Shown here one piece after another: positions 1 through 56,616 of a stretch of 56,616 nucleotides of DNA (its first letter is position 1; the number at the start of each line of letters is the position of its first letter). The notes beneath the pieces were generated by a model. That model saw only the letters and a list, made by a program, of their open reading frames with translations, searched no databases and had not been told where the DNA came from. Origin of the DNA: Asterionella formosa (Eukaryota); NCBI GenBank assembly GCA_002256025.1, contig NKIB01013488.1, positions 1 to 56,616 on the forward strand. Direction: 5' to 3'. The position numbers and the translations under genes are program-made.

Positions 1-283
1 GGAAGAAAGTGTCAACTCCACAGTTTTGAGCAGCAAGGAGAAGAGCTTGACAGAGTCCACTGAGAGTGTAGTCCTTGAGGGGATCATTAGCATTGGGTCC
101 CCGGTAGAGCCGTTTAGGTTCTTTATTGCAGTATTCAAACAGACTGCGTCGTTCCGTAGCATCACCAAGCCGAGCTTGATAAGGCGACCACTGAGGGCGG
201 CGGGCGACAGAAAAGTCATTGTTAAGGGTTCCACCAGAGTAACCAGAACCTAGGCGATCAACATGTCCAAACTTGGTAGCCAT
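1..283 (-). CDS. N-terminus of Ty1/copia (CoDi-like) gag-pol polyprotein, running off the window edge
   Basis: The minus-strand frame from ATG at 283 is open to base 1: MATKFGHVDRLGSGYSGGTLNNDF...LSGLCQALLLAAQNCGVDTFF. It is not in the supplied ORF track because no stop lies in the window. It sits downstream of a copia-type PBS and a putative LTR. The GG...GxDTxF pattern resembles diatom copia gag N-termini (recalled similarity). Confidence 0.65.
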   Translation of the reverse strand, partial: MATKFGHVDRLGSGYSGGTLNNDFSVARRPQWSPYQARLGDATERRSLFEYCNKEPKRLYRGPNANDPLKDYTLSGLCQALLLAAQNCGVDTFF

Positions 284-298
284 TGTAACAGAAAAAAA

Positions 299-492
299 AA
301 GGAAGTATTCAGAAGGAAAGAAAGAAAGGGCTAGTCGAAGAAGACTACCGATGGAAGTAATGTAAATGAAAGAAGGAAGTATTCAGAAAGAATGAAAGGG
401 CCAGTCGAAGAAGACCACCAATGGAAGTAAAGTAAATGAGAGAAGGAAGCAATTAGAAAGAAAGGAAGGGCTAGTCAAAGAAGACTACCGAT
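299..492. repeat. Three imperfect tandem copies of a 70-74 bp purine-rich unit in the copia leader
   Basis: Units start near 299, 373 and 443: AAGGAAGTATTCAGAA...AAGGGCTAGTCGAAGAAGACTACCGATGGAAGTAA. Confidence 0.85.
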
Positions 493-726
493 AAAATTAA
501 AACAAAAGAGAAGAATAAAAGAAATATGATGTTGGAAGGTTTGGGCTCAATAACCACTTGAAAGTGTTATGGAAACTGTAGATAATTGAAGAATAGTAAC
601 TTAAATGAAGGCTTGTAGACTCTATGTTTCGGAATAAAGTGAGCTAAATGTTAAATGATAAAAGTAGAACAAGCTAGGAGTTGTCGCCAGTTGACAACAG
701 TCAAGTTGGAGAGACAGGAAATTATT

Positions 727-910
727 AATAGTGGAGTTACCACGATGGACATGACTGTTGTGGGACCGGAACTTGTTAATAGGGGGCGGAGTAACCATGA
801 TGGACAGGACTGTTGTGGGACAAGAAAATAGTAATAGAGGAGAAACAACAGTCTTGGCAGGGCTGTTAAGAGACAGAAAGTTAGTAGTAGGTGGAGTATC
901 CACGATGGGC
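727..910. repeat. Degenerate 55-60 bp tandem repeats inside the putative copia LTR
   Basis: GGAGT(T/A)ACCA(C/T)GATGGACA(T/G)GACTGTTGTGGGAC occurs near 733 and 788, with a further GGAGTATCCACGATGG near 893. Confidence 0.7.
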
Positions 911-1197
911 AGAGAGGTATAAGTTGGTATTTAACTTGGCTGCTGTTCACTGCTTCTTCCATTGGTGGGGTACCTCTGAGACTGAGGATTTCGCCATCAT
1001 GAATGTTGTCCACAATTCTCATGTTCCTGCATGTATATATGTGACAATATTTTAAAGGTTTGTAAATGTGATGATTCTTAACAGTCAACAGTAATATACA
1101 AATGTACATATCAATAAATAGAATACATGAATGTTGTATTATTTTTTCTGTACACATTCAATCTTTGGGAGTGTTACAAAGGGGGATACAGGACACC

Positions 1198-1265
1198 AAA
1201 CTAAACGTTTAGCTTTCTTCATCACATATCAAATTGTTTATTTAAGCAAAATGACTGCAACTTGC
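1198..1265. mobile_element. Truncated copy of the about 90-bp miniature TIR element
   Basis: AACTAAACGTTTAGCT...AAATTGTTTATTTAAGCAAAATGACTGCAACTTGC aligns with 36548-36636. The left TIR is missing. Confidence 0.6.
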
Positions 1266-1754
1266 AGGTATCAGTGGAGCAATATGGTGATTTTCCAGCT
1301 ATCTTTTGCGTTACACTGAAAAAATTTATTAATATCTCAATTTCCTTCGAATTCTTGCATTTTATAGATTCTGTTTCTCATCCCCTTCCCTCAAATCTCA
1401 TGGTCGAAATACCCCGGAAAAAAAATGAATAAAGAGAAGTATCGATTCATCATCAGAATTGACTACATACGGTGCTGGTACCTGGTAAACCTTTTTACCA
1501 GCAACAGCCAGGTACTGTAGGTTGTACATACCTACCAGTACATAGTAACAGATCTACCGTACCTGTACTCGTCTGAGTAGTTTACATATTATTTTCCTTC
1601 TTTCTATGTATGCGAACAGCAAATCTGGCATGGACATAGCCCACCATCAGGCATTGTTGAACACGATTGGTTTCATGTCAAAAAGGTTCGATCAGCGAAT
1701 GTTCGAACATATATAATAGTTAATCAAAGCACCGACAAACCTCGCTCCTGTATC

Positions 1755-3087
1755 ATGGCCACAAAGACTGAAGACTCGAACCTCGCATTCATTGGAAGTG
1801 CCGAAGACAAGGCTGCCAAGTTGGTAAGAATGACACATGATGGAATCGAACATTGACACGAAATGGCGGGACTCGATCTAGGATCCGTCGATAGTATTGC
1901 ATAGCGACACATTGCACTCACATGATGCACAGGCGGCGGCTAGAATCGAAGTCGACTGGGATGGCGTCGGAACTTCTCCTGGAATCGAGATTTGGAGGGT
2001 GGAAAACAAGCGTAATGAACAAACACGAGCACCGCAGTTTGGCATCCACAAGTGGCCTAAGCGACACTACGGCGAATTCTTCACCGGAGATTCTTATATT
2101 GTATTGCAAACATCACAACAACCAGGCTCAGAGACTTTCCTGTACGATATTTACTTTTGGATAGGTTCAGAGTCGTCGCAAGACGAGTATGGAGTGGCAG
2201 CATACAAGGTGAGTCTTTTCACATGGGTGTTTGGGTAAGTCCTTGACTGCTCTTCAAATCAGACTCACTGTTTCGCGTCACGCATACACACATGTTAGGC
2301 CAACGAGCTAGACGAGTTGCTAGGTTCTACTCCTGTCCAACACCGTGAAACCGAAGGATACGAATCGGACGGATTTCATAAATGTTTTCCCACTGGTCTT
2401 CGCCTCCTCAAAGGTGGAATCGCGAGTGGATTTCGCGACGTGGATGTGGACGAGGGTAACATTGAAATTCCCACTCGACTCTTCCACATCCGTCGTAAGG
2501 GAAACAAGACGAATTCTTATTTGGTGGAATTGTCTGTGACATCCTTGAATCAAGGCGATGCGTTTGTTCTGGACGCTGGAGAAAAAGTTTATACGTGGTA
2601 TGGACAAAGCTCGAGTCCATTCGAAAAGAATAAAGCAGTTGAAATAGCTCACAACATGGTTGAGCATCGCCTCGGTCATTGCACTCTAGTGGCTGATGTT
2701 TCGGATGACGATGAGAAATTTTGGGAAATTCTTGGGGGCAAAGGAGCCATTCCAGAGGCCACGACATACACTGATGATGACATGCCCCAGGAGCACGAGC
2801 CGAAGATGTACATTATATCAGATGAAAACTTGGGAAAAATCAAAGTAATGGAAGTGGAGGCATCGAGGAGGCACTTAATTACAGACGATGTTTGTTTGAT
2901 TGACCTTGGAAATCTTGTCTTGGTGTGGATTGGAAAGGGTTCATCCACTCGTGAGCAGCAGCAGTCCATGTCCATTGTGCAATCTCAACTCAAGGCGCTT
3001 GGGAGACACAAGAACACGCAAGTCGAACGAGTTATGGAAGGGCAAGAAAGCCGTTGTCGATCTTGGAGCAAAGTTTTCACCGTATAG
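1755..3087 (+). CDS. Gelsolin-family actin-severing protein with three gelsolin domains (severin/fragmin-like); exons 1755-1823, 1933-2208, 2299-3087; 377 aa
   Basis: Motifs include GIEIWRVE, GEFFTGDSYIVL, YDIYFWIGSESSQDEYGVAAYK, PVQHRETEGYES, LNQGDAFVLD and LVWIGKGSS. GT-AG introns at 1824-1932 and 2209-2298 join the ORFs in frame. Confidence 0.93.
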
Positions 3088-3554
3088 ATACGTCACTTTC
3101 GTTCAGTTTAGCATTCACCCTTAAGCACAAAGTAGGCTTTAAAAATAGTGTACCACGTTTGTATCCCTAATGAGGAAGGATCTACTTCAATCAGTTGCCG
3201 TTGAAGTGTTGATATACTATGTCGTGTCTAATATACTAGATTTTTCATAATCACCAAATCATTGATTATACGATGAGTGTGGTTCATGTTCATATCATTT
3301 TGTTTGTTGATCCTGCGACAAAACAAAGCAAATCTGGCTTTGTTAACTTATAATTGCCGAAGAGTTAATGCTATCCATGCGACAATTCTGTTGAATCATG
3401 CGAAAGACTTCTGCCCATTTTTATGGGAATGTGACTGACTTCAATTACTTAAAAAGCCAACGAAATCAAGCATATTATATGGGAAAGCGATGGTACCCAA
3501 GATTCAAAAATTTCTTGACGCTCGCTCTTAAAATAAAGTCAGCGGCGATAGCGT

Positions 3555-4523
3555 TCACATAGGCGCGTGGTCTAACATCTTCTGTAATTTTTGGTTCCTT
3601 TCTTCGGCTAGCCATAATTTGTGCATTGTGTCTTCAAGGTCGTTACCCATGTCATCAATTTCCATTTGCTTTATTTCAAGCTCCACCTGCAGTTCTGTCA
3701 GTCGGTGTTGCAACTCTGATGGTTTCTTCAATAGCCTTAGCTGTTCCTGCAAGTCTTCTATGATCGCATTTAATTGACGGGTCTCGAACTCTGCCATTGC
3801 TCTTTCTCGTTTCGACGACGGTGGCACTCGTACATCTAGGGCGCCCTCGGTGTTCTTCCATTTCTTCCCGAATTCGAACCCAGCCAGCGCTTGATCCTTT
3901 TCTTCTAGCTGCCTTTCCAAGTCCGGAATTATAGTTTCTTTCCAGTAATTCATTTTGTCACGCATCGTATGGATTTCCATGGCCTGTTGCCGAATTTGTT
4001 TGCTCATGTCGAAAAATTCTCGATCTTTCTTCGCGAATGACGACGGTGAACCTCCAACCACACTGGCTTTGAGTCCTTCGATTTCTTCGCTGTACTCTTT
4101 GCACATGATTTCTAGGTCTTGAACTGATGATTCAAGATGAAAAATCGTCTGGTCTTTAACGGCGCAAGCCTCAACTAGCAGATCTATCCTTGTCTCCACT
4201 TCAATAACGAAGCGCTCATCGTGAGAATCTTGTTGCAAAGCTGAATTGTTTGTTCGTGAGTCATTCTCCCCTATTTCGGACCAAAGAGTCGCGATTGTAG
4301 AGTCCTTTTCTGAATTAAGACGCTCGAGACTTTCTATTCTTCCAACCGAATTATGAGACTCCTCCACCTGTGCACCAAATCCTGGAAAACGGTCCTCCTC
4401 CTCCGGCCAGCTCTCAGATGCATGAGGTGCGTCCGGATCTCGTGATGACGACTCCGAAATTTCGTAAGATTCATCTGGATCTCGCTTGAATGTCCTTTGG
4501 GTACTACCGGTATATTTCTTCAT
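3555..4523 (-). CDS. Hypothetical coiled-coil protein (about 322 aa)
   Basis: Long CpG-rich ORF; the first ATG gives MKKYTG. An acidic disordered N-terminus is followed by an E/Q/K/L heptad-rich region. Confidence 0.75.
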   Translation of the reverse strand: MKKYTGSTQRTFKRDPDESYEISESSSRDPDAPHASESWPEEEDRFPGFGAQVEESHNSVGRIESLERLNSEKDSTIATLWSEIGENDSRTNNSALQQDSHDERFVIEVETRIDLLVEACAVKDQTIFHLESSVQDLEIMCKEYSEEIEGLKASVVGGSPSSFAKKDREFFDMSKQIRQQAMEIHTMRDKMNYWKETIIPDLERQLEEKDQALAGFEFGKKWKNTEGALDVRVPPSSKRERAMAEFETRQLNAIIEDLQEQLRLLKKPSELQHRLTELQVELEIKQMEIDDMGNDLEDTMHKLWLAEERNQKLQKMLDHAPM

Positions 4524-4854
4524 TGTTGAGGATGTGATGCACGAGAAACGCCGACTTGGCACATGCAAGGTCTTGATTTTGACAATTTGAAACTCGAGGT
4601 GTACAGAAAAATAGGTACCCAATGCATGTGACGACGGTACCTGACCTCTTTATTTGTTAACCCCGCTGTGCATGCGTATTTATTTCTCATTGCTGCTGCT
4701 CATGATGTAAACGTAGATGCATTCGTACATGCCGGTATGCTGTACTGTATATCCGAGGTACACCTGGTATCTGGCACTGCTACCTGGTACTGTATTTATC
4801 CCCACGACAACATACTGGTACCTGGTACCTGGTAGTGTGTTCAATTATTTGACG

Positions 4855-7055
4855 GAAGTTGCGGTCAAAATTTCTTGCTGAAATTGATGACGTGACGCAG
4901 GACAGGCGCCTACCGGTAATCACATGATAGAAAACGTCATCAATTCACTCTTTAAAATCGTCCATAATGATCGCCACATACCGGTACGGCCGGTAGTGAA
5001 ATAGATTTTATGCTAATTTTATTCTTCCAAACAGGGAAACGTTAAAACGTGGGCAAATGCTTGAAAAGCAAAAGCAAAAGACAATGACTGGTACTCCAGT
5101 GTACCTACTATAAGGGCGGCCAAAAGGAAGCAAAAAGTAAGCAAGTCTTGCTAATGTTGCTTTGTCCTCTCCAAATTCTAAATAGTTATCCTTTTCTGGC
5201 CAAGCAAAGTGATGAAAACAACCTATCTTAATTTATGGTTTCAAAGTCAGTGGAATTGGAAATTTGTAACTGCTTCCAGCATCATCATACCACCAACTAC
5301 CCAAAATAACTATTGTAAAGCAACTGCATATGTACAGTATATACACATGTTATGATGTATAAATCGACTGTTTTACAAGTTTACAATTTTTAAATGTATA
5401 ATTGTCTATACACTTGAAATCATGTTTAGAGGTTACTTGTCATGATGCATACTGGTGACACATCATGAAATGAAAGATTACCTCAGCCACATGACAAGGA
5501 AAACTGAAGTAAAGCTACAACATAATTATAAACCTTGCAGCTGAGAAGGATTGACAACGGAAAAGTGAATAGAATCTAGCTACTAAGGTATCATATCATG
5601 GGCACCACATGCCAGGATGATTGATTGATGGGTTCTCAAAGACTTAATGATTGCTTCCTTCTCTTGCAATTCAACAGCTCATTATGCATGTGCTAGGACA
5701 GAAATTGGTTCATGCTCTTGTTTGATCAATACACAGTTTTTAGAACATTACTGTCACTTGTGTGTTTTTTAATCTTTCAGGATAATTTTAATCAAACAGT
5801 TTTGTTGTAAGTTAGTATAAATGATGCTGGCTGGTGGAAAGATTTATTGATCTGCACTTTTGCGATATTCGACTGAAACATTATTTTACAGAATTATGTG
5901 AAAATTTCATCGACTTCTGGTTAGTGAAGCATGATAAAATAGGACTGCAGTAACGAGTAATTCCTTTTCATTGTAAGTGTGATTAGGAAATCAAAATGGA
6001 TAAAACAGGAACGGAATAGCGCATGCGAATGAAGAATCAGAATCAAAAGGAAATGGGAGTTGCAGCAAGTAGCTAGTCAGAAAAGTTTCAGAATCAGAGT
6101 GGAAAGGAGGCAGGAGGCATGCATCCTTAAGAGCATTGAAGGGAAGTGAGAGGCATGCATCACGAGCATTAAGACAGTAGGAAAGGGGAACATTTGCTGT
6201 TTAACCGCACAAAATGTAGAAACAAAAGAATCATTTCGTGTTATAACAGTAATATTACAATCCAGTCCACCCTAATTTCAAGAGTTATTTTGATTAGAAT
6301 TACCATCATGTTAGGATAGATATGTGATGAAAGAATGTACATCATAGGATAAGGTTTTGATAATTATATGGTGTTTTTTATAAGTATGCTTAACATGATC
6401 ATACTTATAGTATGCATTTATCATGCAGATAACGAAATATGATGTATCATGAGGAGAAAAATTCTGTGCCAGTTATCATATGATTCCCCTGATCTTATTA
6501 CTAATATACTTTAATTTGCAGACGAACATGTCGCAGTTTTCTCCAAAGCTGCTCACGATGACCACACAGCACTCCATAGTGTTTAGGTGTTAAATAATTT
6601 AAGCGAAATAATTATTAACAAGTGCTAGTATCTTGAGTACCTTGAGCATGACTCCACCAGTCAACATACATGATACTATGCATGATATATCAGTTATAAC
6701 AGGTAGTAGTGGTAGTTGTTACAAATGATGAACAAGCTAACATGTGAATATTGAAATACTAATTGATATAGTACTGTTCACTATTGGTTGTTTTCATCAC
6801 TTCAGCTGGCTGGAAACAAAGGAGGAAAATTTTTAATTTGGAGAGAATAAATCAAAGCACATATAAGCAAGACTTGCTTACTAATGCTTTCTTTTGATGT
6901 TTCGATATTTCCGCATGTAGACGAATTAATTAGCATAAAACTGCTTCACTAAGTCGTGAAACAATTGATTTCAGAGATAGAATTGACGACATTCGCTATT
7001 TAGTTGTTCAGCGCCTGTCCTGCATTTTGCATTTCAGCAAAATGACCACAACTTG
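4855..7055. mobile_element. Non-autonomous DNA transposon with long imperfect terminal inverted repeats (about 4855-5226 and 6783-7055)
   Basis: Colinear inverted blocks at both ends: AAGTTG(C/T)GGTCA, TTGCTGAAAT, GCAGGACAGGCGC, TTTTATGCTAATT, AGTAAGCAAGTCTTGCT, CTCTCCAAATT and AAGTGATGAAAACAACC. The interior has no ORF of 60 aa or more and is CpG-poor. Confidence 0.8.
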
Positions 7056-7458
7056 AAGGTACCAGTGACATATGTGGACTACCTGGTATTTGGAGAACCA
7101 ATACCAGGATCTGATATTGACATGTAGGAGCATTATGATTTCACCTCACAGAATGGCTGAAACTTTGCCTTAACCTGGCAATCGAGTTATCCCATTCAAG
7201 CAAGCCAATCAACAACATGCAGACTAAACAAGAATTATTATGTCTAGCTCTCTGTAAATCTCTGTAAATGTAGGCATAAATGACAGCTGCATCAAGATGC
7301 ATTCAAGTCTGGAATTTATGAACATCTGCTGGCAAGCAATGGTGGCATGTAGCTGCACACTTCTTTGAAACAGAAGCAATTTTATAATATGTACACAAGA
7401 AAAATATGATGAACAAAACAATTCATGCGATCAATCTTTGAATATATGTATACACTGT

Positions 7459-7815
7459 ATGTGGCGCAACTCTCAACCCCACAGCCTAGTGGTGGCAGAC
7501 ACCTCGACCACCTATTCCTAACAAGACTCCATTCCCTATGATGAACATGGCCACTTTTCAACCTCCCCCTCTCGCATTGCCTCGCTCATAAACTTCCCGG
7601 CCTCCATGGAGGCATGGCTGACCACCTACCACACTCGTTAAACCCACCTAAATGCTCAAATCTGCCAACCATCACAGACAGAACCCCATCCATCACTACA
7701 CACTCCACCACCATCTTTCCAATCCAGTTCAGGCCAACTAGGCGCTTCACATCCCGGTGCAACCTAACAAACTCAGCAGTAGTTGAGGCTCTATAATGGT
7801 TTAAAATTTACTTTT
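7459..7815 (+). mobile_element. Possible decayed 3' fragment of a non-LTR retrotransposon (LINE)
   Basis: C/A-skewed segment whose start reads WRNSQPH, similar to the WxxRNxxxH motif at the end of L1-type ORF2. It ends in an AT-rich tail. No long ORF is present. Confidence 0.3.
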
Positions 7816-7840
7816 TGATTATATATACACTCCATGTACA

Positions 7841-9523
7841 TCAAGCAAAGGTCCCTTCTACTGGATCCTGTTCCATCATTTTGGTGACATCGCCAGGTGA
7901 TAAACTCACTGCTGGACTGAAATTAACTTTTTCTGGTGACACCACTGTATGTATTGGTGATGGTGGAGCAGGCTCAACAATTTGATTGTCTAGCAAATCC
8001 ACAGCTCTCTGCAAGGGTTGAGGAGAACTACCCTGTCGTTTCGAATCACGTTCTCGCTTTCTCTCCAGTCGCTCCTGCTCCATTTTTGTTCGTTCTTCGT
8101 ACTGCTTCTGCTTCAAAACCATGAGCGCTTCCAGCTTGTCGACAAAATTGTCGACCGAGCCTGTGGAATTCAGCGAATGCATTGAATTTGCTAGTGTATT
8201 CTGTTCTGCGGACATACTGCATTCGATAATCAAGGACATCTGGGTACTATTGCTGATTATCGTACCGGGTGCTGCGGGTCCAAATTCAACCTGCTCTTCA
8301 TCTCCCTCTTTAGGGTTGTACATCAAGCACGGGGTTCCATCGTGGCGAGGAAAATCGCGAAAGGCAAAGGGAAAGCTTTGTTCCTGTACGGCTTCTGGCG
8401 GTTTTGTCGCCCATGGCATGGCCGAAGGTAAATTTCGAAACAAAAAAGCGGCGACACCTCCTTCCCACGACGACGTAGAATGCATAGAGTCATTGTTTTC
8501 TTGTTCTTCTTCTGTAATTGGCAACATTGGTTTGATGGCGCTCGTAGGAATCCTTTTCTTCTTCGACTTAACCTTTTTCCTCTCCACCGAAGGCTTGTCC
8601 GAGTGCAAAAATGATGCTCCATAAAGCAATTCAAATGGGTTGCTGGTGGCGATGTACCGCCTCGTAGCAGGTTGGTCGCTAGCAACAGCCACAGGTACGG
8701 CATTTCCGTCACTTCCATTGCATTGCGGGTCGCCGTTTCGCTGAAGGATTTGATCATTAATATTTCGTCCAATGTAGGCGTCTCTAGCTTCGTCGTCGTA
8801 CATGCTTTCCGGTCTTGAATATCTCTTTTGCCGCTGGTCCAATCGGATATAAAACGATATAAGGGAAATGGAACACAATAGAAAGAATATCAAGAAACTC
8901 AAGAACATAATTTCCGCCTGAGACCAGCCGCTTGACGACGACGGCGTGGAAGCTGTTGGGGTTGCAAAGTTTTGCAGGTTAATATCAACCGAAAGATTTT
9001 CCACACTAGGAAAAGATCTGGTGACGCTGGCCTTGAACTTGGAAAAGTCTGTCTGAAGCGCTTCAGTCACGAATATTCGGATGAATTCATCTGCTAGAGT
9101 AGACGAAGGACGATTGACCGAATCGATAAATGCCATAGTCCCATACAATTCAGCATAGTACTGATGCTGGGTCGAAACTGCAGTTTTCGATTCTTTGAGG
9201 TTAACCTTCAAGTCTACAGTTTGCAAGTCCTGAAGAGTCGTTTGTGAATGAATTGAAGAAATGGAAAAGTAATCCTTGAGGTAAGCTTCAATATTTTCCT
9301 TGAGGTTGATGGATACTTGAGACAAAGTTTGAGAGCTATCGTAGGGAAGAGTAAATAAGACGGCGAAGGGTGGAACATTGTACAGGGCTAAAGTTTGCGT
9401 CCTTCTGTTTGTGGAATCTGACCATGGTGATGCCAGACTGGACGTTGCACGAGTACCGGAAGCCGTGATCAACAGCAACAGCAAGGTGCAGAGGAACAGC
9501 AAAGGCTGTGCGGTAGTTATCAT
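7841..9523 (-). CDS. Type I single-pass membrane protein (signal peptide, SEA-like ectodomain, long disordered cytoplasmic tail), 560 aa
   Basis: Hydrophobic N-terminus LLFLCTLLLLLITASG; TM segment IMFLSFLIFFLLCSISLISFYI followed by basic RLDQRQKR. The ectodomain pattern is shared with three other genes in the window. Confidence 0.85.
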   Translation of the reverse strand: MITTAQPLLFLCTLLLLLITASGTRATSSLASPWSDSTNRRTQTLALYNVPPFAVLFTLPYDSSQTLSQVSINLKENIEAYLKDYFSISSIHSQTTLQDLQTVDLKVNLKESKTAVSTQHQYYAELYGTMAFIDSVNRPSSTLADEFIRIFVTEALQTDFSKFKASVTRSFPSVENLSVDINLQNFATPTASTPSSSSGWSQAEIMFLSFLIFFLLCSISLISFYIRLDQRQKRYSRPESMYDDEARDAYIGRNINDQILQRNGDPQCNGSDGNAVPVAVASDQPATRRYIATSNPFELLYGASFLHSDKPSVERKKVKSKKKRIPTSAIKPMLPITEEEQENNDSMHSTSSWEGGVAAFLFRNLPSAMPWATKPPEAVQEQSFPFAFRDFPRHDGTPCLMYNPKEGDEEQVEFGPAAPGTIISNSTQMSLIIECSMSAEQNTLANSMHSLNSTGSVDNFVDKLEALMVLKQKQYEERTKMEQERLERKRERDSKRQGSSPQPLQRAVDLLDNQIVEPAPPSPIHTVVSPEKVNFSPAVSLSPGDVTKMMEQDPVEGTFA

Positions 9524-10364
9524 TTTGTCTTGGTGCTTAAATCATCAACTCAAGGAAGAATGTCCAACGCGGTTCTCAGTCAAAGGTCCTTAGTCGTACT
9601 GCTAACTTCATGCGAAGGAGCGAGTGCAATGCAAACTACATGTGTGCCCTCACAAGACTCGTCTACAAAAAGAGATGTTTGATCAATATACTATTTTAAA
9701 TTATATTCAGAAATGCATATTAGGTGAATAAAACAATGAAAACGAAATAACACGGTTTACCGGAACTTAACGCTCAGCAGTTGCGTTTAGAATGGTCGAC
9801 CACGAGTTGCGGTATAAGATGGTTCGTACTATAAGAAAAGCATAGCTAAATGTCTCGTTTATCGCAACATCGGGCAAACCCTCGTATCCTGCACCAGGAA
9901 CACATACCACCTATACCAGACGGCCCAGGAAACACGATCTTTACTTCTAAAAAAGATAAGCTAAATTTTTCGACCATCGAACCTTCAACAGGTTCTCCAG
10001 CACCAGTAGAATGTTATGAGAATCGAACAAGTATAAAATGATTTTTGCTTTCTAGTACCAGGTACCAGGTACGGTACCTGATACCAGGTATACAAAGTAT
10101 ATCATAACGCTTGATTATCTTGTGATCATACCGCACAGTTTTTCTGCTGTCATAGTTCGTAAAATTTCGAAGCATTTTACTATCAGATTTTCTTGGAGAG
10201 ATATTTCTTTGGGTCGTATTGCTTTGTTTCTTGGTTATGAACATGCAGGACATGTGGAAACAGATACGTATACGAGTACCTACTGGAGTCCTGTGAAAGG
10301 TCCGGTAATCGAGATATTTAGCTGAGTCTCTTCCTAAGTAGATTAGTTTATGGCATCCCTCATG

Positions 10365-11037
10365 CATATTTGTCGGGGCAGTATATGTTGTATGGATTGA
10401 ATGTTCAAGCTGTTTGCAACAGTAATTGTTGTTTCCTATACTATGGTGTCATGGCACCAAGAAAATGTCCAGATCAGAAGGCATTTGAAAGAACACAGCT
10501 TCTTCAAATTGTATCCAACCTTCGTCAAGGACAATACATAGTAGATGATACTCCTTACACATTGACTGATCAAGTCCTTTGTTCCTTTGTTGGAAGTCAA
10601 AGGGAAGCAACAAACAAAGATGTATACAACTTTTTCCTTTAACAAATGCGCATTAGAATTGAGATGACGTTTGAGTTACTCACCAATAAATGAAGGATCC
10701 TGAAGACATCATAGCAGTCCTTCAGCCTGAAGAAATCAGTTGCTGTTCTTTCTGCTTGCGCCCGCTTACACAATCTTTGCCTACTCATGGATGATTATTA
10801 AAAAGAAAGAATTTGCTAATTGAATTTCTGAATCCTTTAGATCTTGTTGATCCAATGCCAAATCGTCCTCTTGGGCGAGATTATCTTCCAAATGTCAGGA
10901 AGTTGGATCTAGTACCAGGTACTTCACAGTTTCGGCAAATTATTCATGATGTTGCCACCAACAATGGGTTTAGGTGGCCTCCAGCTAATGTGTTACGCCA
11001 ACAATGTGAACTGACTGAAATAGGATTATTAATGTAG
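10365..11037 (+). pseudogene. PIF/Harbinger transposase (HARBI1/DDE_Tnp_4-like) C-terminal remnant
   Basis: SGQYMLYGLNVQAVC, GQYIVDDTPY, YNFFL*QMRIRIEMTFELLTNK*RIL match the Harbinger nuclease motifs, with in-frame stops. A decayed convergent coiled-coil frame at about 11080-11450 may be the partner ORF. Confidence 0.85.
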
Positions 11038-11657
11038 AAGACAAAAAATAATAACAACTAAAAGTAGAAATATACTTATTATGATTCAGATCATCCTCAG
11101 CTGTCTGGATGAGAACTACAGAATTTTTGTCAGTGCATTCATGGCTTCAAAAGATTCAACAAAACTGCCATTCTCTTGATACTCTTTACCATCAAATTTT
11201 TGCGATGCTTCATTGCTTGCTTTGTCAGCCCTAGCTTCTTTTAACTTTTCGCGGTACATACTTACAATTTACATTGTTCCTTCTCTTGTTTTACAACAAA
11301 ACTTGCTCATGCAGATTCTGCATTGGAACTTTGAGAGGCTAGTGTCATTTGTGTACAGCATTCATTTGCTTTTGAAAATTCTTTTACGAGATTCAACCAC
11401 TTGTTTGGATGTGTCTTCAAACTCATTGTCATCCTCAGCAGGAACATGATTTAGACTGTCTAAAAAGGGGCTACAAAGCTTTTGAAAAAATATATTTGGG
11501 ATTACTGCCACTTCTCTCCAGAAAGAATGAGGTCCCTATTATATCTGTATATAGATCATACCCCTAAATCGAGCAATGACTGTAGATAAGCATATGCAAA
11601 GTGGTCTTATTGTTGAAAGCTAGTTTTTCCTTTAACTTTTCTATTTAGTTTTACATA

Positions 11658-14193
11658 CTTTCCGGCTAGGCTGATTTCAGTCAAAGAGACTGGATTCAGT
11701 CTGGGTTTTCAATCCTTGCCCCTAGATCAATTCAACGGATATTTCATTTCTGAAAAGTTAATCTAAATCTAAAGAACTGTAGGTCTCTGGAGGTAGGCAT
11801 GGCAATAAGTTTATAGGCTTCGAAAAAATTTTAGATACATGAGAAGCCTACCAGCCGAAAAAATCTCAAAAATGTTTGTGCGGTATGGCGCGAAAACGAA
11901 AATTGACCATGGGAAAAGGTGCCATCGTTTCATGCCTATCAAAGTACATTCACCCCTCACTGTGGGTCCAAAATCATCATCTGAACATTGGTAAAGGTCA
12001 TCGACTTGAAGGAATGACAGTTCTGCGGAGGGAGCTCAAGAAAATTAGTGGTAAAGAGGTGATGGCCATTGTGGTCACAGCTCCCGGGACTGTGGATGAT
12101 GCTGATACGACTGAGCTGTATGATATTGAAAAGCACTTCAAAATCATTTTTGAGGGTGATTCAGACTACTTTTACTATGGCAAAGGCGATTATGTACCTG
12201 AGGAGGCAGTAGAAGATGAAGAGATGCCTTCCGAGCTCTTCGTACTTGTCGAACGCACCAGCACAATTTGTAATGCTGATGACGTTGCCCTTGCAGCTGG
12301 ATTTGTTGCTATTGATGATGACAATGCCCCAGCACCTGAAAATGTTGTTCATCCCAATGAATTAATGAACAATTTGTTTGAGGATGAGTGGGGACACTCA
12401 GGAATTTGCTACAGGAGACAGACGGGTGCATCAAATTGCAATCCATGACTTTCATCATTTCCAACTCAGTTGAAACCAACTGTCTTCCAATTGTTCGAAT
12501 TATTTTTTCCTGCAGAATTCTTGAAAGATAATTTTTTGTTTATCATTAATCTAAAGATACTAGAGGGCAAATCTGTTACCTATGGTGAGCTACTCAGATG
12601 GATTGGAATTGGTTTTTAATGGCAACAACGCAGGGAACAAAACGGCATGATTTTTGGTCAGTTGCTGCGCCTACCAATATTTTCGACAATGCCTCATTTC
12701 GGCTAAATCACCTCATGTCTCGTGATCGATTCGATTCAATTCTTAAGGCTATAAGCAATACAATTTTGCCAGCACCTGATTATCCGGACCGCTTTCATGA
12801 AGTAAGGGAAATGATTGAAGAATGGAATGAGAACATGCAACATAATTTTAAGCCAGGACACATTTATGTTAAGACAAATCAATGTCTACATGGACAAACA
12901 TGCATACCTGTCCTGGATTCATGTTTGTTCCCCGAAAGCCTTGGCCATTCGGAAATGAATACCACACAGTTTGCTGTGGCAATACAGGAATCATGTTTGC
13001 AATGGAAATAGTGGAGGGAAAAGATGCTCCCCGATCACGACAATATCAAGAGTTTGATGATCTTGGTGGGAAGACTGTTGGGCTATTGCTTCGACTCTCA
13101 AAATCGATTTGTGGGTCAGCAAGGATAATTATTCTTGACAGTGGATTTTTTGTACTAAAGAGAATCATTGAATTAAGGAAGAAAGGATTGTATGCATCAG
13201 CACTGATAAAGAAACGCCGCTTCTGGCCAAAATACATCCGAAGTGAAGAAATCAAGGCACACTTCGAAAGCCTTGAGTGTGGCTTTGCAGATGCCTGGCC
13301 AGGAAAACTAGACAACATCCCCTTCCACATATATTGCATGAAGAAACCAGACTAAGTGATGTCTCTAATGTCTACGGTATGTATGGGACCTTAGAACCAA
13401 TTGGCAAGGTTTCAATGGGAAATGGGTTGGTACAAGGAACAAAGCGCCAAAAACAGGTTACATATACTGAGGGTATCTACACCCACTACAAGTTTTGGCA
13501 AGCTGTTGATGATCATAATGAAGAAAGGCATTTCCCAATCAGTTTGGAGGTGTATGGGCGACGAAATGGTGGCCAAATAGAGTATTCGCATTCATCTTGT
13601 CAGTCATGGAAGTAAATGTCATGCTGGCATATAAACACTTCTGCAAGGAGGAGGTTGATGGCATGCTCGGTTTTCACAAGCTTTTGGCAGAGGCATTGGT
13701 ATGTAATCCATATTACAAAGATGAAGAATTATCTCCTCAAAGGTCATCGAGATTGACAAAAAATGCTGAGCACACAGTTTTCCGGCTACCCAAAGGCAAG
13801 AAATTTTTCGGGACAGAGGTTGTGGATGCTGACAGTTCGCTCCCACCCCCAAAGTACATGTGTAGACTGCAAAAGAAAGACTCAGACATGTTGTATATGC
13901 TCCATGGGTGTCTATCATTGTGTTGACTGTTGTTTACATCATTCCATGGAAGCAGTATCGAGTCCTTCCAGTCCAGACTGATGTGTCTGTGGAATTTTTC
14001 ATGTTGTGACTGGCTGACGACTAAGAAATATTACTAGTTCAAATTTCAATTCTTTGTCTTTAACATGAATAACCTTTTTATTTAGGCGAAAACGTACTAT
14101 CCAGCGATGTTTATAAAGTTAAAGGAAGGAGATGTTAAGGCTTTCTTATCGGGCCGCAAAGGGAGACTGATATCAGCCTGTCTAGCCGGAAAG
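11658..14193 (+). mobile_element. piggyBac-like DNA transposon with terminal inverted repeats, inactive
   Basis: Left end CTTTCCGGCTAGGCTGATTTCAGTC (11658-11682) is the inverted match of right end GACTGATATCAGCCTGTCTAGCCGGAAAG (14165-14193), with a 4-nt indel and one mismatch. It encloses a transposase pseudogene. No intact TTAA TSD is visible. Confidence 0.85.
11885..13981 (+). pseudogene. piggyBac-like transposase (DDE_Tnp_1_7/PGBD4-like), broken by stops and frameshifts
   Basis: Consecutive ORF pieces carry MSRDRFDSIL, FVPRKPWPFGNEYHTVCCG, IILDSGF, YASALIKKRRFWPK, AVDDHN and a C-terminal CxxC...CxC...CxxC cysteine-rich domain. Confidence 0.9.
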
Positions 14194-14574
14194 AACCCGG
14201 TACTGTGTAGATTGAAATACATGATAAAATTATTTTTGAAATAAACAGACCTCGCGATGTGTAACTGTGGTGCCGCAACCTTAATACCTGCCCCATTAGG
14301 TACGTCTCCTGCGTGCGTGCGTTGAGATTGCTTCGAACACTGGGCCATTATTGTACAAATTACCCTGCCAACGGTTTATTACTCTTTGAACAATTTCGGA
14401 CCGTTTTATCTTCACATACATACCAGGCAGTATCATAAGCAAGTTTGTATTAAACGCGCTTGATCGTTTGTTGGAGGGACTTAACGAAAAATTGTGAGTA
14501 TACGTTTCCTCATTATCGGATACTTGTCGGAAGTCCGAACAAAAGACTCAGAACAAATGTTTTTAATTTTATGA

Positions 14575-14815
14575 ATGTACTGTCTGGATACCGGTTACCA
14601 GGTACCTGATTCCGGTAATGATACTGTGGATGCATGTATTTCGCGGTATGGTACCCTGGTACCAGGGTACTGTACCAATACCAGGTACCTGTTACTCCTG
14701 TTAGTGAAAGGGACCAGAGTACCGGGACCTGATACCATTTACTCTGCTTGGTACCAGTTACCCTGTACAGTGCCACAACGTGCTACCAGGTATCGTTACT
14801 GGTAATACCTGGAGT
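14575..14815. repeat. Largest cluster of TACCAGG/TACCTGG/TACCGG (GGTACC-centred) palindromic micro-repeats
   Basis: Dense run such as GGTACCCTGGTACCAGGGTACTGTACCAATACCAGGTACCTG. Similar clusters recur through the window (see findings). Confidence 0.8.
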
Positions 14816-15361
14816 ATCATACATAGAATGTATATTTGTTTTTTATTAGTAATACTAACTGAATTTGAGTCATTATATCGGTTTTTAGGTAGCCCGGTGG
14901 CTTGACTCCCGTAGCAGCTGGTATTTCTTTTCGTTCATATTGTAGTAGAAAAAGCAAGCATGAACATTGGGAATTTTAAGCCGGTCGTGAAGGAGAGGCA
15001 GAAAATGAAAGAATACTTACCTGTAGTACATCATATACCACAAGGAGTATTTTTTACGTTTTAGCGACGACACTCTCAATTGTGATCAAAGTGTCACACT
15101 CTCCTCTACATTATACGTTCATCAGCAATCTAATCTATCTCCATTTGCCGGGAATTCGTTGGATAATATCCTTTCATATATTCATTCATTCAAGGACCGT
15201 CCATTCATTGCACAGCCTTAGTGCCTTCCGTCAGTCGTGATTAACAACACGTTGTGACGGTTCGTTCCCGCAAAACGAGAGTCGAGTCGCCAAAGTCTCT
15301 CTTAGATCCCTCCTATTGTGCTACTCCAAACGTCGCATCGCTACAAAAGATATAAACTTTT

Positions 15362-16333
15362 ATGCAAATGATTGCCTCCCGACGTTTGGTGTCGATTCTA
15401 TCTTACTTGGTGCTGATCGCATCACAATCAATCATAGGCATCACCGCTATCAACGAGGGAGGTATAACACTGACGGACCTTCCAGCTATTGACCTCAATT
15501 TGCTTGTCAAGGAATCATCATCCGTAAATCTCTACTCATTCCGATCTGCCCTGATCGAATCACTCTATTCTCACCTCACATCTACGTTGGAAGAATTGCT
15601 TCCTAAATTCGCTCTGATTGGCGTTTCCCTCGATTGTAATTTGTTAAGGTTGGCAAACAGCGATTCCAGTAACAATCTAGCCTCCCTTGAAGCAGTTTGC
15701 AGTGGAGCAACTCTTGTGAATAGTACGTTGGGCTTCCAGGCGGTTGACATGCATGTGTTTGTTTACGCGGCCCTTACCGGGGATCACTATCGACAGCTGA
15801 TAAGTCGCTTCGCAGCAGACGACTTACTTTCTACCATTCAGAGCGTTGAAGTTTTGGTGGAAAGTGCCTTGATTAATCTGAAATCTTTGTCTGGTGAATC
15901 TGTGACCGCATCGTACAACGAGACACCAAAGTGGAGATTGCCTCTGCTTGCCGCGTTTTCCACTGTATTGGCTGTCTTTTCCCTTTGTATATTTGTCTTA
16001 TTGTGGAGAAAGTACATCAACGGTTTTTGTGGTGTTAAGACTGGATGCGAAGAAAAAGTGAATGATAATGACAACAAAGATGAAAATGATACTGAAATGG
16101 GATCTGAAGATGGAATTGATGCCAAGTCAGAATCACCCACAAAGTCATCACCGTCACGACGTCTTTCGATGCCAGTTTCCAATCTGAGCATGATTGATGA
16201 AGGGGAAGATGAAGACTCATCTATTCGGAGCAATTTGTCAGCCAAGATAAGCAAAATGCTGGGCAACAAGCATCTGCATCTTGTTGGTCATGACAAGGAG
16301 GGCAATCCAGTGGTTGAGTATATATCTGTGTAA
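15362..16333 (+). CDS. Type I single-pass membrane protein with SEA-like ectodomain, 323 aa
   Basis: Signal-like LVSILSYLVLIASQSIIG; TM segment LPLLAAFSTVLAVFSLCIFVLLW followed by RK; acidic Ser-rich tail. Confidence 0.82.
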   Translation: MQMIASRRLVSILSYLVLIASQSIIGITAINEGGITLTDLPAIDLNLLVKESSSVNLYSFRSALIESLYSHLTSTLEELLPKFALIGVSLDCNLLRLANSDSSNNLASLEAVCSGATLVNSTLGFQAVDMHVFVYAALTGDHYRQLISRFAADDLLSTIQSVEVLVESALINLKSLSGESVTASYNETPKWRLPLLAAFSTVLAVFSLCIFVLLWRKYINGFCGVKTGCEEKVNDNDNKDENDTEMGSEDGIDAKSESPTKSSPSRRLSMPVSNLSMIDEGEDEDSSIRSNLSAKISKMLGNKHLHLVGHDKEGNPVVEYISV

Positions 16334-16774
16334 ACACATATTTGTTTGTATAATACACATCTTTTATATCACTTTGTTCAACTGCTTACTTGGACACCAC
16401 TTGATCCTTGATTTATTGTTGAGCAACTCAAAAGAGGAACCAATTCTACATGTATGAAATTAATGATAACAAATTCTATGATACAATACTTACATGCATC
16501 ACAACCCTAGAGTGCAAACACTATTAGTATAATAACCTACCAGAAGTGCACTCAGTGTTCCACAATACTTTGTGAGGATGCAGTCTAGAGCAACTCGAGC
16601 ACAGCTGTACAATGGCAGGATTAAGTGTGGAGCAAGCAAGCCTTTTCAAAATTGGGAACTTGTATCAGGCACTATCAAATGGAACACTTGCAAAAAATTA
16701 ATAAGAGTTACATTTTTTAGAATGTGACCTCCTATTTGAAAATGAGACAGATTGTTTCAAGTAGCAAAGGAGCA

Positions 16775-17145
16775 TGGCGATGCTGTACTTCCAAGGTCAT
16801 TTTCTTTGCAAACATGCTTCATAGTAAAAGTAGCCCAGATGATCCTTTTCAGAAATGATCTTGAAGTGATTTTCAAATGCATACAACTCAGCTGTAACAT
16901 CAGCATCATCAAAAGTCAAGGGAAACTGTGGCAGAATGACCATTACCTCTTTTCCTCTGACTTTCTTGAGCTCCTACCTCTGCAGAATTATCATTCCTTC
17001 AAGTCAGTGACCCTCCTTTGTGATGTTCACATGATGATTTGGGACCCATGGTGATGGTTGAATATACTTGGAAAGGAATGACATGAAATGATGGCACCAT
17101 TGCCGATTGCTTGTCAATTTGCATTTCTGCTCCCCTCATCCAGCA
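16775..17145 (-). mobile_element. Degenerate second fragment of the piggyBac-like transposase 5' region
   Basis: The reverse complement aligns with about 11890-12180. Shared blocks include GGTGCCATC, ACTTGAAGGAATGA, GGAGCTCAAGAAA, AAAGAGGT, GATGATGCTGAT, CACTTCAA.ATCATTT and CTACTTTTACTATG. There are many indels. Confidence 0.8.
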
Positions 17146-17573
17146 TAGACATTTTTACAATGATTTCAGCAGGCAGACTTGGTATCTCATGTAACTTGAA
17201 TATATTACTGGTATTCAAACCTTGAAAACTCCAGAAGCCCTCGGGCCTGTACAGATATACCGGTACAATTCTTCACAATACATATAGGATACTATTGGTC
17301 ATTTTTTGAGGAATGAAATTTCATCAAAGCAATGAGTTGAAGGAGGGGGCAATACATAGATAAGAATAAGATGAAGACTGAAGCATGCGTATTATAGGTA
17401 GACTTAATCTAGCCTGTACAATGCGGTAGTGGAACGAAACCGAGAAGCAACCCTGGCATGCCATGACAAATTCCCATCCTCACCAACTAAATATCAAGAT
17501 TCATGACGTTCGCTTTTCTTGACGAGGACTTACCCAGCTGATTATTGATTCTACCGTCATTCCAGGGACAGTC

Positions 17574-18458
17574 ATGGCTGGGGGGCTTCCTATCTGTAGA
17601 TATGACGCTGCCAAAGGAATGTTTCGTGTTGTCAAGCACAAGGGCAAGACATTATCTAATGGAGGCTTTGGCGTTACAATGCAAGCTATTGCTGCTGTCG
17701 ACAACACGCAGGGGAACGAAACACGAATTGGTTTAGCATGTGGCAAAAATGGGGAAGAATTGAAGACAGTTGCAAAGCCACCGGATACTTATCTATTCAT
17801 CGAAGAAGGCGTTTTTCTGCATGAACAGGGCCTGATCGAACTTTGGAACGAGTCCTTGCAAGAGTCGTCCTCGCTGATGGATTCAAAGCAACTGTATGCA
17901 TTGCTGGAAGGCGGACCGCTTTCACTACCCGTTTACCTCGTGTATGCTCATCTTAGAGCGCAGACGTATCGAGTCGTAAGGCATACTCAAACACGAAAAG
18001 AATTGATTGACGAGCTGATGGCCATAGGCACGAATGGTAGGGAGAGTATTGTCGACGATGATACCATACCGTCCCGTTCGTCCAAAGATATCAAGGCCGA
18101 TTTACGGCAAGATGCTGCATCTGCCTCGCCGCCTACTATGTACGAACCCGGTGCATGTCCTCCAACAATTGCATTCGATGTCTACCCGCCAGATTCAAAT
18201 TTCAAACGAAGCGACCCCGGACTTCCAGCGTTTCATGTGGCAATCTGCAGCTTTGTTCAATCCTCTCCAACGTTTGGAGAGATACAAAATCTGTTGGTCT
18301 TATGCGGAACAATTCCACTTCGAATAGCAACGGTCGCTGACTCTGGAACTGTCGTTATGTTTGCTGTGACGGACTTTGGTGTGCCAAACATCAATTCTTT
18401 AGGCAACGACGATGACGACGACAACAACAACGATCATCATGATATCAAGCAGGAGTGA
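17574..18458 (+). CDS. TSEN54: tRNA-splicing endonuclease subunit Sen54 (294 aa; an extra 5' exon cannot be excluded)
   Basis: Sen54 N-domain pattern VVKHKGK...YLFIEEGVFLHEQGLIEL...YLVYAHLRAQTYRVVRH, and C-terminal FDVYPPDSNFKRSDPGLPAFHV...IATVADSGTVVMF. Confidence 0.85.
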   Translation: MAGGLPICRYDAAKGMFRVVKHKGKTLSNGGFGVTMQAIAAVDNTQGNETRIGLACGKNGEELKTVAKPPDTYLFIEEGVFLHEQGLIELWNESLQESSSLMDSKQLYALLEGGPLSLPVYLVYAHLRAQTYRVVRHTQTRKELIDELMAIGTNGRESIVDDDTIPSRSSKDIKADLRQDAASASPPTMYEPGACPPTIAFDVYPPDSNFKRSDPGLPAFHVAICSFVQSSPTFGEIQNLLVLCGTIPLRIATVADSGTVVMFAVTDFGVPNINSLGNDDDDDNNNDHHDIKQE

Positions 18459-18960
18459 GACTACCATCGGTGTCAGGTACACTGAAAAATGGAATTTTGT
18501 GGCTGGATTCGACTTTAAGGATGAGTCACAGCGTTACTTGTTAGTTTCCTGATAGGTAAAAGACTCCTCCTTCTTCTTAACCTCGTCGTTGTGACCGGTT
18601 TTCAATACAATCAGGATCATAATGTTATCGCAGTTGCGAACGTTCACAATCTGCACAATTTTGGTCTACTCTTTCGCCTTGCAAGCAACCTTAAACAATC
18701 GAGGCATCTACAATTCTTGTCGCACTAGGGGACAAAATCTCACGTGACCGTCATAAAAAGCACTGCAGCACCTTAACCTCAATTTAGTACCCTGGTACCA
18801 CCTAACTCCGGAGAGGGCTCGTGGTTTGGATATCAAGTTATTAAAACAAAAATGAAAACTACCTGCAATCAGAAAACGACCACAATAGTTTTAGCGGGAA
18901 ACAAAGCGCAATAATAAACTAAGAATATGAATATATACGCTGGACTCCCATTATGCCTCA

Positions 18961-20685
18961 TTATTCTTTGGATTTTCGCTTTTCCTTTTTCGCCTTTTTA
19001 GCGGACTTCTTTTCTGCCTTCTTGGCGGCGTCATCGCCATCGTCAGCGTCCGTAACTTCCTCGATCTTAGCCTTCTTGGCTTTCTTGGCGGACTTCTTTG
19101 CAGCCTTCTTGGCAGCCTCGTCATCCTCGCTCTTGTCTTCCTCCTCAACCTCCTCCGCTTTGCGCTTTTCTTTTTTAGATTTCTTCTCAGATTTCTTGTC
19201 TTTCTTTTCACTCTTTGGGGACTCTAACACCATATCACTTGCATTATTATACGCAGGTGATTTCGATGATGACTTGGCCGCAACAGCATCATACTTGGCA
19301 GTCTTTTGAGCAGTGAGAGCTCCATTGCCGTTGGTTAGTGTACCAATGCCTTCCAGCTGTCTCAATCTCGCCTCCACCTTGCTACGCCCCTCGTATCCGA
19401 TGGTAGTATCCGCCGTCACATCATCAGATAGGGCATCCACACGAATAGCGAGTGACGCCTTGGCTGCCAAGACACGACTGATCTTTCCCTTGTTCTTGGG
19501 TGCAGCCTGTCCAATCAAACTCGCGTGGTAGATCAAACCATACTTTGGTGTATCATGCTTGGTCTTCAAGGCACGAAAGAGTGCCTTTTCTGCACCCAAA
19601 ATTTGCACTGTAGACGCAGGTTGCTTCGCCAAGTTCATCAATGAACCAGCATGAGAGATCAAGCGGGCGCCGACAAGTTCACCGACCAGAATGGTAAGAT
19701 TGGGAGCGATCGCGTTCATGCGATTCTTTAGGTATTCAAACAATTGCGATCGGTATTCTGACATGGATAAGACTTGTTCGGCAAGGGAGGACATGTGAAT
19801 GACATCGATTTCAGCGATCTCAGTGCCCATACTAATTTCAGCAGCGTCCTTGATGGCCGCTTCGTTTGTTTCATCTTCCAAGATATCGCTGAGATCCATT
19901 TCACGGTATTTATGACGGTATCCACATTTCAAGACCAATTTACTGTATTGCGCATTATCATTTACAAGCGCTTGCAATTCAGGAAAGTGCCATCCATACC
20001 ATTCCTTAACACGCATGGCGTACGTATTAATCTCCTTGTCAAGTTCATCCAACAAACCAACAGCTTGTATCACCATTGTATCGACTTTGTCAGCGCTGAA
20101 TTTCAATTTGTATCGTCCCAACGAGTGAGACAATCCCAGTTGCATCGCTTTGACGTCTTTTCCTGTAATTTCTTCTTTGGAATCCTCCAAAAGTTCATCC
20201 AAATAACAACGGATACCCCGAAAGATTTCTAGCGTCTTGTCGTTGTGCAACACCTTAGCCCCAGAAATCGCGTCCTTCAAGGCAACACCTAGATTCTTAT
20301 CGGCGACACATACATCGTCCTTTTTGATCTGCTTTTTGAGAAAGTTCTTTAACGATTTAGTGACTTCACCCTCAATGCAGGCGGTGGCAGCCGCGACGGC
20401 ATCGGCTGTGTCAGAAAATGGTTGAAAGTCCACCATTTGAACAAAACCAGTGGCCTTACTGGCGTCACTGAAGAACGTTTCATGGATATCATCTGCGTCT
20501 GTCTTGGATAGCTTCTTTTCGTCCGAGACCTATCAATGGGGATAAATAATGCTGTGTGAGTCAACAGTACTTTGGCCGTCCGTGCAAAGCGAGACAGGAA
20601 ACTGAAACGCGAGAGCCTCTGTGACAGTGGACCTTCATACCTTGAAGAGGGAATATCCTGCTGGGGTTTCAAATAGAACCAGCAT
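18961..20685 (-). CDS. NOP58: Nucleolar protein 58 (box C/D snoRNP core protein); exons 20685-20641 and 20529-18961; 537 aa
   Basis: MLVLFETPAGYSLFK start, GT-AG intron 20640-20530 in frame, LGLSHSLGRYKLKFSADKVDTMVIQA, YAMRVKEWYGWHFPE, PASTVQILGAEKALFRALKTKHDTPKYGLIYHAS, and a KKE-rich tail. Confidence 0.97.
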
Positions 20686-21707
20686 GGTGACCGTGTCTCT
20701 GTCGATTCCTGATAGATAGAATGTCAAATAAGCAATAACGAACGAGATGAGATGAACTTGATGAATCAATATACCGGTACATGGCAGATCATCATCTCAT
20801 GTATTGGCGCTTGATCGACGATCCAGGCATGCATAAACCGCATATTGCTATATCACATCAGATGACATCCCGGTACTAATCATCCATGCCACACTGGTGG
20901 AGGAGGGTGCTTTGAATCCAAGTAGCCACATGGAATTCCACATTCCTATAATGCAAGCTCACAACCCGCTGCGCGCGGTCGTGCAGTTTACTTTTTGCTG
21001 ATGTAAACATTTAATGGAGCTCGAACATTGTACTCTTGTTCCACTCAAAGCCCAGGCGTATTCTAATTTAAAAAATTGTAGCGATCACTCGACGATGGGG
21101 ACCACGCAATGCTACTAATGTCCGTCATTGCTATCACATTACTTTCACTCTAAGCGGCCACTGGTCCGAGCTTTAATCATTTAATTCCCTCTGAAACCAG
21201 AGAGAACCAAGTTATCTACCCTGCACCGATGACTATCGTCATTGGTAGGACATTTCCACACATTTCTTAATGCTTCTTATAGTCGCTGGCAAGCATCGGC
21301 CTCGAATTTCGGTCGCGACTACTGTACTGTATCATCGAGTTGTAGTTAACTAAGTGATACGGGTGCAGTAGCGATACGATGGCACGTGATCTTGACTGCC
21401 GGAACGACAACTCCGGTTTTGTTGTGAACATCCAATTCGGAATTTTACAGGTCGGCTTCTCAAGAAAATCAAGATGTTGACAAATTAGTTGAGCACAACA
21501 TGTGGAGTCGGAGGATGCCACAAGGAGTCGAAATACGTCACGCGGAGTCGAATCATATCATACGGAGTAGAACCGAACGAAAGAATGTACAGTTTGTATG
21601 CTGCCGTACTGATTTCAGGTTTTAAAGGATTAAATGGACGAACTGAAGCCTTTGGCACACATTATGCTGATTTATTCATTTGGAAAATCTACCCATCACC
21701 ATTTATT

Positions 21708-22397
21708 ATGTTCACTGATAGTTTCAGCGGAAGCGACAGCATTAGCCTATTGTCGTTGGAAAGCAGCGTTACTGAGGAATATCATGAATCCGATGAATCG
21801 GTATTGCACGCTTACGGTAGCGATACAGAATCGTTCAAGGTCATCAAGCAGCTACTTCAAAAACTTAAAACTCAGGGTCGGTATATACATGAGCTAAAGG
21901 CCTTGCATGCTGTGGAGCTTGCCGGTAAGGACGAATTCATAACAAGATTACAGGCGGAGAAAAAGACTGAGGTCTCCGAGAAGGCTCTATCCCTAAGTGA
22001 ATTCTTGAACACTGTGCACGAAGCCGAGCTTGCCAAGAAGGAGATACATCTTATTGCGAAATTGAAGGCCATGCATCAGAAAGAATTCTTCGAGAAGGCA
22101 TCCTCCATTATCATGTTGGAAGCAGCCCTTGCCAAGAGGAACTCAACCATTTCAAATTACCAATACGTGCTGGCGACGATACATTCGAAATGCCAGAGGG
22201 TGCAGCCTATTGTTAGTCATATCCGGCACATTATCGACAATCCTCCTCCTAAAATACCATTTGGCAGGTTAACTCATTTCAACGCAGCCATGAGCCGAGC
22301 ATTATATATTCAGCGCGTGAGAGGTGCTTTGGATCAACTGGAATCTTCGTTTGACTTTCTATGCCGTGATGTTATGACCACATCGATACTACGGTGA
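21708..22397 (+). CDS. Hypothetical coiled-coil protein (about 229 aa) with a short internal LKAxHxxELAxK repeat
   Basis: ATG at 21708 (MFTDSFSG) lies within ORF 21489-22397. Repeats ELKALHAVELAGK, NTVHEAELAKK and KLKAMHQKEFFEK are visible. The start codon is uncertain. Confidence 0.6.
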   Translation: MFTDSFSGSDSISLLSLESSVTEEYHESDESVLHAYGSDTESFKVIKQLLQKLKTQGRYIHELKALHAVELAGKDEFITRLQAEKKTEVSEKALSLSEFLNTVHEAELAKKEIHLIAKLKAMHQKEFFEKASSIIMLEAALAKRNSTISNYQYVLATIHSKCQRVQPIVSHIRHIIDNPPPKIPFGRLTHFNAAMSRALYIQRVRGALDQLESSFDFLCRDVMTTSILR

Positions 22398-23473
22398 TCC
22401 TCTTCCAAAGATAGGGGGAACGTTCCATAGTTTCGACCGTAACTAGCAATAGTCCCGGAGTCGTCAAAAGCAGAAAGGTGTAAGGACTACAGGTAGATAG
22501 GTACTTTGTAGTCTACTCAACTTACTACCTGGTAGTTTGATGGGTGATTGCTATGATGTCGCTCCTATATTGGACGACTTACATTAATGTATACCGGTAT
22601 ACGTGCACATACGATATTGACCACCGCGCGAACCTTGTGGATTCTGGTGGGAATAGCTACGCACATGACATAAAAATATTACCAGTACCATTCCCCCTAT
22701 GTACGTACTTTCAAAGCAAGAATTTAAAGTTTTGTGACTTCGCAGGCTCATTGTTGTTCAGGTGGGAGCACAGCATGTGCAGCATCATTGTACAACTTTC
22801 AATCTGTATCATGTATATATATATACCTACGGTACTCTGCCAAGAAGCAAGTTACCGCATTCTTGTCCTATGCAATAAGCCAAGAGCATCAAAGTGTTGA
22901 TATACTGTATGTAGTAACTGGAAAAAGGTCCGAATGTAAACAAATGCTATTACCGGTACCGGTACCGTATCTACGACAGGAGATGGTGTACACAGTACAG
23001 TACATACCAGTACCAGGTGTCAGGTGCTGGTACGTAGAATTGCAGCTGTACACTCTGGTACACTGGTACCAGGTACCATTTACCTAGCTTAGGTGGATGT
23101 GTAGGAACATTCAAATCTGTCAGTATATAGAGCAGAGGAGCATGACTCCTGTGCGTACATTTTAAGTAAGTAGATGTGCACCCCCGGTATGCATGCCGGT
23201 ATAGGCACAGTATTTACGCATGCCGGTGCCACATGAATACAACCAATCTTTCTGCTTGCCTGCCTGCCTTCTGAATCTGATCATACCGCCCGCCGGTATA
23301 TCCTTTGCAAGGCGAGGAATTGCTCCGGGTCCTGGTACAATAGATTGTGTGCACATCATCAGCCAAGCAATGTCAAAGAATAGATCGAACAAAGGACAAT
23401 CATCAACACACAATACGACAAACTGATCATTGTCCCATTGTCAGCCCCATTCGCCGTGTCTCTCAAACGCACC

Positions 23474-24624
23474 ATGCAGCGCCGGGGTACCACTGCAAAG
23501 AGTCTCAGGCCAACCATGTCCGGTGATCCAACGAGAGCAATCGCTTCCGGCGACGACGACGAGCTGATGAAGAAGCAACTCACTAACGGTAGTCCCTCCG
23601 ACAAAGCTTCGCAAGGAACCACGACGCTGTCCTGGGTCGTATCCTTTGCCTTTTTGGTCTGCTGCGTTGTTGGTGCATTCTATTATCTGCAATTATGGCA
23701 AGCCGAACAAGAACGTAATTATGCGGAGCGATTGCATGACGCACTTGATCCCATGACTCGTGAATGGGAGGAGAAGATGTTGGCACTTCAAGAGGAGAAC
23801 GGAAAGCTTTTGAAAATTCCTCCGAAACCTGAGGCTCTGGTGGATCAACAATTACTGAAAAGCCAGGAAAAGCGAATCAGCAAATTGGTAGCCACTAAAC
23901 AACATTTGCAGACTGCGATTCAGGAGTTGAGCAAACGAGAACTGATAGAAAAGTAAGTGGGATGGACTCGTTCAGTAAACAGATCAACGGTGGGTTTATA
24001 ATACGGCATGGTCCTAACAGCTCTATTGGATCTCTTCCCTCGCTACTTTTCAGATTTGGTCGAGGTCCACATCGCGTTGAAATACAGCTAGACTTTGACC
24101 CAGCCGAACCTATTCCGGGAACCGAGGACAAGATTATCATTCAGCTTGCTTCCATCGAAGAAATGCCGCACACTGTTTATTTATTTTTATCTCAGGTTGA
24201 CAAGGAACTTTTTAATGGGTGTTCCTTTCATCGAAATGCTGGTCACGTAATGCAAGCAGGCCCAGCCCCCAATTTCAAATCGCCACCGAATGCCAGACTC
24301 ATGGGACGATTCAAGGATCACATGCTTACGAGTGTCTCCTTTCAAGAATATTCGGACAAGTACCCACATCTGCCGTACACTTTAGGCTATGCAGGTCGAC
24401 CAGGTGGGCCCGACTTTTACATTTCAATCACGGACAATACGAAGAATCATGGCCCAGGTGGACAAGGGAGTTATGACGATCCATCCGAAGCTGATCCATG
24501 CTTTGCTACCGTAATTGAAGGACACAAGGCAGTGGATCGTATGGTCCAAACGGCGGTTGAACCCGGTGGATATAGGCATATGGTACACAATATCAACATT
24601 CGATATATGAAGATCCTTAAGTAA
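23474..24624 (+). CDS. Membrane-anchored cyclophilin-type PPIase-like protein (TM, coiled coil, cyclophilin-like domain); exons 23474-23952 and 24054-24624; 349 aa
   Basis: A GT-AG intron at 23953-24053 joins the two ORFs in frame (EK-FGRGPHRVE). Motifs include MPHTVYLFL, FHRNAGHVMQAG, YTLGYAGRPGGPDFYIS and DPCFATVIEG. TM segment is WVVSFAFLVCCVVGAFYYL. Confidence 0.88.
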
Positions 24625-25423
24625 CACCTGGCCTTGGTGGCGTAGACAAATCATATGGAGACTCATGCTACCTGGTACCCTGTTTCCGGCTTTTTGCAGC
24701 TGCTACATAAATACTGACAGGTTCGCTGCGAGCATAGTCTTGTGTTGTCATCTCAATCGATTGCGTCTTGATGATTCGAAATGGTATTCGCCTACCGGTA
24801 TATGTTACACCTCATTCTTTTGCTTCCCGAAAGCAAGATACCGGTACCAGTTCGTCAAACTGCCGGTACTTGGTACATGAGCCATTTCTTTGTGGTGGTA
24901 CCAGGTACCAGGGTACCAGGCATTAGGTAGTACTGTACCTGGTTGGTACCATCCAGCCTTTAAAAATATGGTATGATTTCTATCATAAACAAATAATAAA
25001 ACCTCTACCGGTAAAAAGATTCACATGGTCATATTTATTCAGTTTAATAATATGTGGTCTAATCTATTAGTCTACCGGAAATAAATACCATGGTGCCTTT
25101 CATGTAGACTTAGCCGTGCTGGTACTCACTGGTAGGTACGACAGGCATCATAGATAATAAACTCTTCCTCCTTTTGGGTGTTGGCAAGAAAGTGGGTGGA
25201 GTCCTGCCGGCTCAGACTCCCTCCAATGTATTTTAAGAATTATACATGATTGAAAAGCGGATAGTAAATTCAAATAGTTTGAATCTATGGAGCAGTCCAG
25301 CTCGTTTGTGTAGGACGAGGAGGAAGTCACGACATTGTGACATGAACAATCAGCCACATAATCTTCGAATGATCGAAGCACCTCAATCGTTCGACTCTCA
25401 ATCAACAGACCTCAAAGGCCATC

Positions 25424-27418
25424 ATGCAAACAGCAGGGTTGTTCTTGGTGCTAGCAGTAACGACTGCATATGCCAGTAGTCAAAATGCACCTTTGCCCGC
25501 TAATTACCACAACGATCTGTATCACTGTTTCCTTCAAGTCGTCAATAATTTAGCCACCGGTGACGACAGCGTCGCATGTGATACGGGAAGTTACCAATGG
25601 ATCATCGCGAATCTGAACCCAGATCAACCCCCGACACGTTGCGATCATTTAGACTTGCTGTCAGTTATTCCCGATAGTACTGACGACGACAGTTTGGAGC
25701 CTTGCATTCTGTGGCAATTAAAATATGGGTTCTTGGGCTCGATTGCTCCTACCGATTTTCCTTCGGATGTTTCTTCCGAAGTTCCGACTGGTGAGTACAC
25801 TGATGTACCGTCAAGTACAGCGACTAAAGCGCCATCATCTGATCAGCCATCCACCACACCATCAGTAACGCCGACGGACACACCAACAGAATCGCCATCT
25901 GCGGTATCAAGCACTTCTCCGTCATTGGCCCCTTCGGAATTCGTGCTTGAGAATAAACCCTCTGTCACTCTGGCCGGTGTCTCTCTCTCCTTTTGGGTAG
26001 TGCCCGCCATTCGAACCAGAATGCTTAGACGACAACTCCAAACAGACATTAACCAAGATGCCATACTGGAAGAACTTCAAGACCACATCAAAACGTATCT
26101 CTCTGAATCCCTTTCCATGGAACTTCTCGCTGTTGTGTTGACCATTAATTACAGTGTTTCAGTCAGCGAAAAGGCCACTTTGTCACGGTTTGACGGTTCT
26201 GTTTACTTCCGTGAGGACGAGGTCAGACCGAGTGCCTCGACCGTTGATTTACTCACTAACGCAGCCTTCAAGGGTCCTTCACTCGATGCATTGATGACCT
26301 CTTTCAACAACAACCCTCAACTGGCATATATTAAACAAATAAAGTTGGAGGACGAAGCTGCTGTAGTGTCGTCGATTTTGGCCAATAAAAATTCCAAGAG
26401 CGACAGCGCTGGTGGTCTTACTTCGACCATGATGATCGTATATTGCGGTATTGGTGCCGGGGTGCTGTGCATTGCCTTTCTCTCCTCCTTTCTCTTCGTC
26501 AACAGGAAACGCGCCGATCCTCGCGCCGATCCTCACGCCGACCTTGTCAAGAATAATACGGAGCTCACTTCGCCACGCTCTGCTGATCCCGAGAACGGAC
26601 AAGACTTTCCCGACAGTCAGTCAGATTCGTCATCAGTATACTCATACATTAAAGACGAAGGCTCTGTTTCCATTGCACCTTCGTATATGTATGCACTCAA
26701 CGAACAATCTTTTGATAATTCGGAAGATGACGAGTCACTACTCACCCCAACCTGGGGAACAGAACCCGAGAGTCCTAGAGCTGCTGCGTTGATGAATGTC
26801 CAGCGACATGTACCCGAAAGTGCCCCTTCCAGTCCTAGCAGATCATTTGTCATGACAGACGACGAAAACTCAACTTGTAGTACAGACTTGGAGCGTGTCT
26901 TGGATGTTGAAAAGTTTCGACCGCCAATAAAACGATCCTTCAAGGATTTATGGAAGGAGGGTGGTGATGAGCCACGCCGCAAAGGGATCACAGAAGGAAC
27001 TGTTCCAATGGTGATTGTTTCTTCTCGACCTTCTAAAGACCCAGCAATTTCACAGCATGAGTCACATGTTCCTCCAGAGGGAGAGACGCTCGATTGGAAG
27101 TTGACATGTATAAGTTCTGATGAGCAGGATCATATTTTTGTTCCAGATGAAAGTCGAGATAAATCTCTTGCCGATTTGAGCAACATTGAAGAAGTTACTG
27201 TTGCAACAGAGGGCGACTATGTCGTGCCAGAATTCTTATTCCAAGCAGAATATTCTATAGAATGCAATAGTGACGACAAAGGCATTTATGAGACCGACGA
27301 AGAAGCCGAGAAGGGTGGCAACAGACTTCTGGAATTAAGTTTTGACACAAATGTTGATGTTAGCAAGAACACGAGTCAGAGTTTTCTAGGTGGGACTGTC
27401 GAGGAAAGCCTTGTTTAG
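25424..27418 (+). CDS. Type I membrane glycoprotein: Cys-containing N-domain, P/S/T mucin-like stalk, SEA-like domain, TM, acidic tail; 664 aa
   Basis: Signal peptide MQTAGLFLVLAVTTAYA; xPS/xPT tetrapeptide repeats typical of diatom secreted proteins; RMLRRQLQ basic motif; TM segment MIVYCGIGAGVLCIAFLSSFLFV followed by NRKR. Confidence 0.88.
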   Translation: MQTAGLFLVLAVTTAYASSQNAPLPANYHNDLYHCFLQVVNNLATGDDSVACDTGSYQWIIANLNPDQPPTRCDHLDLLSVIPDSTDDDSLEPCILWQLKYGFLGSIAPTDFPSDVSSEVPTGEYTDVPSSTATKAPSSDQPSTTPSVTPTDTPTESPSAVSSTSPSLAPSEFVLENKPSVTLAGVSLSFWVVPAIRTRMLRRQLQTDINQDAILEELQDHIKTYLSESLSMELLAVVLTINYSVSVSEKATLSRFDGSVYFREDEVRPSASTVDLLTNAAFKGPSLDALMTSFNNNPQLAYIKQIKLEDEAAVVSSILANKNSKSDSAGGLTSTMMIVYCGIGAGVLCIAFLSSFLFVNRKRADPRADPHADLVKNNTELTSPRSADPENGQDFPDSQSDSSSVYSYIKDEGSVSIAPSYMYALNEQSFDNSEDDESLLTPTWGTEPESPRAAALMNVQRHVPESAPSSPSRSFVMTDDENSTCSTDLERVLDVEKFRPPIKRSFKDLWKEGGDEPRRKGITEGTVPMVIVSSRPSKDPAISQHESHVPPEGETLDWKLTCISSDEQDHIFVPDESRDKSLADLSNIEEVTVATEGDYVVPEFLFQAEYSIECNSDDKGIYETDEEAEKGGNRLLELSFDTNVDVSKNTSQSFLGGTVEESLV

Positions 27419-27734
27419 GGGAGGTGTCATGAAGGGCATACTAGGTGGTGGTGTGGATGATAGTACGCTAGGTGGAAATTTAGTGGACGCATCCTAGGTG
27501 GTGGCATGGATGCAGGTACTTTTTTGGTAGAAACTTCCAAAGTTTGTGTGTATGAAACCAGTTTTGATGGAAGCGTCATTGAGAGCATCCCACGTGCTGG
27601 TGTGGATGAAAGTACGATTAACGGACTTGTCTATGAGGGTATGGCGGCGACTATGATGTCCTTTTGGAATGCTGATGCATTAATTTCATGTAACGAGGGG
27701 TTGGATCCCCTATAGGTTAAGGTGTTTCATACAG

Positions 27735-30083
27735 TTACTCGTACAGGTCAATAGGTGACAGATATACATTTTTCATCTCGCCGTCGATTTCTATTGTTTC
27801 AAAGTGCTCTTCTTGTGGCTTTTCCTTCGCCTTTCTGTTTTTGCGTTGCTGCTGATACGCTGCTGACTGTTTGTTCCATGACCGCCAAGATTTCTTCTGA
27901 CTATCAACTTTCGATTTCTCGTCTGCAATCAAGGAGTTTGTTTCATCAGTTGTAAACACGCTTTCTGTTTCTGATGGCGCTGATTTTTTCACATTGCTGG
28001 CGCCGAACATGGCCACCAAATCTGGACCGTCCATCATTTTCTGTTCCGTCGAATTCACAGAGAGTGACCTTTGATGAATCCTTATGCTCTCTTTTCTCAC
28101 ATTGTTCCCCGCAGGGTCGCATTCTGGCAAAGGGTTGGCTGTGGTGGAAGGATGATTTGCAAGAATGTCTGGGAAGTCTCCACAACCTGAGGCGGAACCA
28201 CGTGACAAAATAGTGTTGCAAATGGTTCCTTGCTCCTTCGTTACCCCGAACTCTTCATCAGTCGTGCCTGCCAATTGCTGTTCAAGAGTCAACTTGTTTC
28301 TTCGGATGCGTCGACTCTGCAATGCAGCTGTAGCTAGAGCAGCGACAATGACAATTCCACAGATGATACCTGCAATTAAAGCAATCGAGGTCTCACCATC
28401 GCCATTGCCATTGCCGCCTGAACTGCTGTTGCTTACCTCAGATTCAGATGCCACCTTACGCACCTCGATCGAGGTTATGTTAATTTTAGAGTCATGTAGC
28501 GCCTGCACAATCATGCTAACGGAATCCTCACCGAAGAAGTCCACAAGAAGTCTAGACGCATTCTTTCCATCAATGACACTTAATTGACCTGAATTGTTAC
28601 CAGATAGCTGAAGCGACAGATCAATCTCGGAGGAAACAATGGTTTGTGCATTGTCGGTGAGACGACGACCCACACCTATTTGCGATCCATCAACGATGAT
28701 GAATTTCATCCTGAGGCTAAAGCTCGAAAGAATATTTCCTATTCCATGCTTCAAGAAGGGACCAAGCAGACGTTCCACTGTGGCATAAATATCGTCTTGA
28801 ACGACCGCCAACTCAAACGATCCTCGAAAGTAAACCATTATCGGCGAGGCCATAATTTCTTTTTGGTACTCATGAACGCTAGGTGAAGCGGACGGAAACA
28901 GTTCGGGCGATTGCGTTGGTTGTGTGGCTGGTAATCCGCCATCATTTGCTATCAACCTAGTGGTTGGCTTCATTGTTTGTGCCGGCGCATTTGAAGGTAT
29001 GGCAGTTGGGGGCCGTTCCAAGGGACCTGAAGAAGGAGGAACAGTCGCTGAAATGTTAGGCGAATTTGTTGGAGACGCAGCTGGTCCTGTATTATCTGGG
29101 ATCGAGGTCGATCCTGCAGGAGGATTAGCTGGAACCGCATTCGAAATATTGGAAGGATGAATAGTAAGGGGCGCTAGGGAAGGTCGCGAAGTTGACAGCT
29201 CTTCGTCCAGTAGAGGCGTGTTCACAAGATTTGAATTCCCAGGGGTTTTGGTAATTGGAACAGCTACTGGGCTAATATCCGGAGACAATGTAGTTTGAGA
29301 AGTTGAATAGAACTTCGGAGTGCCTGTAGAAGGAGGTTCTGTCATCAAGAGCGGAGGGACAACGGGAGAGCCAGCAGGTGAGCTTGCTGGGGAGTCACCA
29401 ATTGGAGCGCTCGATGGTGCTTTTGCATTTGCCTGCTGAACTAGAGGAGACGGTTTGTGTGGCTTCGAAGTGGGCATTGGAACACCTACTCCACCATCAT
29501 GTCCAGATTGAACATAAAATGATAACACTGGATTTGTTGTGTATACGCTATCTGCAACAATAGAAGGAGCCATAACATGAATTCCTGTGGGTGCACTACC
29601 AGCAACCGCTGGTGAAGACACGGCAGGAGCAGATGTGATTGACACATCCGCAGCATCAATAGCCGCTGGTTTCGAAGATTTCTTGATTTTATGTTTCTTT
29701 GATTGTGTTGGTGATGATGATGGTGCTGCAGTGCATACGTCCAAGAAGTGTGAGGTGAACGAAGGAGGCGTACGAAGCTGGAGCGACATTGTAGTTTTCA
29801 TCTGCTTACCTTGTCCACCTTCGCAATTGCGGGTTCCTTTGACTTTTTTGCTCTCCTTACATTTCCCCAATTTCCCATTGTTTTTCTTTGGCTTCCGTGC
29901 CCCCTTAGGTTCGACGGCTTTGAGACTACCTTTAAACTCACTCAAGCTTTTTTGCAGCTGACTTCGCTCATCTTCTAACTTCGAAATTGCAAGCTTAGTT
30001 TGATCCGACGCTCCTGCATTAAACGCCTCAGTGATGTGGCTTGATAACATCCATGATATGATAGAGACGAACAAGATCTTCAT
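27735..30083 (-). CDS. Type I membrane glycoprotein: Lys-rich N-terminus, long P/S/T/A stalk, SEA-like domain, TM; about 782 aa
   Basis: Signal peptide MKILFVSIISWMLSSHITEA; GRRLT motif; TM segment IALIAGIICGIVIVAALATAAL followed by QSRRIRR. Confidence 0.88.
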   Translation of the reverse strand: MKILFVSIISWMLSSHITEAFNAGASDQTKLAISKLEDERSQLQKSLSEFKGSLKAVEPKGARKPKKNNGKLGKCKESKKVKGTRNCEGGQGKQMKTTMSLQLRTPPSFTSHFLDVCTAAPSSSPTQSKKHKIKKSSKPAAIDAADVSITSAPAVSSPAVAGSAPTGIHVMAPSIVADSVYTTNPVLSFYVQSGHDGGVGVPMPTSKPHKPSPLVQQANAKAPSSAPIGDSPASSPAGSPVVPPLLMTEPPSTGTPKFYSTSQTTLSPDISPVAVPITKTPGNSNLVNTPLLDEELSTSRPSLAPLTIHPSNISNAVPANPPAGSTSIPDNTGPAASPTNSPNISATVPPSSGPLERPPTAIPSNAPAQTMKPTTRLIANDGGLPATQPTQSPELFPSASPSVHEYQKEIMASPIMVYFRGSFELAVVQDDIYATVERLLGPFLKHGIGNILSSFSLRMKFIIVDGSQIGVGRRLTDNAQTIVSSEIDLSLQLSGNNSGQLSVIDGKNASRLLVDFFGEDSVSMIVQALHDSKINITSIEVRKVASESEVSNSSSGGNGNGDGETSIALIAGIICGIVIVAALATAALQSRRIRRNKLTLEQQLAGTTDEEFGVTKEQGTICNTILSRGSASGCGDFPDILANHPSTTANPLPECDPAGNNVRKESIRIHQRSLSVNSTEQKMMDGPDLVAMFGASNVKKSAPSETESVFTTDETNSLIADEKSKVDSQKKSWRSWNKQSAAYQQQRKNRKAKEKPQEEHFETIEIDGEMKNVYLSPIDLYE

Positions 30084-30439
30084 GGTCAAAATGATTTTCG
30101 ATTTATATTACAATCCCAAGAGCGCACCTGGTTTCGACGAAATTGTGAGCACCTGATACTTCTCATTCTTGCCAATATGGTGCACCTCTTTCTGGGATCG
30201 AGGAATTTTGTGGGTCTCAACGGGTATACCGGTACCGGTACCGGTACCAGTACCAGTACCCTGGTATCAGGTATGCTCGTATTACAGTCCTGCTTTTCTG
30301 CTTATGAGTGTTAATACCTGTCCGTATTGCAAGTATCTGGTACCAGGTACTGTAGCAGTTTTGAGCGAAAAATTTTCCAAGGCTTTGTTCATACATAGTG
30401 TGATACATGTATGTACGTATGCTTGAGGGAACCTATCAC

Positions 30440-31083
30440 AATCCCTTTTTCTTGGTTTGTCAATAGGCAGTAAATACCCATCTATATAGCACCAATGCAT
30501 CCACAAAATAGTTGCTGCACACTTTTTTCAAGAAATCCATTCATCACTACTTGTTTCTCCTTGCTTGTTACTGGAAATTTAATTGATAGTGCTGGGCAAG
30601 AGTTCACAGCATCAAGGAATGTTTGAGTGATTGCATAAACAGATGGATAAGAACTCCATAGACATGGTGAATGTCTATGAGTTTTTTGCCTGCAAGCCAG
30701 CAAATGCTGATGGCGTGAATCAACTCAGGCATAATACTCCAATTTGTGCTGTATAAACTGGAACTTGCATTGGATTTGACAGCATTAACTGTGATGGAAG
30801 GTCGAAGTAGTTCCAGTAGGTGATTGAAAGCTTGAAAGGACATGTGAAATTCACAATAAAACTTATGAAGACACTTTGTGACATGATAATTCCAGTCAAG
30901 TTGTTGATGCTCCCATTTTGCTGATTGCACTGGCTTCAAGTTTCGTGCATAGTATGACTCCAAAAATGATAATGCAACTACTGCAAGAAACAGAAACTTC
31001 TGTTGTTCTGCTTCTATTTCCTGTTCTAAATCAAGATTGTCAATGACAGCCCAACTGTCAGGTTCTTCCAGTCGATTTGTCAT
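30440..31083 (-). pseudogene. PIF/Harbinger transposase N-terminal half, frameshifted and 3'-truncated
   Basis: FHMSFQAFNHLLELLRP, PELIHAISICWLAG, FLDAVNSCPALSIKFP and CGCIGAI-DG match the HARBI1 N-terminal motifs up to the first catalytic Asp. Confidence 0.85.
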
Positions 31084-31440
31084 TGTTGTTTCAGTAATGA
31101 TGATTGTCAGACAGATTGTGTAATTGAAGCACACATTGCTAATTTTTTTGTTGAGAGTCTGATGCACATGTTTGTGGAGACACAAAAAAACGAGTACCGG
31201 TAACTGTTTTGCTGTTACCGAGATAGTTGGCGGGCCACACATATTTATTACGGGAAATATAACAGTCTCGATTTTTATCATCCTCATTGAAAAACATCTT
31301 GCTTCGCACGAAAAAAACCGCACGACCGTCTCGATTGTAAAATCATGCATGTCGATGAATGTGGCCTTCCTTCCATAATTCAGCAACAATCGCATAGACT
31401 TTAACGCTCCAAGCCCAAACCCACGATACCAGACACTAGA

Positions 31441-31800
31441 ATGAGCCACAATCTTCCCAAAGAAGCAGCGGCGGCGGCGCAGCAGTCCATACCGCCGAAG
31501 AAGGGAACGGCACAGTCCATTGACAAGATCCGACGATCTTGGCGGTCCTTGGCGAGTTCTATTGTGGTATCCACGCGAGCGGCAGAAAAGGTCATCACTA
31601 CGCCGCAGTCATTAAATGAGCTTGATGATGCAATTGCTATCAATTTGCGAGCGAGAATTGATTTTCACAGGTATTGCAACCTCCTGGAACAAACACTGAC
31701 GGGGCAAGCCAAGGAAACCGAAGCTTTGGAAGGATTTATGCGGAGCCAACCGAATTTGGGAAGAAAACGAAAAGGTTCGGGTTCGAATGGGTCGGGCTAG
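31441..31800 (+). CDS. Small helical protein with a C-terminal basic NLS-like motif (119 aa)
   Basis: CpG-rich ATG-initiated ORF with amphipathic helices and GRKRKG near the C-terminus. Confidence 0.55.
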   Translation: MSHNLPKEAAAAAQQSIPPKKGTAQSIDKIRRSWRSLASSIVVSTRAAEKVITTPQSLNELDDAIAINLRARIDFHRYCNLLEQTLTGQAKETEALEGFMRSQPNLGRKRKGSGSNGSG

Positions 31801-32237
31801 TACATAGGTTTTGATGAATGGCTAAAGTATACGCATTTTGGTATGGTCGAAAGCTCCTGTCTATAATGGCCCGACCATGCCGCATGCTCATTTACGCATT
31901 CGATGCAAAGGATGTGCTAGAATGCCAAATATTGTTTTCCTTGCTTAGCGAAATAATTGGCTTGCTTGGTCTTGGATTTCCATAAGACATTTATTGTATG
32001 AATAGAAATTAATGCAATCGCTAGTGTTGTGAACATCAAATCATGACCCATGCATGTGGTATACGTCATATTTGCCGGGACCTCCATCCTTGGACGAGGA
32101 ATTCACGTGTAGCTACCTAGGAAGCATTGTTACATCCTTAAAGAATGAAATGTCGCTCAGATACATAGTCCATGAGATTGCCAACTTTCACCGCTTTGGC
32201 CGCGTTTGCAACCAAGGGTGAAAGTACAAGGAACAAC

Positions 32238-32517
32238 AAATTCATCTGGTCGCATTCGCATCAGTTCCATTTACTCACTTTCGACAAGTCCATCAGGATC
32301 AGGATTGAACCAATGACACTGCACATACAAATCAAATTCATCAGGTCGCATTCGCATCAGTTCCATTTGCCCACTTTCGACAAGTCCCTCAGGATCAGGA
32401 TCGACCCAATGACACTGCACAGGCCTATCAAATTCATCTGGTCGCATTCGCATCAGTTCCATTTGCTCACTTTCGACAGTTCCCTCAGGATCAGGATCGA
32501 CCCAATGACACTGCACA
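32238..32517. repeat. Three tandem copies of a 96-bp unit spanning the last codons, stop and 3' flank of the PIG-X gene
   Basis: Units start at about 32238, 32334 and 32430: AAATTCATCTGGTCGCATTCGCATCAGTTCCATTT...GGATCAGGATCGACCCAATGACACTGCACA, with few substitutions. Confidence 0.95.
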
Positions 32518-33454
32518 AACCCGTTGCGATGACAATGAACACGTAGTCGTCAGAATGTCCAGCAGGAATAAAAACCATAAGCGGCATTTCTTGATGCATC
32601 TTTTCATTCCTTGCGAGTGGGATGCCTAGTATGACCGGAGAAGGCAATTTCGCTAATAAGTAACCTCCCTTTGGCACTGGGTATCTCGAGTGGACAGCTA
32701 ATGCGAAAAATAGACTTGGCTCCGAGACCATGGGAGTCTGCCAGGAAACTTCCAAGCGCACCACATGTTGTGGACTGATATTGGAAGGCGCTTCCGTGTC
32801 TATAATCTCATCGTGATCAGAGTGAATGCTCACAGAACAATAAGCAAATTCTCCTACACACTGTTCCTCGATAAGATGTTCAATATCGACGAAAAAGTCT
32901 TCCGTCAAGAAGAGCAACAAAGAGTAGGTTCCCTGTCCTTGCAAGTTAGCCATTGAAAGGCTGACAGATAAAGTCCGATGAATGCCTCCAGAAATAGACA
33001 GGTTGGAATTGAGATAAACTTGGTTCAACATGATAGGAGCGACATTGAATTGAGGTTGTAGAGTCGAGTTCCACTTGCCATCCCTGAATTGCTGGGCTAC
33101 AAAATTAACGTTTTCGTCAATCAATCTCCGACTTTGACTGAGTTTGCGCTCATAGGAAATAAAACTAAATGCCCCTTCGACACCAGGCACAGTCGCAATT
33201 TTTTTGACGCATTCTTCTGCATTGAATGTTAAATGTCCCAGCAAAGCATCTTTCTTGGCATTTGCCAGTTGATGGGAAAACTGAATCCTGTTGCAACAGC
33301 CAAATTTGGAATGGCAGCCGCTACAAGTCCAGTGAAAGAATCCTGGAGAGTTTTGAGTAGAGATCACATCGCATGATGCTATGTGGGTAGGAAATAAAGA
33401 AAAGACGAGTCCAGCAAAGGAAATGAGAAATGACCCCATAATAATCTTCGCCAT
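32453..33454 (-). CDS. PIGX: GPI mannosyltransferase I subunit PIG-X/PBN1-like protein (about 333 aa)
   Basis: Signal-like MAKIIMGSFLISFAGLVFSLF; ordered PIG-X motifs GGIHRTL, LTEDFFVD, IDTEAPS, VHSRYP and IPAG; C-terminal TM segment. Confidence 0.8.
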   Translation of the reverse strand: MAKIIMGSFLISFAGLVFSLFPTHIASCDVISTQNSPGFFHWTCSGCHSKFGCCNRIQFSHQLANAKKDALLGHLTFNAEECVKKIATVPGVEGAFSFISYERKLSQSRRLIDENVNFVAQQFRDGKWNSTLQPQFNVAPIMLNQVYLNSNLSISGGIHRTLSVSLSMANLQGQGTYSLLLFLTEDFFVDIEHLIEEQCVGEFAYCSVSIHSDHDEIIDTEAPSNISPQHVVRLEVSWQTPMVSEPSLFFALAVHSRYPVPKGGYLLAKLPSPVILGIPLARNEKMHQEMPLMVFIPAGHSDDYVFIVIATGLCSVIGSILILRELSKVSKWN

Positions 33455-34178
33455 CGTCTTCGAAATGGTCGTTGTCTGGATTAGTGGATTAGTATGGTGT
33501 GCCTTGCTCCTTCTTATCAGTATAGCTGCAACAGAAAGATACAGTACCAGGTACATAGGTACGAGGGTACCTGAGGGAGGTACCAGGTAATGGTACCTGG
33601 TACCTGCTACCTTGTACCCTGGTACCACTATGCACGATGCCGATCACAGCGGCCACGGTCCTTTTATTGAACCACGCCGGCGAAATAAATATGAATGCTG
33701 GAATAGTAGATTGGAGTACAAGAATAGCATAGTGCAGGTGCTATATCGTCTGGTATAAGATATGATAGAATATATGAATATAATCTTAGATAATCCTGAT
33801 AAAGTACAGGTAGTCAAATCATTGACTTGACTGTTGCCTTCCGCAGGTCCCTTTTGACGTCCACCGCCGGCGTCATGGTGGGGGATACGACGTGGAAAGC
33901 ACAAGTCAAGGCGACGCTAGCGTTGCAAATGCCTTGTAGCAAACACAGGAATTGTGACCACGTAAGTTTCGCCTGGAACATAATTTTGCAATTTCATTCC
34001 ATCATGACACAGAAAGAGGTCTTGTTTGTAAGATTGTCGACATCTTCCAAGTTTGCATGCCTGATTATCACCCGAATGCAAGCAGTATGGTACATGTCAA
34101 GGAATTTTCAGGTTTTGACTTGCCACGGTATTCCGGATGCAAGCTGTGCATGATTTCAAAGTATTTACTGTTAACTTT

Positions 34179-35714
34179 CTAGTTGTATCCTAGTGGTCGT
34201 GTAACAGTCGGTCGCCACTCTCCATAGAAATCATCATTTCTCGGACCTGTGATTGCTTCGTCACAATTACAATCACACACGCACGAGCCATTCTCGCAAA
34301 AGCAATCGCAGCAGTCATCACTGGGAGAAGTGGAGCCATAATTGGACCCGCCATCAGACTTGGAGGTACCGTACTCAAGCTCGTGGGGCTTTTCATATTT
34401 ATGCACTTCAGTTTTTTCATATTCCGGCAATATATTTTCGGGAAACTCGTACTTCTCCCCCTCACAATCAGGTCCTCCTTTTGATCCCCTGCTCTTTCCT
34501 CCCTTTCCTTTTCCTCCTTTGCTTTTTCCTCCCTTGCTCTTTCCTCCCTTTCCTTTTGCTCCCTTGCCCTTGGATCCCTTGTACACTGGAGCCACTACAG
34601 GCGAAGCAACAGGCTTGTATACAGGTGGTATTGGCTGAGGTATCGGTGCAGAGTAGTCATTACCATCCTCATACGACCCAGTCTTTGAGCCCATAGAGAT
34701 ATCGTCACCAGCCTCATAGGAGCCAGACTTGGAACCATATCCCGGGAGTTCTTTGGGACAATTGCAATCACAGAGGCAAGAGCCCTTCTTGCAAATGCAC
34801 GCGCAGCAGTCATTGTTTCGAGATTCGGAGCCAGATTTAGAACCACCAGACGTGGAGCCATCCTCTGGTTCTTTGGGCTTTTCATATTCAGGCACCTCAG
34901 TTTTTTCATATTCCGGGAAAACATTTTCAGGAAACTCGTATTTCGCCTCCTCGCAATCGGGTCTTCCTTTTGATTCCTTGCTCTTTCCTCCCTTTCCTTT
35001 CCCTCCTTTACTTTTCCCCCCTTTGCCTTTTCCACCCTTGCCTTTTCCTCTTTTGCTTTCGACGTCGTAGCCTGCACCTTTGGAAACCGGGGCCACTACA
35101 GGCGAAGCAACTGGAATATATACTGGTAGTATTGGCTGAGGTATCGGCGCAGAGTAGTCATCATCTTTAGGATTCAACCCAGTCTTTGAGCCCATAGAGT
35201 AGTCGTCACCCGCTTCATATGAACCGGACTTCGAACCGCCAGACTTGGAGCCTCCTCCACTGCCTTTTCCAGACTTGGATGCGCCCTCTACAGACGAGCC
35301 TTGTCCATAAGAACCAGACTTGGAGCCAGACTTCGACGCAACTCCTTCAGTGGAACCCTGCTCGTGAGAACCAGACTTGGAGCCAGACTTCGAGGCAACT
35401 ACTTCAGTGGAACCGGACTTGGAGCCAGACTTCGAGCCAGCTCCTTCATTAGAACCAGACTTGGAGCCACAATTGCAAATACAATCGCAGTATTTGCCGT
35501 TGTCGCCTGCGTCCTTTCCATAGTCGTAACATTCACATTTGCAGCAGTCTGCCACACTGTTGTTTCCTGCCGTGCTGAATGAGTAGTTGTTCCCGACCAG
35601 CACGCGACGAGTCGCGTCGTTGTCAAAAAAAGTCTTTACTCCTCTCAGTTTAGGTCGTGCCGAATCGACTATACATAGTGACATAAGCAAGACTGAAATG
35701 AGGAACACAGTCAT
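34179..35714 (-). CDS. Secreted Lys/Ser/Gly-rich, Cys-cluster repeat protein (silaffin/cingulin-like cell-wall protein candidate), about 511 aa
   Basis: Signal peptide MTVFLISVLLMSLCIVDS; propeptide-like KLRG...RRVL; repeated GSKSGSKSGS and KGKGGKSKGG; three DCCxCxC...CxCxCNC clusters; an internally duplicated module of about 160 aa. An alternative start lies at 35726. Confidence 0.85.
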   Translation of the reverse strand: MTVFLISVLLMSLCIVDSARPKLRGVKTFFDNDATRRVLVGNNYSFSTAGNNSVADCCKCECYDYGKDAGDNGKYCDCICNCGSKSGSNEGAGSKSGSKSGSTEVVASKSGSKSGSHEQGSTEGVASKSGSKSGSYGQGSSVEGASKSGKGSGGGSKSGGSKSGSYEAGDDYSMGSKTGLNPKDDDYSAPIPQPILPVYIPVASPVVAPVSKGAGYDVESKRGKGKGGKGKGGKSKGGKGKGGKSKESKGRPDCEEAKYEFPENVFPEYEKTEVPEYEKPKEPEDGSTSGGSKSGSESRNNDCCACICKKGSCLCDCNCPKELPGYGSKSGSYEAGDDISMGSKTGSYEDGNDYSAPIPQPIPPVYKPVASPVVAPVYKGSKGKGAKGKGGKSKGGKSKGGKGKGGKSRGSKGGPDCEGEKYEFPENILPEYEKTEVHKYEKPHELEYGTSKSDGGSNYGSTSPSDDCCDCFCENGSCVCDCNCDEAITGPRNDDFYGEWRPTVTRPLGYN

Positions 35715-36547
35715 TGGAATTGACATTGTTGTCGTCAGATGCAACAATATACCCAAAATGAGAATGAGTGAAAGACCTGGAAAACACATTTGCGAGGAGT
35801 GAGCATGACCAAAATGTTGTTTCAAGGGCAAACTGTATCAAAGCGCATAGGCATCATATAAATCAAACATGTAGCAAAGGAATACAAACCCCAAAGCCGC
35901 AAGGTGAAAGCCAGTGAACGATTGGAATGACTCTACGGAATGTATTGGCCTAGACTTCAGCTTGCTTCGCCAATTGAATTTCCCAGCCCTGCATCGAAAA
36001 GTATCCTCCAGTTTTATCGAAGTACTGCTCCATCATTCAATGTCATCGGCCTGACAACATCTTTGTTTTCAGTTTGATCGTACCTTAACAGTTGATTCGA
36101 TTTTGTGAAAGCCCAAGAGGTAAAGAAGGGAGTTTTACAATTTTGGCTTTGCCTTGGCAAAAATTTGGCAAGACATGCCGAAAGCAACATGTAAAACATA
36201 GGTGGCACGGCCGTCGCATCTATATATTTAACAGGGATTTCTGGTTTATTCGACGGATAGTCAAATATTATTATTATAATGAATTCGGCGGGAAATAAAT
36301 TGTTCTGTTTTGCTTTTTATACTGGCTTTATTTTCCAATTTAAATCTATGATCATGCCTGTAGATCATAAATACGACGCATAGGTGGCAGCTTCACTTTT
36401 CTCACCTACCCGGTAGGAAACTCGCTCCGTTGATAGTATTCGATCACGCCAGCCATCGTGAATACAAATATCTTCTCGAAACGAGTTGGCGCGTCCCGGT
36501 AATTGGAATCTCAAACCAATACCGCTATGTTACAGTATACAATGCCA

Positions 36548-36636
36548 GCAAGTTGCGTTAGTTTTGATGAACTAAAACTTTAGCTGATTTTATCTAAAAT
36601 TAAATTGTCTATTTCAGCAAAATGACCCCAACTTGC
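36548..36636. mobile_element. 89-bp miniature inverted-repeat element
   Basis: GCAAGTTGCGTTAGTTTTGATGAA ... TTCAGCAAAATGACCCCAACTTGC. The termini match those of the 4855-7055 element. Confidence 0.7.
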
Positions 36637-37019
36637 AGTGTATGAAATTCATCCTTGTTTGATTAGCTCGAGGCCGTTATTCAATACCGGTACCTGGTAC
36701 CTGGTAGTCAATTCTGTATGATATGGCTGATAGACACAAAAATTGAGGACATCGGGTAGGCTCATGTTGACTGACGGTACAGGTAGTACTACAACGGATA
36801 ACCCTAACCCTTCTAAAATTTAAATTATAATACGCTACTTTCTCTACAATTCTCAACATTTCCTTTCAAAAATATTCTTCACTATGACTAGAATAAACTG
36901 TGTTTGTTTGCTCCCATTTTATCTTTACTTTGATCACAGCCATTTCCTGAAAGTCATAATGCTCTCCTGAAAGTCGTAGTAGCCATATGCTGGTGTGTGT
37001 TCTCGTTTTTGCAATCAGA

Positions 37020-37221
37020 AAAATTCCGCTATTTAGTAGAAGATGGTCTTTATATTTGATAAAATATGTCGCTGTCCGGTAACACATTGACCGTTTCAGG
37101 AAAATGACCGCAACTTGCATGTACAGTACAACAACCGGATGCGGTCATTTTGCTAAAATAAACAAATAAATATGGGATAAAGATAGCTAATTCCTAAGTT
37201 CAGCAAATGACCACAACTTGC
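37020..37221. mobile_element. Orphan TIR end (to 37118) plus an oppositely oriented about 86-bp miniature element (37136-37221) of the same family
   Basis: CGCTATTTAGT...TTTCAGGAAAATGACCGCAACTTGC matches the right end of the 2.2-kb element. It is followed by GCGGTCATTTTGCTAAAAT...TTCAGCAAATGACCACAACTTGC. Confidence 0.7.
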
Positions 37222-37247
37222 TGGTACCTGGCACTCCGAGTATCAGG

Positions 37248-40200
37248 TAAAGTATCTAACTAGAAGTAGCAGTTTTTGTTGAATATATGCGCTTGCTATT
37301 TAAGCCTTGTGTGCAAATCAATCTCGAGGTCGACACCAAAGTATTCAATAAGGGTTAGTAGAGTTCTCTCATTATTGAGTTCTGATATATATGATATAAC
37401 TCTAATTCTATATACATCTGTATTGATGCGCGGGATCGCTCACTCTCCTACAACAAGGGAAAAACCTTTTACCTATGCAAAGGGTTGATGCAATGAATAT
37501 TAGTTCATTCCGTAATATGCATTGTTTGTTGAAAAGTAACTGTACCATTGCCATGTACTTGAATAATAGAATAAGGACCTTGTTCACGGTCATACAAGGT
37601 AGTAGGATTATCCAATAGGATTGAAATCTCGTCACCAACTTTGCAATCACAAGAACGAAAACAGAAACTAGCACGACGTAGACTTTTGTCAATTATCACT
37701 TGTCGACATTGATATCCCAGTTTTAATTGCAAATCTGTATCAAATGAATATCAAATATCATATCATTTTGGAAAACCCATGTTCCTGGTGAAATACGCAA
37801 TTTACTATAAATAGTAGCTCGAGCTGCATATGATGCAGCTGTAAAACATTTATCAACAATATTCTGAGCTTAAAATTCCTTGATTGGAGGATGAGCCTCC
37901 ATTGTCATGTGTACAACCGACGAACGTTCTGGACGGAGATATCTGTTCAACCAATCATTTTCAAATTTCATCGCAATATATTCTGATGTTTTGTTATTGA
38001 TACGTGAAATTTCTGGTAAATTGGTGACTGTGTTAACTCAAGTTAGAGCACGAGATTCAATCTCTTGTGCAGCCACTGTTATCTTCAATGGACCAATTAT
38101 TAAATCTACTGTGACTTCTGATCATTTTAATAACAATGCTTTACTTGATGGAAGTTCACCAAAAAACCATACCCAGCACCTTGTAATTTTGTATTTTTTG
38201 ACATGCTTCACATATGCCTACAAAATGTTCCACTCTTACTTTTAATGTAGCTAAGATGATAAAAATGTGTAAGGAATTATTGCAGCATTTAATTTCGTCA
38301 TACCCACATTTTTTAACAATAGGATGCAATAGTTATGTAGGAATATCAATACGCCAAGTATCTCTTGGATTCTTCACAAAACATATTAAATTTATATCAT
38401 GAAAATTGATAGAGGGAAATTTTAACGGATGTGTTTGTTGATTGAGAATCAATTGTATATCCAGCAATTGTCTATGATTTATTAAATTATAATCCAGAGG
38501 ATATTGAAGTCTGCCAAGATTTGATGATTAAGGAAACAGGTAAACAGAGATTCATCATCCAATTCAATTGAGAAAGTAGAAGTGGATGTTGATGCTGAAG
38601 ATATCGGCCCAATATCATTTTCCACCAAAGACTCAAGCCTCGGGAGGCTAGAGGTGGAATCAGTAATAGTTAGCATTATCAGTACCCTTCACATCGTGAA
38701 AAGTAAGAAGATATTCTTCAATCTAAAGCCTCCACCGGAGAACACATTCAGTGTGTAAGTTATTATAAATAAAATTATGATGATCAGTGTGAACACGTAG
38801 AACCGCATCCAAAAGCATAAAGCAAAATTCTTTGAAAGTTTCTAGGATAGAACGTAATGCTTTGTCAATAATGGCACAATTTTTTTCTAGGCAAAAGATA
38901 ATTTGCAAGAATGAAAAGCAACCGGGAGATCATTTTGCATAATGACTGTCCCCAATTGATAATCAGACACATCAGTAAAAATATGGAAAGGAAAATTATG
39001 ATCAGGATAACGCATGAGTGTATCTGCAACTAACAAAGCTTTCATTGATTCAAAAGCCTGTTGATCTATAGGTAACCAGACAAATGGACCAGTTTCCACA
39101 TTAATTCCTTTTTAATTTTGAAGACCAAAATTTGAAGTCGGTTGGAGTTTATCGATATCCCAATGAGTCAGTTCCTTCAACATACCATTTCATTTTAAAT
39201 TGTGTTTGATAATTTGCGGTTAAATTTATTTTCAGCCATAATAGCAGCATTCCGTATCTGTATAGTTAACAGCTTCAATGTTCCATGTGTAAAAATAATC
39301 CTTGACAGGTGTATCAAATTTTAACAACCCAATATGTAAATGTTTGTCTGTCTCATTTTAGGAATCAATGACATGCAGAAAACACTGATATATTCACCAT
39401 ACAGGATTTTTTTTTGCGCAAAATCAATCATAATTTAACCAGCATGAAAAATTAGTAAGCTATCAGCCAGAAAGTATTAAGAACAGGCACTTCTGTTGCA
39501 GGATACAAGCTGACGAGTTGAATTTTGGGAGCATCATGTTTTATGAAAGACGACTGGCAAAGGAAGAAAAGATACCTGCTATGCATGATATATATTAATT
39601 ATAAATGTTCGATGGACAACGAAATATCCTGAAGAACAATCCGTTCATAGGTTACTAAAGATCAGGACCCACCGCGATAAAATAACATTCATATGTCATG
39701 TATATACACAGCAGCCACAAATCCTGGGGTTGCTAATGAAATGCAATGAAGCTTATGCATTCTTAGTTAAAGAAAGAAATGAGACAGGAATCAATCCTTG
39801 AGATGTGCATATGGGATGATATATTGAATCCACCTTTGAATTTTAAATATCCCGCGTTACAATAGCGGCGATATACAGCCTGTAATTATCCTTTATTATA
39901 GCAAATGTTATCCAGGCAATGTTTGACGTAAGACATATTCAATGTGCCATCATAGCTGCATATATATACATATATATATATTGCTATGATTGTCGCACAT
40001 TCTTCTGTTAAGGCGATCTGTTCAGCATTCTTCTGGTTTCTAGGCACAAACGCGACTAGCTGACTAAAAGGCAGGAGGGTTCGTGACCTCTAAAATTTCC
40101 TAGGCAGATTCATATAAGTCGGCAGGTATGGCCCTCGGCACAGTACCCTATCCAGACATCAACATAGGGCGGCCCTAACCAGACATCAACATAGGGTCAA

Positions 40201-41252
40201 CCCGAGGATTTGTAGAAAATATACATGGAAGAAAAACATGAACAGGTTTATCTGTGCCAGTATTATGATAATTCACTCTGCATGGAATTTCCACGCCAGA
40301 AGAACATGAACAGGAACAGGGCTAGTAGTGTTGTTAGTAATGTTAGCTAACTCGACATTATCCTTGAATGATTGTTGATTCTCGAAGTAAGTCAAAACCA
40401 AGCGAATCATTTGTGTTGTGTTCTTTTCATTTTTCCATTCAAACCTTTGCTGCCACACATTGGGTATAAAGTAAATGACAATTAACCTCAAATTGGCCTT
40501 GGCCAACAAGACTTCCTGATCTTCTGGATGAGGTATCATTATTTTGAGGAGCTTATTTAAGGTCTTGAGATAGGCAGCGAAGTCGATCATCAACATATTG
40601 AGTATTATCATGGCATCCACTGATGCTGACTCTCAGAGATATATCATGAAGAAGGTAATTCTCCAGCCACATCACCATGACTTTGTTAAGACAGTCATGG
40701 GACTGAGCATCTGGGTGTATTGCAACGCTCATCCAGTCAGAAAAGACGATATCTTTGAGTCATCTTTTGCAGCAGTAGGAGAACAAGCAAGGAATCTGCT
40801 GAACTGAAGCTTCATGTGTGAGCCATCATCATATGATCACAGGATTTACTGAAATCAATCAACAAACTTCCACTGAGTGTTCATTGATCACATCTTCGTT
40901 GAAAGACTGTAAACAATGACCTGGTAGGGATACACAAAGAGGTCTGAATTATGATGTTTAGTATGTTGTTATCCATCATCAATGGGGCCACTGGAACTTG
41001 AGAGGACAGTACATCAACATGATTATTAATTCCAATTGGACTCTTTTGAATTCAAAGTGAAGTATCTCACTAGAAGTAGTAGTATTTGTTGAATATATGA
41101 GCTTATTAGTTAATCCTTGTGTGCAACTCGTTCTCTAAGTTGACACCAAAGCATTCAATAAGGGTTAGTCCAGTTCTCTCATTATTGAGTTCTGATATAT
41201 ATGACATAACTCTAACCCTATATTCATCTGTATTGATTCGCGGGATTGCTCA
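37248..41252 (-). mobile_element. Decayed, internally deleted Ty3/gypsy LTR retrotransposon; LTRs 37248-37442 and 41058-41252
   Basis: Two 195-bp direct repeats (TG/TA...CA) with about 24 mismatches by manual count. Flanks TCAGG and CCAGG form a near-perfect 5-bp TSD. A purine tract (minus strand GTAGGAGAG) abuts the 3' LTR. RNase H remnants (AFESMKALL...YPDHNFPFHIFTDVSDYQLG, VHTDHHN) precede integrase-like remnants, which is gypsy order. Confidence 0.92.
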
Positions 41253-41480
41253 CCAGGGCGGTACACACATAGTGCTAAATCCTGATGGAGTGTATCATAG
41301 AAATAAAATTTTCTATACAGGTATCTGTATATGTTTGATGTACATACGATCTTTGCCGTATTCGAAATTATCTGCCGTAGCGGTCTACTTAGACCAAACA
41401 TAAACCCAGCATTTCAAATCTGTGGGAAAAATCATGCACATTTTTCCGTCCATGATCAGAGTTGAATATATTTAAAAGTC

Positions 41481-42926
41481 ATGTCACGATGGGAAATCTC
41501 TAAATCAGTTATTAGTAAGCGTTTCTCTGTCATGCGCAGACCCCGACATTCTCGACTTCTGCTTCTATTTTATGCTGCGTTGCTGTTATTCCTCTGCATG
41601 CTCTTCTACTCAGTTCAACGCCTGCCAAATACGAGCTACTGTGTGCCTCTTGGAATTTGTGACTTTCGGTTTCGGCACACTGCCGTCAATGAGAGTCTCA
41701 TTGGAGGCAGTCATTCCGATACGACGCTCCTGTCTCAAGTGGATCTTCCAACCTATACTTGGCCCAATTCAACTGGGACCAATTGCGCAAAGTACAAGGC
41801 CGTACTTCACATTCACTCGGGTGACCAAGGAGCCGCCGCGGGCACACTGTTTTTTCAATACATGATCAATCAATTAATCTATGCGAAAATTCACAAACTT
41901 ATTCCGTGGATTCACTTGGATAACTTCACTCAATGGGTTTATGATGAGGATGTTCATGGGGTTGGCTCGGTAAGCTTTGATTTGCTTGGTGGATGGCAGG
42001 TTCCTTGGGAAGCTGGTCCTTTTAACCAAAGTGGTGCGTGGCCAGGCGAGCCATATTTAAGGCGCAAGAGCAATAGCACAAAATCTATTAAACGAGGCCT
42101 CCATCCAAAACGATGGAATTTTGAAGGACGAGGTGTTTGGAATGACTATTTTGAACCAGTTTCCGACTTCAACCCGTACGACCCATCATGCCAGAAACTA
42201 GGGTTGGTGCAACTCGACAATTACCAGCTTAGTCCAGGCATTCAATTCTATGCTCCTTTCGCGGTTCGATCCTGGGAGTATGCTTTTCTTCCAGCTTACC
42301 TTCGAAGCAACTATACCGAAAACGGCACACTGCACAATTGGTTCGGGCCGATGCGAGAGCGAGCTCATCATATTGTGAACCAATTCTACAAATTCAAGCC
42401 TCACTTGGTGGACGCTAGTTTCAAAATACTCCCTAACAACACACAATGCCTTGGACTACATATCCGTCATAGTGACAAGGCCGGTATAGCACGCCGAAAA
42501 TTGCCAGTCGAAGAATTTCTACCGTTCATAGAAGCCTATTTGAAAAATGGCGGAGACAAAGTCTATCTTGCGACTGACTCTAGCTTGGTAGAAGAGCATA
42601 TACGCCAGAAATGGCCAGAAAGTCAGAGAAAGCTGATTGTACAAAATAATATCATCCGATCCAACAGATTCAAGCCAGTTTTTAAGATAGGCAAGCACAA
42701 TCAAACAAATACCGAAGTGTTGGTTGAAATTTTGTCCTTGTCCCGATGTCAATTCTTAGTGCATGGATTTAGTGCTGTCTCGGAAAGTGCTATTTATTTG
42801 AATTTGCAGCTTCACGTAAATTCGGTTGATTTGGAAGTTCCTGGTCACCAAAATCCAGAAGATTTTGGAAAATTGGTCAAGCGTGTCCTGGGCGACAAAC
42901 TGAACATTATTATTCACGATGAATGA
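41481..42926 (+). CDS. Type II membrane glycosyltransferase of the fucosyltransferase superfamily (FUT8/NodZ/O-FucT-like), 481 aa; alternative start at 41532
   Basis: N-terminal TM segment LLLLFYAALLLFLCMLFYSV; GDP-fucose-binding type motifs LGLHIRHSDK, VYLATDS and EILSLSRCQFLVHGFSAVS. Confidence 0.88.
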   Translation: MSRWEISKSVISKRFSVMRRPRHSRLLLLFYAALLLFLCMLFYSVQRLPNTSYCVPLGICDFRFRHTAVNESLIGGSHSDTTLLSQVDLPTYTWPNSTGTNCAKYKAVLHIHSGDQGAAAGTLFFQYMINQLIYAKIHKLIPWIHLDNFTQWVYDEDVHGVGSVSFDLLGGWQVPWEAGPFNQSGAWPGEPYLRRKSNSTKSIKRGLHPKRWNFEGRGVWNDYFEPVSDFNPYDPSCQKLGLVQLDNYQLSPGIQFYAPFAVRSWEYAFLPAYLRSNYTENGTLHNWFGPMRERAHHIVNQFYKFKPHLVDASFKILPNNTQCLGLHIRHSDKAGIARRKLPVEEFLPFIEAYLKNGGDKVYLATDSSLVEEHIRQKWPESQRKLIVQNNIIRSNRFKPVFKIGKHNQTNTEVLVEILSLSRCQFLVHGFSAVSESAIYLNLQLHVNSVDLEVPGHQNPEDFGKLVKRVLGDKLNIIIHDE

Positions 42927-43808
42927 CCACAACGGGTGCTATTGCGTTTAAGCCACTTTTTCGGGAGGCGATTGACGACTTAACATAACTGACAGTTGTA
43001 ATCTTCCCACCTTCACGAGAATTCATCTTGTTGAAAGCTCTGAGCTTGACAGGCAACGATCAAGGCAACCCAATGGCTATCAAATCAAAGATGGAAAGTG
43101 CCACTCAATTGAACAAGTTTATCAAATGTGCCTCTCATGGGATTATGAAGGTAATGCATCTCAAGCTACCTATAAGTTTATGTGACATTGACATCTAAAA
43201 CTCTCAATCAAGCAGAACAAGAAATGCAATGAAATTTATTGGAGATTGTCATTAATTTATTTTTTCATCTAAAGTTTCATTGCTCACATTGATCATTTCA
43301 GCCATTCCCGATTCACCAAAAATTGAAAGCAAGTCATTTATAGTGCTTATAAACAATCCCAAAGAAGCTCAAGGGTCCATCAAGGGTGCAAGCAGGTCTT
43401 CCCAATCTTTCCATTTTATGTCGTCAAATAAACCTAGGGGATGATACACATGAGGGAAATTGGATTCGAGACAAGTGCAGGAGTCAAAATGTCCCTGGAT
43501 AAAAAATTTAGACAATGCAAGTAATAATGGACAGAGGGAGTACCAATTAGTCTACCTATTTTCTACCAAATAATATGAAAGTGGCATTATTATTCTTGTA
43601 CTATCAGGGAGTCAACAATAACATTGATCATTGGTACCTGAAGGCAACCATTTCTAATTTCCTATCATATGCCTCCCATTCTAGATATAAATGTTCATTT
43701 TTTGTTACATGTATTTTAGTAGTACTTCACCTCTCCTTCTGGAGGGCATGTGCATTTTTCATTATTGTTAATTTTATTTCTTCTGAATAAAATATCAACT
43801 CATTCATT

Positions 43809-44176
43809 AGGGAATGGCTTAGTGGTTCAGCATGCTGCAATTGATCTGAGTTGTGAGGTTCGATTCCCGAATTTTTTGAGAAGCAATTGTTGGGTTCAAC
43901 TCCCACTCTCCTTACTGTCCCACATGGTCTTGCCGGGTGCGCAAGAAATAGTGGGTTGCCCCCCCCCCCCTGCTGCAAGGAGCTTGTGCCGCCTTCTTAG
44001 GCGTTTGGAGTTTCCCCTAACGCTGCGGCTAAGACAACCACCTTTTGCAAAAGGTGGTTGGGGCCTCACTTCGTACGCTAGCAAAACTAGGGAAGCACAG
44101 GTCTTATCGGCAGGTAGCACAATGAAATACTTCCCTAGATAAGGAGGATTACAAATGGGCGAAAAAGCATTTTAAA
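43809..44176 (+). mobile_element. tRNA-headed SINE-like element, copy 1
   Basis: Pol III A box TGGCTTAGTGG (43815-43825) and B box GGTTCGATTCC (43857-43867). Colinear over its length with the reverse complement of 45562-45924. Flanked by TCATTCATT (43800-43808) and TCATTGATT (44177-44185). Confidence 0.78.
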
Positions 44177-45561
44177 TCATTGATTTATCTGATATATTTA
44201 TATGGTGCTGTCATTCTTTTGGAATATGAGTTTACCTTGTGAACTACAACTACTATGTATGTAAATGAAATAAACTATACATAATTTAGGATTTTAAATG
44301 TTACCTTTTGTTAGATCAATCGATTAGACACTGAGGCAATGGGCAGAGATGCTCATTTCTGTTTTGTTCCTATATTCCTATTATGTTATTATTCATCAAA
44401 GTTTTCCATTTTGTTCATCATTTCATAATCCAATGAAGTTATCTTCAAAAATCATTTGTATTTGTACGATTAATGTGAGAAAGACTCAAGTCTATCTCAC
44501 ATTCTTTGTCCATAAATTTATAGCCCCATACTATATACAACCATGATTATAGTTTCAAACTAGACTAATGCTTGTCCAAGAAATACTGGGATGGTAGTAC
44601 TAGGTACTGGTATGTAGTTGATGTCTGTTTCATCTTCCTTGTTCATATAAAGTAGAATTACTGAGTACTACGGAGTAATCCCTCACCAGTCAAATATTAT
44701 TTGCATCGGTTTTCCAAACCCCAAGTGCTGATCAGCTTATTTTAAGATGCATTACATCGACAAAATGCCATCTTTCTAGTCGGCTTACGAAAAACATGCA
44801 TTTTTAATGAGTTACATAGATGTGAAGATAAACTCTGACTCTGTACTTAAATTATTAGCATCTAAAAAAATTAATCGAAACCAATTGCACATACATATAA
44901 TCATTGTGTGCATGTACATATCACCGAATGCTGTTTAAAATCAGCCAGCCACTCAAATACTTTTGTGAGAAACCAAATAAACACACCAATATCATAATTA
45001 TTTCACCAATAATATTTAAAGGACTTTTAAACAAACTAAAAATTGTACTTGTGCCTTGTGAGACGCCCTACCACAATCACGTCTGTTTTTTCCTAACCCT
45101 CGAACACCTGCCTTTGTGTGTTTTCCACAATTGAGCAAGGCGGAGCCAAGCTCCATCAGTGACCTGCAACCCTGGCTGGTGCGGTGCCAAGCATTATAGG
45201 CTAAATCCTCGGATTCCTGCCACGGACCTTTTTGATTCAAATTGTGACACTTAATTTGGACGTCAACAGGAAGAAGAAATAAGGATTTATCCTCCTCCTG
45301 GACTTGCACTTGATCATGTTCTTTTTGTTTTCTAATCTTTGCATCGAAATCTTTCATCTTCTTGTTCTGTTGTTCTTCCTCTGTTTTACCCTGCTATCTT
45401 CCAGCATGCTCCAATATATACAAACTCTGTTCATTGATGTCTCAAATACCAAATCTTCATGAAATGAATCTGGCTGGTTGTTGCATGATTCAACTTCTGG
45501 TGACACTTCCTTCATCATGGTGGCACCAAACTCGGTATTTTCATCACACATGATCAGCCAT

Positions 45562-45924
45562 TAAAATTTAAATTTAGCATGTTTATAGCCCATTTGTACT
45601 CCCCTAGTCTAGGCAAGTATTCATTGTGCTACCTGCTGATGAGACCTGTGTTTCCCTAGTTTTGTTAGTGTAGGTGATTCCCAAGCCACCTTTCGCAAAA
45701 GGTGATCATCTTAGCTGCATTGTTAGGGGAACTCCAACCGCCTAGGAAGGCAGCACAAGCTGCTTGTAGGGGGCAACCCACTATTTTTTGCACACCAGGC
45801 AAGACTGTGCAGGACAGTGAGGAGTGTGGGAGTCAAACCCAACAATTGCTTCTCAAAAAATTGCGGGAATTGAATCTCACAACCTGAGATCAATTGCAAT
45901 GTGCTACACCACAAAGCCATTCCC
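45562..45924 (-). mobile_element. tRNA-headed SINE-like element, copy 2
   Basis: The reverse complement begins GGGAATGGCTTTGTGG and ends ...ACAAATGGGCTATAAACATGCTAAATTTAAATTTTA. It is flanked by a perfect 8-bp direct repeat TCAGCCAT (45554-45561 and 45925-45932). Confidence 0.8.
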
Positions 45925-48084
45925 TCAGCCATCATAATTTAACTATAATGCTTTGGTATTTTTTCTATGTGTCCTACAGTATCTCAAATCAGATCTCAGC
46001 AGCAAGTTTTACTGCTCAATTGTTGGCTTTTTGTATCTGTAAGTTATCTACTCACAATGATCTTTATTTCTTCATTATCTTAAATCAACAATGACAATGC
46101 GAACCAGAAGCCACTTCTGGTACCCTAAATGAGCTATCAGCTAGAGGTGAGAAACAACAGCCAAGTGGACAACAGGAATCATGAAATTGCGCCTGTTGTC
46201 TTGGTTGGTTCATTAGGATATGTTCTGTTGATTGTTTTTGGTTACTTCCATGCGAATTACGGTAATGCCAATAATCAAACTATATTGTTTTCCACATAGA
46301 ACATCTCGACAATGTATATCTTACTCACAATCCAAATATTCAAGGAGCCAGCATCACATTTGATCCTTCCAGCTATAGCTGCAATGTTCCTATTGTCTCA
46401 AAAATATTCACAAGCAGTGGTACGTTCTGTTGATTGTTGTGTATCTTGCTTCCGTTCATTCTTCTCTGAAACTCAATACCTTTTGTAATTTACTCCTGTT
46501 CCCATTGTCAAACAAGAATCGCCAGTCGGATTTGTTATTTCCACCAGCCAAAGCAGCAACTGAATGATTTCCAAAAAATGGAATCAGTATGAGCTAAATC
46601 ATCCACGCCAACAACATGACATTCAATGTACTACCATACTCCAATGCCACACCACACCCAACACAATTGACAAGGCAGGTTGATTGTCATCAGCCATACT
46701 TTAATTTCTTCTGAGTGAACCCTCATCACTGCACACAATCACACTTTCCATCATGATGTTGATATTGATCCCATTCCTTGAAAATCCAGCCATTCGGGCG
46801 GGTTATTTTTGTCCTTCTCCTACAATATAGTAACATCACACCGAACCGGCGCTGCCAAAGTTTACAACCACGCCGGTGCTGCTTGCTTCCTCCGCAACCA
46901 CCACAAGTCACAGTTATTCCAGCACCATTGTCTCCCGAACCGCTTTAACTATTGGTTTCGGCTTCTCCAGGCCTGATTGAACATTTCATTTATTTGCTTC
47001 GACGACATGGAAGAATTGTAAGTTGGCGATTGTTGATGGACATGCATTGACAATTTTTCAAACGAATTTTCCACAACCTCAATTTCTTTTTCACTATTTA
47101 TTCTACTCCCTGATTGTTATTGTTGCTTCTTACCTTTTGATTTCCGTTTCATGCTTTGGTTGCTTAAAAACATCATCTCGAATTTTTTGATGCTTGTTAC
47201 AACCATTCTTGTGTGACTATTTTTCATGCATATTTGGGGCCCCATCCATTTTTGATGTGGCTGCTTTCGCATGAAAATTCTACTCCTGACGTTGCTCGAT
47301 GGTCGCTGCTGCTCAAATCTAAAATTGACTGCCGAAAAATCCGTTGTGCCCCGTATTGCCCCTAAATAAAGATTACTTAGAGCTACCAAACATTACTAAA
47401 ACACCCACAGTTCTCATCGAAAAGCAAGACGACAGCTAGGGTAGGGATTGCTGAAGGCAATACCGGTACACGCCCGAGGTGGTCTCATGCCTGCGAGTAC
47501 ACATGTGAACGAGAAGGCATGTAGCCACCGAGAAGGGTATGCTGAGGCAATTCACAAACTGGCTATCGTCGTGCCATTCGCTTACCTACTGCCCACTCAT
47601 CGAGTGTAAATGTCAATTTTATCTCGCTATAGCCCATCATATAAAATACATTTCCAAGATTTCCAATCTTCACATCGAAATTTGCAATGGGTCCGATATT
47701 GGAATTGCTAATATATCATATCGTTATATATACCGGTACCCGTATTATTATCCAAGATCAAGATGCTACCGAGAGGCAGTGCCCCAAATACATATGGTGA
47801 CAGTCATATCAGGTATCAGCGAGTTATCGCTCACCAATTTCGTACCTGGTATACCATACCAAAGGGGTTTGGACAACGGGAATATGATGTACATATTGCT
47901 GTCAGACACTGTAGAATACCATGATTACATACACGAATAGAGTATATACCGGGTACATATATTATAATAGTTCGGTGCCGGCTGATTGTGCGTCCTGCAG
48001 TTACTTATCTTCAGATTGTCATTCCGCCATCGAAAGTTGCTTCTCTTTCAAAAGTAGCAGACATTCCAAAGATTACCAGAAACC

Positions 48085-48430
48085 ATGGTAAGAGCTGACC
48101 TCATTCAGTCAGAGCGTATTGCAAGCTGCGCCGAAGAAAAAGAAACGAGTCATGATTTGACTCATTGTCCTTGTTGTTGTCACTTCACAGGCTCCAAGCC
48201 CAAAATGCAACGAGGCAGCATTGTCATTAGTCGAATGCATGGCGAAGACTGACTGCATGAAAGGGTACCACGAAAATGTGGATCCTGTAAAGTTTTCCGC
48301 TCGGATGTATGAATGTCTACAAAACGAAGTTGAGGCTTACGACTGTCGAGCAGAACGAAATGCATACACCATGTGCAAGCACGGGATGCTCAATAACCGA
48401 AATCGGCTAAGAGGTCAACGAGTTTATTAG
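48085..48430 (+). CDS. COA5: Cytochrome c oxidase assembly factor 5 (Pet191), twin-CX9C protein; exons 48085-48087 (ATG only) and 48191-48430; 80 aa
   Basis: ATG|GTAAGA...TTCACAG|GCT gives MAPSPKCNEAALSLVECMAKTDCMKG...ECLQ...DCRAERNAYTMCKHGMLNNRNRLRGQRVY. This matches the six-Cys spacing and CK...RxRG...Y C-terminus of Pet191/COA5. Confidence 0.85.
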
Positions 48431-49924
48431 AAGAGGTGACAAGAGAGCAAGGAAATCATTTCTCCTTGGTTATATAATTTTGATAGGACGACTACCTATA
48501 ACATTTGAAAGTGTAGCTGCAGCTATCGATGTTGGGATTATGCACCAAATAAAGCCAGGGAAGTAACAGCACAATGAGCAGAAGCACCAGTAGGTGCTAA
48601 CTATGAAACGAGGCAATGATGTAATTGCAAATATTGTGCATTATATTCAGTTGGCTCTAGACCAAAATTTATCAGAAAAAGTCTCTAAGTATGCTGATCA
48701 CTGCGTTTTTCATAGTTGTGAAAACAATTCACTTTCTGGGGCCCCAAACGTCTCACGTTGAAGTATTGAAACATACAAAATCTCCATGATGTCGTCCTTC
48801 ATGTGTCAAGTCTTATTTCCGAATAGCTTCTTATGATGATAAGTAAGCTCTTGTATTCTCCCTGGTAGTCAGCGAGCACTTTTTTGATATCATGTGTTTT
48901 GGACTAGACTGCCTGCACTTACTAAAGGTAATAAATAGCTTACATAAACCTCAGGGAGAATGATTGCTTAAATCTCTTTTTTGATTCTTTTGCATAGGTA
49001 ATATCAACCATTGCACCTTTCCTCCAGGACCTTTTGTGACCAACTTCATTTATAGCGCATTATTACTGGTCTATTTCTAGGCTCACCGTCATTGCACTCC
49101 ATGGCCCAAATAAGTTAGGGAAAGAGGTAGTCACTCCTTCATATCGGAGTACGTAAAAAATTGTGGTAGCTTGGCATGGGCGCCAACTGGTTGGAGTGAT
49201 GGATGTGGTGTGTCAACCGATATAGTTAATGGAGAGTTTCTTCAGAGTCGTAGAATGTTTAATCACGTAAGGTGCCCCTGGCAGATGAGAATACAGCAAC
49301 TGAATGGTCAAGTATTAAAAGTACCTCTGGTGCAGCGATTTTTGTCCTGTTTTGGCAAAAATATTCTTTGATTGCTCCAGCATATTCTCTGCCCTCTCCA
49401 AAAAACTTTTCTTCTTGTTCAGCCATGATTTCAGGAGCTTTTCTAGGTCGGATGCAAAGAGATGATGATTATCCCTAATACATGGAGATTGCCCCTCATT
49501 GGGCATACACTCTGCTGATCTTCTCCTTGTACTAAGAATGAGTTATGTTGTGATTTGTTTCCCTGCCCAGCGTTTCATTTCTGACCCCCAGGCACAGATT
49601 AGCAATGACCATGCTTGGGTAATGGCCCGTTTGACCCACTGCGGCGTGCATGTTTCTGGTGTTGGTGCCGGATTTTCAACTGAGTTTTGTACTGCCTTCC
49701 CCCAGTATTTTTTACTAAGATATCCATGCAAGGTTAGCTTCTTACTACCAGCCTGTCCTGATGCCTTATCGCTTTCCGAAGCCTTGTTTGTCATTGCAGA
49801 TGTGCATGATACAAAACATAATTGGAATGCCTCACCACCAGTTGCAAAAATATAAATTTGTATACCTACTATTCAGCTTCTTTGGTCAAATGAAAATAAG
49901 TAGTCCGCTCATCTCTGTACCTGT

Positions 49925-50340
49925 CTCTTCCAACATCGACTACATAATAACATTTCTATTCTTATCCTCAGCTGTGAAAGAAAAAAGTTAAATGCATCCT
50001 GTGTTGGATCATCACGTTGTGAGCCAACAAAGGGAACGAGTATAACATCATTCAATGTATATGATGCTGCATCGCCAACTTCTATCAAAGGCTGCAACTC
50101 GATCGAAAATGGAAGTTTGTACAGAAGCTACTTGGTCACTGCATTTTTCCAGTGCAACCACACCAAAATAATTATATCATGAGTCAGCATCACAAAAAGT
50201 CTGGATGTTGACTCCACAAGTCATGTAGTGACCAGAAATAATGAACTGGGGTTGTTGCCACTTTCAACTAAAGTTGGGTGGTTGATTGTGGCTTGGAAGC
50301 CGTCAATAGCACCGATAAATTCTCTTATGAACAGCCCTTA
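49925..50340 (-). pseudogene. PIF/Harbinger transposase catalytic-core remnant
   Basis: Minus-strand pieces IGAIDGF, SGHYMTCGVNIQ, GDAASYTLNDVILVPFVG and QDAFNFFLSQLRIRIEM, with frameshifts. Confidence 0.85.
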
Positions 50341-50937
50341 AAATGATGTTAAGAGGAATCTTGCCTTGAAGATGGAAGGCAACCCAACCACCGCAATTTG
50401 TGCTCACTCAGGTGCGATCATGTGCTTTGCTTTCTACCTGGATATTGTTGACCGATATATCCAAATCGTCATTGATGTCAGCAACACTTGAACTTTTTTT
50501 CCGCATTACATATACCGGCGATACTTCGATTCATGTTGACGATGTTGGGCTTGCAGGTGCTTGACCTGGTACCTGGTACCAAGCACAGGTCTGGAGTACG
50601 AGGTACTGGTACCGGTAACAGGTACCAAGTACCAGTTGGTACAAGTATCAGGTTGTCCAAAGATGATGTAACCACAAAAGAAGGCAGAATGTGGTAGATA
50701 ACATACCAGTAAGTGGGGGTACCATGGTTCATATGTAGGAATAACAAATCTAGCTGCATTACTAAGCACCCTGCCAATGCCGGTGTTATCACTTACAAAC
50801 TAATACACCAAGAAGAACAATTTTTGCAACGACTCACCTCACTAAGAACGCATCATTATTACTATTACCTGCTCTACTGGCACGTTTTATATGCTTCATC
50901 GCGAAATCAACTTAGCTCTACCTCTAGCGCTGCGAAA

Positions 50938-52527
50938 ATGCAAGACGACGACATCACGACGGTATCGTCCCTACAAGAAATCTTAGAGGGCCTCGAGAGA
51001 AACACAATATATCGCGTTGATGGCATAAAAGCGTATTTATCAAACGACGACAGTGAAGCGCTTGTTGCTGCCATGGAACGCAACACATCGTGCACCTACC
51101 TATCGCTTCCTCTGTCTTCCAGCGTTACCCAAGACAGCATACAGAAGCTTGCCAGTATGCTGACAGTGAATCGATCATGCACGTCCCTACAAATCGAAGT
51201 GGAAGGTTACTCCAACGTGGAACTATCACCAATACTTCATACCATTTTGGAGCAACCGAACGTCCTCACTAGACTAGTCCTAGATGAATGCAGCATCGAT
51301 GACGATCTAGCAGAATTGATTGGAGATATATTACAAGTCAACACTCGGTTATTGTGCCTATCGCTTCGACAAAATGACATTGGGACAGACGGTATTGTTG
51401 CGATTGCAGCTGGCTTGAATGGCAATAGTACCTTGTTGGAACTGGATTTGACTGAAAACTGTGCTGGTGAGCAAGGAGGCGGCGCCATTGCATCTGCTCT
51501 GCAAGTAAACAGCACCCTCCAAGTGCTCAAACTGGCTGACAATGAAGTGGGATTCGGGTCAAGCATGTCAGCCTTGGGCACTATGGTACGAACAAGATTG
51601 GACTTGGAAGAAGATATAGAATCTGTTGATAGTTTTGAAGAAGATCGGGCAAACAGTATGTTGGCATTCGGAAGCATGTTGAGAAGTAACACTTCACTGA
51701 AGATTTTGGACTTGAGTCAAAATGAAGACTTAATTTCGGGGTATGTTATTGCAATCGCACAGGGCTTGCAACAAAACTACAGTCTTGAAGAAATCAAGTT
51801 AGACTCGAACCCCATCAATTCTGATGGTATTGAAGCATTGGCCAATATGCTACGCATTAATACAGTCTTACTGAAAATGAGTCTAAGTGGAATTATGTTC
51901 GATAGAGATGGAATCGTTGCATTGGCAGAATCGTTGAAACATAATTCTGTCTTGCAAGAGTTGGATTTGTGTATGAATGTTGTAGACGATTCAGGAGTTG
52001 AAAGGCTCGCGGAAATGCTCAGGATCAACAAAGGATTGCGAATACTGAGATTGTCCGACAATGACATTGGTGACTGCGGCGCAGCGGCGATTTGCACATC
52101 TATTGCAGAGTCAAACACAACCTTGACAGAATTGTATTTGGACCAGAACTTTATAACGGACATTGGTGCCAAGGCAATTGGAGCGAGCTTGCCCTCAATG
52201 GTGGGCTTGTTAACTTTTATACTGAGCGGGAACGAGGAAATTACTGGGGTTGGCGCATTGAAAATTGTGAACGGATTGAAAAGTAATACAGAGCTCATCA
52301 ATTTTGACTTTAGCAATATTAAACTTCAGGGCCATCCAATCATCGATGTTATCACTTGGAAGTTTCTCCTTCTCAACAAGGCGGGACGACGAATATTAAA
52401 GTCAGAAAACATCCCGGCTGGACTCTGGTCATTGATTTTGGAAAGATCTAATGACAAGACCGATGCTCTTTATCATTTCCTCCAGGAGCAGCCGAACTTG
52501 TTGCATGGGGGACACCATGAAACATAG
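50938..52527 (+). CDS. Ribonuclease-inhibitor-type leucine-rich repeat protein (NLRC3-like LRRs without NACHT), 529 aa
   Basis: Many 28-aa repeats of the form NxxLxxLxLxxNxIGxxGxxAIAxxL; C-terminal LNKAGRRIL...GLWSLILER...ALYHFLQEQP cap. The likely start is MQDDD at 50938. Confidence 0.9.
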   Translation: MQDDDITTVSSLQEILEGLERNTIYRVDGIKAYLSNDDSEALVAAMERNTSCTYLSLPLSSSVTQDSIQKLASMLTVNRSCTSLQIEVEGYSNVELSPILHTILEQPNVLTRLVLDECSIDDDLAELIGDILQVNTRLLCLSLRQNDIGTDGIVAIAAGLNGNSTLLELDLTENCAGEQGGGAIASALQVNSTLQVLKLADNEVGFGSSMSALGTMVRTRLDLEEDIESVDSFEEDRANSMLAFGSMLRSNTSLKILDLSQNEDLISGYVIAIAQGLQQNYSLEEIKLDSNPINSDGIEALANMLRINTVLLKMSLSGIMFDRDGIVALAESLKHNSVLQELDLCMNVVDDSGVERLAEMLRINKGLRILRLSDNDIGDCGAAAICTSIAESNTTLTELYLDQNFITDIGAKAIGASLPSMVGLLTFILSGNEEITGVGALKIVNGLKSNTELINFDFSNIKLQGHPIIDVITWKFLLLNKAGRRILKSENIPAGLWSLILERSNDKTDALYHFLQEQPNLLHGGHHET

Positions 52528-54735
52528 GTGACAAAGGGGAGTAGCAGGTAAGGTACTCTGTTGGGGCCGATTCACTTAGCCAGACATGGGGCCTTCAGCA
52601 GTGCTTCCAGTATATATTCCTTGTAATAAGGAAATTCATGCCATGATTGGTTTGTTTTACGACACTGGTAGGTAAAAATCGTTTTAATCTTTGGTGCTAA
52701 TACTGATAGACCAAATAATTAGCTGGCAATCAACCTTGCAAGTTTCCCTGATAGCTGCTTGAGGACATGCCAGCTCTTTTCACCATAAAAACAACCAGCT
52801 CCTATATTTAAATCTTTCCACACCAGGTGTCCAGGACATAAGTCAGCTTGACTAATGCCACCATACATGATTATATGGCTATTTGGGTACATGTGCATAC
52901 AAAGGAAACAAAGTGCGTTGTATTTGTAATTTTGACACAACTTTCAATAAATTTTTGTCCTCTCAAACCATGTGTAACTTGTATTGGGAGTCACAATGTT
53001 TCCAATCCAATGTATTTTTGGTGATTTGATATTTGTTTTCACCAATACAAGGTGTGGTCCTCCAAGAAAGGCATTTAACCATTCCCATACAGCAAGATTC
53101 ACCTTGTACTTGTAAGATACAGCTACGAGTATAGTTCAACACTAATCCAATGCATGTGTTACATGAAAATATTTTACAATGTGAACAATGTGCTGGATAA
53201 CTCAACAGTTAAGGTGTACCTACAATTGGAGTCCAAACTTCATCCAATACATGTGCCAAATACTTCAGTGTCCTGGACCCCCAATATACACTACCGTGAC
53301 TGATTTTACTTAAGGGTTCCAGGAATATGTTGAGATTTCCCTTTTAATATACCTAAGTAAATCTAATAACTAGTTCTACAGAAAGGCAGTTTATTCTAAT
53401 ATTTATTAATATGTTCACTATTTCTGTGAAGGGAAAACTGAGAAAGTTATTCACCTTACAAGAAATGAAAACTTCACCATGCTTTCAGCAACTTCAATTT
53501 TTGTTGTCAATATTAATGTTGTTAAAATAATTCTTTTACAATTGAATTTTCTATATTGTTCTTGATATATGTACCAAATAGCAATGTGTTGTTCTCAGTT
53601 TTCATGGAGAGATTTGTTATTTTCGTCATGGTCAAGGCCAAGACAACATGATGCAGTATTCTCCCACTGCTCACTACCACTACTGGTGTACTGTAGTGTT
53701 TTAGTATATATACAAAAGAAACGCGTTTTTCAACTAAATAACACTTTCAGAGGCTGTGACTTTTCAGAATGTTTTGCCGACATTTTGGAAGGACCTGATG
53801 TAAGCAAATGTCCAAGGCATTATGTACTGATCATGATCAGTCCCATGTACATGTGCAGTATATGTACTACATATGGGTACATAGGCACAGATGACTTCAA
53901 GTGCTGTAACCATCTCCGAAATTTAACTGAAGCATGGCACAGACGACTTGATGCAATCTTCTCTCAAAAGTATGCATGCTGCAATCTTCTCCCAAATGCA
54001 TTTCAGAAGAAGAGCTAGACAGGAATGTTACAAATTATGAAAACACTGCGATTCCTCCACAATCAAGGAAAAGTAAAATGACAACAAGAGGAAGAAATGC
54101 CTTCTTGTCAGTTAAAGAGGCATTGGAACCATTGTCTCCAGTTTCATATGCTGAAGCGCCGATTATTGTTGATAATGCTCATTCACACCTTCATTGTTGT
54201 CATCCTGTTTCTTCTCAACAACTTTGTATGACTTATGAATGAGGTTGCTGGGAAATAACAGGAAGGCATTGCTGCCATCAGTGTTCAAGAAAGGTGGCAT
54301 AGTAGTAGGGCGGGCCACAAAGGTCAGCAAGAAGTAGTATACAAAGTAGTAGACTTCACTTCTAGTTTAGCACTTCGTTTTAATTCATTCTTCACTCGGT
54401 TAACAGACATCCAAGAGAAAATGCGTTGCTTAGCTAAAAGTGTCCAAGAAAAATAGCAGCATTAAGGCATTTTTTCACCATTGTTCGCCTTCTTAGTTTC
54501 CAGCTCCCTAATCACATTGTTAAGACAAATCTGAACTCTGACCAGCTCTTCCGGAGTCAACTTCTTTCAAGAGAAGGCTTAGTATCCTTGACAAGTTGCT
54601 TTCCTGGTCACAATGATTGATATTGGTATGGGTGATGGGTGATTGTTGCGTTTGCATTTATATTTTGTTCAAATAATTCGGGCGTGCCAGGAATTCCTAA
54701 TTGATATTTTCCATCAGTGAAATTATCTCTTTATT

Positions 54736-56256
54736 ATGGCGAATGAAAATTTGACAAGTAACCGGCGCTTTCTTCCCTTTACATTGGCAGCTAAGCTCTG
54801 CTGGTCAAAGAATGTGAAAGAGGAGCGTGAGGCACCAAAGCAAGTCCTAACCGGTTCAATGTCTACAATCTACTGTGTTCTACTTAGTACTTTGGCTGTG
54901 CACCTTGAAACGTCCATCGAAAGCAGTGTTTCCCAAACCAGTCGCTTGGTCTTCGATATTCAAACTGACTCCTCCCAAAACGCAAAGAACAGAGCATATC
55001 GGATCCTGCGAGACGATGTTTGGGCAAAGAGTGAGTTCGAGAAAGTTGTGACAGGTCTCATTGGAACTCACAGCCTCCGCAAATATCCGTCGACGCATAC
55101 AGGAAGAAATGGATGCTCCAGGGATGATATTGACTTCCGCGGACGCTGGAAAAGACATACAAGGCAAGTGTATACGTACATAGATGTAGAGCTCCCCTAC
55201 CCTGATGCCAAGGTGGCAGCAGCACTTTGTATTGGTGGAGCATAAAAATATGTCATAAAGGAATCAAACGGAGTGTCAGACAGCTGGCTTTTACAGTATG
55301 TGGTCCCAAATATTTGCACTGAGTACGCATGTGACGTTGCACTGGTGCTGGCACCTCCACTTTTGTGGGCAGTTTTTGAGCCTACACTGCAGGGTTACCT
55401 GCCTCAATCGCTAATGCGTCGGATTAAAGCTGCAAATGAAATCATATGTCCTCTTCAGCAGAACATCGACAACAATAATCCAGTTGAGCGGCGACTGATT
55501 GTTGTTAATGGTTCAGAGGCGCAGGTGTACAATGATGAGGTTGGAGCTGATGTGGAGGCTGCAGTAGACAATAGTGTGGCTGCTGGTGGAACAACAAAAA
55601 CAACAACCACAGGTGAAGGACGAGGTGGACAACAAGCTCAAGCTGCTGGGCATAGTCGAAACGAGATCCTTGGGCTATACTCCCAGCAGAGGGAGACACA
55701 ACATGGGATGATACAGTTACAGGCACAAGTGGGATACAACCAGGTTACAGTTATGAAGGAGATAAAAAAGATGCAAACTAACCATTCAAGAATGTCAAGG
55801 ATGCCATCACAAAGATTAGCAGCAGGTAACCAAACTTCGGCAGCTGCCAGCACCGCAAATGTGGTATGCAATGCAAGTAATAATGAACAAGTTGATGCTA
55901 CAGCTGATCCAGACATGATGGATGTGGATGATGGAGGTAGCAATTATGTCAGTAGCCTTTCCAAGGCACCAAAGATACTATTTGTTCTTTGGCAGGAATT
56001 CGAAGTTGGAATTGGGGGACGAAAGGCAGCTAGACTATTTACAAGGGTTGATAGGGGAAGAGTCAAGGTACATTATTGTCGGAGCCGGGTTGTGTGGGAT
56101 ACTGTGGCTGCCTTAGTTCGAGCTGGATTCACTGCTCATACTGCAATTGACAAAATATATGAGGTCTATGGTCAAGATAAAACAGTAACACAGATTGTCA
56201 ATCAAATGATGCGAGATCATTGCACTGGTGCTAGTCATCCACAGCTTCGCATTTAA
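54736..56256 (+). mobile_element. CryptonS-like tyrosine-recombinase transposon ORF (YR C-terminal half plus GCR1_C-like DNA-binding domain), 5'-truncated, one in-frame stop at 55243-55245
   Basis: LCWSKNVKEER, GTHSLRK (HxxR), RGRWK and YTYID...YPDAKVAAALCIGG carry the YR catalytic H-R-W-Y residues. The downstream same-frame ORF has LWQEFEVGIGGRKAARLF...AIDKIYEVYG, typical of GCR1_C. The first catalytic Arg region is absent. Confidence 0.85.
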
Positions 56257-56616
56257 ATAACTACATTTACTAGCATGCATGATTTTTACATTAGCTACAT
56301 TCATTGCTTGTGTTCATTTCATTTCCGGCATGTTGACAGTTTAGAATGGAAATACCGGTACCAGTAAAGAACTGTTGAAAGGTCTCGTACTCCTTCCCGT
56401 CTGACGGGTTCCTCTTACGTAAAACTTACCTGCTATACCACTAGTATTGTTATCTTCTTTCTGCTGCTAGCCTTCGTGCTAGTTTTCGCTATTGACCTTA
56501 CTCTGTCAATTCTCACTGTTTCTTAATTATAAGATTAAACTAAAACTAAGTTTCAATCCCATTCATCACACTTCGAGAACCTGTTCTTCGTGTTCCCTTT
56601 TCGTTGATGTAAACCT

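Follow-up and report, generated by a model that had tools for sequence, protein, structure and literature searches.

A transcribed, intron-less gene on the minus strand of the 56,616-nt stretch of DNA analysed here (the window) encodes a protein of 511 residues that joins lysine-, serine- and glycine-rich blocks to three compact clusters of eight cysteines. With a probability of about 0.45, the product is a secreted block protein, for the most part disordered, from a freshwater alga (probably a diatom), and belongs as a lineage-specific member to the loosely defined silaffin/cingulin type of biosilica matrix proteins, with disulfide hairpins as staples. Such a protein would be located in the wall, would carry modifications and would be cross-linked.

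Gene and transcription

The features of the gene are collected in Table 1, and the part coordinates of the 511-residue protein all agree on re-translation. The same minus-strand frame remains free of stops as far as an ATG at 35789, which gives an ORF at 34179..35789 with 536 residues from its first in-frame ATG. A further in-frame ATG lies at 35726, and the candidate start codons are 35789, 35726 and 35714.

Table 1. Features of the gene and its product; nucleotide positions refer to the window, residues to the 511-residue protein.
Feature	Positions	Strand	Residues	Remarks
RNA-covered span	33906..36090	minus		poly(A) metatranscriptome contigs, run X6
Coding sequence	34179..35714	minus	1-511	511 aa and stop, start as first read; intron-less
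Hydrophobic N-terminus, probable ER signal peptide	35655..35714	minus	1-20	from hydropathy and modelled helix
Candidate RXL propeptide domain	35598..35654	minus	21-39	19 aa ending in RRVL (aa 36-39)
Cys cluster 1	35469..35546	minus	57-82	CCxCxC, 13-residue loop, CxCxCxC
Ser/Lys/Gly region	35220..35468	minus	83-165	SKSG(SKSG)S units; 6-residue overlap with the start of module A
Module A	34740..35237	minus	160-325
Pro/Val-rich linker, module A	35085..35150	minus	189-210	best-conserved segment between the modules, pN 0.06
Lys/Gly tract A	34968..35054	minus	221-249	KGKGG/KSKGG units
Acidic Tyr/Glu/Pro segment A	34860..34958	minus	253-285	single conserved Cys
Cys cluster 2	34758..34808	minus	303-319	17 residues, 8 Cys
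Module B	34242..34736	minus	327-491	same part order as module A, Cys cluster 3 at end
Pro/Val-rich linker, module B	34584..34649	minus	356-377
Lys/Gly tract B	34482..34580	minus	379-411
Acidic Tyr/Glu/Pro segment B	34368..34469	minus	416-449	single conserved Cys
Cys cluster 3	34263..34313	minus	468-484	17 residues, 8 Cys, Asn-Gly turn
C-terminal tail	34182..34262	minus	485-511	contains RPL, without hydrophobic anchor

The gene is real, transcribed and free of introns. Its coding sequence is covered by contigs in all four RNA-library runs compared (three studies), while the upstream DNA at 36171-36472 and 36775-37076 has no contig cover in any of the same four runs. Over the coding sequence the RNA contigs are collinear with the DNA, and the sole joints are two of low depth that skip a module. 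The stretch or part of it occurs in 20 of the 24 listed runs (13 studies), eight of which are recorded as RNA, and the runs containing the gene are lake-water and freshwater samples, with "algae" also among their labels. The 3′ end of the transcript likely lies near 33906, as read from contigs that give neither strand nor true ends. The 5′ limit is 35777/35778 in runs X14 and X15 as against 36090/36097 in runs X6 and X5. Because ten ATG triplets fall within 35790-36090, this interval is disfavoured as a usual 5′ UTR. The contigs of X14 and X5 are continuous from the neighbouring gene into the target gene, so some DNA carry-over or read-through is possible. Four neighbouring membrane-protein ORFs are paralogues neither of one another nor of the target.

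Modules and repeats

Re-translation and motif counts place all of the motifs claimed in the earlier note within the minus-strand ORF, where that note had put them. The protein has 12 SKSG motifs, and its two Lys/Gly tracts together hold five KGKGG and three KSKGG. Tandem Repeats Finder detects a 15-nt periodicity in the Lys/Gly tract and a 42-nt periodicity in the SKSG unit. Module A consists of a SKSGSYE acidic head, a Pro/Val linker, the Lys/Gly tract, the PDCE motif with a Tyr/Glu/Pro acidic segment, a Ser/Gly part and Cys cluster 2.

The duplication of a module of about 160 residues, which had been noticed earlier, is borne out by modules A and B, with an identity of 71% in protein and 78% in DNA. 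Over 162 codons dS is 0.71 and dN 0.17, with a dN/dS of 0.23 (bootstrap 0.14-0.38), and all nine cysteine positions per module are invariant between the two. As judged by this codon comparison, the two 165-residue modules arose by an old duplication and have been maintained by purifying selection. Tight constraint between strains is not apparent, because five of the six RNA-contig differences within the coding sequence alter a residue; contigs in repeats can be chimeric.

N-terminus, RXL sites and C-terminus

The Kyte-Doolittle means over 11 residues reach 2.4-2.9 across residues 27-41 of the 536-residue frame, whose start codon is uncertain. The N-terminus comprises a hydrophobic stretch, then DSA, then R, and single-sequence AlphaFold2 models a helix at residues 2-18 of the 511-residue protein. 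A signal peptide is probable, as predicted from the hydropathy profile and the modelled helix alone.

The RXL domain of biosilica precursors is a short stretch after the signal peptide with R-X-L at its end (PMC5525289). A candidate of this form follows the predicted signal peptide here and ends in RRVL. A second RxL, the RPL at residues 506-508, stands three residues before the C-terminus and resembles that of the frustule-located protein Tp12162, which has its RXL five residues from the end.

It is very improbable that the protein is a polyprotein precursor, cut into small peptides such as cationic Lys/Gly peptides or disulfide hairpins released from the chain, which would have a signalling or antimicrobial role. 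Hairpins with laddered disulfides are a known antimicrobial scaffold, as described for the theta-defensins in an excerpt of PMC10096437, where two antiparallel strands are joined by three parallel disulfides. In Cys clusters 2 and 3 the spacing of CxCxC, four residues and CxCxC would fit the register of this ladder. In contrast, theta-defensins are 18-residue, backbone-cyclised, cationic primate peptides, whereas the units here are acidic rather than cationic, have two extra cysteines and lie inside a protein of 511 residues. Moreover, the only two RxL sites are at the extreme ends of the protein, with none between the modules.

Silaffin- and cingulin-type composition

The criterion of Scheffel, as quoted in PMC3478156, is a 100-residue stretch with at least 18% serine and at least 10% lysine. 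In the present protein, 90 windows of 100 residues, starting at residues 33-133, have at least 18 serines and at least 10 lysines. Brembu et al. 2017 (PMC5501833) describe repeated KXXK, with X being S or G, spaced by 1-6 residues. Ten K[S/G][S/G]K motifs are found here, mostly one residue apart, and both Lys/Gly tracts have four successive KGGK with one residue between them. The penta-lysine cluster is given as five non-consecutive lysines within 12-14 residues (Brembu 2017, PMC5501833; PMC9650480), and 17 lysine-started windows of 14 residues contain at least five lysines, all in the two tracts. The strict penta-lysine expression K..K..K.{1,2}K..K of Skeffington et al. has no match in the protein, since the lysine spacing alternates between 2 and 3.

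The K[S/G]2-4K motif occurs 14 times, whereas 20,000 shuffled versions of the protein have 0.89 on average and never more than 6. Such motifs are also found in the lysine-enriched regions of cingulins. The S-x-E count of 9 is not significant against the shuffles (5.1 ± 2.0), of which 1,081 of 20,000 reach 9. By its sequence, the protein falls within the published screens for silaffin-like, KXXK and cingulin-like proteins, the strict penta-lysine expression excepted. It is like the SFLPs and KXXK-motif proteins in its hydrophobic N-terminus, serine and lysine content, KXXK, five lysines in 12-14 residues and RXL, although both classes are operational and defined by composition rather than by descent or proven function. 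Silaffins proper are defined by extraction from biosilica, polyamine-modified lysine, phosphorylated serine and silica precipitation.

Composition of this kind could have arisen by convergent low complexity in a secreted matrix protein of another structure or life stage, such as an organic casing, a surface coat, or the wall of an auxospore or resting stage. Composition-based screens in Thalassiosira pseudonana gave 89 candidates, of which few have been localised (PMC3478156), and no homologue of known location was found in the sequence searches. Against this, lysine clusters together with an RXL domain were enough to reveal previously unknown frustule proteins in T. pseudonana, and the gene is present in RNA libraries of three studies on natural or cultured vegetative populations. 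This origin is judged rather doubtful, and the silaffin/cingulin reading is preferred.

Cingulins have KXXK-containing regions that alternate with Trp/Tyr-rich regions (PMC4557024). A similar alternation is present here, as each lysine tract is followed by an acidic segment with three to four tyrosines, so that the aromatic-rich regions of the cingulins are matched by Tyr-rich ones. The cingulins of T. pseudonana (CinY1-3, CinW1-3) have a signal peptide, which is only predicted here, and likewise an RXL site, repeats, K(S/G)nK motifs and predicted disorder. Cingulins are constituents of insoluble microrings in the girdle bands, and the CinY proteins share a conserved "UM" motif. No sequence similarity to them was detected in the searches, and their published lysine-enriched regions are Ser-rich whereas the lysine tracts here are Gly-rich. 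They are described as random coil throughout with at most one cysteine, and silaffins, cingulins and silacidins in general as having one or none (PMC5525289), in contrast to the 26 cysteines and three modelled hairpins of the present protein.

An extracellular adhesive or mucilage protein of colony-linking pads or surface attachment, not embedded in silica, would make other use of the same blocks: Lys/Gly/Tyr blocks would adhere to polyanions and surfaces, with the Cys units as cross-linkers of the glue. The predicted secretion and disorder, and the presence of both Tyr and Cys, are in line with such a protein. Mussel and sandcastle-worm cements are likewise built of Lys/Gly/Tyr-rich and Cys-rich proteins. 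In excerpts of bioRxiv 10.1101/2023.03.06.531300, the diatom proteins CaFAP1 and CaTrailin3 are modular, and their low-complexity regions alternate with Cys-rich repeats lacking a match to any known domain; the diatom trail proteins described are rich in Pro, Thr, Ser and Gly, at 40-78% PTSG, whereas the present protein is Gly/Ser/Lys-rich with 3% Thr and 6% Pro. The lysine arrangement is also of the silica-targeting type, and the lake-water and freshwater origin of the runs says nothing firm on life style. An adhesive role is considered unlikely.

Cysteine clusters and predicted fold

The protein contains 27 cysteines, of which one lies in the signal peptide and 26 beyond it, including two single ones in the conserved PDCE motif. 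Three CCxCxC and three CxCxCxC motifs form three 8-Cys clusters, each a unit of 17-26 residues, which confirms the three clusters that had been claimed (Table 1). CxCxC occurs nine times, and only 1,219 of 20,000 shuffled versions of the protein contain even one.

In the AlphaFold2 model without an alignment, strands are confined to the three Cys clusters, the predicted signal peptide is a helix and the remainder is coil. Cluster 1 is modelled as strands 58-64 and 74-80 with a block pLDDT of 54-67, cluster 2 as a hairpin of 305-309 and 312-316 with a block pLDDT of 58, and cluster 3 as a hairpin of 469-474 and 477-482 with a block pLDDT of 72-75 across two independent runs. The clusters are predicted, at modest confidence, to be beta-hairpins. 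The pLDDT is below 50 for 430 of the 511 residues, and the protein is predicted to be mostly disordered. A predicted complex of two copies of residues 452-500 scores 0.01 against a mark of 0.32, which speaks neither for nor against self-binding.

The earlier note called the clusters metallothionein-like, and this holds for the motifs: CXCXC, CCXC and CXCXCXC, all present here, belong to a set of nine motifs by which metallothionein families are defined in an excerpt of PMC7216689. At the level of the whole protein the comparison fails, as it has a predicted signal peptide, 511 residues and only 5% cysteine overall. Metallothioneins, by contrast, are small proteins of the cytosol. A secreted or wall-bound metal-binding protein, in which three reduced 8-Cys units on a polycationic carrier bind Zn, Cd or Cu as thiolate clusters in the manner of metallothionein-like domains, would make use of the density of eight cysteines per unit. 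It is improbable in view of the predicted entry into the oxidising secretory pathway, the low cysteine content and the lack of a metallothionein Pfam match at E up to 10. Furthermore, the modelled hairpins place cysteines face to face across the strands, which is the geometry of a disulfide ladder.

A cysteine-bearing strand of this type is known from the nematode mucin-type cuticle protein DPY-6, in which a CxCxCxC "disulfide staple" strand forms disulfide-linked antiparallel dimers and organises the extracellular matrix; its authors report the domain only in nematodes (bioRxiv 10.64898/2026.02.24.707637). The present protein has three CxCxCxC, each modelled as a strand. Both have alternating cysteines on a strand, here a modelled one, with the thiols to one face in a secreted matrix protein. 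Unlike in DPY-6, two adjacent strands are modelled here as an intramolecular hairpin, and the likeness is presumably one without homology.

Cys-rich diatom wall proteins of other kinds are known, such as frustulins with ACR domains, pleuralins with PSCD domains, and silicanins (PMC4557024, PMC5525289). Silicanins/SiMat7-like proteins, frustulins and pleuralins are wall or SDV proteins, some of which have a signal peptide and an RXL domain, as predicted here, and in Sin1 all 18 cysteines are in disulfides. Silicanin, ACR and PSCD are, in contrast, folded domains of 50-340 residues with other cysteine spacings, and silicanins carry a transmembrane anchor that is absent here. None of the three matched among the results of the sequence searches.

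Searches for relatives

Pfam contains no family matching the whole protein at E up to 1 or the three 8-Cys units at E up to 10, and no chain among the PDB sequences matches the protein or the 8-Cys unit. A word-indexed search with the whole protein gave none at E 0.001 among 8,000 low-complexity candidates scored. The same type of search with residues 412-511 gave two candidates and no match at near lengths, and at shorter lengths its sole match was P0014. P0014 is also the one phmmer match against 1.84 billion representatives, in an index-free search that sets no limit on length, and is a 99% identical fragment of the gene itself. It has a single module and may represent an allele or a collapsed assembly. 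The ESM Atlas returned no usable match for the whole protein or for residues 455-511. An alignment of the two modules gave 249 pattern matches against metagenome contigs, of which none was confirmed by tblastn. The degenerate DNA pattern CCxCxC-x4-CxCxCNC gave at least 134 matches in at least 121 loci of metagenome contigs, and the gene itself was not among the matches listed, so that this pattern carries no weight as to absence. One of those listed has exactly eight cysteines and is an unrelated Arg-rich frame of 64 residues; the rest are simple repeats of the TGY type that read as poly-Cys.

The protein appears to be without detectable relatives beyond one near-identical fragment, in searches of a kind that detects low-complexity proteins poorly. 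In the literature, CXCXC-type motifs together with "diatom" yield only a metallothionein review, SKSGSKSGS is found in no paper, CDCNC gives noise only, and silaffins in freshwater genera lead to ecology papers only among the matches listed. The earlier description of the 8-Cys unit as undescribed stands, with no Pfam model, no PDB chain and nothing among the representatives beyond the gene's own fragment. The suggestion of a new class is too strong, as orphan, species-specific silaffin-like proteins are the rule according to an excerpt of bioRxiv 10.1101/2021.09.18.460806.

Proposed mechanism

The protein would enter the ER by its signal peptide, after which an RXL-type protease would clip the short propeptide ending in RRVL. 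Lysine-rich polycations that target and interact with silica would be provided by the K(S/G)nK units together with both (KGKGG)n tracts. Lysines of this kind carry polyamines in known silaffins. Negative charge may come from the serine-rich SKSGS-x-E units and the Tyr/Glu/Pro segments. This would allow the alternating blocks to assemble by themselves, or to form coacervates with long-chain polyamines and with other polyanions of the wall.

Each 8-Cys unit would fold into a beta-hairpin in which three cross-strand cysteine pairs, for example 473-478, 471-480 and 469-482, form a cystine ladder. In each unit the leading cysteine of CC and the final one of CxCxCxC, and in each module the PDCE cysteine, would be left without an in-register partner. 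These unpaired cysteines could form intermolecular disulfides and turn the soluble protein into an insoluble, oxidation-dependent matrix.

In synthetic poly(L-cysteine-b-L-lysine) block copolypeptides, silica morphology depends on the oxidation state (review PMC4557024), and a [KGKGG]5 peptide is in use as a condensate-forming polycation. Both are man-made, and they resemble the protein in how they would work rather than by descent. A bolder and quite unlikely proposal is that the protein is the natural counterpart of the Cys-Lys copolypeptides: a silica-matrix protein with three cystine-ladder hairpins as redox-set cross-linkers, which would represent an undescribed secreted mini-domain convergent on the nematode disulfide staple. 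On this view, whether the polycationic and polyanionic blocks form a soluble coacervate or a fixed silica-patterning template would depend on oxidation, be it at the cell surface or within the silica deposition vesicle.

Significance

To our knowledge, the function of silica-forming proteins of diatoms is known in few cases, and nearly all work has dealt with marine model species. The gene described here is a freshwater candidate that joins the usual lysine/serine grammar to a compact Cys unit, which the literature describes as lacking in such proteins. Even outside the wall, the product would remain an orphan matrix protein that is expressed and contains an undescribed Cys unit, which would be of modest interest. 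The 17-residue hairpin and the 165-residue module are concrete and easily made objects. They bear on whether disulfide cross-links help to turn soluble silaffin-like proteins into insoluble silica-patterning templates, and on whether redox state tunes the shape of silica as it does for the synthetic Cys-Lys copolymers.

Reading frame and composition

The minus-strand frame of the target gene is open over 34179..35789, which corresponds to 536 aa counted from the first ATG. The ATG at 35714, taken as the start in the earlier note, gives the 511-aa protein P0001, numbered here from that codon. The remaining frames across the stretch hold only short low-complexity ORFs. Motif counts and re-translation recover all the motifs claimed earlier for the protein, and the duplicated module of about 160 aa is likewise confirmed. 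P0001 has no membrane anchor and is made up of four alternating kinds of block: basic, acidic, hydrophobic-linker, and cysteine. Periodicities of 15 nt and 42 nt lie beneath the Lys tracts and SKSG units (Tandem Repeats Finder).

Features of P0001, with the basis of each assignment
Feature	Position (aa) or number	Basis
Hydrophobic N-terminus	start of P0001	predicted signal peptide
RRVL	36-39	motif count
SKSG units	n = 12	motif count
Lys/Gly tracts of KGKGG and KSKGG units	221-249 and 379-411	motif count
Pro/Val linkers	n = 2	re-translation
Acidic Tyr/Glu/Pro segments	n = 2	re-translation
Eight-cysteine clusters 1, 2, and 3	57-82, 303-319, 468-484 (n = 3)	motif count
Duplicated unit of 165-166 aa (modules A and B)	160-325 and 327-491	71% protein, 78% DNA identity
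Modelled strand pairs	58-64/74-80, 305-309/312-316, 469-474/477-482	AlphaFold2 without alignment

The motif K[S/G]2-4K occurs 14 times in P0001, compared to a mean of 0.89 and a maximum of 6 in 20,000 shuffles of its own residues. CxCxC is found 9 times, and only 1,219 of the 20,000 shuffles contain at least one. Five of the seven SKSGS units (35220-35468 plus the heads of the modules; aa 83-170 and 327-350) are followed by x-Glu, giving Ser-x-Glu, a motif of secretory-pathway casein kinases. S-x-E is not significantly enriched in P0001 (9 observed, 5.1 ± 2.0 in shuffles).

Comparison with silaffins and cingulins

The silaffin-like Lys-Ser-Gly and RxL character noticed earlier holds in published composition and motif screens, the strict penta-lysine expression excepted. 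The Scheffel screen, as quoted in PMC3478156, uses a signal peptide with at least 18% Ser and at least 10% Lys per 100 aa, and 90 windows of P0001 pass its Ser/Lys criterion. The Brembu screen, as described in PMC5501833, uses a signal peptide, repeated KXXK (X = S or G, 1-6 residues apart), and RXL; P0001 passes its motif criteria, with 10 such KXXK motifs. Both Lys/Gly tracts satisfy the looser penta-lysine definition (five Lys within 12-14 residues), and the strict expression K..K..K.{1,2}K..K is not matched in P0001.

The lysine-enriched regions of cingulins are described as K(X)nK, with n = 2-4 and X = S or G (PMC9650480), and the 14 motifs of this form in P0001 resemble them. RRVL closes a 19-residue stretch after the predicted signal peptide, like the 'RXL domain' described as characteristic of diatom biosilica proteins (PMC5525289). 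A second RxL lies three residues before the C-terminus, a position broadly similar to that in the frustule protein Tp12162. Each Lys tract is followed by a Tyr-rich acidic segment, an alternation in line with that of lysine and aromatic-rich regions described for cingulins (PMC4557024). In contrast, the cysteine content of P0001 is unlike that of the silaffin/cingulin kind.

Cysteine unit

AlphaFold2 without an alignment models P0001 with very low confidence (mean pLDDT 42; 430 of 511 residues below 50), and the only secondary structure consists of a helix at the putative signal peptide and a strand pair per Cys cluster. Hairpin 3 appears again when the C-terminal 146 residues are modelled on their own, with a block pLDDT of 73-75. 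The turn in clusters 2 and 3 is x-G (K-G and N-G). In our reading, which takes the Cys register from modelled strand positions and not from coordinates, Cys pairs 473-478, 471-480, and 469-482 would lie opposite one another on the two strands, with the leading Cys of the CC pair on the other face and the last Cys across from an Asp. The predicted geometry is similar to the cystine ladder of theta-defensins, described as two antiparallel strands with three parallel disulfides between them (PMC10096437), but has two spare Cys per unit.

Among matrix proteins, the nearest parallel in print appears to be the CxCxCxC 'disulfide staple domain' of nematode DPY-6, of which one strand is described as pairing with a strand of a second molecule, and whose deletion disorganises the C. 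elegans cuticle (bioRxiv 10.64898/2026.02.24.707637). Of the rivals to the wall-matrix reading given below, another extracellular matrix or life-stage protein is unlikely, and an adhesive or mucilage protein equally so. Diatom adhesive proteins are described as likewise alternating low-complexity and novel Cys-rich repeats, but also as Pro/Thr/Ser-rich.

The clusters were earlier called metallothionein-like, and their motifs are indeed among those given as defining metallothioneins (PMC7216689), whereas P0001 itself is rejected as a metallothionein, being predicted to be secreted, 511 aa long, 5% Cys, and without a metallothionein family match. A function as a metal binder is improbable.

Search for relatives

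Neither P0001 nor its Cys units match any Pfam family, PDB sequences give no match, and the ESM Atlas gives no usable match. A word-indexed search of 5.8 billion clusters returns only P0014, a metagenome protein, which is also the sole match of index-free phmmer among 1.84 billion representatives. P0001 is thus taken as an orphan within the reach of these searches, in which low-complexity proteins are difficult to match. Orphan status is described as usual for silica-associated proteins; soluble ones common to three centric species are given as none, and species-specific ones as 21 of 92 (bioRxiv 10.1101/2021.09.18.460806). A Cys-pattern scan also found a metagenome contig (locus L084) with a 109-aa frame almost entirely of NCDC/NCNC repeats, which is probably a simple-repeat artefact.

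Selection and variation

Modules A and B differ by a dS of 0.71 and a dN of 0.17, with a dN/dS of 0.23 (bootstrap 0.14-0.38). These values point to an old duplication under purifying selection, in which the peptide sequence itself is preserved beyond mere composition. All Cys positions are unchanged between the modules, and the best-conserved segment is the Pro/Val linker (pN 0.06). Against constraint, RNA contigs depart from the window in six places within the coding sequence, and five of these differences change the residue; the sample is small (n = 6), and chimeric contigs are possible in repeats.

P0014, from an independent metagenome contig, has 184 aa at 99% identity, and the front of module A is fused to the back of module B within the Lys tract. 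Low-depth joints of this kind are present in two RNA runs, from 34571 to 35025 (X5) and from 34523 to 35032 (X6). The one-module form is either an allele, with variation in module copy number, or an assembly artefact in which the 15-nt Lys/Gly repeat has collapsed.

Transcription and start codon

The window is eukaryotic nuclear DNA, and the neighbours of the target encode a Nop58-type snoRNP protein, a PIG-X-like protein, a FUT8-like glycosyltransferase, and an LRR protein. The target stretch is present, whole or in part, in 20 of the 24 public runs listed (13 studies). Eight of the 20 are recorded as RNA, and every labelled run is a lake, freshwater, or 'algae' sample. All four RNA-library runs compared (X5, X6, X14, and X15; three studies) have contigs along the coding sequence that are collinear with the DNA; as assembled contigs, these give neither strand nor level. 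The upstream stretches 36171-36472 and 36775-37076 have no contig cover in any of the four. Single contigs of X14 and X5 span the downstream neighbour and the target gene, and may reflect read-through or a degree of DNA carry-over.

In X14 and X15, which come from two studies, the contigs end at 35777/35778. In X5 and X6, from a single study, they reach about 36090-36097, some 300 nt upstream of the ORF (35790-36097, minus strand), and cross ten ATG triplets, read by eye. Transcripts may start here at alternative sites or at sites specific to a strain, or the extension may belong to an overlapping transcript that is unrelated. Because of the contig ends at 35777/35778 and the ten upstream triplets, we think that translation starts at 35726 or 35714, not at 35789. 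From either start, the hydropathy profile of the N-terminus is classical signal-peptide-like.

Surroundings of the gene

Just upstream of the target gene, two arms of 68 nt (36563-36630 and 37140-37207) form an inverted repeat, and a direct repeat of 197 nt is found at 37247-37443 and 41057-41253 (88%). The depth of RNA contigs spikes at about 36599-36706, 37077-37252, and 37356-37443, each spike having loose ends on either side. Taken together, the repeats and spikes (36545-37443 and 41057-41253) look like multi-copy transposon fragments. Four ORFs, at 7841-9523 (minus), 15362-16333 (plus), 25424-27418 (plus), and 27735-30083 (minus), appear by eye to be built alike, with a signal peptide, a Ser/Thr/Pro-rich ectodomain, a single membrane span, and an acidic tail. 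No Pfam family matches any of the four, and blastp finds no significant paralogy among them. ORF 25424-27418 belongs to a 9-member cluster from metagenome and transcriptome sources.

Proposed function

P0001 is tentatively read as a silaffin/cingulin-like wall-matrix protein with disulfide hairpins, at a probability of about 0.45. It would enter the ER and then lose the RRVL propeptide; that it is a peptide precursor is highly improbable. In the wall-matrix reading, the lysine tracts would be silica-targeting and silica-interacting polycations, and [KGKGG]5 is a laboratory condensate-forming polycation. The serines, perhaps phosphorylated, and the Tyr/Glu segments would supply the counter-charges that drive self-assembly. 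The hairpins would form rigid disulfide knots, and their spare Cys, with the single PDCE Cys per module, would cross-link the chains into an insoluble matrix. The combination of Cys and Lys blocks is chemically meaningful because synthetic Cys-Lys block copolypeptides are described as giving silica of different shape when oxidised or reduced (review PMC4557024).

The overall reading in the earlier note is reasonable although unproven, but its 'new class' is too strong. P0001 is best filed as a variant of the silaffin/cingulin-like diatom wall proteins, with Cys hairpins and Gly-rich lysine tracts.
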